Assembly: GCA_964482155.1 (NCBI GenBank)
Contig: CAYZWM010000005.1
Coordinates: 1-44,016 of the forward strand
Source of the DNA: an uncultured Chitinophagaceae bacterium
GTDB taxonomy: Bacteria; Bacteroidota; Bacteroidia; NS11-12g; UBA9320
Direction: 5' to 3'
Length of the DNA stretch: 44,016 nt
The position numbers and the translations under genes were made by a program. The notes beneath the pieces were generated by a model. It was not told the DNA's origin, searched no databases, and saw only the letters and a list, made by a program, of their open reading frames with translations. Numbering within the stretch: the stretch's first letter is position 1; each line of letters opens with the position of its first letter. This document shows positions 1 through 44,016 of the stretch, in pieces.

Positions 1-252
1 TATACCTTTTTTGTTTGCCTGCATGTTGTACGGCAAACTATCGGGTACATAAGTACCCCTGGCAATCAAAATGCTATCGATGTTGGGGTCTTGCCAAGCG
101 GAGTCTAATCCTGCCGCCAAACTCGTGAACGCATTTGCCCAACTTGATCCGTTGTTCAAACCTGCTGATGACGAGTCGACGTACACCGTTTGAGCACTTG
201 ACGTAAAATTTAAACCTAAAATTATTGTAAATAGAAAAATTTTAATTTTCAT
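1..252 (-). CDS. 5' part of a secreted protein with a beta-helix/pectin-lyase-like N-terminus (runs off the left window edge; not in ORF track)
   Basis: Manual translation from ATG at 252: MKIKIFLFTIILGLNFTSSA-QTVYVDSSSAGLNNGSSWANAFTSLAAGLDSAWQDPNIDSILIARGTYVP... Signal peptide plus the YVD..G.NNGSSW..AF..L / I.IA.GTY.P motif seen at the start of many Bacteroidota beta-helix surface proteins. No stop before position 1. Confidence 0.85.
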   Translation of the reverse strand, partial: MKIKIFLFTIILGLNFTSSAQTVYVDSSSAGLNNGSSWANAFTSLAAGLDSAWQDPNIDSILIARGTYVPDSLPYNMQANKKGI

Positions 253-779
253 AACATTTATTATTCGGCATACGAAATGCATGGCTTCTCAATCAATCTC
301 ATGACCAATTCAGCACCACAAAACAACACTACGCTTCCTATCACTTTAACTCCTGCAATGTACCAAATCTAAACTTTTGGCCAAATGATCGGATTAATGC
401 GATCGAACCATCAAGACCTTAAAGAACGATCATTTAGTAGCATAATAACTCGCAGATTAAATGCCAACATACCATTGAAGCCATCCGAAAACCCAATATA
501 TCCTGCTCAGGTTAACGAACATCTGTAGAAACAGTGACTTACATTTAGGTTTATTTACTTTTAGCCAGGAATAATTTTACAGATCTATTTGACGTAAAAG
601 GTCATTGGTAAATTGATGTTTTTTAGATCCCATTAAAAACGGTATCGATCCTTCTTATTGACCTTTCTTGGTTTTTTGATCACATTCTTAAGTTGTGTTT
701 CCAAGATCCAGAAGCAATGGCAATGGGCATCTTCGACAAGACGGATTCGGCGGTAAATTAGGGTCGATTTCTTTATGAT

Positions 780-787
780 TATATTTG
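780..787 (+). promoter_or_regulatory. Bacteroidota sigma-A -7 element (TATATTTG)
   Basis: Exact TAnnTTTG match ending 28 nt before the ATG at 816. Confidence 0.65.
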
Positions 788-815
788 TTTTCACTCATTT
801 TATAATAATAACGCA

Positions 816-1457
816 ATGAAACAGTCACTCATCGTATTGGTTACTCTAACATTGGTTTGTTCGTTTAATGCCAATTCACAAGTCTTAGAAGGAAGTCAAT
901 GGGTAACCCACTGGTCAGCTCCTATCAACGACTCCATTCGATTCAACTTTATGGACGACACGTTATATATTACCAATTTGTCGGGCCCAGAATTAATAAC
1001 GACAGCCTTTGTTGAAAGCAATGACACCATGTGGGTAACGGATATTTCCGGTCCTTATGCATGTTCTCCTACTGATGAAGGTGTTTTTAAATTCGCTATA
1101 ATGGGAGGGGTTCTTAATTTTACGACTATTTCGGACCGATGTATTGCTCGAGCTACATTTATATCGAGTAGTCCGTTAACAGATGAAACGTTATCTGTAG
1201 ATAATGCATCAATAAACCAGGAGTCCATAAATATTTACCCAAACCCGGCCTCTGCTCAGGCGACCATAGAATGGGTAGATAATTTGGAAATACAACAAGT
1301 TGACATTACCAATGTGTTTGGACAAGTTGTGTATTCGACCACCAATTTGCCAAATTCGTTGTTACATGTAGATTGTAGTTACTGGAATGCAGGAATCTAC
1401 TTAGTACGTGTACACGGTCGGCACGGAGTTTCAACTCGAAGAATAATTGTCGAATAA
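816..1457 (+). CDS. Small secreted protein with a type A T9SS C-terminal sorting domain
   Basis: Signal peptide; C-terminal IYPNPAS...ITNVFGQVV...AGIYLVRV...TRRIIVE. Confidence 0.88.
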   Translation: MKQSLIVLVTLTLVCSFNANSQVLEGSQWVTHWSAPINDSIRFNFMDDTLYITNLSGPELITTAFVESNDTMWVTDISGPYACSPTDEGVFKFAIMGGVLNFTTISDRCIARATFISSSPLTDETLSVDNASINQESINIYPNPASAQATIEWVDNLEIQQVDITNVFGQVVYSTTNLPNSLLHVDCSYWNAGIYLVRVHGRHGVSTRRIIVE

Positions 1458-1652
1458 GGTAATCACAGGCAATAGAGATTTAAACTTTGCTGTGTGTTTC
1501 TTTCGATTGGATTGACCCATGCCATCATAGACCGGTTTAGGCGCTTCATCACGTTTCGCCTAGAAGTTTATACATGCTGGTGAAGCGACATCAATCCTCA
1601 AGAATTGGTTTGTGAGCGATCGAATCTTATGGATTATGCTAGTCTGTATTTC

Positions 1653-2171
1653 TCATTCCTTTTGTTTGCTGCTAACTTCCTTAAACTGAGTTTTGAGCAT
1701 AAGAATTTGCCAGGTGCCTTTGGTATAGACACCAACCTTAAAATTATACGTTGAATCATCAACGTATTCCCACATCTCGGTTAGAAACATGCCTCCATAG
1801 GGGTACTGATATACGATGTTTTTATCAACCTGATAAACAACTCCTTCGGTTATCCCACCAAAAATATCAAATTCCCAAAATTTAATCGTGTCAGTGGCCT
1901 GGTCAAATATTCGAACACCGTGGTTTCTATGACCAGTGACTTTTTGCTCTTTGTCAATGAAACCTATTGAATTGGTAATTATTAGAGTGCTATCTAGAGA
2001 GTACGTCAATTCCACTTCCTGGTAAAATGCCGTCCCATTGCCCCAGTTACCTTCCGCTTTCCACGATTTTCCGGTGAGGTTGTCAAACATCGAAAGTGGT
2101 GGATTTTGAGCAAAGGTCATCGACGTGACCAACATCAAAAGGCATGTGATATTTTTCATTTTTCCGTTCAT
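1653..2171 (-). CDS. Secreted hypothetical protein, probably a beta-rich fold (start may be 2159)
   Basis: Signal peptide MKNITCLLMLVTSMTFA-Q; LTGKSWKAEG motif and alternating beta-strand pattern. Confidence 0.75.
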   Translation of the reverse strand: MNGKMKNITCLLMLVTSMTFAQNPPLSMFDNLTGKSWKAEGNWGNGTAFYQEVELTYSLDSTLIITNSIGFIDKEQKVTGHRNHGVRIFDQATDTIKFWEFDIFGGITEGVVYQVDKNIVYQYPYGGMFLTEMWEYVDDSTYNFKVGVYTKGTWQILMLKTQFKEVSSKQKE

Positions 2172-2409
2172 TGTTTTTTAGAAAATTGTGGCAACTTTTT
2201 TTTGTCAGTAACACAACTTCAATCCGAAATTACTGGATAAAAGGATACAGTCCAAGTTATAAAAAATACAGAAAACGATTCATAGCATGACCAAAGGTTA
2301 GTACGAAAGACCTTACGAACGGCTTTCTACCATATGTTCTTCATGGGTTGAACGAATAAAAGGGAACAGCAGGTCTTTCTCCGGATTCAATATGGTGAAC
2401 AGAACAGAA

Positions 2410-3054
2410 TTAATTAGTAGCGTTGCGGAGCAAACAAACGTATTCTTCAATTTCGATTTGACCACGTAAACCTTTTTCATCGGTTTGCTGATAAAGTATG
2501 GACATAGAGTAATTGGAGCCATATAGTCTCCGAACTTCGTCTGGATTGACTGAAAATGGAGGGCCTTGTGATTGAGTTTGATCATAGGTCAGGCAAATGA
2601 GCAATTGTGGAGCATCGAGGGTGATAGTCGATATGTGTTTGCTGTATCGATTTCGCACATCCTCTGGCAAGGCAATTAAAGCCGCCCGGTCGTATATCGC
2701 ATGAACGGGGCCCAGAATATCCTGGGTCAAATCAAAGAAATCTCCTTGATAGATTTTTAGATTTTTGGATGTGTAGATTGTTAGATTTTTGGACGTAGAG
2801 ATTTGTGGTTTAACGTTAATGGAGATGAACAGTTCTTCAACCGCTTTTTGGCTGAGTTCAATGCCCGTTACCTCATACCCCTGACCCAATAGCCACGGTA
2901 TGTCTACCGTTTTTCCACAAAGAGGAAGGAAAATACGATTGCTTGGTTGCAGGTTAAGATCATGTACGTATTTCACCAAAAGTGGATTTGCCTCGCTTAG
3001 GTGAAATCCAATCTTACCATCTTCCCATTTGTTTAACCAAAATTCTGCTTCCAT
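2410..3054 (-). CDS. tpm: Thiopurine S-methyltransferase (TPMT family, Se/Te-methylating type)
   Basis: FWLNKWEDGKIGFH, IFLPLCGKTVD, GIELS, YQGDFF, YDRAALIAL and GPPFSV motifs. Confidence 0.95.
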   Translation of the reverse strand: MEAEFWLNKWEDGKIGFHLSEANPLLVKYVHDLNLQPSNRIFLPLCGKTVDIPWLLGQGYEVTGIELSQKAVEELFISINVKPQISTSKNLTIYTSKNLKIYQGDFFDLTQDILGPVHAIYDRAALIALPEDVRNRYSKHISTITLDAPQLLICLTYDQTQSQGPPFSVNPDEVRRLYGSNYSMSILYQQTDEKGLRGQIEIEEYVCLLRNATN

Positions 3055-3149
3055 ACATACCCAATTAGATGTTGATCAAAATGCTATTTGCTTAGGTTTG
3101 GTTTCATCATTCAACAACTCTTCGTCAAGAATGTTCGAATTTAAAACGG

Positions 3150-3221
3150 ACAGTCTACACGTCTATAAATCAAAACATCTAAAGATCAAAACATCTAAAA
3201 ATCTATAAGTCTAAACATCCT
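3150..3221. repeat. Degenerate 8-bp tandem array (about 9 units, consensus nAnnTCWA)
   Basis: acagtcta cacgtcta taaatcaa aacatcta aagatcaa aacatcta aaaatcta taagtcta aacatcct; overlaps the mscS stop codon. Confidence 0.7.
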
Positions 3222-4029
3222 TATGCACGTGTACGTCCATTTGAGGGAATGGAATATTCAAGCCAGCCTTACCGAAGTTTTTATAAACCTCTTCGTTTAG
3301 GCGGAAGTAAACGTCCCAAAAATCTTCATTTTTAGCCCAGGCTCTTACCGTAAAATTAACCGAACTGTCCGCCAGTTCAGACACAGCGATAAATAGTTTT
3401 TCAGGTTTTTCCAGTATTCTCGGATCTGATTGGCATAAGTTTTTAATCACCTCACGGGCTTTATCAACGTCATCGCCGTATGCAATTCCCACAGTCCAAT
3501 CAACTCGTCTAAACGATCCAGGCGTGTAATTTACCATCGACGAATTGGAGAGCCCTCCGTTAGGAATAATTATTTTTCTGAAATCCAACGTTTCTAAAAT
3601 CGTATTGAAAATTTGAATCTCTTTTACAAAGCCTTCATGATCTTGTGCCTGAATAAAGTCACCCACTTTAAACGGTTTAAATATCAAAATCATGACACCA
3701 CCCGCAAAGTTTTGAAGTGTTCCGGACAACGCCAAACCAACGGCCAATCCGGCTGCACCCAAAAAAGCAATAAAAGAGGTCATCTCAATGCCAAGCATGG
3801 TGAGCACACTTATAACCAACAGCACTTTGAGCATGGTGCTTACAAGACTTTTAAGAAACGGACGTAAGGATACATCAATTTTGCGTTTGTCAAGAATTTT
3901 GCTAAAGCCTTTGTTGGTGAGTTTAATAACCCAACTTCCAATAAGAAGTACGGTCATAGCTCCAATAAGCTTTGTGCCATAAGTGATGGACAATTCGGCT
4001 ACTTGTTCAATAATCTGATTGACGTTCAT
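3211..4029 (-). CDS. mscS: Small-conductance mechanosensitive channel
   Basis: GAAGLAVGLALSGTLQNFAGGVMILIFKPFKVGDFI, IPNG, RRVDWTVGIAY, LADSSVNF, IPFPQMDVH. Confidence 0.97.
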   Translation of the reverse strand: MNVNQIIEQVAELSITYGTKLIGAMTVLLIGSWVIKLTNKGFSKILDKRKIDVSLRPFLKSLVSTMLKVLLVISVLTMLGIEMTSFIAFLGAAGLAVGLALSGTLQNFAGGVMILIFKPFKVGDFIQAQDHEGFVKEIQIFNTILETLDFRKIIIPNGGLSNSSMVNYTPGSFRRVDWTVGIAYGDDVDKAREVIKNLCQSDPRILEKPEKLFIAVSELADSSVNFTVRAWAKNEDFWDVYFRLNEEVYKNFGKAGLNIPFPQMDVHVHKDV

Positions 4030-4254
4030 AAAAGGTGTTTTGATACAAAAGAATGCATAATAAAATAGGGCTGGACCAGATTGATCTTTTTTTCGAATCT
4101 AAAAAGACCCTCATGGAAAGTGAAACTCCTTCAATTCCAAGTTTTTAAGGTGTAAAAACGGGTCTGGAATTGAGGTAATTAAAGCAGTTGTCTTGAATTC
4201 GGTACTGATGCTAAACATACCAGGTCTAAAAGACGTACAGGATTAAAAGTTTAA

Positions 4255-4345
4255 CTACTGGCAGATTAAACACAGCACTTAAATGCGAAAACAGTACGGT
4301 TGTCAAAACAAGGAGAAATGACGGTCAAATATGGATGATATTTGT
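4255..4345 (+). promoter_or_regulatory. Putative activator-dependent promoter of sRNA-1 (21-bp-period hexamers plus GATATTTG -7 variant)
   Basis: ctactg(4255), cactta(4276), cggttg(4297); G of TTTG at 4344, 47 nt from the proximal hexamer; same geometry as the two minus-strand promoters. Confidence 0.5.
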
Positions 4346-4349
4346 TCCA

Positions 4350-4491
4350 ATTACTATTCATCTCAAGAGTCAGTTAGATTTGGTACAAAGGCCAAATGTT
4401 TTGAGGAATTATTGGTATTAAGGATGTAAAATAATACTATTTTGTAATTGAGTTACGCGACTTGGGGGGGGTGTCAAAACCCCCTTTTTTT
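4350..4491 (+). ncRNA. Candidate small RNA 1 (about 140 nt; 5' end approximate)
   Basis: Nested stems ctcaaga(4362)/ttttgag(4399) and atttggt(4378)/gccaaat(4391); hairpin tggtatta(4413)/taatacta(4432); GAGTTACGCGAC; terminator; no credible ORF. Confidence 0.55.
4464..4491 (+). terminator. Intrinsic terminator of sRNA-1
   Basis: gggggt-gtcaaa-accccc followed by T7. Confidence 0.8.
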
Positions 4492-4598
4492 ATGCTTCAT
4501 ACGTTGTCGCTGACAATATGTTGTCAATTTATATATCAGTGTTAAGTTTTTGTAAAGGTGACCGTTTAAATGAAGGAGAGGTGTTGCCTGAATTTGAG

Positions 4599-4625
4599 AA
4601 AAAAAATGGGGGCTTTGTGCCCCCA
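4599..4625 (-). terminator. Intrinsic terminator of sRNA-2
   Basis: Minus strand tgggggc-acaaa-gccccca followed by T8. Confidence 0.85.
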
Positions 4626-4729
4626 CGTCGCGTGTTTAACTCTTAAATTCTAATGTATTAGGTCTTAGGTCTTAAGAATCAAGTCTGTCCGAAGTTTGCC
4701 GTGCGAGCAGCATTTTTCGAACCGTAGTC
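4599..4729 (-). ncRNA. Candidate small RNA 2 (about 130 nt; 5' end approximate)
   Basis: Minus strand nested stems gttcgaa/ttcggac and tgctg/cggca; taagacc direct repeat; GAGTTAAACACGCGAC then terminator; only a 13-codon ORF. Confidence 0.6.
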
Positions 4730-4733
4730 TATG

Positions 4734-4824
4734 ACAAAGTAAGGCTATAAATTGAAGCCCAAATCAGGATATATTGCAAGTGCGGTAGTTTTGTTCTTAG
4801 TCGAATGGAATATGCTTTTATGTG
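4734..4824 (-). promoter_or_regulatory. Putative activator-dependent promoter of sRNA-2
   Basis: Minus strand cacata(4824), cgacta(4803), cacttgcaatat(4782), then ttactttgt with the G at 4735 (47 nt). Confidence 0.55.
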
Positions 4825-4908
4825 TTTGTAAAGAATGGTTAACTGCGTAGATGATTTAATTGATTGCCGTTTGAAACACAAAATTCAAGTTACCGGCAGT
4901 CAGAAAAT

Positions 4909-4937
4909 AAAAAAAAAAGGGTCATATCCCATGACCC
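4909..4937 (-). terminator. Intrinsic terminator of sRNA-3
   Basis: Minus strand gggtcat-gggat-atgaccc followed by T10. Confidence 0.85.
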
Positions 4938-5019
4938 CTTTAAGCTGTTATGAAGCATTACATTGAAGTAGGCCTGATTTACTTAGGCCCTAAAGATTAA
5001 ACCCTAATAGCTGTAATGC
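4909..5019 (-). ncRNA. Candidate small RNA 3 (about 110 nt)
   Basis: 8-bp closing stem GCATTACA(5019-5012)/TGTAATGC(4962-4955) enclosing two small hairpins, then a terminator; no protein gene lies upstream or downstream on this strand. Confidence 0.6.
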
Positions 5020-5022
5020 GTC

Positions 5023-5113
5023 ACAAATATCTATGAATTTATGCCTTGAAACTGATCAAATATGGCAAGTGATTACATTTGTTTGCTAGTTGTTGTTATT
5101 TCATTAATAAGTG
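5023..5113 (-). promoter_or_regulatory. Putative activator-dependent promoter of sRNA-3
   Basis: Minus strand cactta(5113), caacta(5092), cacttgccatat(5071), then gatatttgt with the G at 5024 (47 nt). Confidence 0.55.
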
Positions 5114-5403
5114 TCGTAAATGAGGCTGTTTCCTTTGCGTGTCCACTTCGGAAGAGCAGCATTGTTCTCGATATATAGAGAGGTATTTGACGAAACAGAA
5201 TAGTCTGGGCACCAGAGTCGATGCTGTCCTTATAAGTCGAACTGACATTGTAATTAATTGTTTCTCTCCTACGCGTATCCGCTTCGGCAGAGCACAGCAT
5301 TGGATAAGCAAATTTTGTGATTTTGCCATGATACGAAACAGATCTCCGCTACATATCTTTGAGACTTCAAATCGTTACCAGTTGATTAATTCATCAAGAC
5401 CAT

Positions 5404-5430
5404 TGTAACTTCCTTATGCTTCATTCTATT
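5404..5430 (+). promoter_or_regulatory. Putative autoregulatory ECF sigma promoter TGTAACT-N13-TTCTATT
   Basis: AAC-containing -35 typical of ECF promoters, ending 11 nt before the sigma ATG; identical boxes and spacing recur at 9299-9325. Confidence 0.75.
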
Positions 5431-5441
5431 TACAGAAGAAC

Positions 5442-5930
5442 ATGACCATTAACGAGTTTAAAAAGGTTGTAGGCGATCTGGGGCCAAGGCTCTTACAATT
5501 TGGTGAGTACCAGGTGGGAGACATCGATGTGGCTAAGGACCTGGTACAGGAAAGTTTTGTCGTATTACTTGACAAAAGAGATGATGTGGAAGTGCCCAAA
5601 GCCAAGGCGTTTTTGTTTGCCGTTCTGACAAACAAAACCCGAGACCATTTTAAACTCAAAAAGAAGCAGGTTGAAGTTCAGGATTACCATCGAATAGAAG
5701 AAAATAGTCAAGGTGTTCTGGACAGTAAAGAATTGGTTAAAATGGCATTAGGGAAACTCAAGGAACGTGATAAAAACCTTATTTGCCTTAGAGACCTTGA
5801 AGGGTATGCCTACGAAGAGATTGCTGAAAAAATGGAATTGAGTTTAACCCAGGTAAAAGTATACTTGTTTAGAGCCAGAAAGGCGTTCAAAAACGAGATT
5901 ATTAAACTTGAAGTGGAGGTGCGATTATGA
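5442..5930 (+). CDS. ECF-family RNA polymerase sigma-70 factor
   Basis: AKDLVQESF (region 2), AKAFLFAVLTNKTRDH, LRDLEGYAYEEIAEKMELSLTQVKVYLFRARK (region 4). Confidence 0.95.
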   Translation: MTINEFKKVVGDLGPRLLQFGEYQVGDIDVAKDLVQESFVVLLDKRDDVEVPKAKAFLFAVLTNKTRDHFKLKKKQVEVQDYHRIEENSQGVLDSKELVKMALGKLKERDKNLICLRDLEGYAYEEIAEKMELSLTQVKVYLFRARKAFKNEIIKLEVEVRL

Positions 5931-6811
5931 AATTAGATCTACAAAATTACGAATCGGTGTTTTTCAATTTACTGGAAGGAAACTACAGTGAGGTTGAAGA
6001 AGAACGGCTGTTCGAAGAGATAGAAAATGATCCGTTTCTTCGATTTGAATGGGAAAACTGGCAAAAAACCAAACTGGTTGACCAGTCCGATCAATATGCT
6101 CAGAAATATGGTGTTTTTTTTGATACCATAAAGGAGGAATCCGATGTTGTTGTCATGCCTAAACGTATGGACTCCAAAAAAGTATGGAGATTAATCCCAT
6201 TAATGACAACTCTAGCAGCCAGTATCGTTATTTTCTTTTTTGTGGTGCGTAATAATCAAAATCAAACCATCGAGTCTAACCCAATTGTCGTTAACGAAAC
6301 ATTGAACGAAGTAAGTGAAGATGCCTCCGTTATTGAGCAAGATGAGGTTAACGAAATAGAAGTAAACGTTGCTGCTCCTTCAACAATATCAGTTGAGGAC
6401 CCACAGGACAATTTGGGAGTCAAAGATGTTAAGCCGAAGGTGGCATTTGTTGCGCTAGCGAATGAAGAAGTTCGCCCAAAGCAATTGTCTCAGCGTCTAA
6501 CGGATACCACACAACGTATTCAAAGTTTGCCCTTGGTAAAGGTTTATGGTTTGGTGAATGTGGGTGAATTGACTCAGGATGTAGTCTTGGAAAAGACACC
6601 AGCAAAACCTAAATATAAAAGAACATTTACGGTTACAACCGAAGATCTCAAAAGAAAAGAAGTGGTGCTCACCAGAAATGAGATCGAAAATACGAGTTGG
6701 AGAAAACTTCTGGAAGACAAAACCATTCGATTGGTTTGGATTGGTAATAAAACCTACCTCCGTTTGGAGTCGTTCGATTCAGAACCTGTTCTTATCGGAT
6801 TGCAGGAGTAA
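5927..6811 (+). CDS. Putative membrane-anchored anti-sigma factor
   Basis: ATGA overlap with the sigma gene; N-terminal NYESVFFNLLEGNYS anti-sigma-like segment; single TM (TTLAASIVIFFFVV); acidic linker. Confidence 0.75.
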   Translation: MKLDLQNYESVFFNLLEGNYSEVEEERLFEEIENDPFLRFEWENWQKTKLVDQSDQYAQKYGVFFDTIKEESDVVVMPKRMDSKKVWRLIPLMTTLAASIVIFFFVVRNNQNQTIESNPIVVNETLNEVSEDASVIEQDEVNEIEVNVAAPSTISVEDPQDNLGVKDVKPKVAFVALANEEVRPKQLSQRLTDTTQRIQSLPLVKVYGLVNVGELTQDVVLEKTPAKPKYKRTFTVTTEDLKRKEVVLTRNEIENTSWRKLLEDKTIRLVWIGNKTYLRLESFDSEPVLIGLQE

Positions 6812-6865
6812 AAGTCGTTTAAGTGGAAACGAAACCTTAACTTTCGCCCGTTAAATAAACGTAGT

Positions 6866-7186
6866 TTGAAACAACGGGTTACCCATACTATTTCTTTATC
6901 AGGTTTACTTATTTTGGCACTGACGTGTCAACTGTTTGCATCGACCGTTGTTCACTGTTTTAGTCTGTTGGATGGGTATGACCATATCGAGTGGATTAAC
7001 CTTACCGATACAGACGGTGAAGAAGAGGAGGACAAAACGGATAAGGACGATTCGTATGTGGTTGATCTCAACACAATTCTACGTCCAATCCAGGCTACGA
7101 TATTTGAAAAAAACGGTTCTATGGGGTTCTGGTTATCTTCAATACCAGACATTTCGACCCCGCCCCCCGAAAGTACATTGATGTAA
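6866..7186 (+). CDS. Small hypothetical leader-type protein upstream of SulP (TTG start)
   Basis: N-terminal hydrophobic segment, acidic run DGEEEEDKTDKDD, C-terminal ISTPPPES. Confidence 0.6.
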   Translation: MKQRVTHTISLSGLLILALTCQLFASTVVHCFSLLDGYDHIEWINLTDTDGEEEEDKTDKDDSYVVDLNTILRPIQATIFEKNGSMGFWLSSIPDISTPPPESTLM

Positions 7187-7334
7187 ATTCTGAGGATTTC
7201 AGAGGTGCGGACGAACCAAATCTGTCCAGGAATGTTTGTTCTTCACATTAGAAGGACAATTGTTCAATGGTATTAATCAAAATGTATTCACGAAACCCGG
7301 TTAAAAAAATGATTCCCGGGTCATATAGATAAAA

Positions 7335-9176
7335 ATGAAAAAGAAATTTGGCTTTGATTTTTCAAACCTCAAAGGAGATATTTTTGGGGGATTAACGGCA
7401 GGTATTGTGGCACTTCCACTTGCACTTGCTTTCGGTGTGAGTTCCGGACTTGGTCCAAGTGCAGGACTTTATGGTGCCATATTTGTTGGGTTTTTTGCCG
7501 CTTTATTTGGAGGAACCAACACACAGATATCCGGTCCTACAGCTCCAATGACGGCCGTAAGTATGGTCGTTATTGCAGGCATCCTTGGCGCTTTTGATGG
7601 CAACATTAGTGAAGCTTTGCCCATAATTATGACGGTCTTCTTAATGGCTGGACTCATTCAAATTGGCCTAGGTGCAATGGGGTTAGGAGCCTTTATTAAA
7701 TACATACCCTACCCAGTGGTTTCTGGGTTTATGACCGCCATTGGAGTCATCATATTGATTACTCAGTTGCTTCCATCTGTTGGATATTACCCAAAAGAAG
7801 ATGCAGCCTATGTGGCGCAGTTCAAGCCTCAGGCAGAGGAAGTTTTGCTCGACAAGATTCTTCGGGATGAAATGGGGGAAGATATTCTTGTGCTTGAAGA
7901 TTTTCGTGAAACAATAAGCCGAGCGAATATGATCACTGAAGAAGAGATTTTTATAGAATCTCAAACGCTGGCAAGTAATGAAGCTTCAGGTGTGATCGGT
8001 ACACTCAAAGTACTTCCTCGCGCTTTCAGGAATATCAATTGGCTGGAATTACTTCTCGCCCTGGGCACCATAGTCATTATTTATGGATTTCGAAGAATAA
8101 CCAGAGCCATTCCAAGTACGTTGGTTGCTTTACTGGTCATGTCTGGGATATCCGTTGGTTTTGGCCTGGATTATCGACCCATTGAGCAAATTCCGACAGG
8201 CCTTCCCATACCCTATCTGAGCATATTTACGGGCTTTAAGCTAGGTGCTGTTACGCCCTATATTTTTACGGCAATAACGTTGGCTTTTCTGGGTGCCATT
8301 GATTCGTTGCTCACCTCTGTGGTAGCCGACAATATGACCAAGACCGTCCACAAGCCGAACAAAGAACTGGTTGGACAAGGTATTGGTAACAGTATCGCGG
8401 CAATTTTTGGTGGAATTCCTGGTGCTGGAGCTACTATTCGAACGGTAGTGAATATCCGTGCTGGTGGAAAAACCCGGTTGTCTGGAATGGTAGCTGGTTT
8501 ACTTTTACTGGTTATCATGTTGTCGCTTGGCCCAATTGCGTCCCAAATACCAGCAGCTGTTTTGGCTGGAATATTAATAACCGTTGGCTTGGGGGTAATC
8601 GATTACAAAGGCCTTCGCGCTTTGCCGTTTATGGCACGGCCCGAAGCCGTTATATTGGTTGTGGTATTGGTGCTATCTTCGGTCTGGAACCTGGTTTATG
8701 CAGTGGGCATCGGTCTGGTTATCGCCTCTCTCATTTTTATGAAAAAGATTGGTGATTTATCGGCAGAGGGTTCGGAAGTGAAGTCACTTGAAAAAGAAAA
8801 GGCGTGGGCGGATGAAGTCAATTTTCCAAAGAACCTGAGGGACAAAGTATTTATTAAACACTTTGAAGGACCTCTGTTTTTTGGATCAACAACTGATTTT
8901 ACGCGTTTAGCTAAACAGATTCCAGATTCGGCCTCAACCGTAATCATACGTATGGATAAAATCCCATATATGGATCAATCGGGTTTATATGCCATTGAAG
9001 ACGTGGTTATTGATTTGGTCAAAAACGATAAAAAAGTTCTATTGGTCGACGTCGTAAAGCAGCCGCTTTATATGCTGGAACGAATAGACATTATACCGGT
9101 TTTAGTACCGCGCGAACAGGTTTTTTCAAGTTTTGGGGATTGCCTGGAATGGGTTGAGGACAATGTAAAAAAATAG
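7335..9176 (+). CDS. sulP: SulP/SLC26 anion (probably bicarbonate) transporter with STAS domain
   Basis: GDIFGGLTAGIVALPLALAFG, QISGPTAPM, IKYIPYPVVSGF, DSLLT, NKELVGQGIGN, GAGATIRT, STAS GPLFFGS / YMDQSG. Confidence 0.96.
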   Translation: MKKKFGFDFSNLKGDIFGGLTAGIVALPLALAFGVSSGLGPSAGLYGAIFVGFFAALFGGTNTQISGPTAPMTAVSMVVIAGILGAFDGNISEALPIIMTVFLMAGLIQIGLGAMGLGAFIKYIPYPVVSGFMTAIGVIILITQLLPSVGYYPKEDAAYVAQFKPQAEEVLLDKILRDEMGEDILVLEDFRETISRANMITEEEIFIESQTLASNEASGVIGTLKVLPRAFRNINWLELLLALGTIVIIYGFRRITRAIPSTLVALLVMSGISVGFGLDYRPIEQIPTGLPIPYLSIFTGFKLGAVTPYIFTAITLAFLGAIDSLLTSVVADNMTKTVHKPNKELVGQGIGNSIAAIFGGIPGAGATIRTVVNIRAGGKTRLSGMVAGLLLLVIMLSLGPIASQIPAAVLAGILITVGLGVIDYKGLRALPFMARPEAVILVVVLVLSSVWNLVYAVGIGLVIASLIFMKKIGDLSAEGSEVKSLEKEKAWADEVNFPKNLRDKVFIKHFEGPLFFGSTTDFTRLAKQIPDSASTVIIRMDKIPYMDQSGLYAIEDVVIDLVKNDKKVLLVDVVKQPLYMLERIDIIPVLVPREQVFSSFGDCLEWVEDNVKK

Positions 9177-9234
9177 AAGAGGTACACATTGGTTTCTTAT
9201 CGAATAATTATTCGTCTTTAATCAACAAGAAATA

Positions 9235-9280
9235 GGTGAACGGGTGGCTGGTATTATGCCATCCGTTTGCCTTTTATTTT
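9235..9280 (+). terminator. Intrinsic terminator after sulP
   Basis: 14-bp stem ggtgaacgggtggc/gccatccgtttgcc (with G-U pairs) followed by ttttatttt. Confidence 0.8.
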
Positions 9281-9298
9281 GGCATTTTTTTTCTTTCG

Positions 9299-9325
9299 TG
9301 TAACTCTCCTTTGATTGGTTCTATT
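9299..9325 (+). promoter_or_regulatory. Second copy of the ECF promoter TGTAACT-N13-TTCTATT
   Basis: Same -35, -10 and spacer length as 5404-5430; ends 24 nt before the ATG at 9350. Confidence 0.75.
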
Positions 9326-9349
9326 AATGAATAAGGAATTGTTCGTTAT

Positions 9350-10336
9350 ATGAAATTTTATAAAAAACTATCGGTCTTGGTTAGCCTTTTGGCATGTGGT
9401 TCGTCAGCCTGGGCTCAAGATACGATCAAGATAGGCATCAATGACCAAATGATACTGGTCACGGCACCGAAAAACAATCAAAAGGTAACCATCATCATTG
9501 AAGACAGTATCTCCAATTACAAGGTGGATATTAGCCGATATAGTTCAACCTCTGCGCCAAGTATCAAATCTGATATTCTGTCTCGCGTAAAGCGTAAAAA
9601 AACCTGGAAATCACGTTTTTTTGGTGAAGTAGAGGTAGGATACTCTGGGATGCTAAATACCAAACAATCCTATCCCTGGTACTTGAACGAGCTGGGCACA
9701 AACACCGATTATGTAGATACATTTTATCTAGGCCCCATTGGCAATTACAGTGAACAGGGGTTTAGTTCAAGGGGTACGTACTATGGTATGTATTTGGATC
9801 TGACCATTCGTGAAAAAACGAGGTTATTGTGGAAGACAGATAACGTCTATTTAAGCAAAGGCTCCCATATTCGCTTATCTCAAAACTTTGCCAAAGGAGA
9901 ACTCATCCGCACAGAACTGTATGGGTTCGAAGATTTTCGCCTGGATTCTATTGTGTCACGCGATGCACGGGAAGCGACCCTATCGATTAGCGGTTTACAG
10001 GTAAGCAAACGCTATAACCTGGGTATATACTTAAATAAAGCGAAAGACCTGTCGGTAGAATACGGTTTGGATATTGGCGTGCGATTTGCACTTTCGAGAC
10101 GTACCGTTATCGATAATCAGATAGACCCCAAAGTAACCAGTTCGTCTATGTCTATCCCCGAACCCGGTTCCGATATGTCCATTACCTTTTTGACATTAAA
10201 CCATCGATTGGGTTTCAATTATAAACGGTTTTCTGCCAATCTGGGTGTCTCTTACGGCGACCTCAGAATTGGAAGTTACAATGAGCGATCGGTTTATGGA
10301 AAACGAATGACTGCTGGCCTGGCTTACAGATGGTAA
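9350..10336 (+). CDS. Secreted hypothetical, probable outer-membrane beta-barrel
   Basis: Signal peptide (SSAWA-QDT); amphipathic strands; C-terminal AGLAYRW beta-signal. Confidence 0.75.
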   Translation: MKFYKKLSVLVSLLACGSSAWAQDTIKIGINDQMILVTAPKNNQKVTIIIEDSISNYKVDISRYSSTSAPSIKSDILSRVKRKKTWKSRFFGEVEVGYSGMLNTKQSYPWYLNELGTNTDYVDTFYLGPIGNYSEQGFSSRGTYYGMYLDLTIREKTRLLWKTDNVYLSKGSHIRLSQNFAKGELIRTELYGFEDFRLDSIVSRDAREATLSISGLQVSKRYNLGIYLNKAKDLSVEYGLDIGVRFALSRRTVIDNQIDPKVTSSSMSIPEPGSDMSITFLTLNHRLGFNYKRFSANLGVSYGDLRIGSYNERSVYGKRMTAGLAYRW

Positions 10337-11058
10337 ACTTAAATAAGACGATGATAAATAGAAAGCGGAACCCAATGCGTTGGATAAGTTTGGTGCTCCT
10401 TGGTTTTTCCATTTTTTGGTCAACTGCTTCAGCCCAAATCGCCATTAAGCCTACTAAAACGCTGTTTATTCAAAGTAGACATAGTCATACCTCAAATTTT
10501 CTAATGAGCCACGGAGATATTGGAATTGGCTTTCGCACGGCTATGCAACTGAACAATCGAATGAATCTGAATTTCGGTTTAACCATGAACTACAGTCGCT
10601 ATCAAAAGGAAACTCATCGGAATGGAGAATTGTTCTACTACGATTATTTTAAGGGTCTTCGAATAGATTACTTTTATATACAAGAAGTGGCGCAATGGTC
10701 ACTAGAGATTCCTCTCTCATTTCAATATTCGGTGTATACTAAATCGACAAATACGGTTGGTCTTGTAGTTGGAATTTCTCCTCAGATGTGCCTGTCTTCA
10801 CGAGCATCCGGATTTGGGTTTAGCGGTAAACGCGTAGTTAAAACAAATTTTACCAACGGACATATTGCTCTAAATAAAATGGAAGGCAATTTAGATCGGA
10901 AGTCTCACTATGTAATAAGCGATATGAATTTGAACCTGGGTTTAAGTTGGTCTCATAATCTTGAGAATGGCAAAACATTGGTTTTTGAATCAGGATTTGA
11001 ACGTTCCGTTTTGGGTTATTCCAATGGGATGTTTGTTCGAATCGGGATTGGTCTTTGA
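10330..11058 (+). CDS. Probable outer-membrane beta-barrel protein (true start may be 10351 or 10375)
   Basis: Signal peptide MRWISLVLLGFSIFWSTASA-Q; SLEIPLSFQY barrel motif; ends VRIGIGL. Confidence 0.75.
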   Translation: MVNLNKTMINRKRNPMRWISLVLLGFSIFWSTASAQIAIKPTKTLFIQSRHSHTSNFLMSHGDIGIGFRTAMQLNNRMNLNFGLTMNYSRYQKETHRNGELFYYDYFKGLRIDYFYIQEVAQWSLEIPLSFQYSVYTKSTNTVGLVVGISPQMCLSSRASGFGFSGKRVVKTNFTNGHIALNKMEGNLDRKSHYVISDMNLNLGLSWSHNLENGKTLVFESGFERSVLGYSNGMFVRIGIGL

Positions 11059-11106
11059 CATAGGCCTTTTCCGCAATACATATACTTTTTAGTCTTTAAT
11101 GAAAAT

Positions 11107-11131
11107 GAGGTTGCATACAGCAACCTCTTTT
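11107..11131 (+). terminator. Intrinsic terminator after the barrel pair
   Basis: gaggttgc-ataca-gcaacctc followed by tttt. Confidence 0.7.
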
Positions 11132-11239
11132 CTGTTATCAAAGGTTTTCAGTCATCTATAAATCGACTTGGTTAGACATACGCTTTGATGTTTTAGCTAG
11201 GTTTATGTCGGTTTGCAACCTGAATAGACATCTTTTAAT

Positions 11240-11247
11240 TAGCTTTG
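11240..11247 (+). promoter_or_regulatory. Sigma-A -7 element (TAGCTTTG)
   Basis: TAnnTTTG match ending 19 nt before the GTG at 11267. Confidence 0.6.
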
Positions 11248-11266
11248 AGAACCGCATCATATCCTT

Positions 11267-12133
11267 GTGAAGTTTACGATTTTTGATCAGCCACATCCCA
11301 TAGAGTCGACTCTAAATCGATTTGTCATTTCGACCGTTGTAAGTCTTTTCGTTTACGGTTTTTTAGCCCTATTGGAACCCTTTCACCTAAACCTGTTGGA
11401 GGCTAACAAAGCCATAATCATAGTCGGGTATGGGATTGGATGCTGGGTGATTCTGTGTTTATTTTATACCCTGTTGCCCATTGGTCTCCCTTCCCTGTTT
11501 AACGAATCCATTTGGAAGGTTTATAAGGAAATACTCTGGCTACTGTCAATTTTGCTTGTCGTAGGTGTTTACGTGTCCGTTTATGAAGATGTAATCGGTA
11601 CACGCACTCTACAGATGAATACCTTGTTGGAGTCTATCGGCAAAACCTTGGTTATTGGAATCATACCGGTTACAGGCGTAACCTTGTTCAATCAGTTCCG
11701 ATTGGTACGCAAACATTTGAATGAAGCCAATGAAATTCATGCGACGGTTGAAACACTTAAAAATTCTGGTGGTGAATCATCAGAACAGCTTATCGAATTG
11801 ATTTCAGACAACAAAGGAGAATCGTTTCAAGCGGTAATTGAAGACATCTTGTTTGTGGCCGCCCTTGGAAATTACGTTGAGATTTTTACCCTAAAAAATG
11901 GGCAGAAAGAAAAAGTTATTTTACGTACTCCATTGATGAAAATTGAAGAACAACTTGCCGTTTATCCTCAGTTTTTTCGATGCCACAGAACGCATTTGGT
12001 CAACCTAAATCGAATTGTCAAGGTAGAAGGCAATGCGCGTGGTTATTATGTGTTTTTCGAAATTCCAGAATTGACGGTTCCTGTGTCGAAGCGAAAGACT
12101 ACTCAGTTTAGGCGCTTAATGAAGACCAAATAA
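11267..12133 (+). CDS. Membrane-anchored one-component LytTR transcription regulator
   Basis: Four TM helices, then LytTR domain: ILFVAALGNYVEI, FFRCHRTHLVN, VPVSKR. Confidence 0.93.
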   Translation: MKFTIFDQPHPIESTLNRFVISTVVSLFVYGFLALLEPFHLNLLEANKAIIIVGYGIGCWVILCLFYTLLPIGLPSLFNESIWKVYKEILWLLSILLVVGVYVSVYEDVIGTRTLQMNTLLESIGKTLVIGIIPVTGVTLFNQFRLVRKHLNEANEIHATVETLKNSGGESSEQLIELISDNKGESFQAVIEDILFVAALGNYVEIFTLKNGQKEKVILRTPLMKIEEQLAVYPQFFRCHRTHLVNLNRIVKVEGNARGYYVFFEIPELTVPVSKRKTTQFRRLMKTK

Positions 12134-12142
12134 CCCAAATAC

Positions 12143-12189
12143 TCCCGAAAACAGCCCACTGGTCACTATAGAGTCCCGCACATCACTAT
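12143..12189 (+). promoter_or_regulatory. Direct repeats at a 20-nt period, candidate operator for the adjacent LytTR
   Basis: tcccgaa(12143), tcactat(12163), tcactat(12183) upstream of the hydrolase gene. Confidence 0.5.
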
Positions 12190-12234
12190 TCTCGGATTAG
12201 CGCATTCTCGCGCCTTAGTTTCGTCTAAAACACA

Positions 12235-13398
12235 ATGAATTTGAAGACGAAAAATATGAAATATGCCCTCATCATACTCGGAGTTGGTTTAGTGAGTTAC
12301 GGCAGTTCTTCTAACCAGGAAAAGAATCTGGTGTTTGGATTTTATCATGGCCAAAAAGTACACGCTGAATTAGATAGTAAAATTGCCGCGTACTATTTTC
12401 AGAAACAAGGTGACCATACGTATACCGACTCGTATTTAGACAGTGTTATTAATTCGACGACTTCCACCTTAAGTCTAGACCGAATTAGCAAAGAGGATAT
12501 GGCCCTGGTTTCAAATAACCTGTCTACAGATTTTGCAACCCTGTTTTTGATCGATGAACTACTCAAAAAGGAGAGCAACAGAAAAGCACAACAGGTTTAC
12601 CAGTCTTTTGACAAGGAGACCAGAGTATTAGAGATTGATCAACAAAGTGAGTTTCTTAGAAAAGCGGGGGAATATGTTTTCGTTTTTGTTCCGGGCTTGT
12701 TTTATGTAAGACATCCAGAAACTGGAGGTGATTTTGCCGCCCAACGAAGTCAATTAGAGGCATTGGGACTCCATACGCATCTGGTCAAAACAAAAGAAAC
12801 GGGCCTGGTTGTCGAAAATGCGAAACAGGTAGCGAACGATATTGTGGAAATTTCGAAAAGCGACATGAAAATAATCCTCGTCAGTGCCAGCAAAGGAGGG
12901 CCAGAGGTTGCGTATGCACTGGGACACGTTTTGGGTCATTCGGAATCAAAAAACGTAAAAGCCTGGATCAGTCTTGGAGGAGTCTTACGTGGTAGCGCAG
13001 TTGCCGACAGGTACCTTACCGGATTAAACCGTTGGTATGCAAAGAGCATCTTGTTTTTTATAGGCGAAAAAATATCGTTTGTTGAGGATATTGGAACGAC
13101 CGCTAGTTTGAAAAGATACGATTCATTGAAATTTTCAAAAGACTTGTTGACCATCCATTTTGTTGGGGCACCCTTGTCCAGTCAGGTAAGCCCCAAGGTA
13201 AAAGATACCTATCAAAAATTGAGTCGATTTGGACCGAATGATGGGTTGACTACATTGGTTGATGAGCTGACTCCTGATGGCATTGTTATAACCGAACTCG
13301 GGTTGGACCATTACTACAAACACGAGCATATCGATCGGAAAACGATCTCCTTGTTGCGTACCGCATTGGAATTATTAGACGACCAAACGTTGGAATAG
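12235..13398 (+). CDS. Secreted alpha/beta-hydrolase-fold protein (lipase/esterase-like; start may be 12256)
   Basis: FVFVPGLF oxyanion strand, ILVSASKGG nucleophile elbow, GPNDGL (Asp) and LDH (His). Confidence 0.75.
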   Translation: MNLKTKNMKYALIILGVGLVSYGSSSNQEKNLVFGFYHGQKVHAELDSKIAAYYFQKQGDHTYTDSYLDSVINSTTSTLSLDRISKEDMALVSNNLSTDFATLFLIDELLKKESNRKAQQVYQSFDKETRVLEIDQQSEFLRKAGEYVFVFVPGLFYVRHPETGGDFAAQRSQLEALGLHTHLVKTKETGLVVENAKQVANDIVEISKSDMKIILVSASKGGPEVAYALGHVLGHSESKNVKAWISLGGVLRGSAVADRYLTGLNRWYAKSILFFIGEKISFVEDIGTTASLKRYDSLKFSKDLLTIHFVGAPLSSQVSPKVKDTYQKLSRFGPNDGLTTLVDELTPDGIVITELGLDHYYKHEHIDRKTISLLRTALELLDDQTLE

Positions 13399-13514
13399 AA
13401 AACCGTGCTCATTGTGATCTGGTAAAACAATTAATTACAAGATGTGTTGTACCATCAAGTTCCCGTTTTTGAAAAGATCTGGGGCTTATCAATATCAATA
13501 TAAAAGTAAGAACA

Positions 13515-14603
13515 ATGAACATTTTTGAACCCTATACCATCGGAGGCTTAACCTTAAAAAACAGACTTGTCATGTCGCCCATGACCCGATCGCGAGCCAT
13601 TGATAATTTACCCAATGCCCTCATGGCTAAATACTATGGTCAGCGTGCTTCTGCAGGTTTGATCATTACAGAAGGGGTCGCACCTTCGGCCAATGGCCTA
13701 GGGTATGCCCGTATACCAGGAGCGTTTACTCCGGAACAAATGGAGGGGTGGAAACTGGTCACCGACGCTGTTCATTCCAATGAAGGCAAGATTTTTATGC
13801 AAATCATGCATACGGGTCGAGTATCTCATTCAGGAAATATGCATCCAGATGCACGGATTGTGGCGCCATCAGCTATTGCTGCACCAGGCGAAATGTATAC
13901 AGATGTGGCTGGAATGCAGGCCTACGAAACGCCATCGGAAATGACTGACGCGGACATTAAACAGGCCATAGGAGAATTTGTCACTGCAGCGAAAAATGCA
14001 GTTGAGGCAGGTTTTGACGGGGTTGAGATTCATGGAGCCAACGGCTACCTTGTGGATCAGTTTATCAATCCGGCTTCAAACCATCGAAGCGATCAGTATG
14101 GTGGATCTATCGAAAACAGAAGTCGATTTGCCATTGAAGTTGCCACTCAGGTTGCAGAAGCCATTGGCAGCGATAAAACGAGTATGCGATTATCTCCATA
14201 CGGTGTAAATGGTGGTATGGAAAAATTTGATGGACTGGAAGATGCCTATACGTATTTGGCTGGAGAATTAGGCAAGCTTAATTTGGCTTATCTGCACATA
14301 GCTGATATGTCTTCAATGGGTGCTCCAACCGTAACAGAATCAGTTAAAGAAAAAATTAAAACGGCGTTTAGCGGTACCATTATTCGCAGTGGGGGATTGG
14401 ACAAACAACAAGCCAACTCCATACTTCAGAAGAACAAAGGCGATCTATTTGCCTTTGGTAGACCATTCTTAGCGAATCCCGATTTAGTGTATCGATTGGA
14501 AAACGATTTACCCTTGACCGAAGGTAAACACGAATCATTTTTTACGCCGGGAGAAGAGGGGTATACCGATTACCTTGCGTATTCATCAACGGCTCAGGTA
14601 TAA
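13515..14603 (+). CDS. nemA: Old Yellow Enzyme family alkene reductase (NemA-like)
   Basis: LKNRLVMSPMTRSRA, YYGQRASAGLIITEG, GFDGVEIHGANGYL, FGRPFLANPDL, GYTDY. Confidence 0.92.
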   Translation: MNIFEPYTIGGLTLKNRLVMSPMTRSRAIDNLPNALMAKYYGQRASAGLIITEGVAPSANGLGYARIPGAFTPEQMEGWKLVTDAVHSNEGKIFMQIMHTGRVSHSGNMHPDARIVAPSAIAAPGEMYTDVAGMQAYETPSEMTDADIKQAIGEFVTAAKNAVEAGFDGVEIHGANGYLVDQFINPASNHRSDQYGGSIENRSRFAIEVATQVAEAIGSDKTSMRLSPYGVNGGMEKFDGLEDAYTYLAGELGKLNLAYLHIADMSSMGAPTVTESVKEKIKTAFSGTIIRSGGLDKQQANSILQKNKGDLFAFGRPFLANPDLVYRLENDLPLTEGKHESFFTPGEEGYTDYLAYSSTAQV

Positions 14604-14651
14604 CCTTTAGCAATAGATGAAGTTGTCTCAGAGCGACCAATGGCAAATTGT

Positions 14652-15794
14652 CTATTGGGTTGGCTCTGAGACGGGGACTCCCCTCGGTTTCCATATTCTT
14701 TTGAATAAATAAATAATGCCTAAAATGGCTAGGGTGGCCCCTCCGATCATAACTAATGCCGCAAGCCCCTCTTGTCCGTTGCAAGACAATTCGCAGGAGA
14801 TGACCGCAAGAAGCATGATAACCCCAACGAACAAAGCCAGAGCCAAAATGGAGAGTAAGATGTTTCCAATAATTTCTCCCGTGCTTCTTTTTTCGTAATC
14901 CATATAGTCGGCCTCACTACTTGTGGCAGTTGGTGCGTAAGTGAACGCTTCGGTGATCTGCCTCCCAAAGGAGTTCATATTGCTTTGTTGACTTGATATG
15001 TTTCCAAACGATATCAATAGGGCCGAAGTAACAGCCACTAAGGCCAGGTCGTGTAATTTTCGTCGGATAAAGTTTGACTTCCAAATTCGCTTGGCCGTAT
15101 TCTTAACGGGATAAAGAAGCACGTTGAGAGCAAAAACGGCTGAAAGAGCGTAAACCGACCAATCAGACAATTCAAATCCGACACTTTGAATAATCCGACC
15201 CAGTTGTAGACTCGCCAAACCGAGTAAAATTCGTGAACCAATTAACAACCTTCTAGAGGTCTTCACATTATTGGATGCCCAATTAGCCAGTCGTTTTGTT
15301 CTTTTACGGCCAAGAAACATAAAGGCGGATAGGAGGGCCGTGGATATGGCCGAAACCGATAGGAATGTGCCATCGCTACGGCGATTTTTGGTATTCTTAA
15401 AGGAACTCTTCCTGGTTTTTAATTGATGATTATCGACGGTTTTGGCCGTGGACTTTTTAGAAAACGCTGTCTTCGTTTTATGCACGACCTCTTGCGTTTG
15501 AAGGCGTTTATTTGGAACTGAACGTTTGGTCTGACTACGGCCATAGCTATACGGCTTAGAAGTCGATTCAGTTACGTCCTTTCTCTTCTTTGTGATCGAT
15601 GATTTTGGTTGAGTAGTGATCTGCTCACTCACATAATGACTTGAATTTGAATGACGATGCTCTTTTTTAGATTTCTCCGAGCTGGCCTTTTTAGTGCCAA
15701 CGCGCATGGTGAGATGCCCATATTGTCGATTCATACAAGAGCTAAACAGGAGGGTTGTTAGTAGGATGATTAAGCTAAATTGATGCGTCTTCAT
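14652..15794 (-). CDS. Hypothetical membrane protein with lipoprotein-type signal
   Basis: LLFSSC lipobox, long K/S/T/R-rich segment, about 6-7 TM helices, CELSCNG near the C-terminus. Confidence 0.8.
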   Translation of the reverse strand: MKTHQFSLIILLTTLLFSSCMNRQYGHLTMRVGTKKASSEKSKKEHRHSNSSHYVSEQITTQPKSSITKKRKDVTESTSKPYSYGRSQTKRSVPNKRLQTQEVVHKTKTAFSKKSTAKTVDNHQLKTRKSSFKNTKNRRSDGTFLSVSAISTALLSAFMFLGRKRTKRLANWASNNVKTSRRLLIGSRILLGLASLQLGRIIQSVGFELSDWSVYALSAVFALNVLLYPVKNTAKRIWKSNFIRRKLHDLALVAVTSALLISFGNISSQQSNMNSFGRQITEAFTYAPTATSSEADYMDYEKRSTGEIIGNILLSILALALFVGVIMLLAVISCELSCNGQEGLAALVMIGGATLAILGIIYLFKRIWKPRGVPVSEPTQ

Positions 15795-16135
15795 AATGTA
15801 AATTTAATGGTGGTATCGTGTTACGAATCTAGTTTGGTTGTGTCGTGCAATGATTGCATGAAATGCTACAGGTGAATAAAATATTTGTAAAAAATGCAAT
15901 TATTGGTTCGGCTCATCCCTTAGATCGTGCGTTGAATTCATAGAAACATTTTTAATAATGGCCAGACTGGATAGCGAAAGATTACCCAAGTATACCAACC
16001 TTGTCGGGTAGATCGGGTTATTCTTATGAGGCATACGGATACCTCCAAATTGATCCAAATTTAGCTTTCAATTTTTTAGTACATTCGTAATCCGTAACAC
16101 AACAATTACTGGATTAATCACCCTCCTCAACCTAT

Positions 16136-17821
16136 GTGCAAATGAACAAAGGGATAGAATTACATGGAATTCCAAACTTTTTTGGACGGTTTGCAGCGCA
16201 TGAAGGAGATTCTACCGAACTTACGTTTACCAAGGCGCTTATCGCTGTGGTTGCAAGCACCTGCAGTTTGTGCGGTTTGCTTTGGGGATTGATGTACTAT
16301 TTGGTGTTTGGCTTAGGTATAACGGCTGCTCTCCCCCTTTTGTTTACCCTCCTTGTTGGAAGTTCAATTTTCGTTGCCCATGCCCTGGGTAATTATAAAA
16401 TATTAGTGGTGACACAGATCATTTGCGTTACCTGGATTACCGCAATGATTCAATGGAGCATTGGTAGTTTAGACCGATCAGGAATGGTACTCGCATGGAG
16501 TTTTTTGGGTCCAATTGGTGCCATGATATTTCTGGAAAGTAAGCGGGCAATATTTTTAATGGTGGTATGGATAGGACTTGTCATCACAACAGCGGTATTC
16601 GAGCCTAATATATTTGGGATAGATCGGGATATTCCAATAAGCAATGGCGTAAAAACCCTTTTTTACATCATGAATATTGGTGTGTCATCCGTCATTTTCT
16701 TTCTGGGATTATTTTTCTTTTATAAGCAACGTGAACTCGCATTAAGGCTATCGCAAGAAGTGAGAGGCTTGGAAAAAACAAACCATGAACAAGAATTGCT
16801 TCTTAGACAAAATGAGAAACTTGCTACCCTCGGACGCCTGAGTGCTGGTGTCGCACATGAATTAAATAATCCCGCGTCAGCAGTTCAACGCGGTACAGAA
16901 CGGCTTAATAAGGCTTTTGCTGATTTTAAGATAGCCCAGAATGAACTGGCACATTTGGAGTTGGACGATGTTCAGTTAAAGATCATTTCTAAATTTGATA
17001 TTGATTCAGGTAAAATGAACCTGACCGGACTGGAATTGGATGCTTTGGAGCGCACGGACCGGGAACAAGAACACGAATCGGCCCTTGAGGTGATGGGAAT
17101 AAGCAATGGATGGGAAGTCGCGCCCGTTTTGGTCAACCTAAACTTCACAAAGGATGATATACTCGAATTGAAATCAGTTTTCAATTCAAAGGAAACTCAG
17201 ATCGTTCTATCCAAAATGGTGCATGAGCATACGCTGAATAATTTACTTCAGGAAATAGGGCAGGGATCGAGCCGTATTTCTGAAATAATCAACGCACTGA
17301 AATCCTATACGTACATGGATCAGGCACCCCGACAGTTTGTTGATGTACAAGAAGGCATTGAGGCGACATTGATTATGCTGCGCAGCAAGTTGAAACACGG
17401 TATCCGTCTTCACCTTGATTTTTCGAAAGACGTACCCAAAATAAATGCGTATGGAAGTGAGTTGAACCAGGTTTGGACGAACCTGATTGACAACGCAATA
17501 GATGCAATGGATGGTAAAGGTGATCTGTACATACGCACTGTGGCCCAACAAGATGAGGTGGTGGTAGAAATTAAGGATACCGGCGGAGGCATACCGACTG
17601 ATGTCGTGAATAACATTTTTGATCCATTTTTTACGACAAAGGCTTTCGGCAAAGGCACGGGGTTAGGCCTGCATATAAGTTATAATATCGTGGTCGGAAA
17701 GCACCACGGAGATATTCAGGTAATGAGCCAACCGGGTGAGACGACATTTACCGTTAAACTACCGGTCAAGTTGATTGAAACCAACGAGAACGAGAAGGCT
17801 CAAACATCAATTATTAAATAA
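16136..17821 (+). CDS. Membrane sensor histidine kinase (about 6 TM + HisKA + HATPase; ATG at 16142 likely)
   Basis: H-box [11 protein letters not shown]-box [17 protein letters not shown]1 DTGGGI, F-box [10 protein letters not shown]2 GTGLGL. Confidence 0.95.
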
Positions 17822-17833
17822 ACGGAAACCACA

Positions 17834-19495
17834 ATGCGAAAACCCGTCATTTTGACTATAGACGATGAAATTGAAGTGTTGAACGCTATAGAACGGGATT
17901 TGCGAGATCGATACCACGAAGACTACCAGGTTATCAAAGCGGATTCTGGAACGTCGGCTTTAGAAGTGGTGAGACAACTCAAACAACGTGGAACACCGTT
18001 GGCCCTGTTTTTAGTCGATCATCGTATGCCTGAAATGAGTGGAACTGAATTTCTTACAGAGGCCGTCAAATTCTATCCGGATGCAAAAAAAGTACTTCTT
18101 ACAGCATATGCAGACACCGATGCAGCCATTACCAGCATAAATGAGATTGGCCTCGATTACTATCTGTTAAAGCCCTGGAGTCCACCAGAGCAGCATATGT
18201 ATCCGGTGTTGGATGATGTTTTAGGAGACTGGAAAGCAACGGTTCGGTTGCCCTATGACGGCATTCGGGTTCTAGGTACTCAGTGGTCGGCTAAAAGCCA
18301 CGAAACCAAAGATTTTTTAGCACGTAATCGTATCCCTTACCAGTGGTTGGATATCGAAAAAACTACAGACGCACTCAATCTATTCAAGTCGATTGAAAAT
18401 CCCGAAAATAAACTTCCTGTGGTCTGTTTTCCAGATGGACAATTCTCCATAGCTCCGGAACGAATCAAGTTAGCAGCCCAATGTGGACTTCAAACCGAGG
18501 CGACAGGCAAGAGCTACGATGTTGTGGTGGTAGGTGCTGGCCCTGCTGGTTTGGGCGCAGCTGTTTATGGAGCCTCCGAAGGGCTCACTACCTTGCTGAT
18601 TGATGCTGAAGCAACTGGAGGTCAGGCAGGGACCAGTTCAAGAATTGAAAACTATTTGGGTTTTCCTTCTGGTGTGAGCGGTACAGACCTGGCGAATAGA
18701 GCAACCATACAGGCACGCCGACTCGGGGCAGAAATCATAACGGCGCAAAGAGTTATTCGTATTCAATTGAATGGTCCATATCGTGTAGTAACCCTTGAAG
18801 ATGGTACAGAAATAAGCTGTAAAGCGTTGATTCTGGCTACTGGTGTAAGCTTGCGCAAACTGGACTTGCCTAACGTTGATAGACTTTCTGGTGCAGGAAT
18901 TTACTATGGAGCGGCGGTGAGTGAAGCAGCCCATCTGAAAGACAAACAGGTGTTTGTTATTGGTGGTGCCAACTCGGCAGGTCAGGGAGCTATGTTCCTT
19001 GCCAGATATGCCCAAAACGTCACCATGCTAATTCGTGGGGATTCGCTAAATAAAAGCATGTCAACATACCTGATCGACCAAATACATGGAACAGATAACA
19101 TTGACGTGTGGAACAAAACGACGGTACAGGAAGTACATGGTGAAAAGCATTTGGAATCGATTACGGTTTTGAATAGCGATTCCAAAGAAACAAAGACCAT
19201 AGCTGCAGACGGGATGTTCATTTTTATTGGTGCAAAGCCTCATTCTGACTTGTTCGCCGACGTCGTAACCTGCGATCCCAGAGGTTTTGTTTTAACCGGC
19301 TCAGACCTTAAAGAAGACGGTAAAATGCCTAAAGAGTGGAGACTCGATAGAGACCCATTGCTCAATGAAACGAGCGTTCCAGGTATTTTTGCCGCCGGCG
19401 ATGTTAAATCCGGAGCAGTGAGAAGAGTTGCTGCTGCAGTAGGTCAAGGTTCCACAACGATTTCAGTCGTACATCAATATCTTAAAACCGTCTGA
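17834..19495 (+). CDS. Response-regulator receiver fused to a glutaredoxin-like domain and a thioredoxin-reductase-like FAD/NAD(P)H oxidoreductase
   Basis: REC residues IDD, VDHRMP, LTAY, LKPW; GAGPAG (FAD); GGQAGTSSRIENYLGFP; GGANSAGQ; ETSVPGIFAAGD. Confidence 0.93.
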   Translation: MRKPVILTIDDEIEVLNAIERDLRDRYHEDYQVIKADSGTSALEVVRQLKQRGTPLALFLVDHRMPEMSGTEFLTEAVKFYPDAKKVLLTAYADTDAAITSINEIGLDYYLLKPWSPPEQHMYPVLDDVLGDWKATVRLPYDGIRVLGTQWSAKSHETKDFLARNRIPYQWLDIEKTTDALNLFKSIENPENKLPVVCFPDGQFSIAPERIKLAAQCGLQTEATGKSYDVVVVGAGPAGLGAAVYGASEGLTTLLIDAEATGGQAGTSSRIENYLGFPSGVSGTDLANRATIQARRLGAEIITAQRVIRIQLNGPYRVVTLEDGTEISCKALILATGVSLRKLDLPNVDRLSGAGIYYGAAVSEAAHLKDKQVFVIGGANSAGQGAMFLARYAQNVTMLIRGDSLNKSMSTYLIDQIHGTDNIDVWNKTTVQEVHGEKHLESITVLNSDSKETKTIAADGMFIFIGAKPHSDLFADVVTCDPRGFVLTGSDLKEDGKMPKEWRLDRDPLLNETSVPGIFAAGDVKSGAVRRVAAAVGQGSTTISVVHQYLKTV

Positions 19496-20308
19496 TTACT
19501 CCTCCCAGGTGCCTTTTATCTTGGTGTAGCAGATTTGACATTCTTCGAGAGTTGGGGAGTTGTTTAGCAATTTTGTGGTAATCTTCTCGACGTTGTGGGT
19601 TTCCAGTGATTTGATACACCAAACCAAAAAACCGACTGGAAAACCGCGTTTAAGAACTGCTTTCCCAATTAGGTGAGCTGCCAGGTCCGCTTCTTTTATA
19701 CGAGAATCCCATTGTTGAGGTGGTTGGGTTGATAGGTCTGTGGCTAGTCCCCAGGCATAATCTCTAGCCATACGAATGCTAAAATCTAGATAACCCGTTC
19801 TGCCTTTATTCAACCGTTTATAGGCAATACCGACAATCGGCGAAAGTGTAACTACATCTTCTCGAAGAGGCTCGGTAAGTACCTGAATGACAGAGTTAAT
19901 CCGGATAAAATCTTCTCGAATATCCAGAAAGGACTCCCCTTTCATTACTTGTGCCGTAGCGATACCTAGGTCAAATGTAATATGAGCGTTGATGCCGCTT
20001 ATGAGGTATTGGAGGATGCTGTGTCCCCAGTTTTGTGAGCAGCGGTAGACTTCCTTCCAGGCCTCGCTTTTGCCTTGTCCGTTTCGACAATTACGAAGTT
20101 CGTTAAGATATCGATTGGCGAAGATTACGTCCAGTTTTTCGAGTCGCTCCGGGTTCTCAAAGTACCCCTCTTGAAGACCCTCACGAACCTTGTCAGTCAT
20201 CACACGGTATAGGGACGCAAATATACCGGTCGGGTTGTTTTCTCGGTTTGCCCATTCGATCACCTCATCGAGTTCAGATATAACTTCGTTTATCGTTTGT
20301 GCCTGCAT
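19496..20308 (-). CDS. DUF5995-like hypothetical protein (start moved from 20482 to ATG 20308)
   Basis: MQAQTINEVISELD, FASLYRVMT, LDVIFANRY, GINAHITFDLGIA, DFIRIN; the upstream extension overlaps the divergent promoter region. Confidence 0.75.
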   Translation of the reverse strand: MQAQTINEVISELDEVIEWANRENNPTGIFASLYRVMTDKVREGLQEGYFENPERLEKLDVIFANRYLNELRNCRNGQGKSEAWKEVYRCSQNWGHSILQYLISGINAHITFDLGIATAQVMKGESFLDIREDFIRINSVIQVLTEPLREDVVTLSPIVGIAYKRLNKGRTGYLDFSIRMARDYAWGLATDLSTQPPQQWDSRIKEADLAAHLIGKAVLKRGFPVGFLVWCIKSLETHNVEKITTKLLNNSPTLEECQICYTKIKGTWEE

Positions 20309-20463
20309 CAATGTAAATTTGGATTCAATGGACAAATATCTAATTTTATCTTGAAGCCCATGAGCTAAGTCATATTTTCTATACGACTTGCCGATCTTTA
20401 GTAAGTAGGTCACAAATTCGTAATTCCTTATCGATATTAAGTTTATACGCGGCGCAACGGTTC

Positions 20464-20471
20464 TATATTTG
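20464..20471 (+). promoter_or_regulatory. Sigma-A -7 element (TATATTTG)
   Basis: TAnnTTTG match ending 26 nt before the ATG at 20498. Confidence 0.65.
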
Positions 20472-20497
20472 ACACGAAACATAATAAAGAAACCGAT

Positions 20498-21925
20498 ATG
20501 CGAAAGATTATAGGAACTTTACTAATCGTTGCAGCTGTGTCTCATTCCGGATTCAGCCAGGGGTTAATTCAACAAGCAGCAAGCCAGTCAGCTGCGCAAA
20601 CCGTTGGTTTACCTACAAACATCTGTGCAAGTCATGAGTTTATGAAGGACATGGATGATCGTACGCCGGGTTACATGGAATTGGCGAACGAGATGCTTGA
20701 AAACGTCAAGGAAAAGCAAACACATGGTAAAAAGGCGGGTTATGAACTGGTACGGATTCCAGTAGTCTTTCACGTGGTTTACAATAATCAAGAGGACAAC
20801 GTGCCTGATTCCGTTATTGACGATCAGCTTCGAATCCTAAACGAATGTTTTAGACGGCGTAACGCAGATACGTCTGACATGCGATCCGCGTTTTTGGATA
20901 TAGTTGGCGATACGAAAATCGAATTTGTAAAACCGGATTTAGATCCAACGGGTCAACCAACCAATGGAATTACGCGTACTCAAACTTCCATTGAGCAGTT
21001 TGGTGGTGTATTGCCTTTTGGACCTGGCCAAACAGCACAAATAAATAAATGGGTGGCTGACTCCCTGTATACCAACTTTTTTAGAATTTCCGAAGATGCA
21101 CAAGGCGGTAAATCTCCGTGGGATCCATCGCGCTATATGAATGTATGGATAGGCGACATGCGCATATTCGAACCGCAGTTCAATAACTTTCTTGAAATCA
21201 CTTTTGTAGGTTTATCTACACCGCCATTAGATCATGAAAACTGGCCTTCCGACGTCATTAATCTTATAAAGGATTTTAATCAGGGAATACTCCTACACAA
21301 CGTGGTTGTTGGTTCGAATAACCCCGTAAAGTTTAAAGGGAATTACAGTGCATTTAATGGGAAAATTAACACCGGTAAAATGATGGTTCACGAAGCAGGA
21401 CATTATTTAGGCTTACGTCATATATGGGGAGATGGTGATTGCAGTGCAGATGATTATGTTGATGATACACCAAAATCCAATGCGTCAAGTCAATATACCT
21501 GCGTGATCAAAAATTCATGTACAGACGATATCAATGGCGTTGACCTACCCGATATGATTGAGAGTTACATGGATTACTCAAGTGGTACGTGCCAGAATTC
21601 CTTCACTAATGGACAAACGGATGTGATGAGAGACGTAATTACCCGTTTTCGAAGCCCATTGGTGAGTGTATTTTCGCCTGAAACCAGGTTTGTGGTCAAT
21701 GTATATCCCAATCCAGGTATGGGAGTGTTTACCGTCGATTTGATGAAACTCCCAAACAACGGAACAATTCAGGTATTTGATTGTCAGGGTAAGCAAATTC
21801 ACAGCGAAAAGTTCAACAACGCTTCTCAACTTAAAGTTAATCTTGTAGGACAGCACGGCATGTACTTTGCCCATCTGAAATTTTCGAACGGTACGTCCGC
21901 ATTTGCCAAATTGCAGAAGATTTGA
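20498..21925 (+). CDS. M43 (pappalysin/ulilysin-like) zinc metalloprotease with type A T9SS CTD
   Basis: IPVVFHVVY, HEAGHYLGLRHIWGD zinc motif, DYVDDTP, Met-turn YMDYS, FTNGQ..VM, propeptide Cys (NICAS), CTD VYPNP. Confidence 0.95.
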   Translation: MRKIIGTLLIVAAVSHSGFSQGLIQQAASQSAAQTVGLPTNICASHEFMKDMDDRTPGYMELANEMLENVKEKQTHGKKAGYELVRIPVVFHVVYNNQEDNVPDSVIDDQLRILNECFRRRNADTSDMRSAFLDIVGDTKIEFVKPDLDPTGQPTNGITRTQTSIEQFGGVLPFGPGQTAQINKWVADSLYTNFFRISEDAQGGKSPWDPSRYMNVWIGDMRIFEPQFNNFLEITFVGLSTPPLDHENWPSDVINLIKDFNQGILLHNVVVGSNNPVKFKGNYSAFNGKINTGKMMVHEAGHYLGLRHIWGDGDCSADDYVDDTPKSNASSQYTCVIKNSCTDDINGVDLPDMIESYMDYSSGTCQNSFTNGQTDVMRDVITRFRSPLVSVFSPETRFVVNVYPNPGMGVFTVDLMKLPNNGTIQVFDCQGKQIHSEKFNNASQLKVNLVGQHGMYFAHLKFSNGTSAFAKLQKI

Positions 21926-22016
21926 TCATTTAATCTTTATTCTTAGATGTGTTTGAGGTTGTATTGTACGGGGGAGGTCCAAAACGGACAAATAAGCGGA
22001 TGGTATTGAACTTGAT

Positions 22017-22772
22017 TTAACGAAGGTGTATGACAAAGCCAATTTGCACGTTCCACTCCGTGTTGGTGATTTTTTCGGAATAATATTCATAACTGGGTGT
22101 GCCACCGTCATAAACTTCAACATATTCATTGTAAATGGTGCTTTCTCCATGCCCAAATCTTCCCCCTATAAAGAATGAACCTAGTTCATTTGCATACAAC
22201 CCAATTATACAATCAACAGCGAAATACAAACCCCAACCCCCAGCGCCCGAACTTTTAGGTCGTGTAGTGAATTTCTTGGTTGTAAAATCGCTGGTATCCG
22301 TTGGGAAATAAACAATTGAATGTTCCATTTGAGTGACTTTGTGGGCACCTCCACTCAGGCCTGTTTTAAGATAAAACTTTTTGTAGAAAAATAGATTGCT
22401 ATGCCGAATTCCGAGGTCATACGTTGCGTGATACCCCGATGTTGCTGATATTAAATTGGAATGTAGATCCGGGTTTAGGGAAACATATTCGATAACGCGT
22501 CTGTAATTGATCCATTTGTTGTCTATGAACAATTCAAAACCAATCATTTGATTCCGGTTAATCGACCTCTCCACAATAAAACCACCGCTTGAAACTTTTT
22601 TTCCCAGAAATTCAGACGTGTTGTAATTTAAGTCTTCACCAAGTCCCATGGTTGGTTGAATCCACCACTCTGTTGATCTGAATTGTGAAAATGCTTGGGT
22701 AGCTAGACTGGTAAATAGGACTACACACAGCACTACTTTCGTAGGTTTAAATCGATGTTTTTGGAATATCAT
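22017..22772 (-). CDS. Secreted hypothetical, probable outer-membrane beta-barrel
   Basis: Signal peptide (ATQAFS-Q); amphipathic strands; ends WNVQIGFVIHLR. Confidence 0.7.
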   Translation of the reverse strand: MIFQKHRFKPTKVVLCVVLFTSLATQAFSQFRSTEWWIQPTMGLGEDLNYNTSEFLGKKVSSGGFIVERSINRNQMIGFELFIDNKWINYRRVIEYVSLNPDLHSNLISATSGYHATYDLGIRHSNLFFYKKFYLKTGLSGGAHKVTQMEHSIVYFPTDTSDFTTKKFTTRPKSSGAGGWGLYFAVDCIIGLYANELGSFFIGGRFGHGESTIYNEYVEVYDGGTPSYEYYSEKITNTEWNVQIGFVIHLR

Positions 22773-22990
22773 ACCATTGAATTTGAATCCAAAAGTAGAT
22801 GTGCAAGAACCTGATGGCTAATTGGCAACTGCCAATGTTATTTTCTTATTTGCAAAATGTGCAAATGCCCAATTCGATTGTGTGGATGAGGTATTGATAT
22901 TTTGAAGTGATCAAGGTCTTGTGTATTTGCTTTGATGCAACTTAACCGTCAGGAAATAGGTCAAAATTAGTATGTGTGTTACTTGTGAGA

Positions 22991-22998
22991 TAAATTTG
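22991..22998 (+). promoter_or_regulatory. Sigma-A -7 element (TAAATTTG)
   Basis: TAnnTTTG match ending 10 nt before the ATG at 23009. Confidence 0.6.
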
Positions 22999-23008
22999 AT
23001 AGTCCATT

Positions 23009-25972
23009 ATGACTAAAGAACGGTTCATGAAAACCACCCAAGCTAATGTGTTGAGACTTGTTGTCGTATTGATTTTTTGTACGCAATGTTTTGCATCCGT
23101 TGTCGGTCAGAGCGTACGGATGTTGACGGATTTTACACCGTCAAATAACACTTTCCTGGGCTCAAATCCGCATAACTTTATTACTGTTGGAGACGTGGTT
23201 TATTACGGAGCGTCGTCCTATCAAGGTGGGGTGGAACTCTGGAGAACCGACGGAACGCCCGAAGGGACGTTTCTCTTAGAGGATTTTGGCGTTCAGCAGT
23301 ATCCAAATTTTACCACCATAATAGGGTATCGCAATCGAATTTACATGGGGGTTTATACGCCCGACTATGGCAACGAATTATGGGTCTCCAATGGGCAACC
23401 AGGAGATGCGCAAATGTTGATCGACCTCTTTCCAGGAATGGAATCAGCTAATATAAGGGAGCTAACTATTTTTAAAGACGCTTTGTATTTTACGGCGAAT
23501 GCCGGAATATCTGGTCGTGAACTTTGGAAAACCGATGGGACGCCCCAGGGAACACAAGTAGTCGATGTCCCTCCAGGACAAGGAGGGTTTAATCCATCTT
23601 ACCTTATTTCTACCGAGTCTCATCTATACTTAAGAAGCAGCGCTGGGTCACCATCTTATCCCAGACTATGGGTAAGTGATGGTACTGCCGGGAACACTCA
23701 TGTGGTCAAAATATTTAACCCTGGGCTTCCTGATCGTTTTTCCAGTTTGACCCCGGTAGGGAGTGATTTATATTTTACCATTCAGGATGAAACACGTGCT
23801 TTCTCAACATTGTGGAAGACCGACGGCTCCGAACAAGGTACGTACCAGATCGAAAACATCACGTTCTCCAGGTCAACCAACTTTCTAACGGCAATCGACG
23901 ATACGGTTTTCTGTTTGACCGACAACAAGGGTTTAGGCCAGGTATTATGGAGAACCGACGGAACCGATAGCGGAACGTATTTGGTGAAAGATATTAATAA
24001 GGGAATGAACACAAATGTAGCAAATTCACCTACGGTGGTGTTTCAAAACAACCTCTATTTTATAGGAAACGATGGTAAGGTCGGGTTTGAGTTATGGAAG
24101 ACAGATGGTAGCTCAGAAAACACCACGTTGGTAAAAGACATTTTGGAAAACAATACGAATAATTACGGTGCCCGAGGTTATTTCTTAGCTCTGGACAGCG
24201 TATTGTTGTTTTCAGGGCAAAATAAGGTCAATGATTCTGAACTTTGGGCCACAGACGGGTCTGAATCAGGTACCCGTCTGGTGAAAGATCTGAATGTATC
24301 CGGACAGGGAAGCCCATATGGGTTTTATAGCATTAAGGACAAAGCCCTTTTCGTTGCTAACGATGGTGTTCATGGACAAGAATTATGGATTACAGATGGC
24401 ACCAACAGTGGGACATATTTGCTAAAAGATATGCGTCACACCTCAGAAGATACCAACCCATTTGATTTTACGTCGGTGGGTGAGGATGTCTTTTTTATTG
24501 CTCGAATCAACAATGAATTCGAGTTAATGAAAACGGATGGAACGGAAATGGGCACGGATTTCGCTTTCGATACGTCAGTAGTTCAAGACGTAATCCATCC
24601 AGAGGATTTGACAGGGTTTAATGGGAGTCTACTAATTGCAGCTCAAACTCCCGAGGTGGGACTCGAGTTATGGCAGTCGGACGGGACCATCGCGAACACC
24701 AATCTTATTAAAGATTTTATGCCGGGAAGTGAATCTTCATTTCCAGGTTTCTTTACTGAGATGAAGGACGCATTGTACTTCAGGATCATTAATTCTTTCA
24801 ATAACCAAACCATGCTTTACAAGACCCAGGGTACAACAAAGTCTACGGAATTGGTCAAGTCACTTTGGGGTGAAAATAAAACATCGTCAATGTGGGATTT
24901 GGTGACCACGGGGGATAAGCTGTTTTATATCATGGAGACTTTTGAATATGGGGCAGAACTTTATGTAAGCGATGGTTCAGAATTTGGTAGCAAAATGGTA
25001 GCAGATTTATGTGGGGGAGGGTGTTCAGGTATCGAACGTTCTACGACGTTATTTGCGCATGGCGGTGTCGTGTATTTTTCGGCGTCAGGTTATGGGCTTG
25101 GTTACGAATTGTGGAGGAGCGATGGTACAAAAAAGGGCACGTTCATGGTTAAAGATGTTAGATCTGGTTCCCAAAGCGGCCAACCCAGAATCGTTGGAAG
25201 TTTAAATGGGAACGTTTATTTTTCCGCCTATAAGGATAATTATGGTAGGGAGCTGTGGTTGACCAATGGAACCCCTAATGGTACTCGTTTGGTTCGTGAT
25301 ATTGCTATCGGCAAACAGTCATCAAATCCCGGAAAAGGAATTGTTGTGGGAGACCGATTGATTTTTCAAGCAAATGATAGAAAAGTAGGCTCAGAATTGT
25401 GGGTAACGGATGGAACACAAGAAGGAACTGTGTTGGTTAAAGATATTTCCCCTGGACTATGGCACTCAAATCCGAACGACTTCGTTGTGTTGAACGATAC
25501 GGCTTATTTTGTGGCGCATACATACGAATTTGGTATGGAACTTTGGAAAACAGACGGGACATCCAAAAATACCAAATTGGTTAAAGATATTTCCGTGGGC
25601 TACGCTTCTTCTAATCCAGGAGGGTTCGCAGTGATAAAGAACCGACTTTATTTTTCGGCTTATCATTTGGATTTTGGTCGGGAGGTTTTCTATTTAACTG
25701 ACCCAAATGCAAAACCAGAACCACCAATTCAGACTTCGGACGATGGACTTCGTATATTTCCAAACCCAGTCAACGATGTGCTTATGGTTTCCTGGGATGA
25801 CTCCAATATCGAATCAACAACGTTTATACAAATTATGGATATGACAGGTCGATTTGTTCATGCCGAAACGGTTAACGAAACGGAAGCATTTATTCCAATA
25901 AGTCATTTGTGTTCAGGTACTTATGTTGTTCACGTGTACGGCCAGGGGGCTCAGAAGTTTATAAAATACTAA
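23009..25972 (+). CDS. ELWxxDGT-repeat surface protein with type A T9SS CTD
   Basis: About 17 ELWxxDGT-type repeats (ELWRTDGT, ELWKTDGT, ELWITDGT...); CTD IFPNPV...MDMTGRFV...GTYVV...QKFIKY. Confidence 0.95.
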   Translation: MTKERFMKTTQANVLRLVVVLIFCTQCFASVVGQSVRMLTDFTPSNNTFLGSNPHNFITVGDVVYYGASSYQGGVELWRTDGTPEGTFLLEDFGVQQYPNFTTIIGYRNRIYMGVYTPDYGNELWVSNGQPGDAQMLIDLFPGMESANIRELTIFKDALYFTANAGISGRELWKTDGTPQGTQVVDVPPGQGGFNPSYLISTESHLYLRSSAGSPSYPRLWVSDGTAGNTHVVKIFNPGLPDRFSSLTPVGSDLYFTIQDETRAFSTLWKTDGSEQGTYQIENITFSRSTNFLTAIDDTVFCLTDNKGLGQVLWRTDGTDSGTYLVKDINKGMNTNVANSPTVVFQNNLYFIGNDGKVGFELWKTDGSSENTTLVKDILENNTNNYGARGYFLALDSVLLFSGQNKVNDSELWATDGSESGTRLVKDLNVSGQGSPYGFYSIKDKALFVANDGVHGQELWITDGTNSGTYLLKDMRHTSEDTNPFDFTSVGEDVFFIARINNEFELMKTDGTEMGTDFAFDTSVVQDVIHPEDLTGFNGSLLIAAQTPEVGLELWQSDGTIANTNLIKDFMPGSESSFPGFFTEMKDALYFRIINSFNNQTMLYKTQGTTKSTELVKSLWGENKTSSMWDLVTTGDKLFYIMETFEYGAELYVSDGSEFGSKMVADLCGGGCSGIERSTTLFAHGGVVYFSASGYGLGYELWRSDGTKKGTFMVKDVRSGSQSGQPRIVGSLNGNVYFSAYKDNYGRELWLTNGTPNGTRLVRDIAIGKQSSNPGKGIVVGDRLIFQANDRKVGSELWVTDGTQEGTVLVKDISPGLWHSNPNDFVVLNDTAYFVAHTYEFGMELWKTDGTSKNTKLVKDISVGYASSNPGGFAVIKNRLYFSAYHLDFGREVFYLTDPNAKPEPPIQTSDDGLRIFPNPVNDVLMVSWDDSNIESTTFIQIMDMTGRFVHAETVNETEAFIPISHLCSGTYVVHVYGQGAQKFIKY

Positions 25973-26012
25973 GGGCAGCTATAGTGAACCCGGTCGAAGT
26001 TTGTGCCTTGGT

Positions 26013-26600
26013 TTAGCGTGTTATTGGGTTGGTCGTATCGGGAGAACCCTTTTTACTCAAAAAATCCAAATCGAGGTACATGTCATCCCCGTTAATATAC
26101 AAGGTAGTTTCCTTTTTTATGGCAAAGCGCATCCGGAGTGTCGTAAGATCCATTTCGATATTTGCGATGTAGTCGATTCTTTTATTCTCCAATGGAAAAG
26201 TGATTCGTATGGAATTCAAATTCCGATCGACTTTTATAATGTTTGACTCATGGTATCCAGTTAATTCGTTTATCCCTCCAAACGCCGAATCGTCTATCAC
26301 TTTTACGTCGGTCCAATGATTCGCCTTAATTTCGATTTCTTTCAGATTTACAGAGACACGTTGTGCCTTGTTCTTGAATATTTCAAGGTCTCTTTGTCGT
26401 TGGTCGTTAAGGGTCTCCTGTTTAGATCTGCCCACAACAAGTTGTATTCCTTTAATAACCAGAAGGCAAGTCATCACAGCAATTCCCAGGCTAATGAATA
26501 GAGTGTTCCCTGATTTTAGACCGGCTCGAAGTACGATGAATCCAAGACCAAAACCTCCCCAAAATAGGTACTTCGCAAGTTTTTGAAGCTTTTCTTTCAT
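26013..26600 (-). CDS. Hypothetical membrane protein (2 N-terminal TM)
   Basis: 195-aa ORF co-directional with the upstream gene (3-nt gap). Confidence 0.75.
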   Translation of the reverse strand: MKEKLQKLAKYLFWGGFGLGFIVLRAGLKSGNTLFISLGIAVMTCLLVIKGIQLVVGRSKQETLNDQRQRDLEIFKNKAQRVSVNLKEIEIKANHWTDVKVIDDSAFGGINELTGYHESNIIKVDRNLNSIRITFPLENKRIDYIANIEMDLTTLRMRFAIKKETTLYINGDDMYLDLDFLSKKGSPDTTNPITR

Positions 26601-26603
26601 GGG

Positions 26604-27044
26604 TTAAGAGTTAATTACACCCATTAAATTATGAATAAACAGTAAGGTATAGACAACGGCAAAAAAGACAAATAGGAGGTTCATTCCGTATCCACCTATT
26701 TTGAATATTAAGTTTTTGGGGATTTGATACATGGGGTAATACGCAATTTGAGTGACCACCTTACCAATCCAATAGGCTCCAATGAGTCCGGTTATGGCCA
26801 AAGCAAGATTCGATTGATTTTTAAGATCTGATGCCAAAAGAATGGCGATAAGTCCAAAGGAAAAATTTAATCCCTGAATATACCTTCCATAGGTCTTTGC
26901 AATTTCCTGATTGAGCGGTTTGAGCTTTTTGACATCGTTGTACCAATCGAATACCTTGAGCCGGATATATGGGTATACTAATGCCGTAAATATTTGGCCA
27001 ATACCGCCAAGAATAATAACCCAATTGGGAATAGTAAGTTTCAT
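26604..27044 (-). CDS. Hypothetical 4-TM membrane protein (start moved to ATG 27044)
   Basis: MKLTIPNWVIILGGIGQI...; four hydrophobic segments; W..DVKKLKPLNQEI motif. Confidence 0.8.
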   Translation of the reverse strand: MKLTIPNWVIILGGIGQIFTALVYPYIRLKVFDWYNDVKKLKPLNQEIAKTYGRYIQGLNFSFGLIAILLASDLKNQSNLALAITGLIGAYWIGKVVTQIAYYPMYQIPKNLIFKIGGYGMNLLFVFFAVVYTLLFIHNLMGVINS

Positions 27045-27334
27045 CTGGTTGTACGTGTTAATTCTGTTATAAACGCAATTACGTATTTTTTGAGCCATCA
27101 CACTGTATGCAGTCTAAAACATCGTGGTTGTGTTGATCAAGGAGGCGAAGACGCATCAAATCGACGGGTACGCCGTTGGCTTTATTCAACTGGGTTTCAA
27201 GCAGCGTTTTTAAGTCAGAGGGAGTCATGCCTACAGATCATCGAAACAATCAGGCCAGTCGTATACGCACAATAGTTCATTGTTTTTGCAGAGATTGGTG
27301 GGCTTTTGATCACAGAGTTGCAAACCGTATTTGT

Positions 27335-27342
27335 TATATTTG
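27335..27342 (+). promoter_or_regulatory. Sigma-A -7 element (TATATTTG), near-leaderless
   Basis: TAnnTTTG match ending 7 nt before the ATG at 27350. Confidence 0.6.
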
Positions 27343-27349
27343 ATTTGAA

Positions 27350-29272
27350 ATGACCAGACAGTACATACTAACCATCTTCTTAAGCTTTACGGCGCTTTTT
27401 GGGGTCGCACAATCCTGTCTACCCTTTGGATTGGAATTGAAGAATCAAGATCAAATCGACTCATTTTCAATTCATTATCCTGGATGTAGGGTGATCGAGG
27501 GTTCTGTATGGACCAACTTTTGGAAAGTGAAATACCCAATTGATTTTAAGGGACTTGATTCCATTCGGGTTATTAAAGGAGACTTGAATATTGCAAATAA
27601 CCGTGACCTGAAGTCGTTCGCAGGTTTTGATAACCTTGAAAGAATTGAGGGTAAGCTTATCATTCGTGACAATCCTTCGCTTACAGAGGTGACCGCTTTA
27701 AATCGACTGGAATTTGTAGGGAAATCTATATTATTTACAAAAAATGCTGTGTTGTTAAAGATACCGGATTTTGATAAGCTAAATTCTGAATTAGAGCTTA
27801 TTGCTTTCACATTCAACGACTCCCTTCTTACATTACCAAATTTTAAAAGGGTGCCTAATGTTCAAGGAAATATATACATTGGTTATAATCCTAACTTAAC
27901 TGAAGTTAACTCGTTTCACTCGCTGCAGTCAATTGGGGGTGACCTGGTTTTTCATACTAATAATTCTTTGTCCACCATAAAAGGGTTTGAAAACTTAGAG
28001 ACCATAGGTGAAGATTATAAGATTGTCACGTGTCCTTCTCTGCGGTTCTTAACAGGTCCGCCTAATTTAAAATCTACCAATAAGTTTTACATCAACGGGA
28101 ATGATAATTTAAGCGAGGTCAGTGGTTTTGAGAATTTTGAAAGCACAAAATCCTTATATATTTATAGCAACAAAAGCCTTAAATCTCTTCCGAATTTTAA
28201 ATCTTATAAAGACACTTCGACATATGTGTTCATCGAGTCTAATGACTCCCTGCGCAATCTCACAGGCCTAAACCAATTTCGTAAAGTGTCCCGTGTGTTG
28301 ATAGGGTACAATAAGCTGCTTGAGAATTTGAATGGATTGGATTCACTCCGGGAGGCCACATCAGGTTTTGCCGTATATGCAAATATAAATATGACCAGCC
28401 TACATGGTTTAGAAGGTCTTAGTGAAGTTGGAAGAGAACTCTACATTGCACGTTGCGGTAAATTGGCAAACCTCAATGGCTTAACCGGCCTCGAAATCAT
28501 AAGAGGTGGACAGCTTACAATAACCAAACTCGATTCGATCTCCGATTTGACCGGTTTGTCGAATTTGAAGAAGATATTTGACATAAATATTGTCGATAAT
28601 CGTCGACTGAAGTCTCTAAACGGATTTGATAATCTAACCGAAATTGATGGTTTTTTATACGTGGAAAACAACGACAGCCTAACCACACTAAACGGACTGG
28701 ATAAAATTCAACATATCGGTAGCCATCTGTTGGTTGCTTTCAATGACAACCTTGTTTCCTTGGATGGGCTGGATTCATTAAAAAGTGTAGGACAAAGCGT
28801 AGTCATTTCGGATAATCCGTTACTGTCTGATATCAATGGAATGAGAAACATTGAATTTAATGCAGATGCGTTTCTTCAAATCGTTAATTGTCCGGAATTA
28901 TCCGATTGTGGTCTCAACAACATTTGCACCTTAGTATCAAATCCAGACAACGATGGGTTCTTCCTTTCGAATAAGATGGGCTGTCGAAACAGGCGAGAAG
29001 TAGAATCGACTTGTCAGGGACTTGAACCTGTGCAAACGAACCACGATTTGATATATCCAAACCCAACTGCAGGGAGGATCGAGATCGGGAGAAAGTACTC
29101 TTCCTATCAGCGTTATGAAATCATTAATTATTTAGGTCAGGTCTTGTCTTCCGATCAAATTTTATCAAACCATATTGACATCTCCCACGTAGCTGCCGGG
29201 ACCTATTTTTTACGTCTTTTTAACGGCGACGATTTTGAAATGTTCACCATAGTAAAAGTAGATGTTAATTGA
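27350..29272 (+). CDS. Leucine-rich repeat / receptor L-domain-like surface protein with type A T9SS CTD
   Basis: N-cap CLP...NQDQIDSF...YPGC; repeated LxxLxGLxxLxxIxGxLxIxxN units; Cys C-cap; CTD IYPNPT...INYLGQ...AGTYFLRL. Confidence 0.92.
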   Translation: MTRQYILTIFLSFTALFGVAQSCLPFGLELKNQDQIDSFSIHYPGCRVIEGSVWTNFWKVKYPIDFKGLDSIRVIKGDLNIANNRDLKSFAGFDNLERIEGKLIIRDNPSLTEVTALNRLEFVGKSILFTKNAVLLKIPDFDKLNSELELIAFTFNDSLLTLPNFKRVPNVQGNIYIGYNPNLTEVNSFHSLQSIGGDLVFHTNNSLSTIKGFENLETIGEDYKIVTCPSLRFLTGPPNLKSTNKFYINGNDNLSEVSGFENFESTKSLYIYSNKSLKSLPNFKSYKDTSTYVFIESNDSLRNLTGLNQFRKVSRVLIGYNKLLENLNGLDSLREATSGFAVYANINMTSLHGLEGLSEVGRELYIARCGKLANLNGLTGLEIIRGGQLTITKLDSISDLTGLSNLKKIFDINIVDNRRLKSLNGFDNLTEIDGFLYVENNDSLTTLNGLDKIQHIGSHLLVAFNDNLVSLDGLDSLKSVGQSVVISDNPLLSDINGMRNIEFNADAFLQIVNCPELSDCGLNNICTLVSNPDNDGFFLSNKMGCRNRREVESTCQGLEPVQTNHDLIYPNPTAGRIEIGRKYSSYQRYEIINYLGQVLSSDQILSNHIDISHVAAGTYFLRLFNGDDFEMFTIVKVDVN

Positions 29273-29282
29273 TCGAACCAAC

Positions 29283-29954
29283 ATGAAAAATCCATTTCTT
29301 TTCCTTTTATTTAGTGTCGTATTCCTTTCATGTAACGATAATGAATTGGACAACTTGCAAAAAGAACCGGTTACTGAACAAGCAAGTTTCTATGCGTTTG
29401 AGCATGAAGAGTGGACGTTTATTTATGAAGGGAAAGCGCAACAATATAGAGAGAGGTCACGAATTTATCAGACCTGTACATCCATTGGGGACACCGTTCT
29501 ATCTATAAGGGTTGTTAATAACATTGAGTTTGGGACCACCTTACATTGCAAAGTGATTCAGGTCCACGATAGCGTGGTTAATTACCATAAAGACAGTGTC
29601 CAAATTCGGATAACAAACAATCTACAATACACGTTTTATGACTCATTTGCAAAATCGGTGTATTTATTAAGGAATGCTCCGAGCAGGACCACATTTTTTA
29701 AGATCTGTGACTACGACTATCAAATAGGTGACTCACTATGTGGGACAGACAACATTGTGTTTAAGGATGTTCTTTGGATTAACAACAAACCGTATCCAAG
29801 GTTCCGTTCTTCCATGGGTATTGACATCGTTGAAGGATTGTCGATCAGCAATTCGTGCGGCCATTTCTTGGGTGATGCTTTTTATGGGTATTATCGCGTT
29901 ATTTCTGCCAGGTACAAAAATGAATTTATGGAATACGATTTTATGGACTTATAA
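29283..29954 (+). CDS. Hypothetical lipoprotein (start moved to ATG 29283)
   Basis: MKNPFLFLLFSVVFLSC lipobox followed by acidic NDNELD. Confidence 0.78.
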   Translation: MKNPFLFLLFSVVFLSCNDNELDNLQKEPVTEQASFYAFEHEEWTFIYEGKAQQYRERSRIYQTCTSIGDTVLSIRVVNNIEFGTTLHCKVIQVHDSVVNYHKDSVQIRITNNLQYTFYDSFAKSVYLLRNAPSRTTFFKICDYDYQIGDSLCGTDNIVFKDVLWINNKPYPRFRSSMGIDIVEGLSISNSCGHFLGDAFYGYYRVISARYKNEFMEYDFMDL

Positions 29955-30064
29955 AGTTGATCGAGTCTTTGTACTTACAGGATGATCAGATATGTTCTTA
30001 ACCACCTAACGAAACCGGACGAGATACAACAGAAGTACTCCTCTAAATTGAGCGTAAAAGAGTT

Positions 30065-30072
30065 TATTTTTG
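30065..30072 (+). promoter_or_regulatory. Sigma-A -7 element (TATTTTTG), near-leaderless
   Basis: TAnnTTTG match ending 7 nt before the ATG at 30080. Confidence 0.55.
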
Positions 30073-30079
30073 ACCAGAT

Positions 30080-30856
30080 ATGAAAAAACTAATCATTCTG
30101 ACTCTAATAATTCTTGGTGCGGGTTATTCTTTTGCTCAACAAGACCTCACAAAGCCGATCAAATTTCCGAAGGATACAAGCGAGCGGTTAAGGGTTACAT
30201 TCAAATTAACTAAAGGGTATTTAGGGGGTTATTCCCAGTCGCCAGCAATAATTCGTTCATTGCGAAATGCTTATGGTAGAAAGGATGGTGTTCTAGTCAG
30301 ACAAAGATTGCCAATTGATCGGGTAAATAACGGTTTCGAACTTGGTGTTGAACGGTTTTACAAAAATGGACTTTATGTTTCTGGGAGAATAAATTTGAGA
30401 CAGTTACATGAATTTTATTTTGAGCACTACTCGGAACCTAAAACATATTATTCTGAAACATACCATATATGGACCCAGCAAAATTTTGTCGGCTCTGGGA
30501 TAAGCGTTGGGTACGACATAGCCACATATAAGAAGTTGCGCAGAGAATTTAGAGTTCATGTTTATGGTGGAATTGATGGTCGAATTTCCTTTGGTCAACA
30601 CACCACGGGTGAGGTTTATCTTCCACTTTTGGGGATTAAACCAATTTTTAGTAGCCTCTCTTATCTAGATAATTATGAGTTAGACAAAGTCTATTTTGAC
30701 CCCATTATTGGAGCAAATTTCAAATGGAGTTATCTCACTTTTGATGTCAGGATACAGTCGTTTAATAAAAACTATATGAAGCCTATTAACTCGTATGGAA
30801 TAGAGGTTATTGACCGGTTGAACCTGACAAGTTTAGGTGTTGGGGTGAATTTTTGA
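30080..30856 (+). CDS. Probable outer-membrane beta-barrel protein
   Basis: Signal peptide (GYSFA-QQ); C-terminal SLGVGVNF beta-signal. Confidence 0.78.
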   Translation: MKKLIILTLIILGAGYSFAQQDLTKPIKFPKDTSERLRVTFKLTKGYLGGYSQSPAIIRSLRNAYGRKDGVLVRQRLPIDRVNNGFELGVERFYKNGLYVSGRINLRQLHEFYFEHYSEPKTYYSETYHIWTQQNFVGSGISVGYDIATYKKLRREFRVHVYGGIDGRISFGQHTTGEVYLPLLGIKPIFSSLSYLDNYELDKVYFDPIIGANFKWSYLTFDVRIQSFNKNYMKPINSYGIEVIDRLNLTSLGVGVNF

Positions 30857-31129
30857 GAATACTTAGTCAACTCTTTCCAAGGTCTGCATCCAAAGCTCCC
30901 TTGTACCGTCACTGTCTGTTGTCTGACGGGCTGTTTGCGCATTGGCGACTATGGAGCTATGAATCCAAAAAATCAATTTTAAAAGGCCTTTGTTCCCTGC
31001 ATATTCCATCGCACTGGAATGAGGGTAATCTTCAGTACGAAATACCATACCAAATGATTTCAATGCTTCCTCAAAAATGTTTGGTCTAATGTCCGATAAA
31101 ACTTGAGCATGTTGTAATTTAGCTTCCTC

Positions 31130-32302
31130 ATGAAATACTACCTAATCTTATTACTTAGCTTCTTAGTTTATGGATCAGTTTTCTCCCAAACTGGAGATAC
31201 TGTGGACATGTATTACTACAAAAATTCCCTTTACAATCATTTGGAAACAGGGAACAGTGAAGCAAATTTTAGCACGAATGTGGGCAACTGGATTGCACGA
31301 TTCACATCCGTGCCGTCAAATCCAAAAGTGGCCACCCTCGGTTCTGTTTTTGGGTTTTTCCCACAATGGAAAGTACCTCCTACCGGGGGGAATTTTCATT
31401 CAGAAATAAACACCCCTCACCTGGAAAAATGGACGGCATCGTGGAGTAATGCCAAAGAAATTGACCTGTTGGGATTTGTGCCGGATAATTTTGATGGACA
31501 AGCTTTCGACCCAGCCGATACTACGAACATGGGGCAAGCCTATGTGGCCACACTAGTTGATCTCATTGATCAATGGGAAGCAAACGCCCCAAATGAGACC
31601 AGACGGTATGTGGTGTATGCCGGCTGGCCAGCACTCAACCGGTACGGCGGAACCAATGACGACCCAGGCACGTTAACAGCCTCGGGAATTGCTGACTGGC
31701 ATGCCTATGGATTAGGGGATTATCAAAAATGGATGGAGCTGTTAGTTTTTCGACTCCAGGAAGCAAGACCCTTGCTTGATATCAGATTGCATAATATCAG
31801 CAAAGCCGTATTGATGTGCCATGAAAATACGGTTGTTAAAGACATACAACCAAGCGTTTTGTTTGAAGATCTTGCACCTCATGGACGTGCATCATGGTAT
31901 TTCTTAGCTGCGGTAGCCGAGTATATTGAGGTGTTTGGTGAAAGACCACCTGCCAATTTTAGTTTCAAAACAGAATGGCTTGTAGACACAACGGTCGTCT
32001 CAAATTATCAGACCCTAGTGGATTACATATGGGGAGTACTGAAAGGAGGCAATGTGTCCATGAAGGATTATGCAATGGATGGCACCCCTTTGATGCTGTA
32101 TCCCAATCCCGCTATGTCGACCGTGAACATTCGCACCCATTTAGAAGACTTTGACGTAGTTGTGTACGACGCTTTTGGTCGCACAGTGATACATCAAACA
32201 AACAATGCAGAAATTAAGTTAGGTGTCCTAGCCGTTGGGACATATTACGTCGAACTGAAGAACAAATCGTTGGTGCAGCGGGGACGGATTTTGGTTAAAT
32301 GA
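31130..32302 (+). CDS. Secreted protein with type A T9SS CTD, possible SGNH-like hydrolase
   Basis: Signal peptide; KNSLYNH near the N-terminus and FEDLAPHG near the domain end; CTD LYPNPA...YDAFGR...GTYYV...RILVK. Confidence 0.82.
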   Translation: MKYYLILLLSFLVYGSVFSQTGDTVDMYYYKNSLYNHLETGNSEANFSTNVGNWIARFTSVPSNPKVATLGSVFGFFPQWKVPPTGGNFHSEINTPHLEKWTASWSNAKEIDLLGFVPDNFDGQAFDPADTTNMGQAYVATLVDLIDQWEANAPNETRRYVVYAGWPALNRYGGTNDDPGTLTASGIADWHAYGLGDYQKWMELLVFRLQEARPLLDIRLHNISKAVLMCHENTVVKDIQPSVLFEDLAPHGRASWYFLAAVAEYIEVFGERPPANFSFKTEWLVDTTVVSNYQTLVDYIWGVLKGGNVSMKDYAMDGTPLMLYPNPAMSTVNIRTHLEDFDVVVYDAFGRTVIHQTNNAEIKLGVLAVGTYYVELKNKSLVQRGRILVK

Positions 32303-32332
32303 CCCAACTTCTTCCTATTCGAAAGTTTTAAC

Positions 32333-33301
32333 CTACAAGTTGGCTAAAACCGAATTCATTATATGAAGACTGTAGTTATTTACTTTTTGATGTGAAGGCA
32401 TCCAGCCTAACAGGAATCGTGTAAAATCTGTACAAGCGATCGGATACATCTTTCTCCATTCGTGTTCCAATTCATTAAAATCAAAACTGAACCTGGAAGC
32501 TTGGAACGCCTTTTTTAATGCTGAAAAATAAAAATCCAACAGTTCATTTTGATACAATTCACTGTCCTCACTGGAAAGACAACTCCCTAAAAAATAGGCA
32601 ACATCTTTAATTCCGCAACCTCCGCCGACATATTGAAAATCTACTGCAGCCACACGTTTGCCATTTTCGGAAAAGCAAAAATTAGCGAGTTTGGCATCGC
32701 CATGTACTATCGTTTGGTATTTGCATTGATTCAAGATTTCATCAATTATAGGGGCCTTCGATTTGATTTCTTGATGTTCAATTTTTTCCAATTCATCTGG
32801 GCGCGTTTTTAAATGCCAGTACGTACCAACTTCCCACAAACCAATAGGCTTTTGATTTAAGAAAATAACATGAAAATTGGCTAACCATTTCAAACAAACC
32901 TTGACCTCTGATATGTTGAGTTGATCTTTTCGGATGGGAAAATGAGTATTCAAATCTTCCATAATAATCCATTGGTCTTTCCCCTTGTGAAATGAATCAA
33001 TAAATTTTGGGATTCTACAACTATCCGTACATTGTTGACTCCATTTTTCGTACCAATGCGTTTCAACCTGGTACGATTTTACCTTTCGGTTGTGACCGTG
33101 TTTTGAATTCCAACCCCTAGGGTGTTCACTTGATGGATTTAGGGATATATACTTAACTACAACGGTATTTAACGGTGAATCGTCCAATTGGTAACGAGAA
33201 ATACGACCATAACCACTCCACAACGTTTGGATTACGTCAATTTCGTTGCACGTTTTAGATTGAGTACTTTTTAAAAGTTTTTTCTGGATATTCGGATTCA
33301 T
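32333..33301 (-). CDS. APH/choline-kinase-like phosphotransferase (EcKinase-like)
   Basis: QTLWSGYG, VVVKYI, IIMEDL, WLANFH, Brenner motif HGDAKLAN, VDFQYVGGG, DVAYF. Confidence 0.9.
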   Translation of the reverse strand: MNPNIQKKLLKSTQSKTCNEIDVIQTLWSGYGRISRYQLDDSPLNTVVVKYISLNPSSEHPRGWNSKHGHNRKVKSYQVETHWYEKWSQQCTDSCRIPKFIDSFHKGKDQWIIMEDLNTHFPIRKDQLNISEVKVCLKWLANFHVIFLNQKPIGLWEVGTYWHLKTRPDELEKIEHQEIKSKAPIIDEILNQCKYQTIVHGDAKLANFCFSENGKRVAAVDFQYVGGGCGIKDVAYFLGSCLSSEDSELYQNELLDFYFSALKKAFQASRFSFDFNELEHEWRKMYPIACTDFTRFLLGWMPSHQKVNNYSLHIMNSVLANL

Positions 33302-33426
33302 AAAATGAACGATCTTGGTACAAAGAAAACGTAAAAATCAGTAATGAATCGAAGTGGATGAAGCGTATGGAATTGACTCACTGTCCGAAGTCAGGTGGGC
33401 TGATTCCGACAGACTACCCACTAACT

Positions 33427-33759
33427 TTATCGAACCAAATTAATCACTGTCCACAATATGGAAAATACCAGGCCAGCGAGAAAGGCAAAGCCTCGAAACA
33501 AAAGGGGAATTTCTCTTTTAAGATAATGCGTAAATACGGCCTCGATGCCAAACCCCAAGGTGTAAAATAGGTTAGCACCAAAAGTCCATACCAAAACAGT
33601 GATTATGGCTCCTAGGATCGAAAAAGAATACAAGCCATCCGGCTCAATGATTAACCGTTGATTGATGTAATTGATAACCTCACAAGAAACCACCGTAACC
33701 AAAATGATAAGTGCATACCATTTTCGTTTGCTTTCCCACCATTGAAGACTTTCTTTCAT
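33427..33759 (-). CDS. Small 3-TM hypothetical membrane protein
   Basis: WWESKR N-terminus, ANLFYTLG motif, three hydrophobic segments. Confidence 0.75.
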   Translation of the reverse strand: MKESLQWWESKRKWYALIILVTVVSCEVINYINQRLIIEPDGLYSFSILGAIITVLVWTFGANLFYTLGFGIEAVFTHYLKREIPLLFRGFAFLAGLVFSILWTVINLVR

Positions 33760-33844
33760 CGTTTTGATTTTGGGTAAAGGTAAGAAATGTTAGGCGGGCA
33801 TTAGATGGAACTGTTACACGGCACCAGTGAACTTCTTAAAATTT

Positions 33845-34246
33845 CTAGAGTCGGTTGTGGATGATCGTAATCGTTACTGATATGGTGTCATTTTGGGTAG
33901 AATCCTGATTGTAGAGAAGAAAGACAGAGAAATACGTGCCCTGTTTTATGTCACACGTTGAGCTATCATTACATACCCAGTTGTCTAATTTGTTTTGGGT
34001 CTCAAATTGAAGCTCTCCCCATCGGTTATAAACTTGAACATCAATCGAATCAAAAGAGGTGTCGATTTCTTCAAGACCTGGAAAACAAAGCGTCTCGGGA
34101 AATGAAGAATAGTAAAGCCATGTGCAGGACGTTTTGTAGGATACTTCCTCGCTTACGACTTCAACTACGGCCACTTGCTTACGAATCGTACAATGGGATA
34201 GGGTGAGCAAAAGGAACAATGCCAAAGCTAGTTTAACGGTTTTCAT
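33845..34246 (-). CDS. Small lipoprotein consisting mostly of a type B T9SS (gliding-motility CHU_C-like) C-terminal domain (start moved to ATG 34246)
   Basis: MKTVKLALALFLLLTLSHC lipobox-like signal; VQVYNRWGELQFET...W...GTYF...ITII. Confidence 0.72.
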   Translation of the reverse strand: MKTVKLALALFLLLTLSHCTIRKQVAVVEVVSEEVSYKTSCTWLYYSSFPETLCFPGLEEIDTSFDSIDVQVYNRWGELQFETQNKLDNWVCNDSSTCDIKQGTYFSVFLLYNQDSTQNDTISVTITIIHNRL

Positions 34247-34504
34247 TATATAGAAGACTGTGAAATGATAAAAAGGGTTGTCCTGGTGTTGTAAAGTGAT
34301 GTCGAAGTTGTCCTGAAGATGTTCGCTTCTCCCATGTTTGGACAAGTCCGCTCACGTGGCCGCTGGACAAACTTCGATCTGGTGGGGAGGTATGATATCA
34401 ATGCCGAATTAGTTTGGGCATTATCCATTCCTCAAGCTTCTTGGCATATTAAAGTGTTTGGCCACATATTAAACTTAGACTAGATGCAAATTTTCTCTGA
34501 GATG

Positions 34505-35734
34505 TTATTTAGATCGTGAGATATTTTTGTAGTTGAGATAGCCCCATGTTCCTGCATAAATCAAAACCACCACAAAAAATATTAGATAGTTCCCAGGGCT
34601 CTTCTTTATTACAAAGGCGAATAATGATGAGAGTCCAACGCTAAATAATGTGATATAGATTGGAAGAAATAGTGATGGCCTTTCCTTCGCTTGAAGTTTG
34701 TGAATAGTAAAAGGGGAAAATTTAGATTTGAGAAGTTTTACAAGAATAAGAGGTACTGAGCACAAAATTAATAACTGTACCAAAAGTGTTAATTGGTCAA
34801 TGGTTGGAAATGATATTTTGGACATAAGGTCATACTGATAAATATTTGTACCAATGTTAAGTATGAGTAAAGGAATTACAAATGAAACAATGATGAGGAA
34901 AACGTAAATATAGCTTTGGATACTTACTTTAATCTGGTGCCAAATGTTGCGAAAAAAAACGTGAAAGAAACTTTTACCAAAAAATATGAAACGTTGAATG
35001 ATTTTCCACGTAAAATATGCACCAGCCTGAAAAAATTGAATTAATGAGTTTTCTGTATTCAGAATTCTGTCTGTTAAGTTATCTTCATATACTATTTTTA
35101 TAGTGTCAATGAAACTTTTAATCAAAAAGTACCCTATAAAAAAGAGAGCTGTTAAAGTTCGAATGTCAAGAAATATTGAGAAGGTAGTCAAATCGGTTTG
35201 ACCAAACGGTTGGTACGCATTGATTGTGTAGAATGGGAAGCATGAAGTGTCATAGTTTAATGATTTCGAACCAAATGGCCCATCAGATAAAAAAACACCA
35301 AGTCTTGGAATACCATAAGGCAATACGGTAAGAACTGTAACAATTGCGTTGATCATCAAAAGGAAACCGAGTATAGTCTTACTTTGGAACAATATGTATA
35401 TAAGCCAAATAATTGTAACACCGAGTCCCATAAAGCAAACTGCTTTTGCCCAAAACAATTTTGTGATGGAATGATAAATCACTCTGTTGTCAGTGCATAG
35501 AAATGACACTGCACCGATAACAATCGCAAGTCCTACCAATTCCCCAACACTTTTTTTGTCATCCAAGCTCACCAACCACCATCCGAATAATATGTATAGC
35601 AGAATTCGTATTACCCAAAGCTGAATGTCAGGGCCAAGAGAAAGTGGGTTGAAGGAAATTGAGTAAGTGATGAACGAGCAAGCAACAGTTATCAAAACAA
35701 TGATTGTGAAGTAACTTCGGATATTTTTAAACAT
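34505..35734 (-). CDS. Polytopic hypothetical membrane protein
   Basis: 409-aa ORF with about 10 hydrophobic segments; visibly AT-rich; no recognised motif. Confidence 0.75.
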   Translation of the reverse strand: MFKNIRSYFTIIVLITVACSFITYSISFNPLSLGPDIQLWVIRILLYILFGWWLVSLDDKKSVGELVGLAIVIGAVSFLCTDNRVIYHSITKLFWAKAVCFMGLGVTIIWLIYILFQSKTILGFLLMINAIVTVLTVLPYGIPRLGVFLSDGPFGSKSLNYDTSCFPFYTINAYQPFGQTDLTTFSIFLDIRTLTALFFIGYFLIKSFIDTIKIVYEDNLTDRILNTENSLIQFFQAGAYFTWKIIQRFIFFGKSFFHVFFRNIWHQIKVSIQSYIYVFLIIVSFVIPLLILNIGTNIYQYDLMSKISFPTIDQLTLLVQLLILCSVPLILVKLLKSKFSPFTIHKLQAKERPSLFLPIYITLFSVGLSSLFAFVIKKSPGNYLIFFVVVLIYAGTWGYLNYKNISRSK

Positions 35735-36012
35735 GTTAACTATTCTTAATGTTGATTGATTTGTTTAATTCTGGGAGCATAAAATCTGAAGGTTTTGTAA
35801 AGGCCTTTTGAGAGAAGGCCTAGGGAAGTCTCAATTCATTGAAAAAATTCATACAAAGTTTTTAAATAATTTTTGTGAACTATGGTCTACCAATCACATA
35901 ATGACTAATGGTCGTAAATCTACCTAACACTGTAATTCGAAAAAATAGTTAGATGTGACTATTTTTTTGAGTTCAAAACCTTCGTATACTTCGGGAAAAA
36001 ATTGATGAACTT

Positions 36013-44016: not shown

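Follow-up and report, generated by a model that had tools for sequence, protein, structure and literature searches.

Why should the gap between two divergent genes hold three strong intrinsic terminators that follow no protein gene? The gap (positions 4030-5441) lies in a 44,016-nt stretch of DNA, here called the window, from an uncultured marine Bacteroidota bacterium (genome G000, 4.26 Mb), and separates mscS from a gene for an ECF sigma factor, whose leader is built of interspersed repeats. The locus is present in three sequencing runs, all of them DNA and all from one study. A preliminary description of this DNA had reported three orphan terminators, and we confirm them at 4464-4494 (+), 4626-4598 (-) and 4941-4905 (-). 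Five terminator-like sites, the three strong ones and two weak, were found in the gap, as against 1.0±1.0 in 50 shuffles. No protein gene lies upstream of any of the three, and the open reading frames (ORFs) of the gap reach only 31-50 aa. A census of terminators counted 305 sites under strict criteria and, with a crude rule based on ORFs, classed 64 as orphan, but serves as a rough base rate only, because it missed T1 and misfiled T3. The best explanation as a whole, to which we assign a probability of about 0.55, is that the gap contains three independent small RNA (sRNA) genes, diverged paralogues of one another, which would be controlled by one regulator and act in trans.

The three putative units (U1, U2 and U3; Table 1) each have an intrinsic terminator at the 3' end. 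The TTTGT cores said to precede the terminators by 110-145 nt were located for all three, and these boxes imply putative RNAs of roughly 145, 130 and 115 nt that would start near 4350, 4729 and 5019, in line with the prediction of the preliminary description. Bare TTTG is frequent in DNA of 40% GC and is therefore weak evidence alone; the boxes carry weight because they are conserved in relatives. The preliminary description also had each unit folding into nested hairpins. U2 and U3 fold better than shuffles, and U1 does not: none of 200 shuffles was as stable as U2 (z -4.62) or U3 (z -3.42), while 23 of 200 were as stable as U1 (z -1.33). In the predicted fold of U3, the closing stem P1 pairs 5019-5012 with 4962-4955, and the linker UUCAUAACAGCUU at 4954-4942 is unpaired and invariant.

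Table 1. Features of the gap and its flanking genes, in order of position.
Feature	Position	Strand	Remarks
mscS	3211-4029	-	four MscS Pfam domains
U1 upstream boxes	4275-4285 (distal); 4296-4306 (proximal)	+	21 nt apart; GCACTT intact in distal, proximal degenerate
U1 -7-like box GATATTTG	4337-4344	+	aligns with E0 boxes of G002 and G007
U1 predicted RNA, ~145 nt	4350-4494	+	5' TTCATC hairpin-loop motif (E0 homologue); 3' module GAGTTACGCGAC and T1
T1	4464-4487 (stem)	+	T-run at 4488-4494; ends U1
T2	4626-4606 (stem)	-	T-run at 4605-4598; ends U2
U2 predicted RNA, ~130 nt	4598-4729	-	5' GACTACGG, two hairpins, unpaired YGCGACGU linker, T2
U2 -7-like box TTACTTTG	4742-4735	-	CCTT[AC]CTTTGT kept in G007
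U2 upstream box GCACTTGCAAT	4773-4783	-	37 nt upstream of TTTG
Perfect TAnnTTTG	4786-4793	+	3 nt from U2 box, opposite strand; possible divergent promoter
T3	4941-4915 (stem)	-	T-run at 4914-4905; ends U3
U3 predicted RNA, ~115 nt	4906-5020	-	closing stem P1, variable interior, invariant unpaired linker, T3
U3 -7-like box GATATTTG	5031-5024	-	AGATATTTG identical in G007
U3 upstream box TCACTTGCCAT	5062-5072	-	37 nt upstream of TTTG; GCACTAGTCAT in G007, equal spacing
Perfect TAnnTTTG	5074-5081	+	2 nt from U3 box; possible sigma operon promoter, leader ~355 nt
ECF sigma gene	5442-5930	+	

The units have no credible protein-coding potential. It is extremely unlikely that they contain genes for small proteins or type I toxin-antitoxin systems, as the existence of ORFs of 31-50 aa and the convergent arrangement of U1 and U2 might suggest. 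None of eight ORFs of the window tested against Pfam had a match, even at an E value of ≤1, and the short frames are not kept between G000 and G007, a related genome described below; by our reading, the frame in U2 is 13 aa in G000 and is replaced by an unrelated open frame in G007. One frame is broken in a strain variant, in which a G>T change at 4575 adds a stop, again by our own reading, to the 42-aa frame at 4518-4646. Transcripts of U1 and U2 would not overlap, because 108 nt separate their terminators. The variant contig, which comes from the DNA runs and covers 4117-4933, carries eight substitutions, none of them within the predicted RNAs, and indels at 4450 and 4464, which fall in the 3' module of U1. 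As six of the eight substitutions are clustered in 4204-4225 (the others are at 4575 and 4590), their pattern is no significant sign of constraint.

The preliminary description had made its proposal dependent on conservation in relatives. Parts of the locus are kept in 2 of 10 congeneric genomes, G007 and G002, beside orthologues of mscS with 74% and 80% aa identity, respectively. G007 retains T1, T2 and T3 in the order and orientation of G000. G002 contains U1 and a fourth unit, E0, which is also present in G007, while U2 is represented in G002 only by a decayed 3' end. The conserved parts are the -7 TTTG box and the bases directly following it, together with the terminator and the ~20 nt that precede the latter; the middles are variable. 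When G000 is aligned with G007, the footprint has its peaks at 4619-4661, 4724-4751 and 4898-5038, where U2 and U3 have their promoter box and their 5' and 3' ends, and the 5' and 3' blocks of U2 are both conserved in G007. The 8-bp closing stem of U3 shows one compensatory change (AU to GC) and one change from GC to GU, and among the 19 pairs of the consensus structure 1 change is compensatory, 3 are one-sided and 0 pairs are broken, although with only two or three sequences such covariation is beyond statistical testing. The interior of U3 differs by a 27-nt indel in this comparison.

It is also conceivable that protein genes disappeared or were relocated from this variable gap and left the terminators and their flanking bits behind, as functionless relics or as 3'-UTR ends. 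The content of the gap does differ among the three genomes: a 147-aa ORF precedes E0 in G002, and in G007, where the gap holds ~6 kb of inserted genes, a 169-aa ORF on the strand of U3 ends ~90 nt upstream of the U3 box, so that read-through or a 3'-UTR origin is possible for these two units. The decayed U2 of G002 also fits this explanation. However, searches with tblastn detected no trace of either ORF in the gap or the genome of G000 (best E values, 0.08-1.8 genome-wide), and no pseudogene remnants were seen. Moreover, conservation covers promoter-like boxes and 5' ends as well as terminators, and in G007 the box and -7 element of U3 lie downstream of the ORF stop, so that in this genome, too, U3 is preceded by promoter-like signals of its own. 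We consider such an origin unlikely; the reading of U1, U2 and U3 as putative small non-coding transcription units is supported by their comparative anatomy.

In the genomes searched, the family occurs in three species-level genomes only (G000, G002 and G007). A model of U3, termed R1, gave convincing matches only in G000 and G007 among 66 family genomes; weak matches in G008 and G049 were driven by the terminator and were rejected as not homologous. Within the locus, the motif of U1 and U2 was found only in G000 and G002, and a DNA search of 41 genomes matched only G007, over 48 nt. An exact U3 20-mer had 0 matches in metagenome contigs. From 160 mscS-anchored loci with mscS identity of at most 70% (80 from genome contigs and 80 from metagenome contigs), 80, namely L041-L070 and L121-L170, were searched with R1, as were loci L038 to L040 and the window; the 80 gave no match at an E value of <0.2.

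The region, for which the preliminary description had named a match to an annotated repeat as a contrary outcome, is single copy in G000. This bears on a further explanation, that segment 4450-4642 is a mobile, MITE-like insertion between inverted GAGTTA..GCGAC..GGGGG arms. The arms (4455-4468 and 4620-4633) are 93% complementary, and the sigma leader nearby consists of repeats. A mobile element should occur in multiple copies, whereas the motif is found only at this locus in G000, and blastn of 4030-5113 against the genome returned the self-match only below an E value of 0.3. Furthermore, G002 and G007 retain the motif pair at the corresponding, syntenic position, and no phage or plasmid match was obtained. 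A mobile origin is very improbable.

The orientation of the units raises another possibility, namely, action in cis. As U2 and U3 point to mscS and U1 points to the sigma operon, the terminators might be attenuators in very long 5' leaders. Alternatively, the units might be antisense RNAs or insulators against read-through from the boxes at 4786-4793 and 5074-5081; these perfect TAnnTTTG boxes on the opposite strand, which are possible promoters, adjoin the common upstream box discussed below, and a transcript from near 4800 (+) would cross U3 in antisense. Both versions are unlikely. T2 ends 570 nt before the start of mscS, with U1 between them on the other strand, and T1 ends 950 nt before the sigma gene. 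The variable interiors, with the indel in U3, are unlike those of ligand-binding leaders, and no conserved ligand-binding core of a riboswitch or attenuator was found directly upstream of a gene. The plus-strand -7 box beside the U3 box is, by our reading, not conserved in G007.

We return to the explanation that the units are sibling sRNA genes. The relationship claimed in the preliminary description is supported, but as a mosaic. U1 and U2 have in common a 3' module, GAGTTA..YGCGAC..GGGGG plus terminator; the promoter regions of U2 and U3 align without gaps; and homology links U1, in its 5' part, to E0 of the relatives. Against this, U3 has no body sequence in common with U1 or U2, its linker differs from theirs, and no common seed was found among the units, a UUCAU pentamer in U3 and the E0/U1 loop being the only recurring stretch. 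Judged by the parts that they have in common, the units are paralogous, and they are probably paralogous sRNA genes with one common upstream site. When the three conserved stretches were paired in silico with 5705 start regions, defined crudely around start codons, the predicted duplexes were no better in energy than those of seven shuffled seeds each. The start region of mscS has a match to the U3 linker that is, by our reading, not conserved in G007.

The claim that a single activator controls the set fares differently from the evidence first offered for it. The TTTGT core says nothing about co-regulation, because it is the generic -7 element of Bacteroidota sigma-A promoters; the consensus described for Bacteroides thetaiotaomicron in PMC7366714 is TAnnTTTG. 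There is, however, a separate conserved box. What is new here is this box, CACT[T/A]G[C/T], exactly 37 nt upstream of TTTG in 5 of 7 units and doubled at E0 and U1; its fuller consensus is about GCACTTGYnAT. In the other two units it is degenerate (G000 U1) or absent (G007 U2). The seven 88-nt promoter segments align gap-free. All eight occurrences of the box in the three gaps are upstream of a unit and on that unit's own strand, where composition would lead us to expect 0.43-0.65 per gap. A 10-mer form has 169 matches in the 4.26-Mb genome, and each of the six that fall in the window, L038 or L039 lies at the promoter of a unit. At U1 the distal box matches the consensus at 6/11 positions and the proximal box at 7/11, the proximal one having the 37-nt spacing of the other units. 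A second copy 21 nt further upstream matches at 8/11 positions in E0 of both G002 and G007 (chance of ≥8, 0.007) and more weakly elsewhere (6/11 in G000 U1 and 4-5/11 in G000 U2 and U3). A conserved box at a fixed distance makes a common DNA-binding regulator of the units plausible, although the box could have been inherited by duplication and not be a binding site. Readings of it as a sigma-54 or ECF-type element were dropped by eye, as a GG/GC pair is absent and no -10 element is conserved at 16-17 nt. A 9-mer of G002, TTTGTTCCA (L038, 3910), was likewise dropped as a match to the U1 box, since sharing a 9-mer is at chance level and the counterpart of the U1 box in the syntenic alignment is E0.

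Sets of sibling sRNAs under one activator are exemplified by Qrr1-5 (LuxO/sigma-54) and csRNA1-5 (CiaR), with which the preliminary description compared the locus. The likeness lies in several short paralogous RNAs, here predicted ones, with their own terminators and, as far as the box in 5 of 7 units goes, with a putative upstream site at a fixed distance from the promoter. It does not extend to family membership or to a common seed: the bodies of the units are far more diverged, and by our reading none of the units has the sigma-54 -24/-12 element (GG-N10-GC). That the units resemble no known RNA family is borne out by Rfam 15, with 0 matches at the gathering score in the whole window. The best match in the gap, to sraA, scored 29.3 bits, short of the gathering score of 56, and was driven by the terminator, and the loci of G002 and G007 gave no match at an E value of ≤1 except a tRNA in L040.

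The intergenic sRNAs of B. thetaiotaomicron, including GibS and the multicopy FopS family, are closer in kind. As described in PMC7366714, canonical intergenic sRNAs are recognized by their own transcription start site, an intrinsic terminator and coverage; 49 with a start site and terminator are reported there, of which 27 are strain specific, with a GC content of ~35%. Going by that account and PMC11697453, the units are like these sRNAs in their promoter (-7 TAnnTTTG-like) and intrinsic terminator, in a length of ~100-150 nt at low GC, in the presence of paralogous copies and of conserved unpaired stretches, in a narrow phylogenetic range and in a setting of RRM proteins without Hfq. They differ in that they have no sequence or Rfam similarity to FopS or GibS and are known here from sequence alone. 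In those accounts, too, the B. thetaiotaomicron copies are scattered beside susC genes and their conserved unpaired stretch is at the 5' end, whereas our units are clustered at one locus, have that stretch just before the terminator and carry an extra conserved box at about -50.

The doubled box invites comparison with LytTR regulators, whose sites are described in PMC4847170 as two 9- to 11-nt repeats with 11- to 13-nt spacers. AgrA, a regulator of this type, acts at the P3 promoter of RNAIII (PMC4227749 and PMC4847170), where, as described, two direct repeats likewise stand upstream of a weak promoter for a regulatory RNA, with a period of ~21 nt and the promoter-proximal repeat around -50 to -60. 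The likeness is one of layout only, as LytTR regulators are described as having no common consensus sequence. In our set the two-repeat layout is clearest in the E0 units and fades through U1 to U2 and U3, which have one good repeat only. REC-LytTR matches number 10 in G000 and 19 in G002, all of them away from the locus; in G007, one lies near it.

The analysis shows the anatomy of the units, their pattern of conservation, their paralogy and their lack of coding potential; transcription, co-regulation and trans action are what we infer, and the explanation that we favor would run as follows. U1 (+), U2 (-) and U3 (-) would each have a promoter of the Bacteroidota sigma-A type, with nAnnTTTG as its -7 box, from which transcription would run to the unit's own intrinsic terminator. 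All of them, and E0 of the two sister species, would descend from one ancestral unit; in common they have the terminator, the -7 box with the upstream box 37 nt before its TTTG and, at the 5' end, a TAC[A/G]G motif. A single DNA-binding regulator, bound to the box at about -50, would activate the whole set together; where the box is doubled, at E0 and U1, the 21-nt offset gives a layout like that of sites for LytTR-type response regulators. The RNAs may then pair in trans through their conserved unpaired stretches (UUCAUAACAGCUU in U3 and YGCGAC in U1 and U2), perhaps assisted by an RRM-type RNA-binding protein, as the genome of G000 encodes two RRM_1 proteins and gave no match to Hfq.

A bolder version, which we think improbable as a whole, is that the units form a clade-specific sRNA regulon, which one response regulator, with LytTR-like site architecture, would activate through the GCACTTGY box near -50. 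The regulon would be wired to the flanking genes for envelope and osmotic stress (mscS and ECF sigma/anti-sigma). It would have been born by local duplication of a promoter-terminator cassette, the bodies then diverging to new targets. If true, it would be a Bacteroidota counterpart of the AgrA-RNAIII or LuxO-Qrr logic.

In marine uncultured Bacteroidota, hardly any regulatory RNAs have been mapped, and what is known stems from gut Bacteroides. The locus offers a compact case in which young paralogous, sRNA-like genes diverge in their bodies but retain the promoter, the box, the 5' end and the terminator, and may be a snapshot of the birth and diversification of an sRNA family. Its practical weight is limited by its occurrence in three species-level genomes, by an uncultured host and by RNAs that are predictions from DNA.

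The fixed-distance box provides a concrete handle on the putative regulator. In the genome of G000, box-N37-TTTG has 14 matches, as against 3-9 at ten other spacings. Of the 12 outside the locus, 11 are without a good downstream terminator, and most lie in long open frames. Family-wide, the box pattern has 41 matches, four of them in the locus, compared with 17 for a reversed control; the matches outside the locus were judged by eye, and several are one coding sequence across related genomes. In G000, the twelfth box-N37-TTTG match outside the locus, at C28:24044, is followed by a terminator after 162 nt.

The best reading of the gap between mscS and an ECF sigma gene is that it carries a group of clustered, related small RNA genes, a reading that we hold at slightly better than even odds. 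Between 3900 and 5500 there are five terminator-like sites, compared with 1.0±1.0 in shuffled sequences, which bears out the three-terminator observation of the preliminary description as a whole; the three strong terminators (T1, T2 and T3, of predicted units U1, U2 and U3) lie where that description had placed them. As it also claimed, they follow no protein gene: the sole ORFs in the gap are of 31-50 aa, with zero Pfam matches even at E<=1, and a strain variant carries G>T at 4575 that, in our reading, would cut the 42-aa frame 4518-4646. An Rfam search of the whole window likewise upheld the absence of a known family, with 0 matches at the gathering score, and matches in the gap were all sub-threshold and terminator-driven (top, sraA, 29.3 bits versus a gathering score of 56). 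None of the units belongs to a described RNA family; as a kind, sibling sRNAs that sit in a cluster, each with a promoter and a terminator of its own, are already familiar. The region is single copy within its genome, not the annotated repeat that the description had allowed for, and gave no phage or plasmid match. Of the units that the description saw as folding, U2 and U3 beat all 200 shuffles (z -4.62 and -3.42), and U1 does not (z -1.33). In a crude census of the genome, 64 of 305 strict intrinsic terminators lay neither within nor just after an ORF of at least 80 aa, and seven adjacent orphan pairs were within 600 nt of each other, which hints at further sRNA-like units elsewhere.

Features of the gap, its borders and the fourth unit (E0) of two congeneric genomes
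Feature	Position	Strand	Remark
mscS	3211-4029	minus	one border of gap 4030-5441
ECF sigma gene	5442-5930	plus	other border of gap 4030-5441
Anti-sigma-like ORF, 294 aa	5927-6811	plus	overlaps sigma stop; 3' of sigma gene
T1 stem	4464-4487	+	strong terminator
T2 stem	4626-4606	-	strong terminator
T3 stem	4941-4915	-	strong terminator
Perfect TAnnTTTG	4786-4793	+	opposite strand, beside U2 upstream box
Perfect TAnnTTTG	5074-5081	+	opposite strand, beside U3 upstream box
E0 of G002	L038 3745-3830	+	box pair, -7 box, terminator-like hairpin, z -2.96
E0 of G007	L039 9757-9660	-	box pair, -7 box, terminator-like hairpin, z -3.10

A close mscS orthologue occurs in 3 of 10 congeneric genomes (G002, 80%; G007, 74%; G003, 67%), and identity is <=48% in the rest. 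The TPMT-mscS-gap order is kept in G002 and G007, as are parts of the gap itself. The three terminators of G007 match those of the window in order and orientation, and one 49-nt block (4913-4961) is 92% identical; G002 retains T1 preceded by GAGTTATGCGAC and a decayed U2 3' end. Global alignment with the G007 gap gave identity peaks at 4619-4661 (U2 3' end), 4724-4751 (U2 box and 5' end) and 4898-5038 (the whole of U3, box included). What is conserved is the promoter-like box, the first bases following and the final 40-50 nt. U1 and U2 share, as an inverted pair, GAGTTA..YGCGAC..GGGGG plus terminator, a motif confined to this locus in the window's genome (G000) and, in the family, found in-locus only in G000 and G002, with a variant in G007. 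E0, common to G002 and G007 and without a counterpart as such in G000, contains a hairpin CCCTT-TTCATCA-AAGGG, then TAGTAGTAG, then a terminator-like hairpin. Because the U1 5' part aligns with E0 across both the -7 box and a motif in a hairpin loop, C.TTCATC, U1 of G000 looks like an E0 head fused to a U1 tail. These likenesses and the promoter alignment described below favor sibling units; unit interiors vary freely.

In the U3 alignment a closing stem of 8 bp shows a single compensatory change (AU to GC) and a single GC to GU change, and 0 of 19 consensus pairs are broken; the 2-3 sequences available per unit are too few for a covariation test. The U3 interior differs by 27 nt in length between G000 and G007, and ahead of the terminator comes an unpaired linker of 13 nt, UUCAUAACAGCUU, that does not vary. 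A U3 covariance model found convincing matches only in G000 and G007 among 66 family genomes, and 0 in the 80 mscS-linked loci searched, out of 160 fetched. Two weak matches were rejected as terminator look-alikes.

When units were anchored on TTTG, a core in keeping with TAnnTTTG, the -7 element of Bacteroidota sigma-A, CACT[T/A]G[C/T] lay exactly 37 nt upstream in five (U2 and U3 of G000, E0 of G002, E0 and U3 of G007); U1 of G000 has CGGTTGT there, and U2 of G007 has no box. Seven 88-nt promoter segments aligned in MAFFT with zero gaps (consensus GCACTTGTCATAT and GAnATTTGTT), and TAC[A/G]G, noted by eye, follows TTTG by 11-16 nt in most units. The 7-mer occurs 2, 3 and 3 times in the three gaps versus 0.55, 0.65 and 0.43 expected (counting that of G002 U1, spaced at 25 nt), always upstream of a unit and on its strand. 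Its 10-mer form has 169 matches across G000, and all six in the window, L038 and L039 (62 kb; the latter two are the G002 and G007 loci) are at unit promoters. Box-N37-TTTG has 14 matches in G000 versus 3-9 at other spacings; 11 of 12 outside the locus lack a good downstream terminator, and most lie within long open frames. The exception, on contig C28 near 24044(+), has one 162 nt downstream; it might mark another unit or just the end of a gene. This fixed-distance box newly supports co-regulation via a common upstream site, which is plausible from sequence; the box may instead have been inherited through duplication and not selected. Target prediction for the units gave nothing above shuffled controls.

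The extra box is at about -50, a position taken by class I activators. A second copy 21 nt upstream is evident at E0 of G002 and of G007 (8/11 each, chance 0.007), less so at U1 of G000 (6/11, chance 0.18) and weak at U2 and U3. In some units the pair is laid out much as LytTR sites generally are, with two repeats of 9-11 nt and spacers of 11-13 nt (PMC4847170); the AgrA proximal repeat is near -60 at P2 and P3 (PMC4227749). The likeness to LytTR sites is one of layout only. Between its sigma gene and U3, G007 has genes for a REC-LytTR regulator and a LytS-type histidine kinase; no REC-LytTR gene is at the locus in G000 (10 matches elsewhere) or G002 (19 matches elsewhere). The ~6-kb G007 insert (L039 2112-8237) also encodes TPR, T9SS-tail and Peptidase_S74-domain proteins, with a masked-base run near 7900-8200.

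Bacteroides thetaiotaomicron has 49 intergenic sRNAs with a TSS and intrinsic terminator, 27 of them strain-specific, at ~35% GC (PMC7366714); a restricted range and low GC are therefore ordinary in genes of this type. FopS is an example of the multicopy sRNA families known in the phylum (PMC11697453). Like Bacteroides, G000 has two genes for RRM_1 proteins, and Hfq was not detected. G000 is a genome bin (4.26 Mb, 421 contigs, 40% GC; the window is from contig C5), and runs containing the locus are seawater-metagenome DNA only. A T9SS sorting domain lies nearby.

Only 2-3 nt separate the plus-strand TAnnTTTG boxes from the upstream boxes of U2 and U3, and GCAAGTG-N2-3-TAnnTTTG occurs only at these two G000 sites. 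Divergent transcription may start from them, including antisense RNA through U3 and from the sigma operon's own promoter; the box beside U3 could be that promoter, with a leader of ~355 nt. One ORF of G007 stops ~90 nt short of the U3 box, and one of G002 lies ahead of E0; tblastn found no trace of either in G000. The 294-aa ORF has no Pfam family and presumably encodes an undescribed type of anti-sigma factor; relatives at 33-48% identity occur in G002, G007 and G009 only, and matches at E<=0.001 in 6 of 11 genus genomes, two of them weak. Short interspersed repeat modules, for example CTCTCCTACGCGTAACCGCTTCGG..AGAGCA..GCATTG and GATGCTGTC..AAGTCGAACTGACA, make up the leader before the sigma gene (5137-5302) as a mosaic without an Rfam match. 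Same-metagenome contigs from other organisms break at 5256-5302, and the modules recur on at least 15 other G000 contigs, often clustered with further modules.
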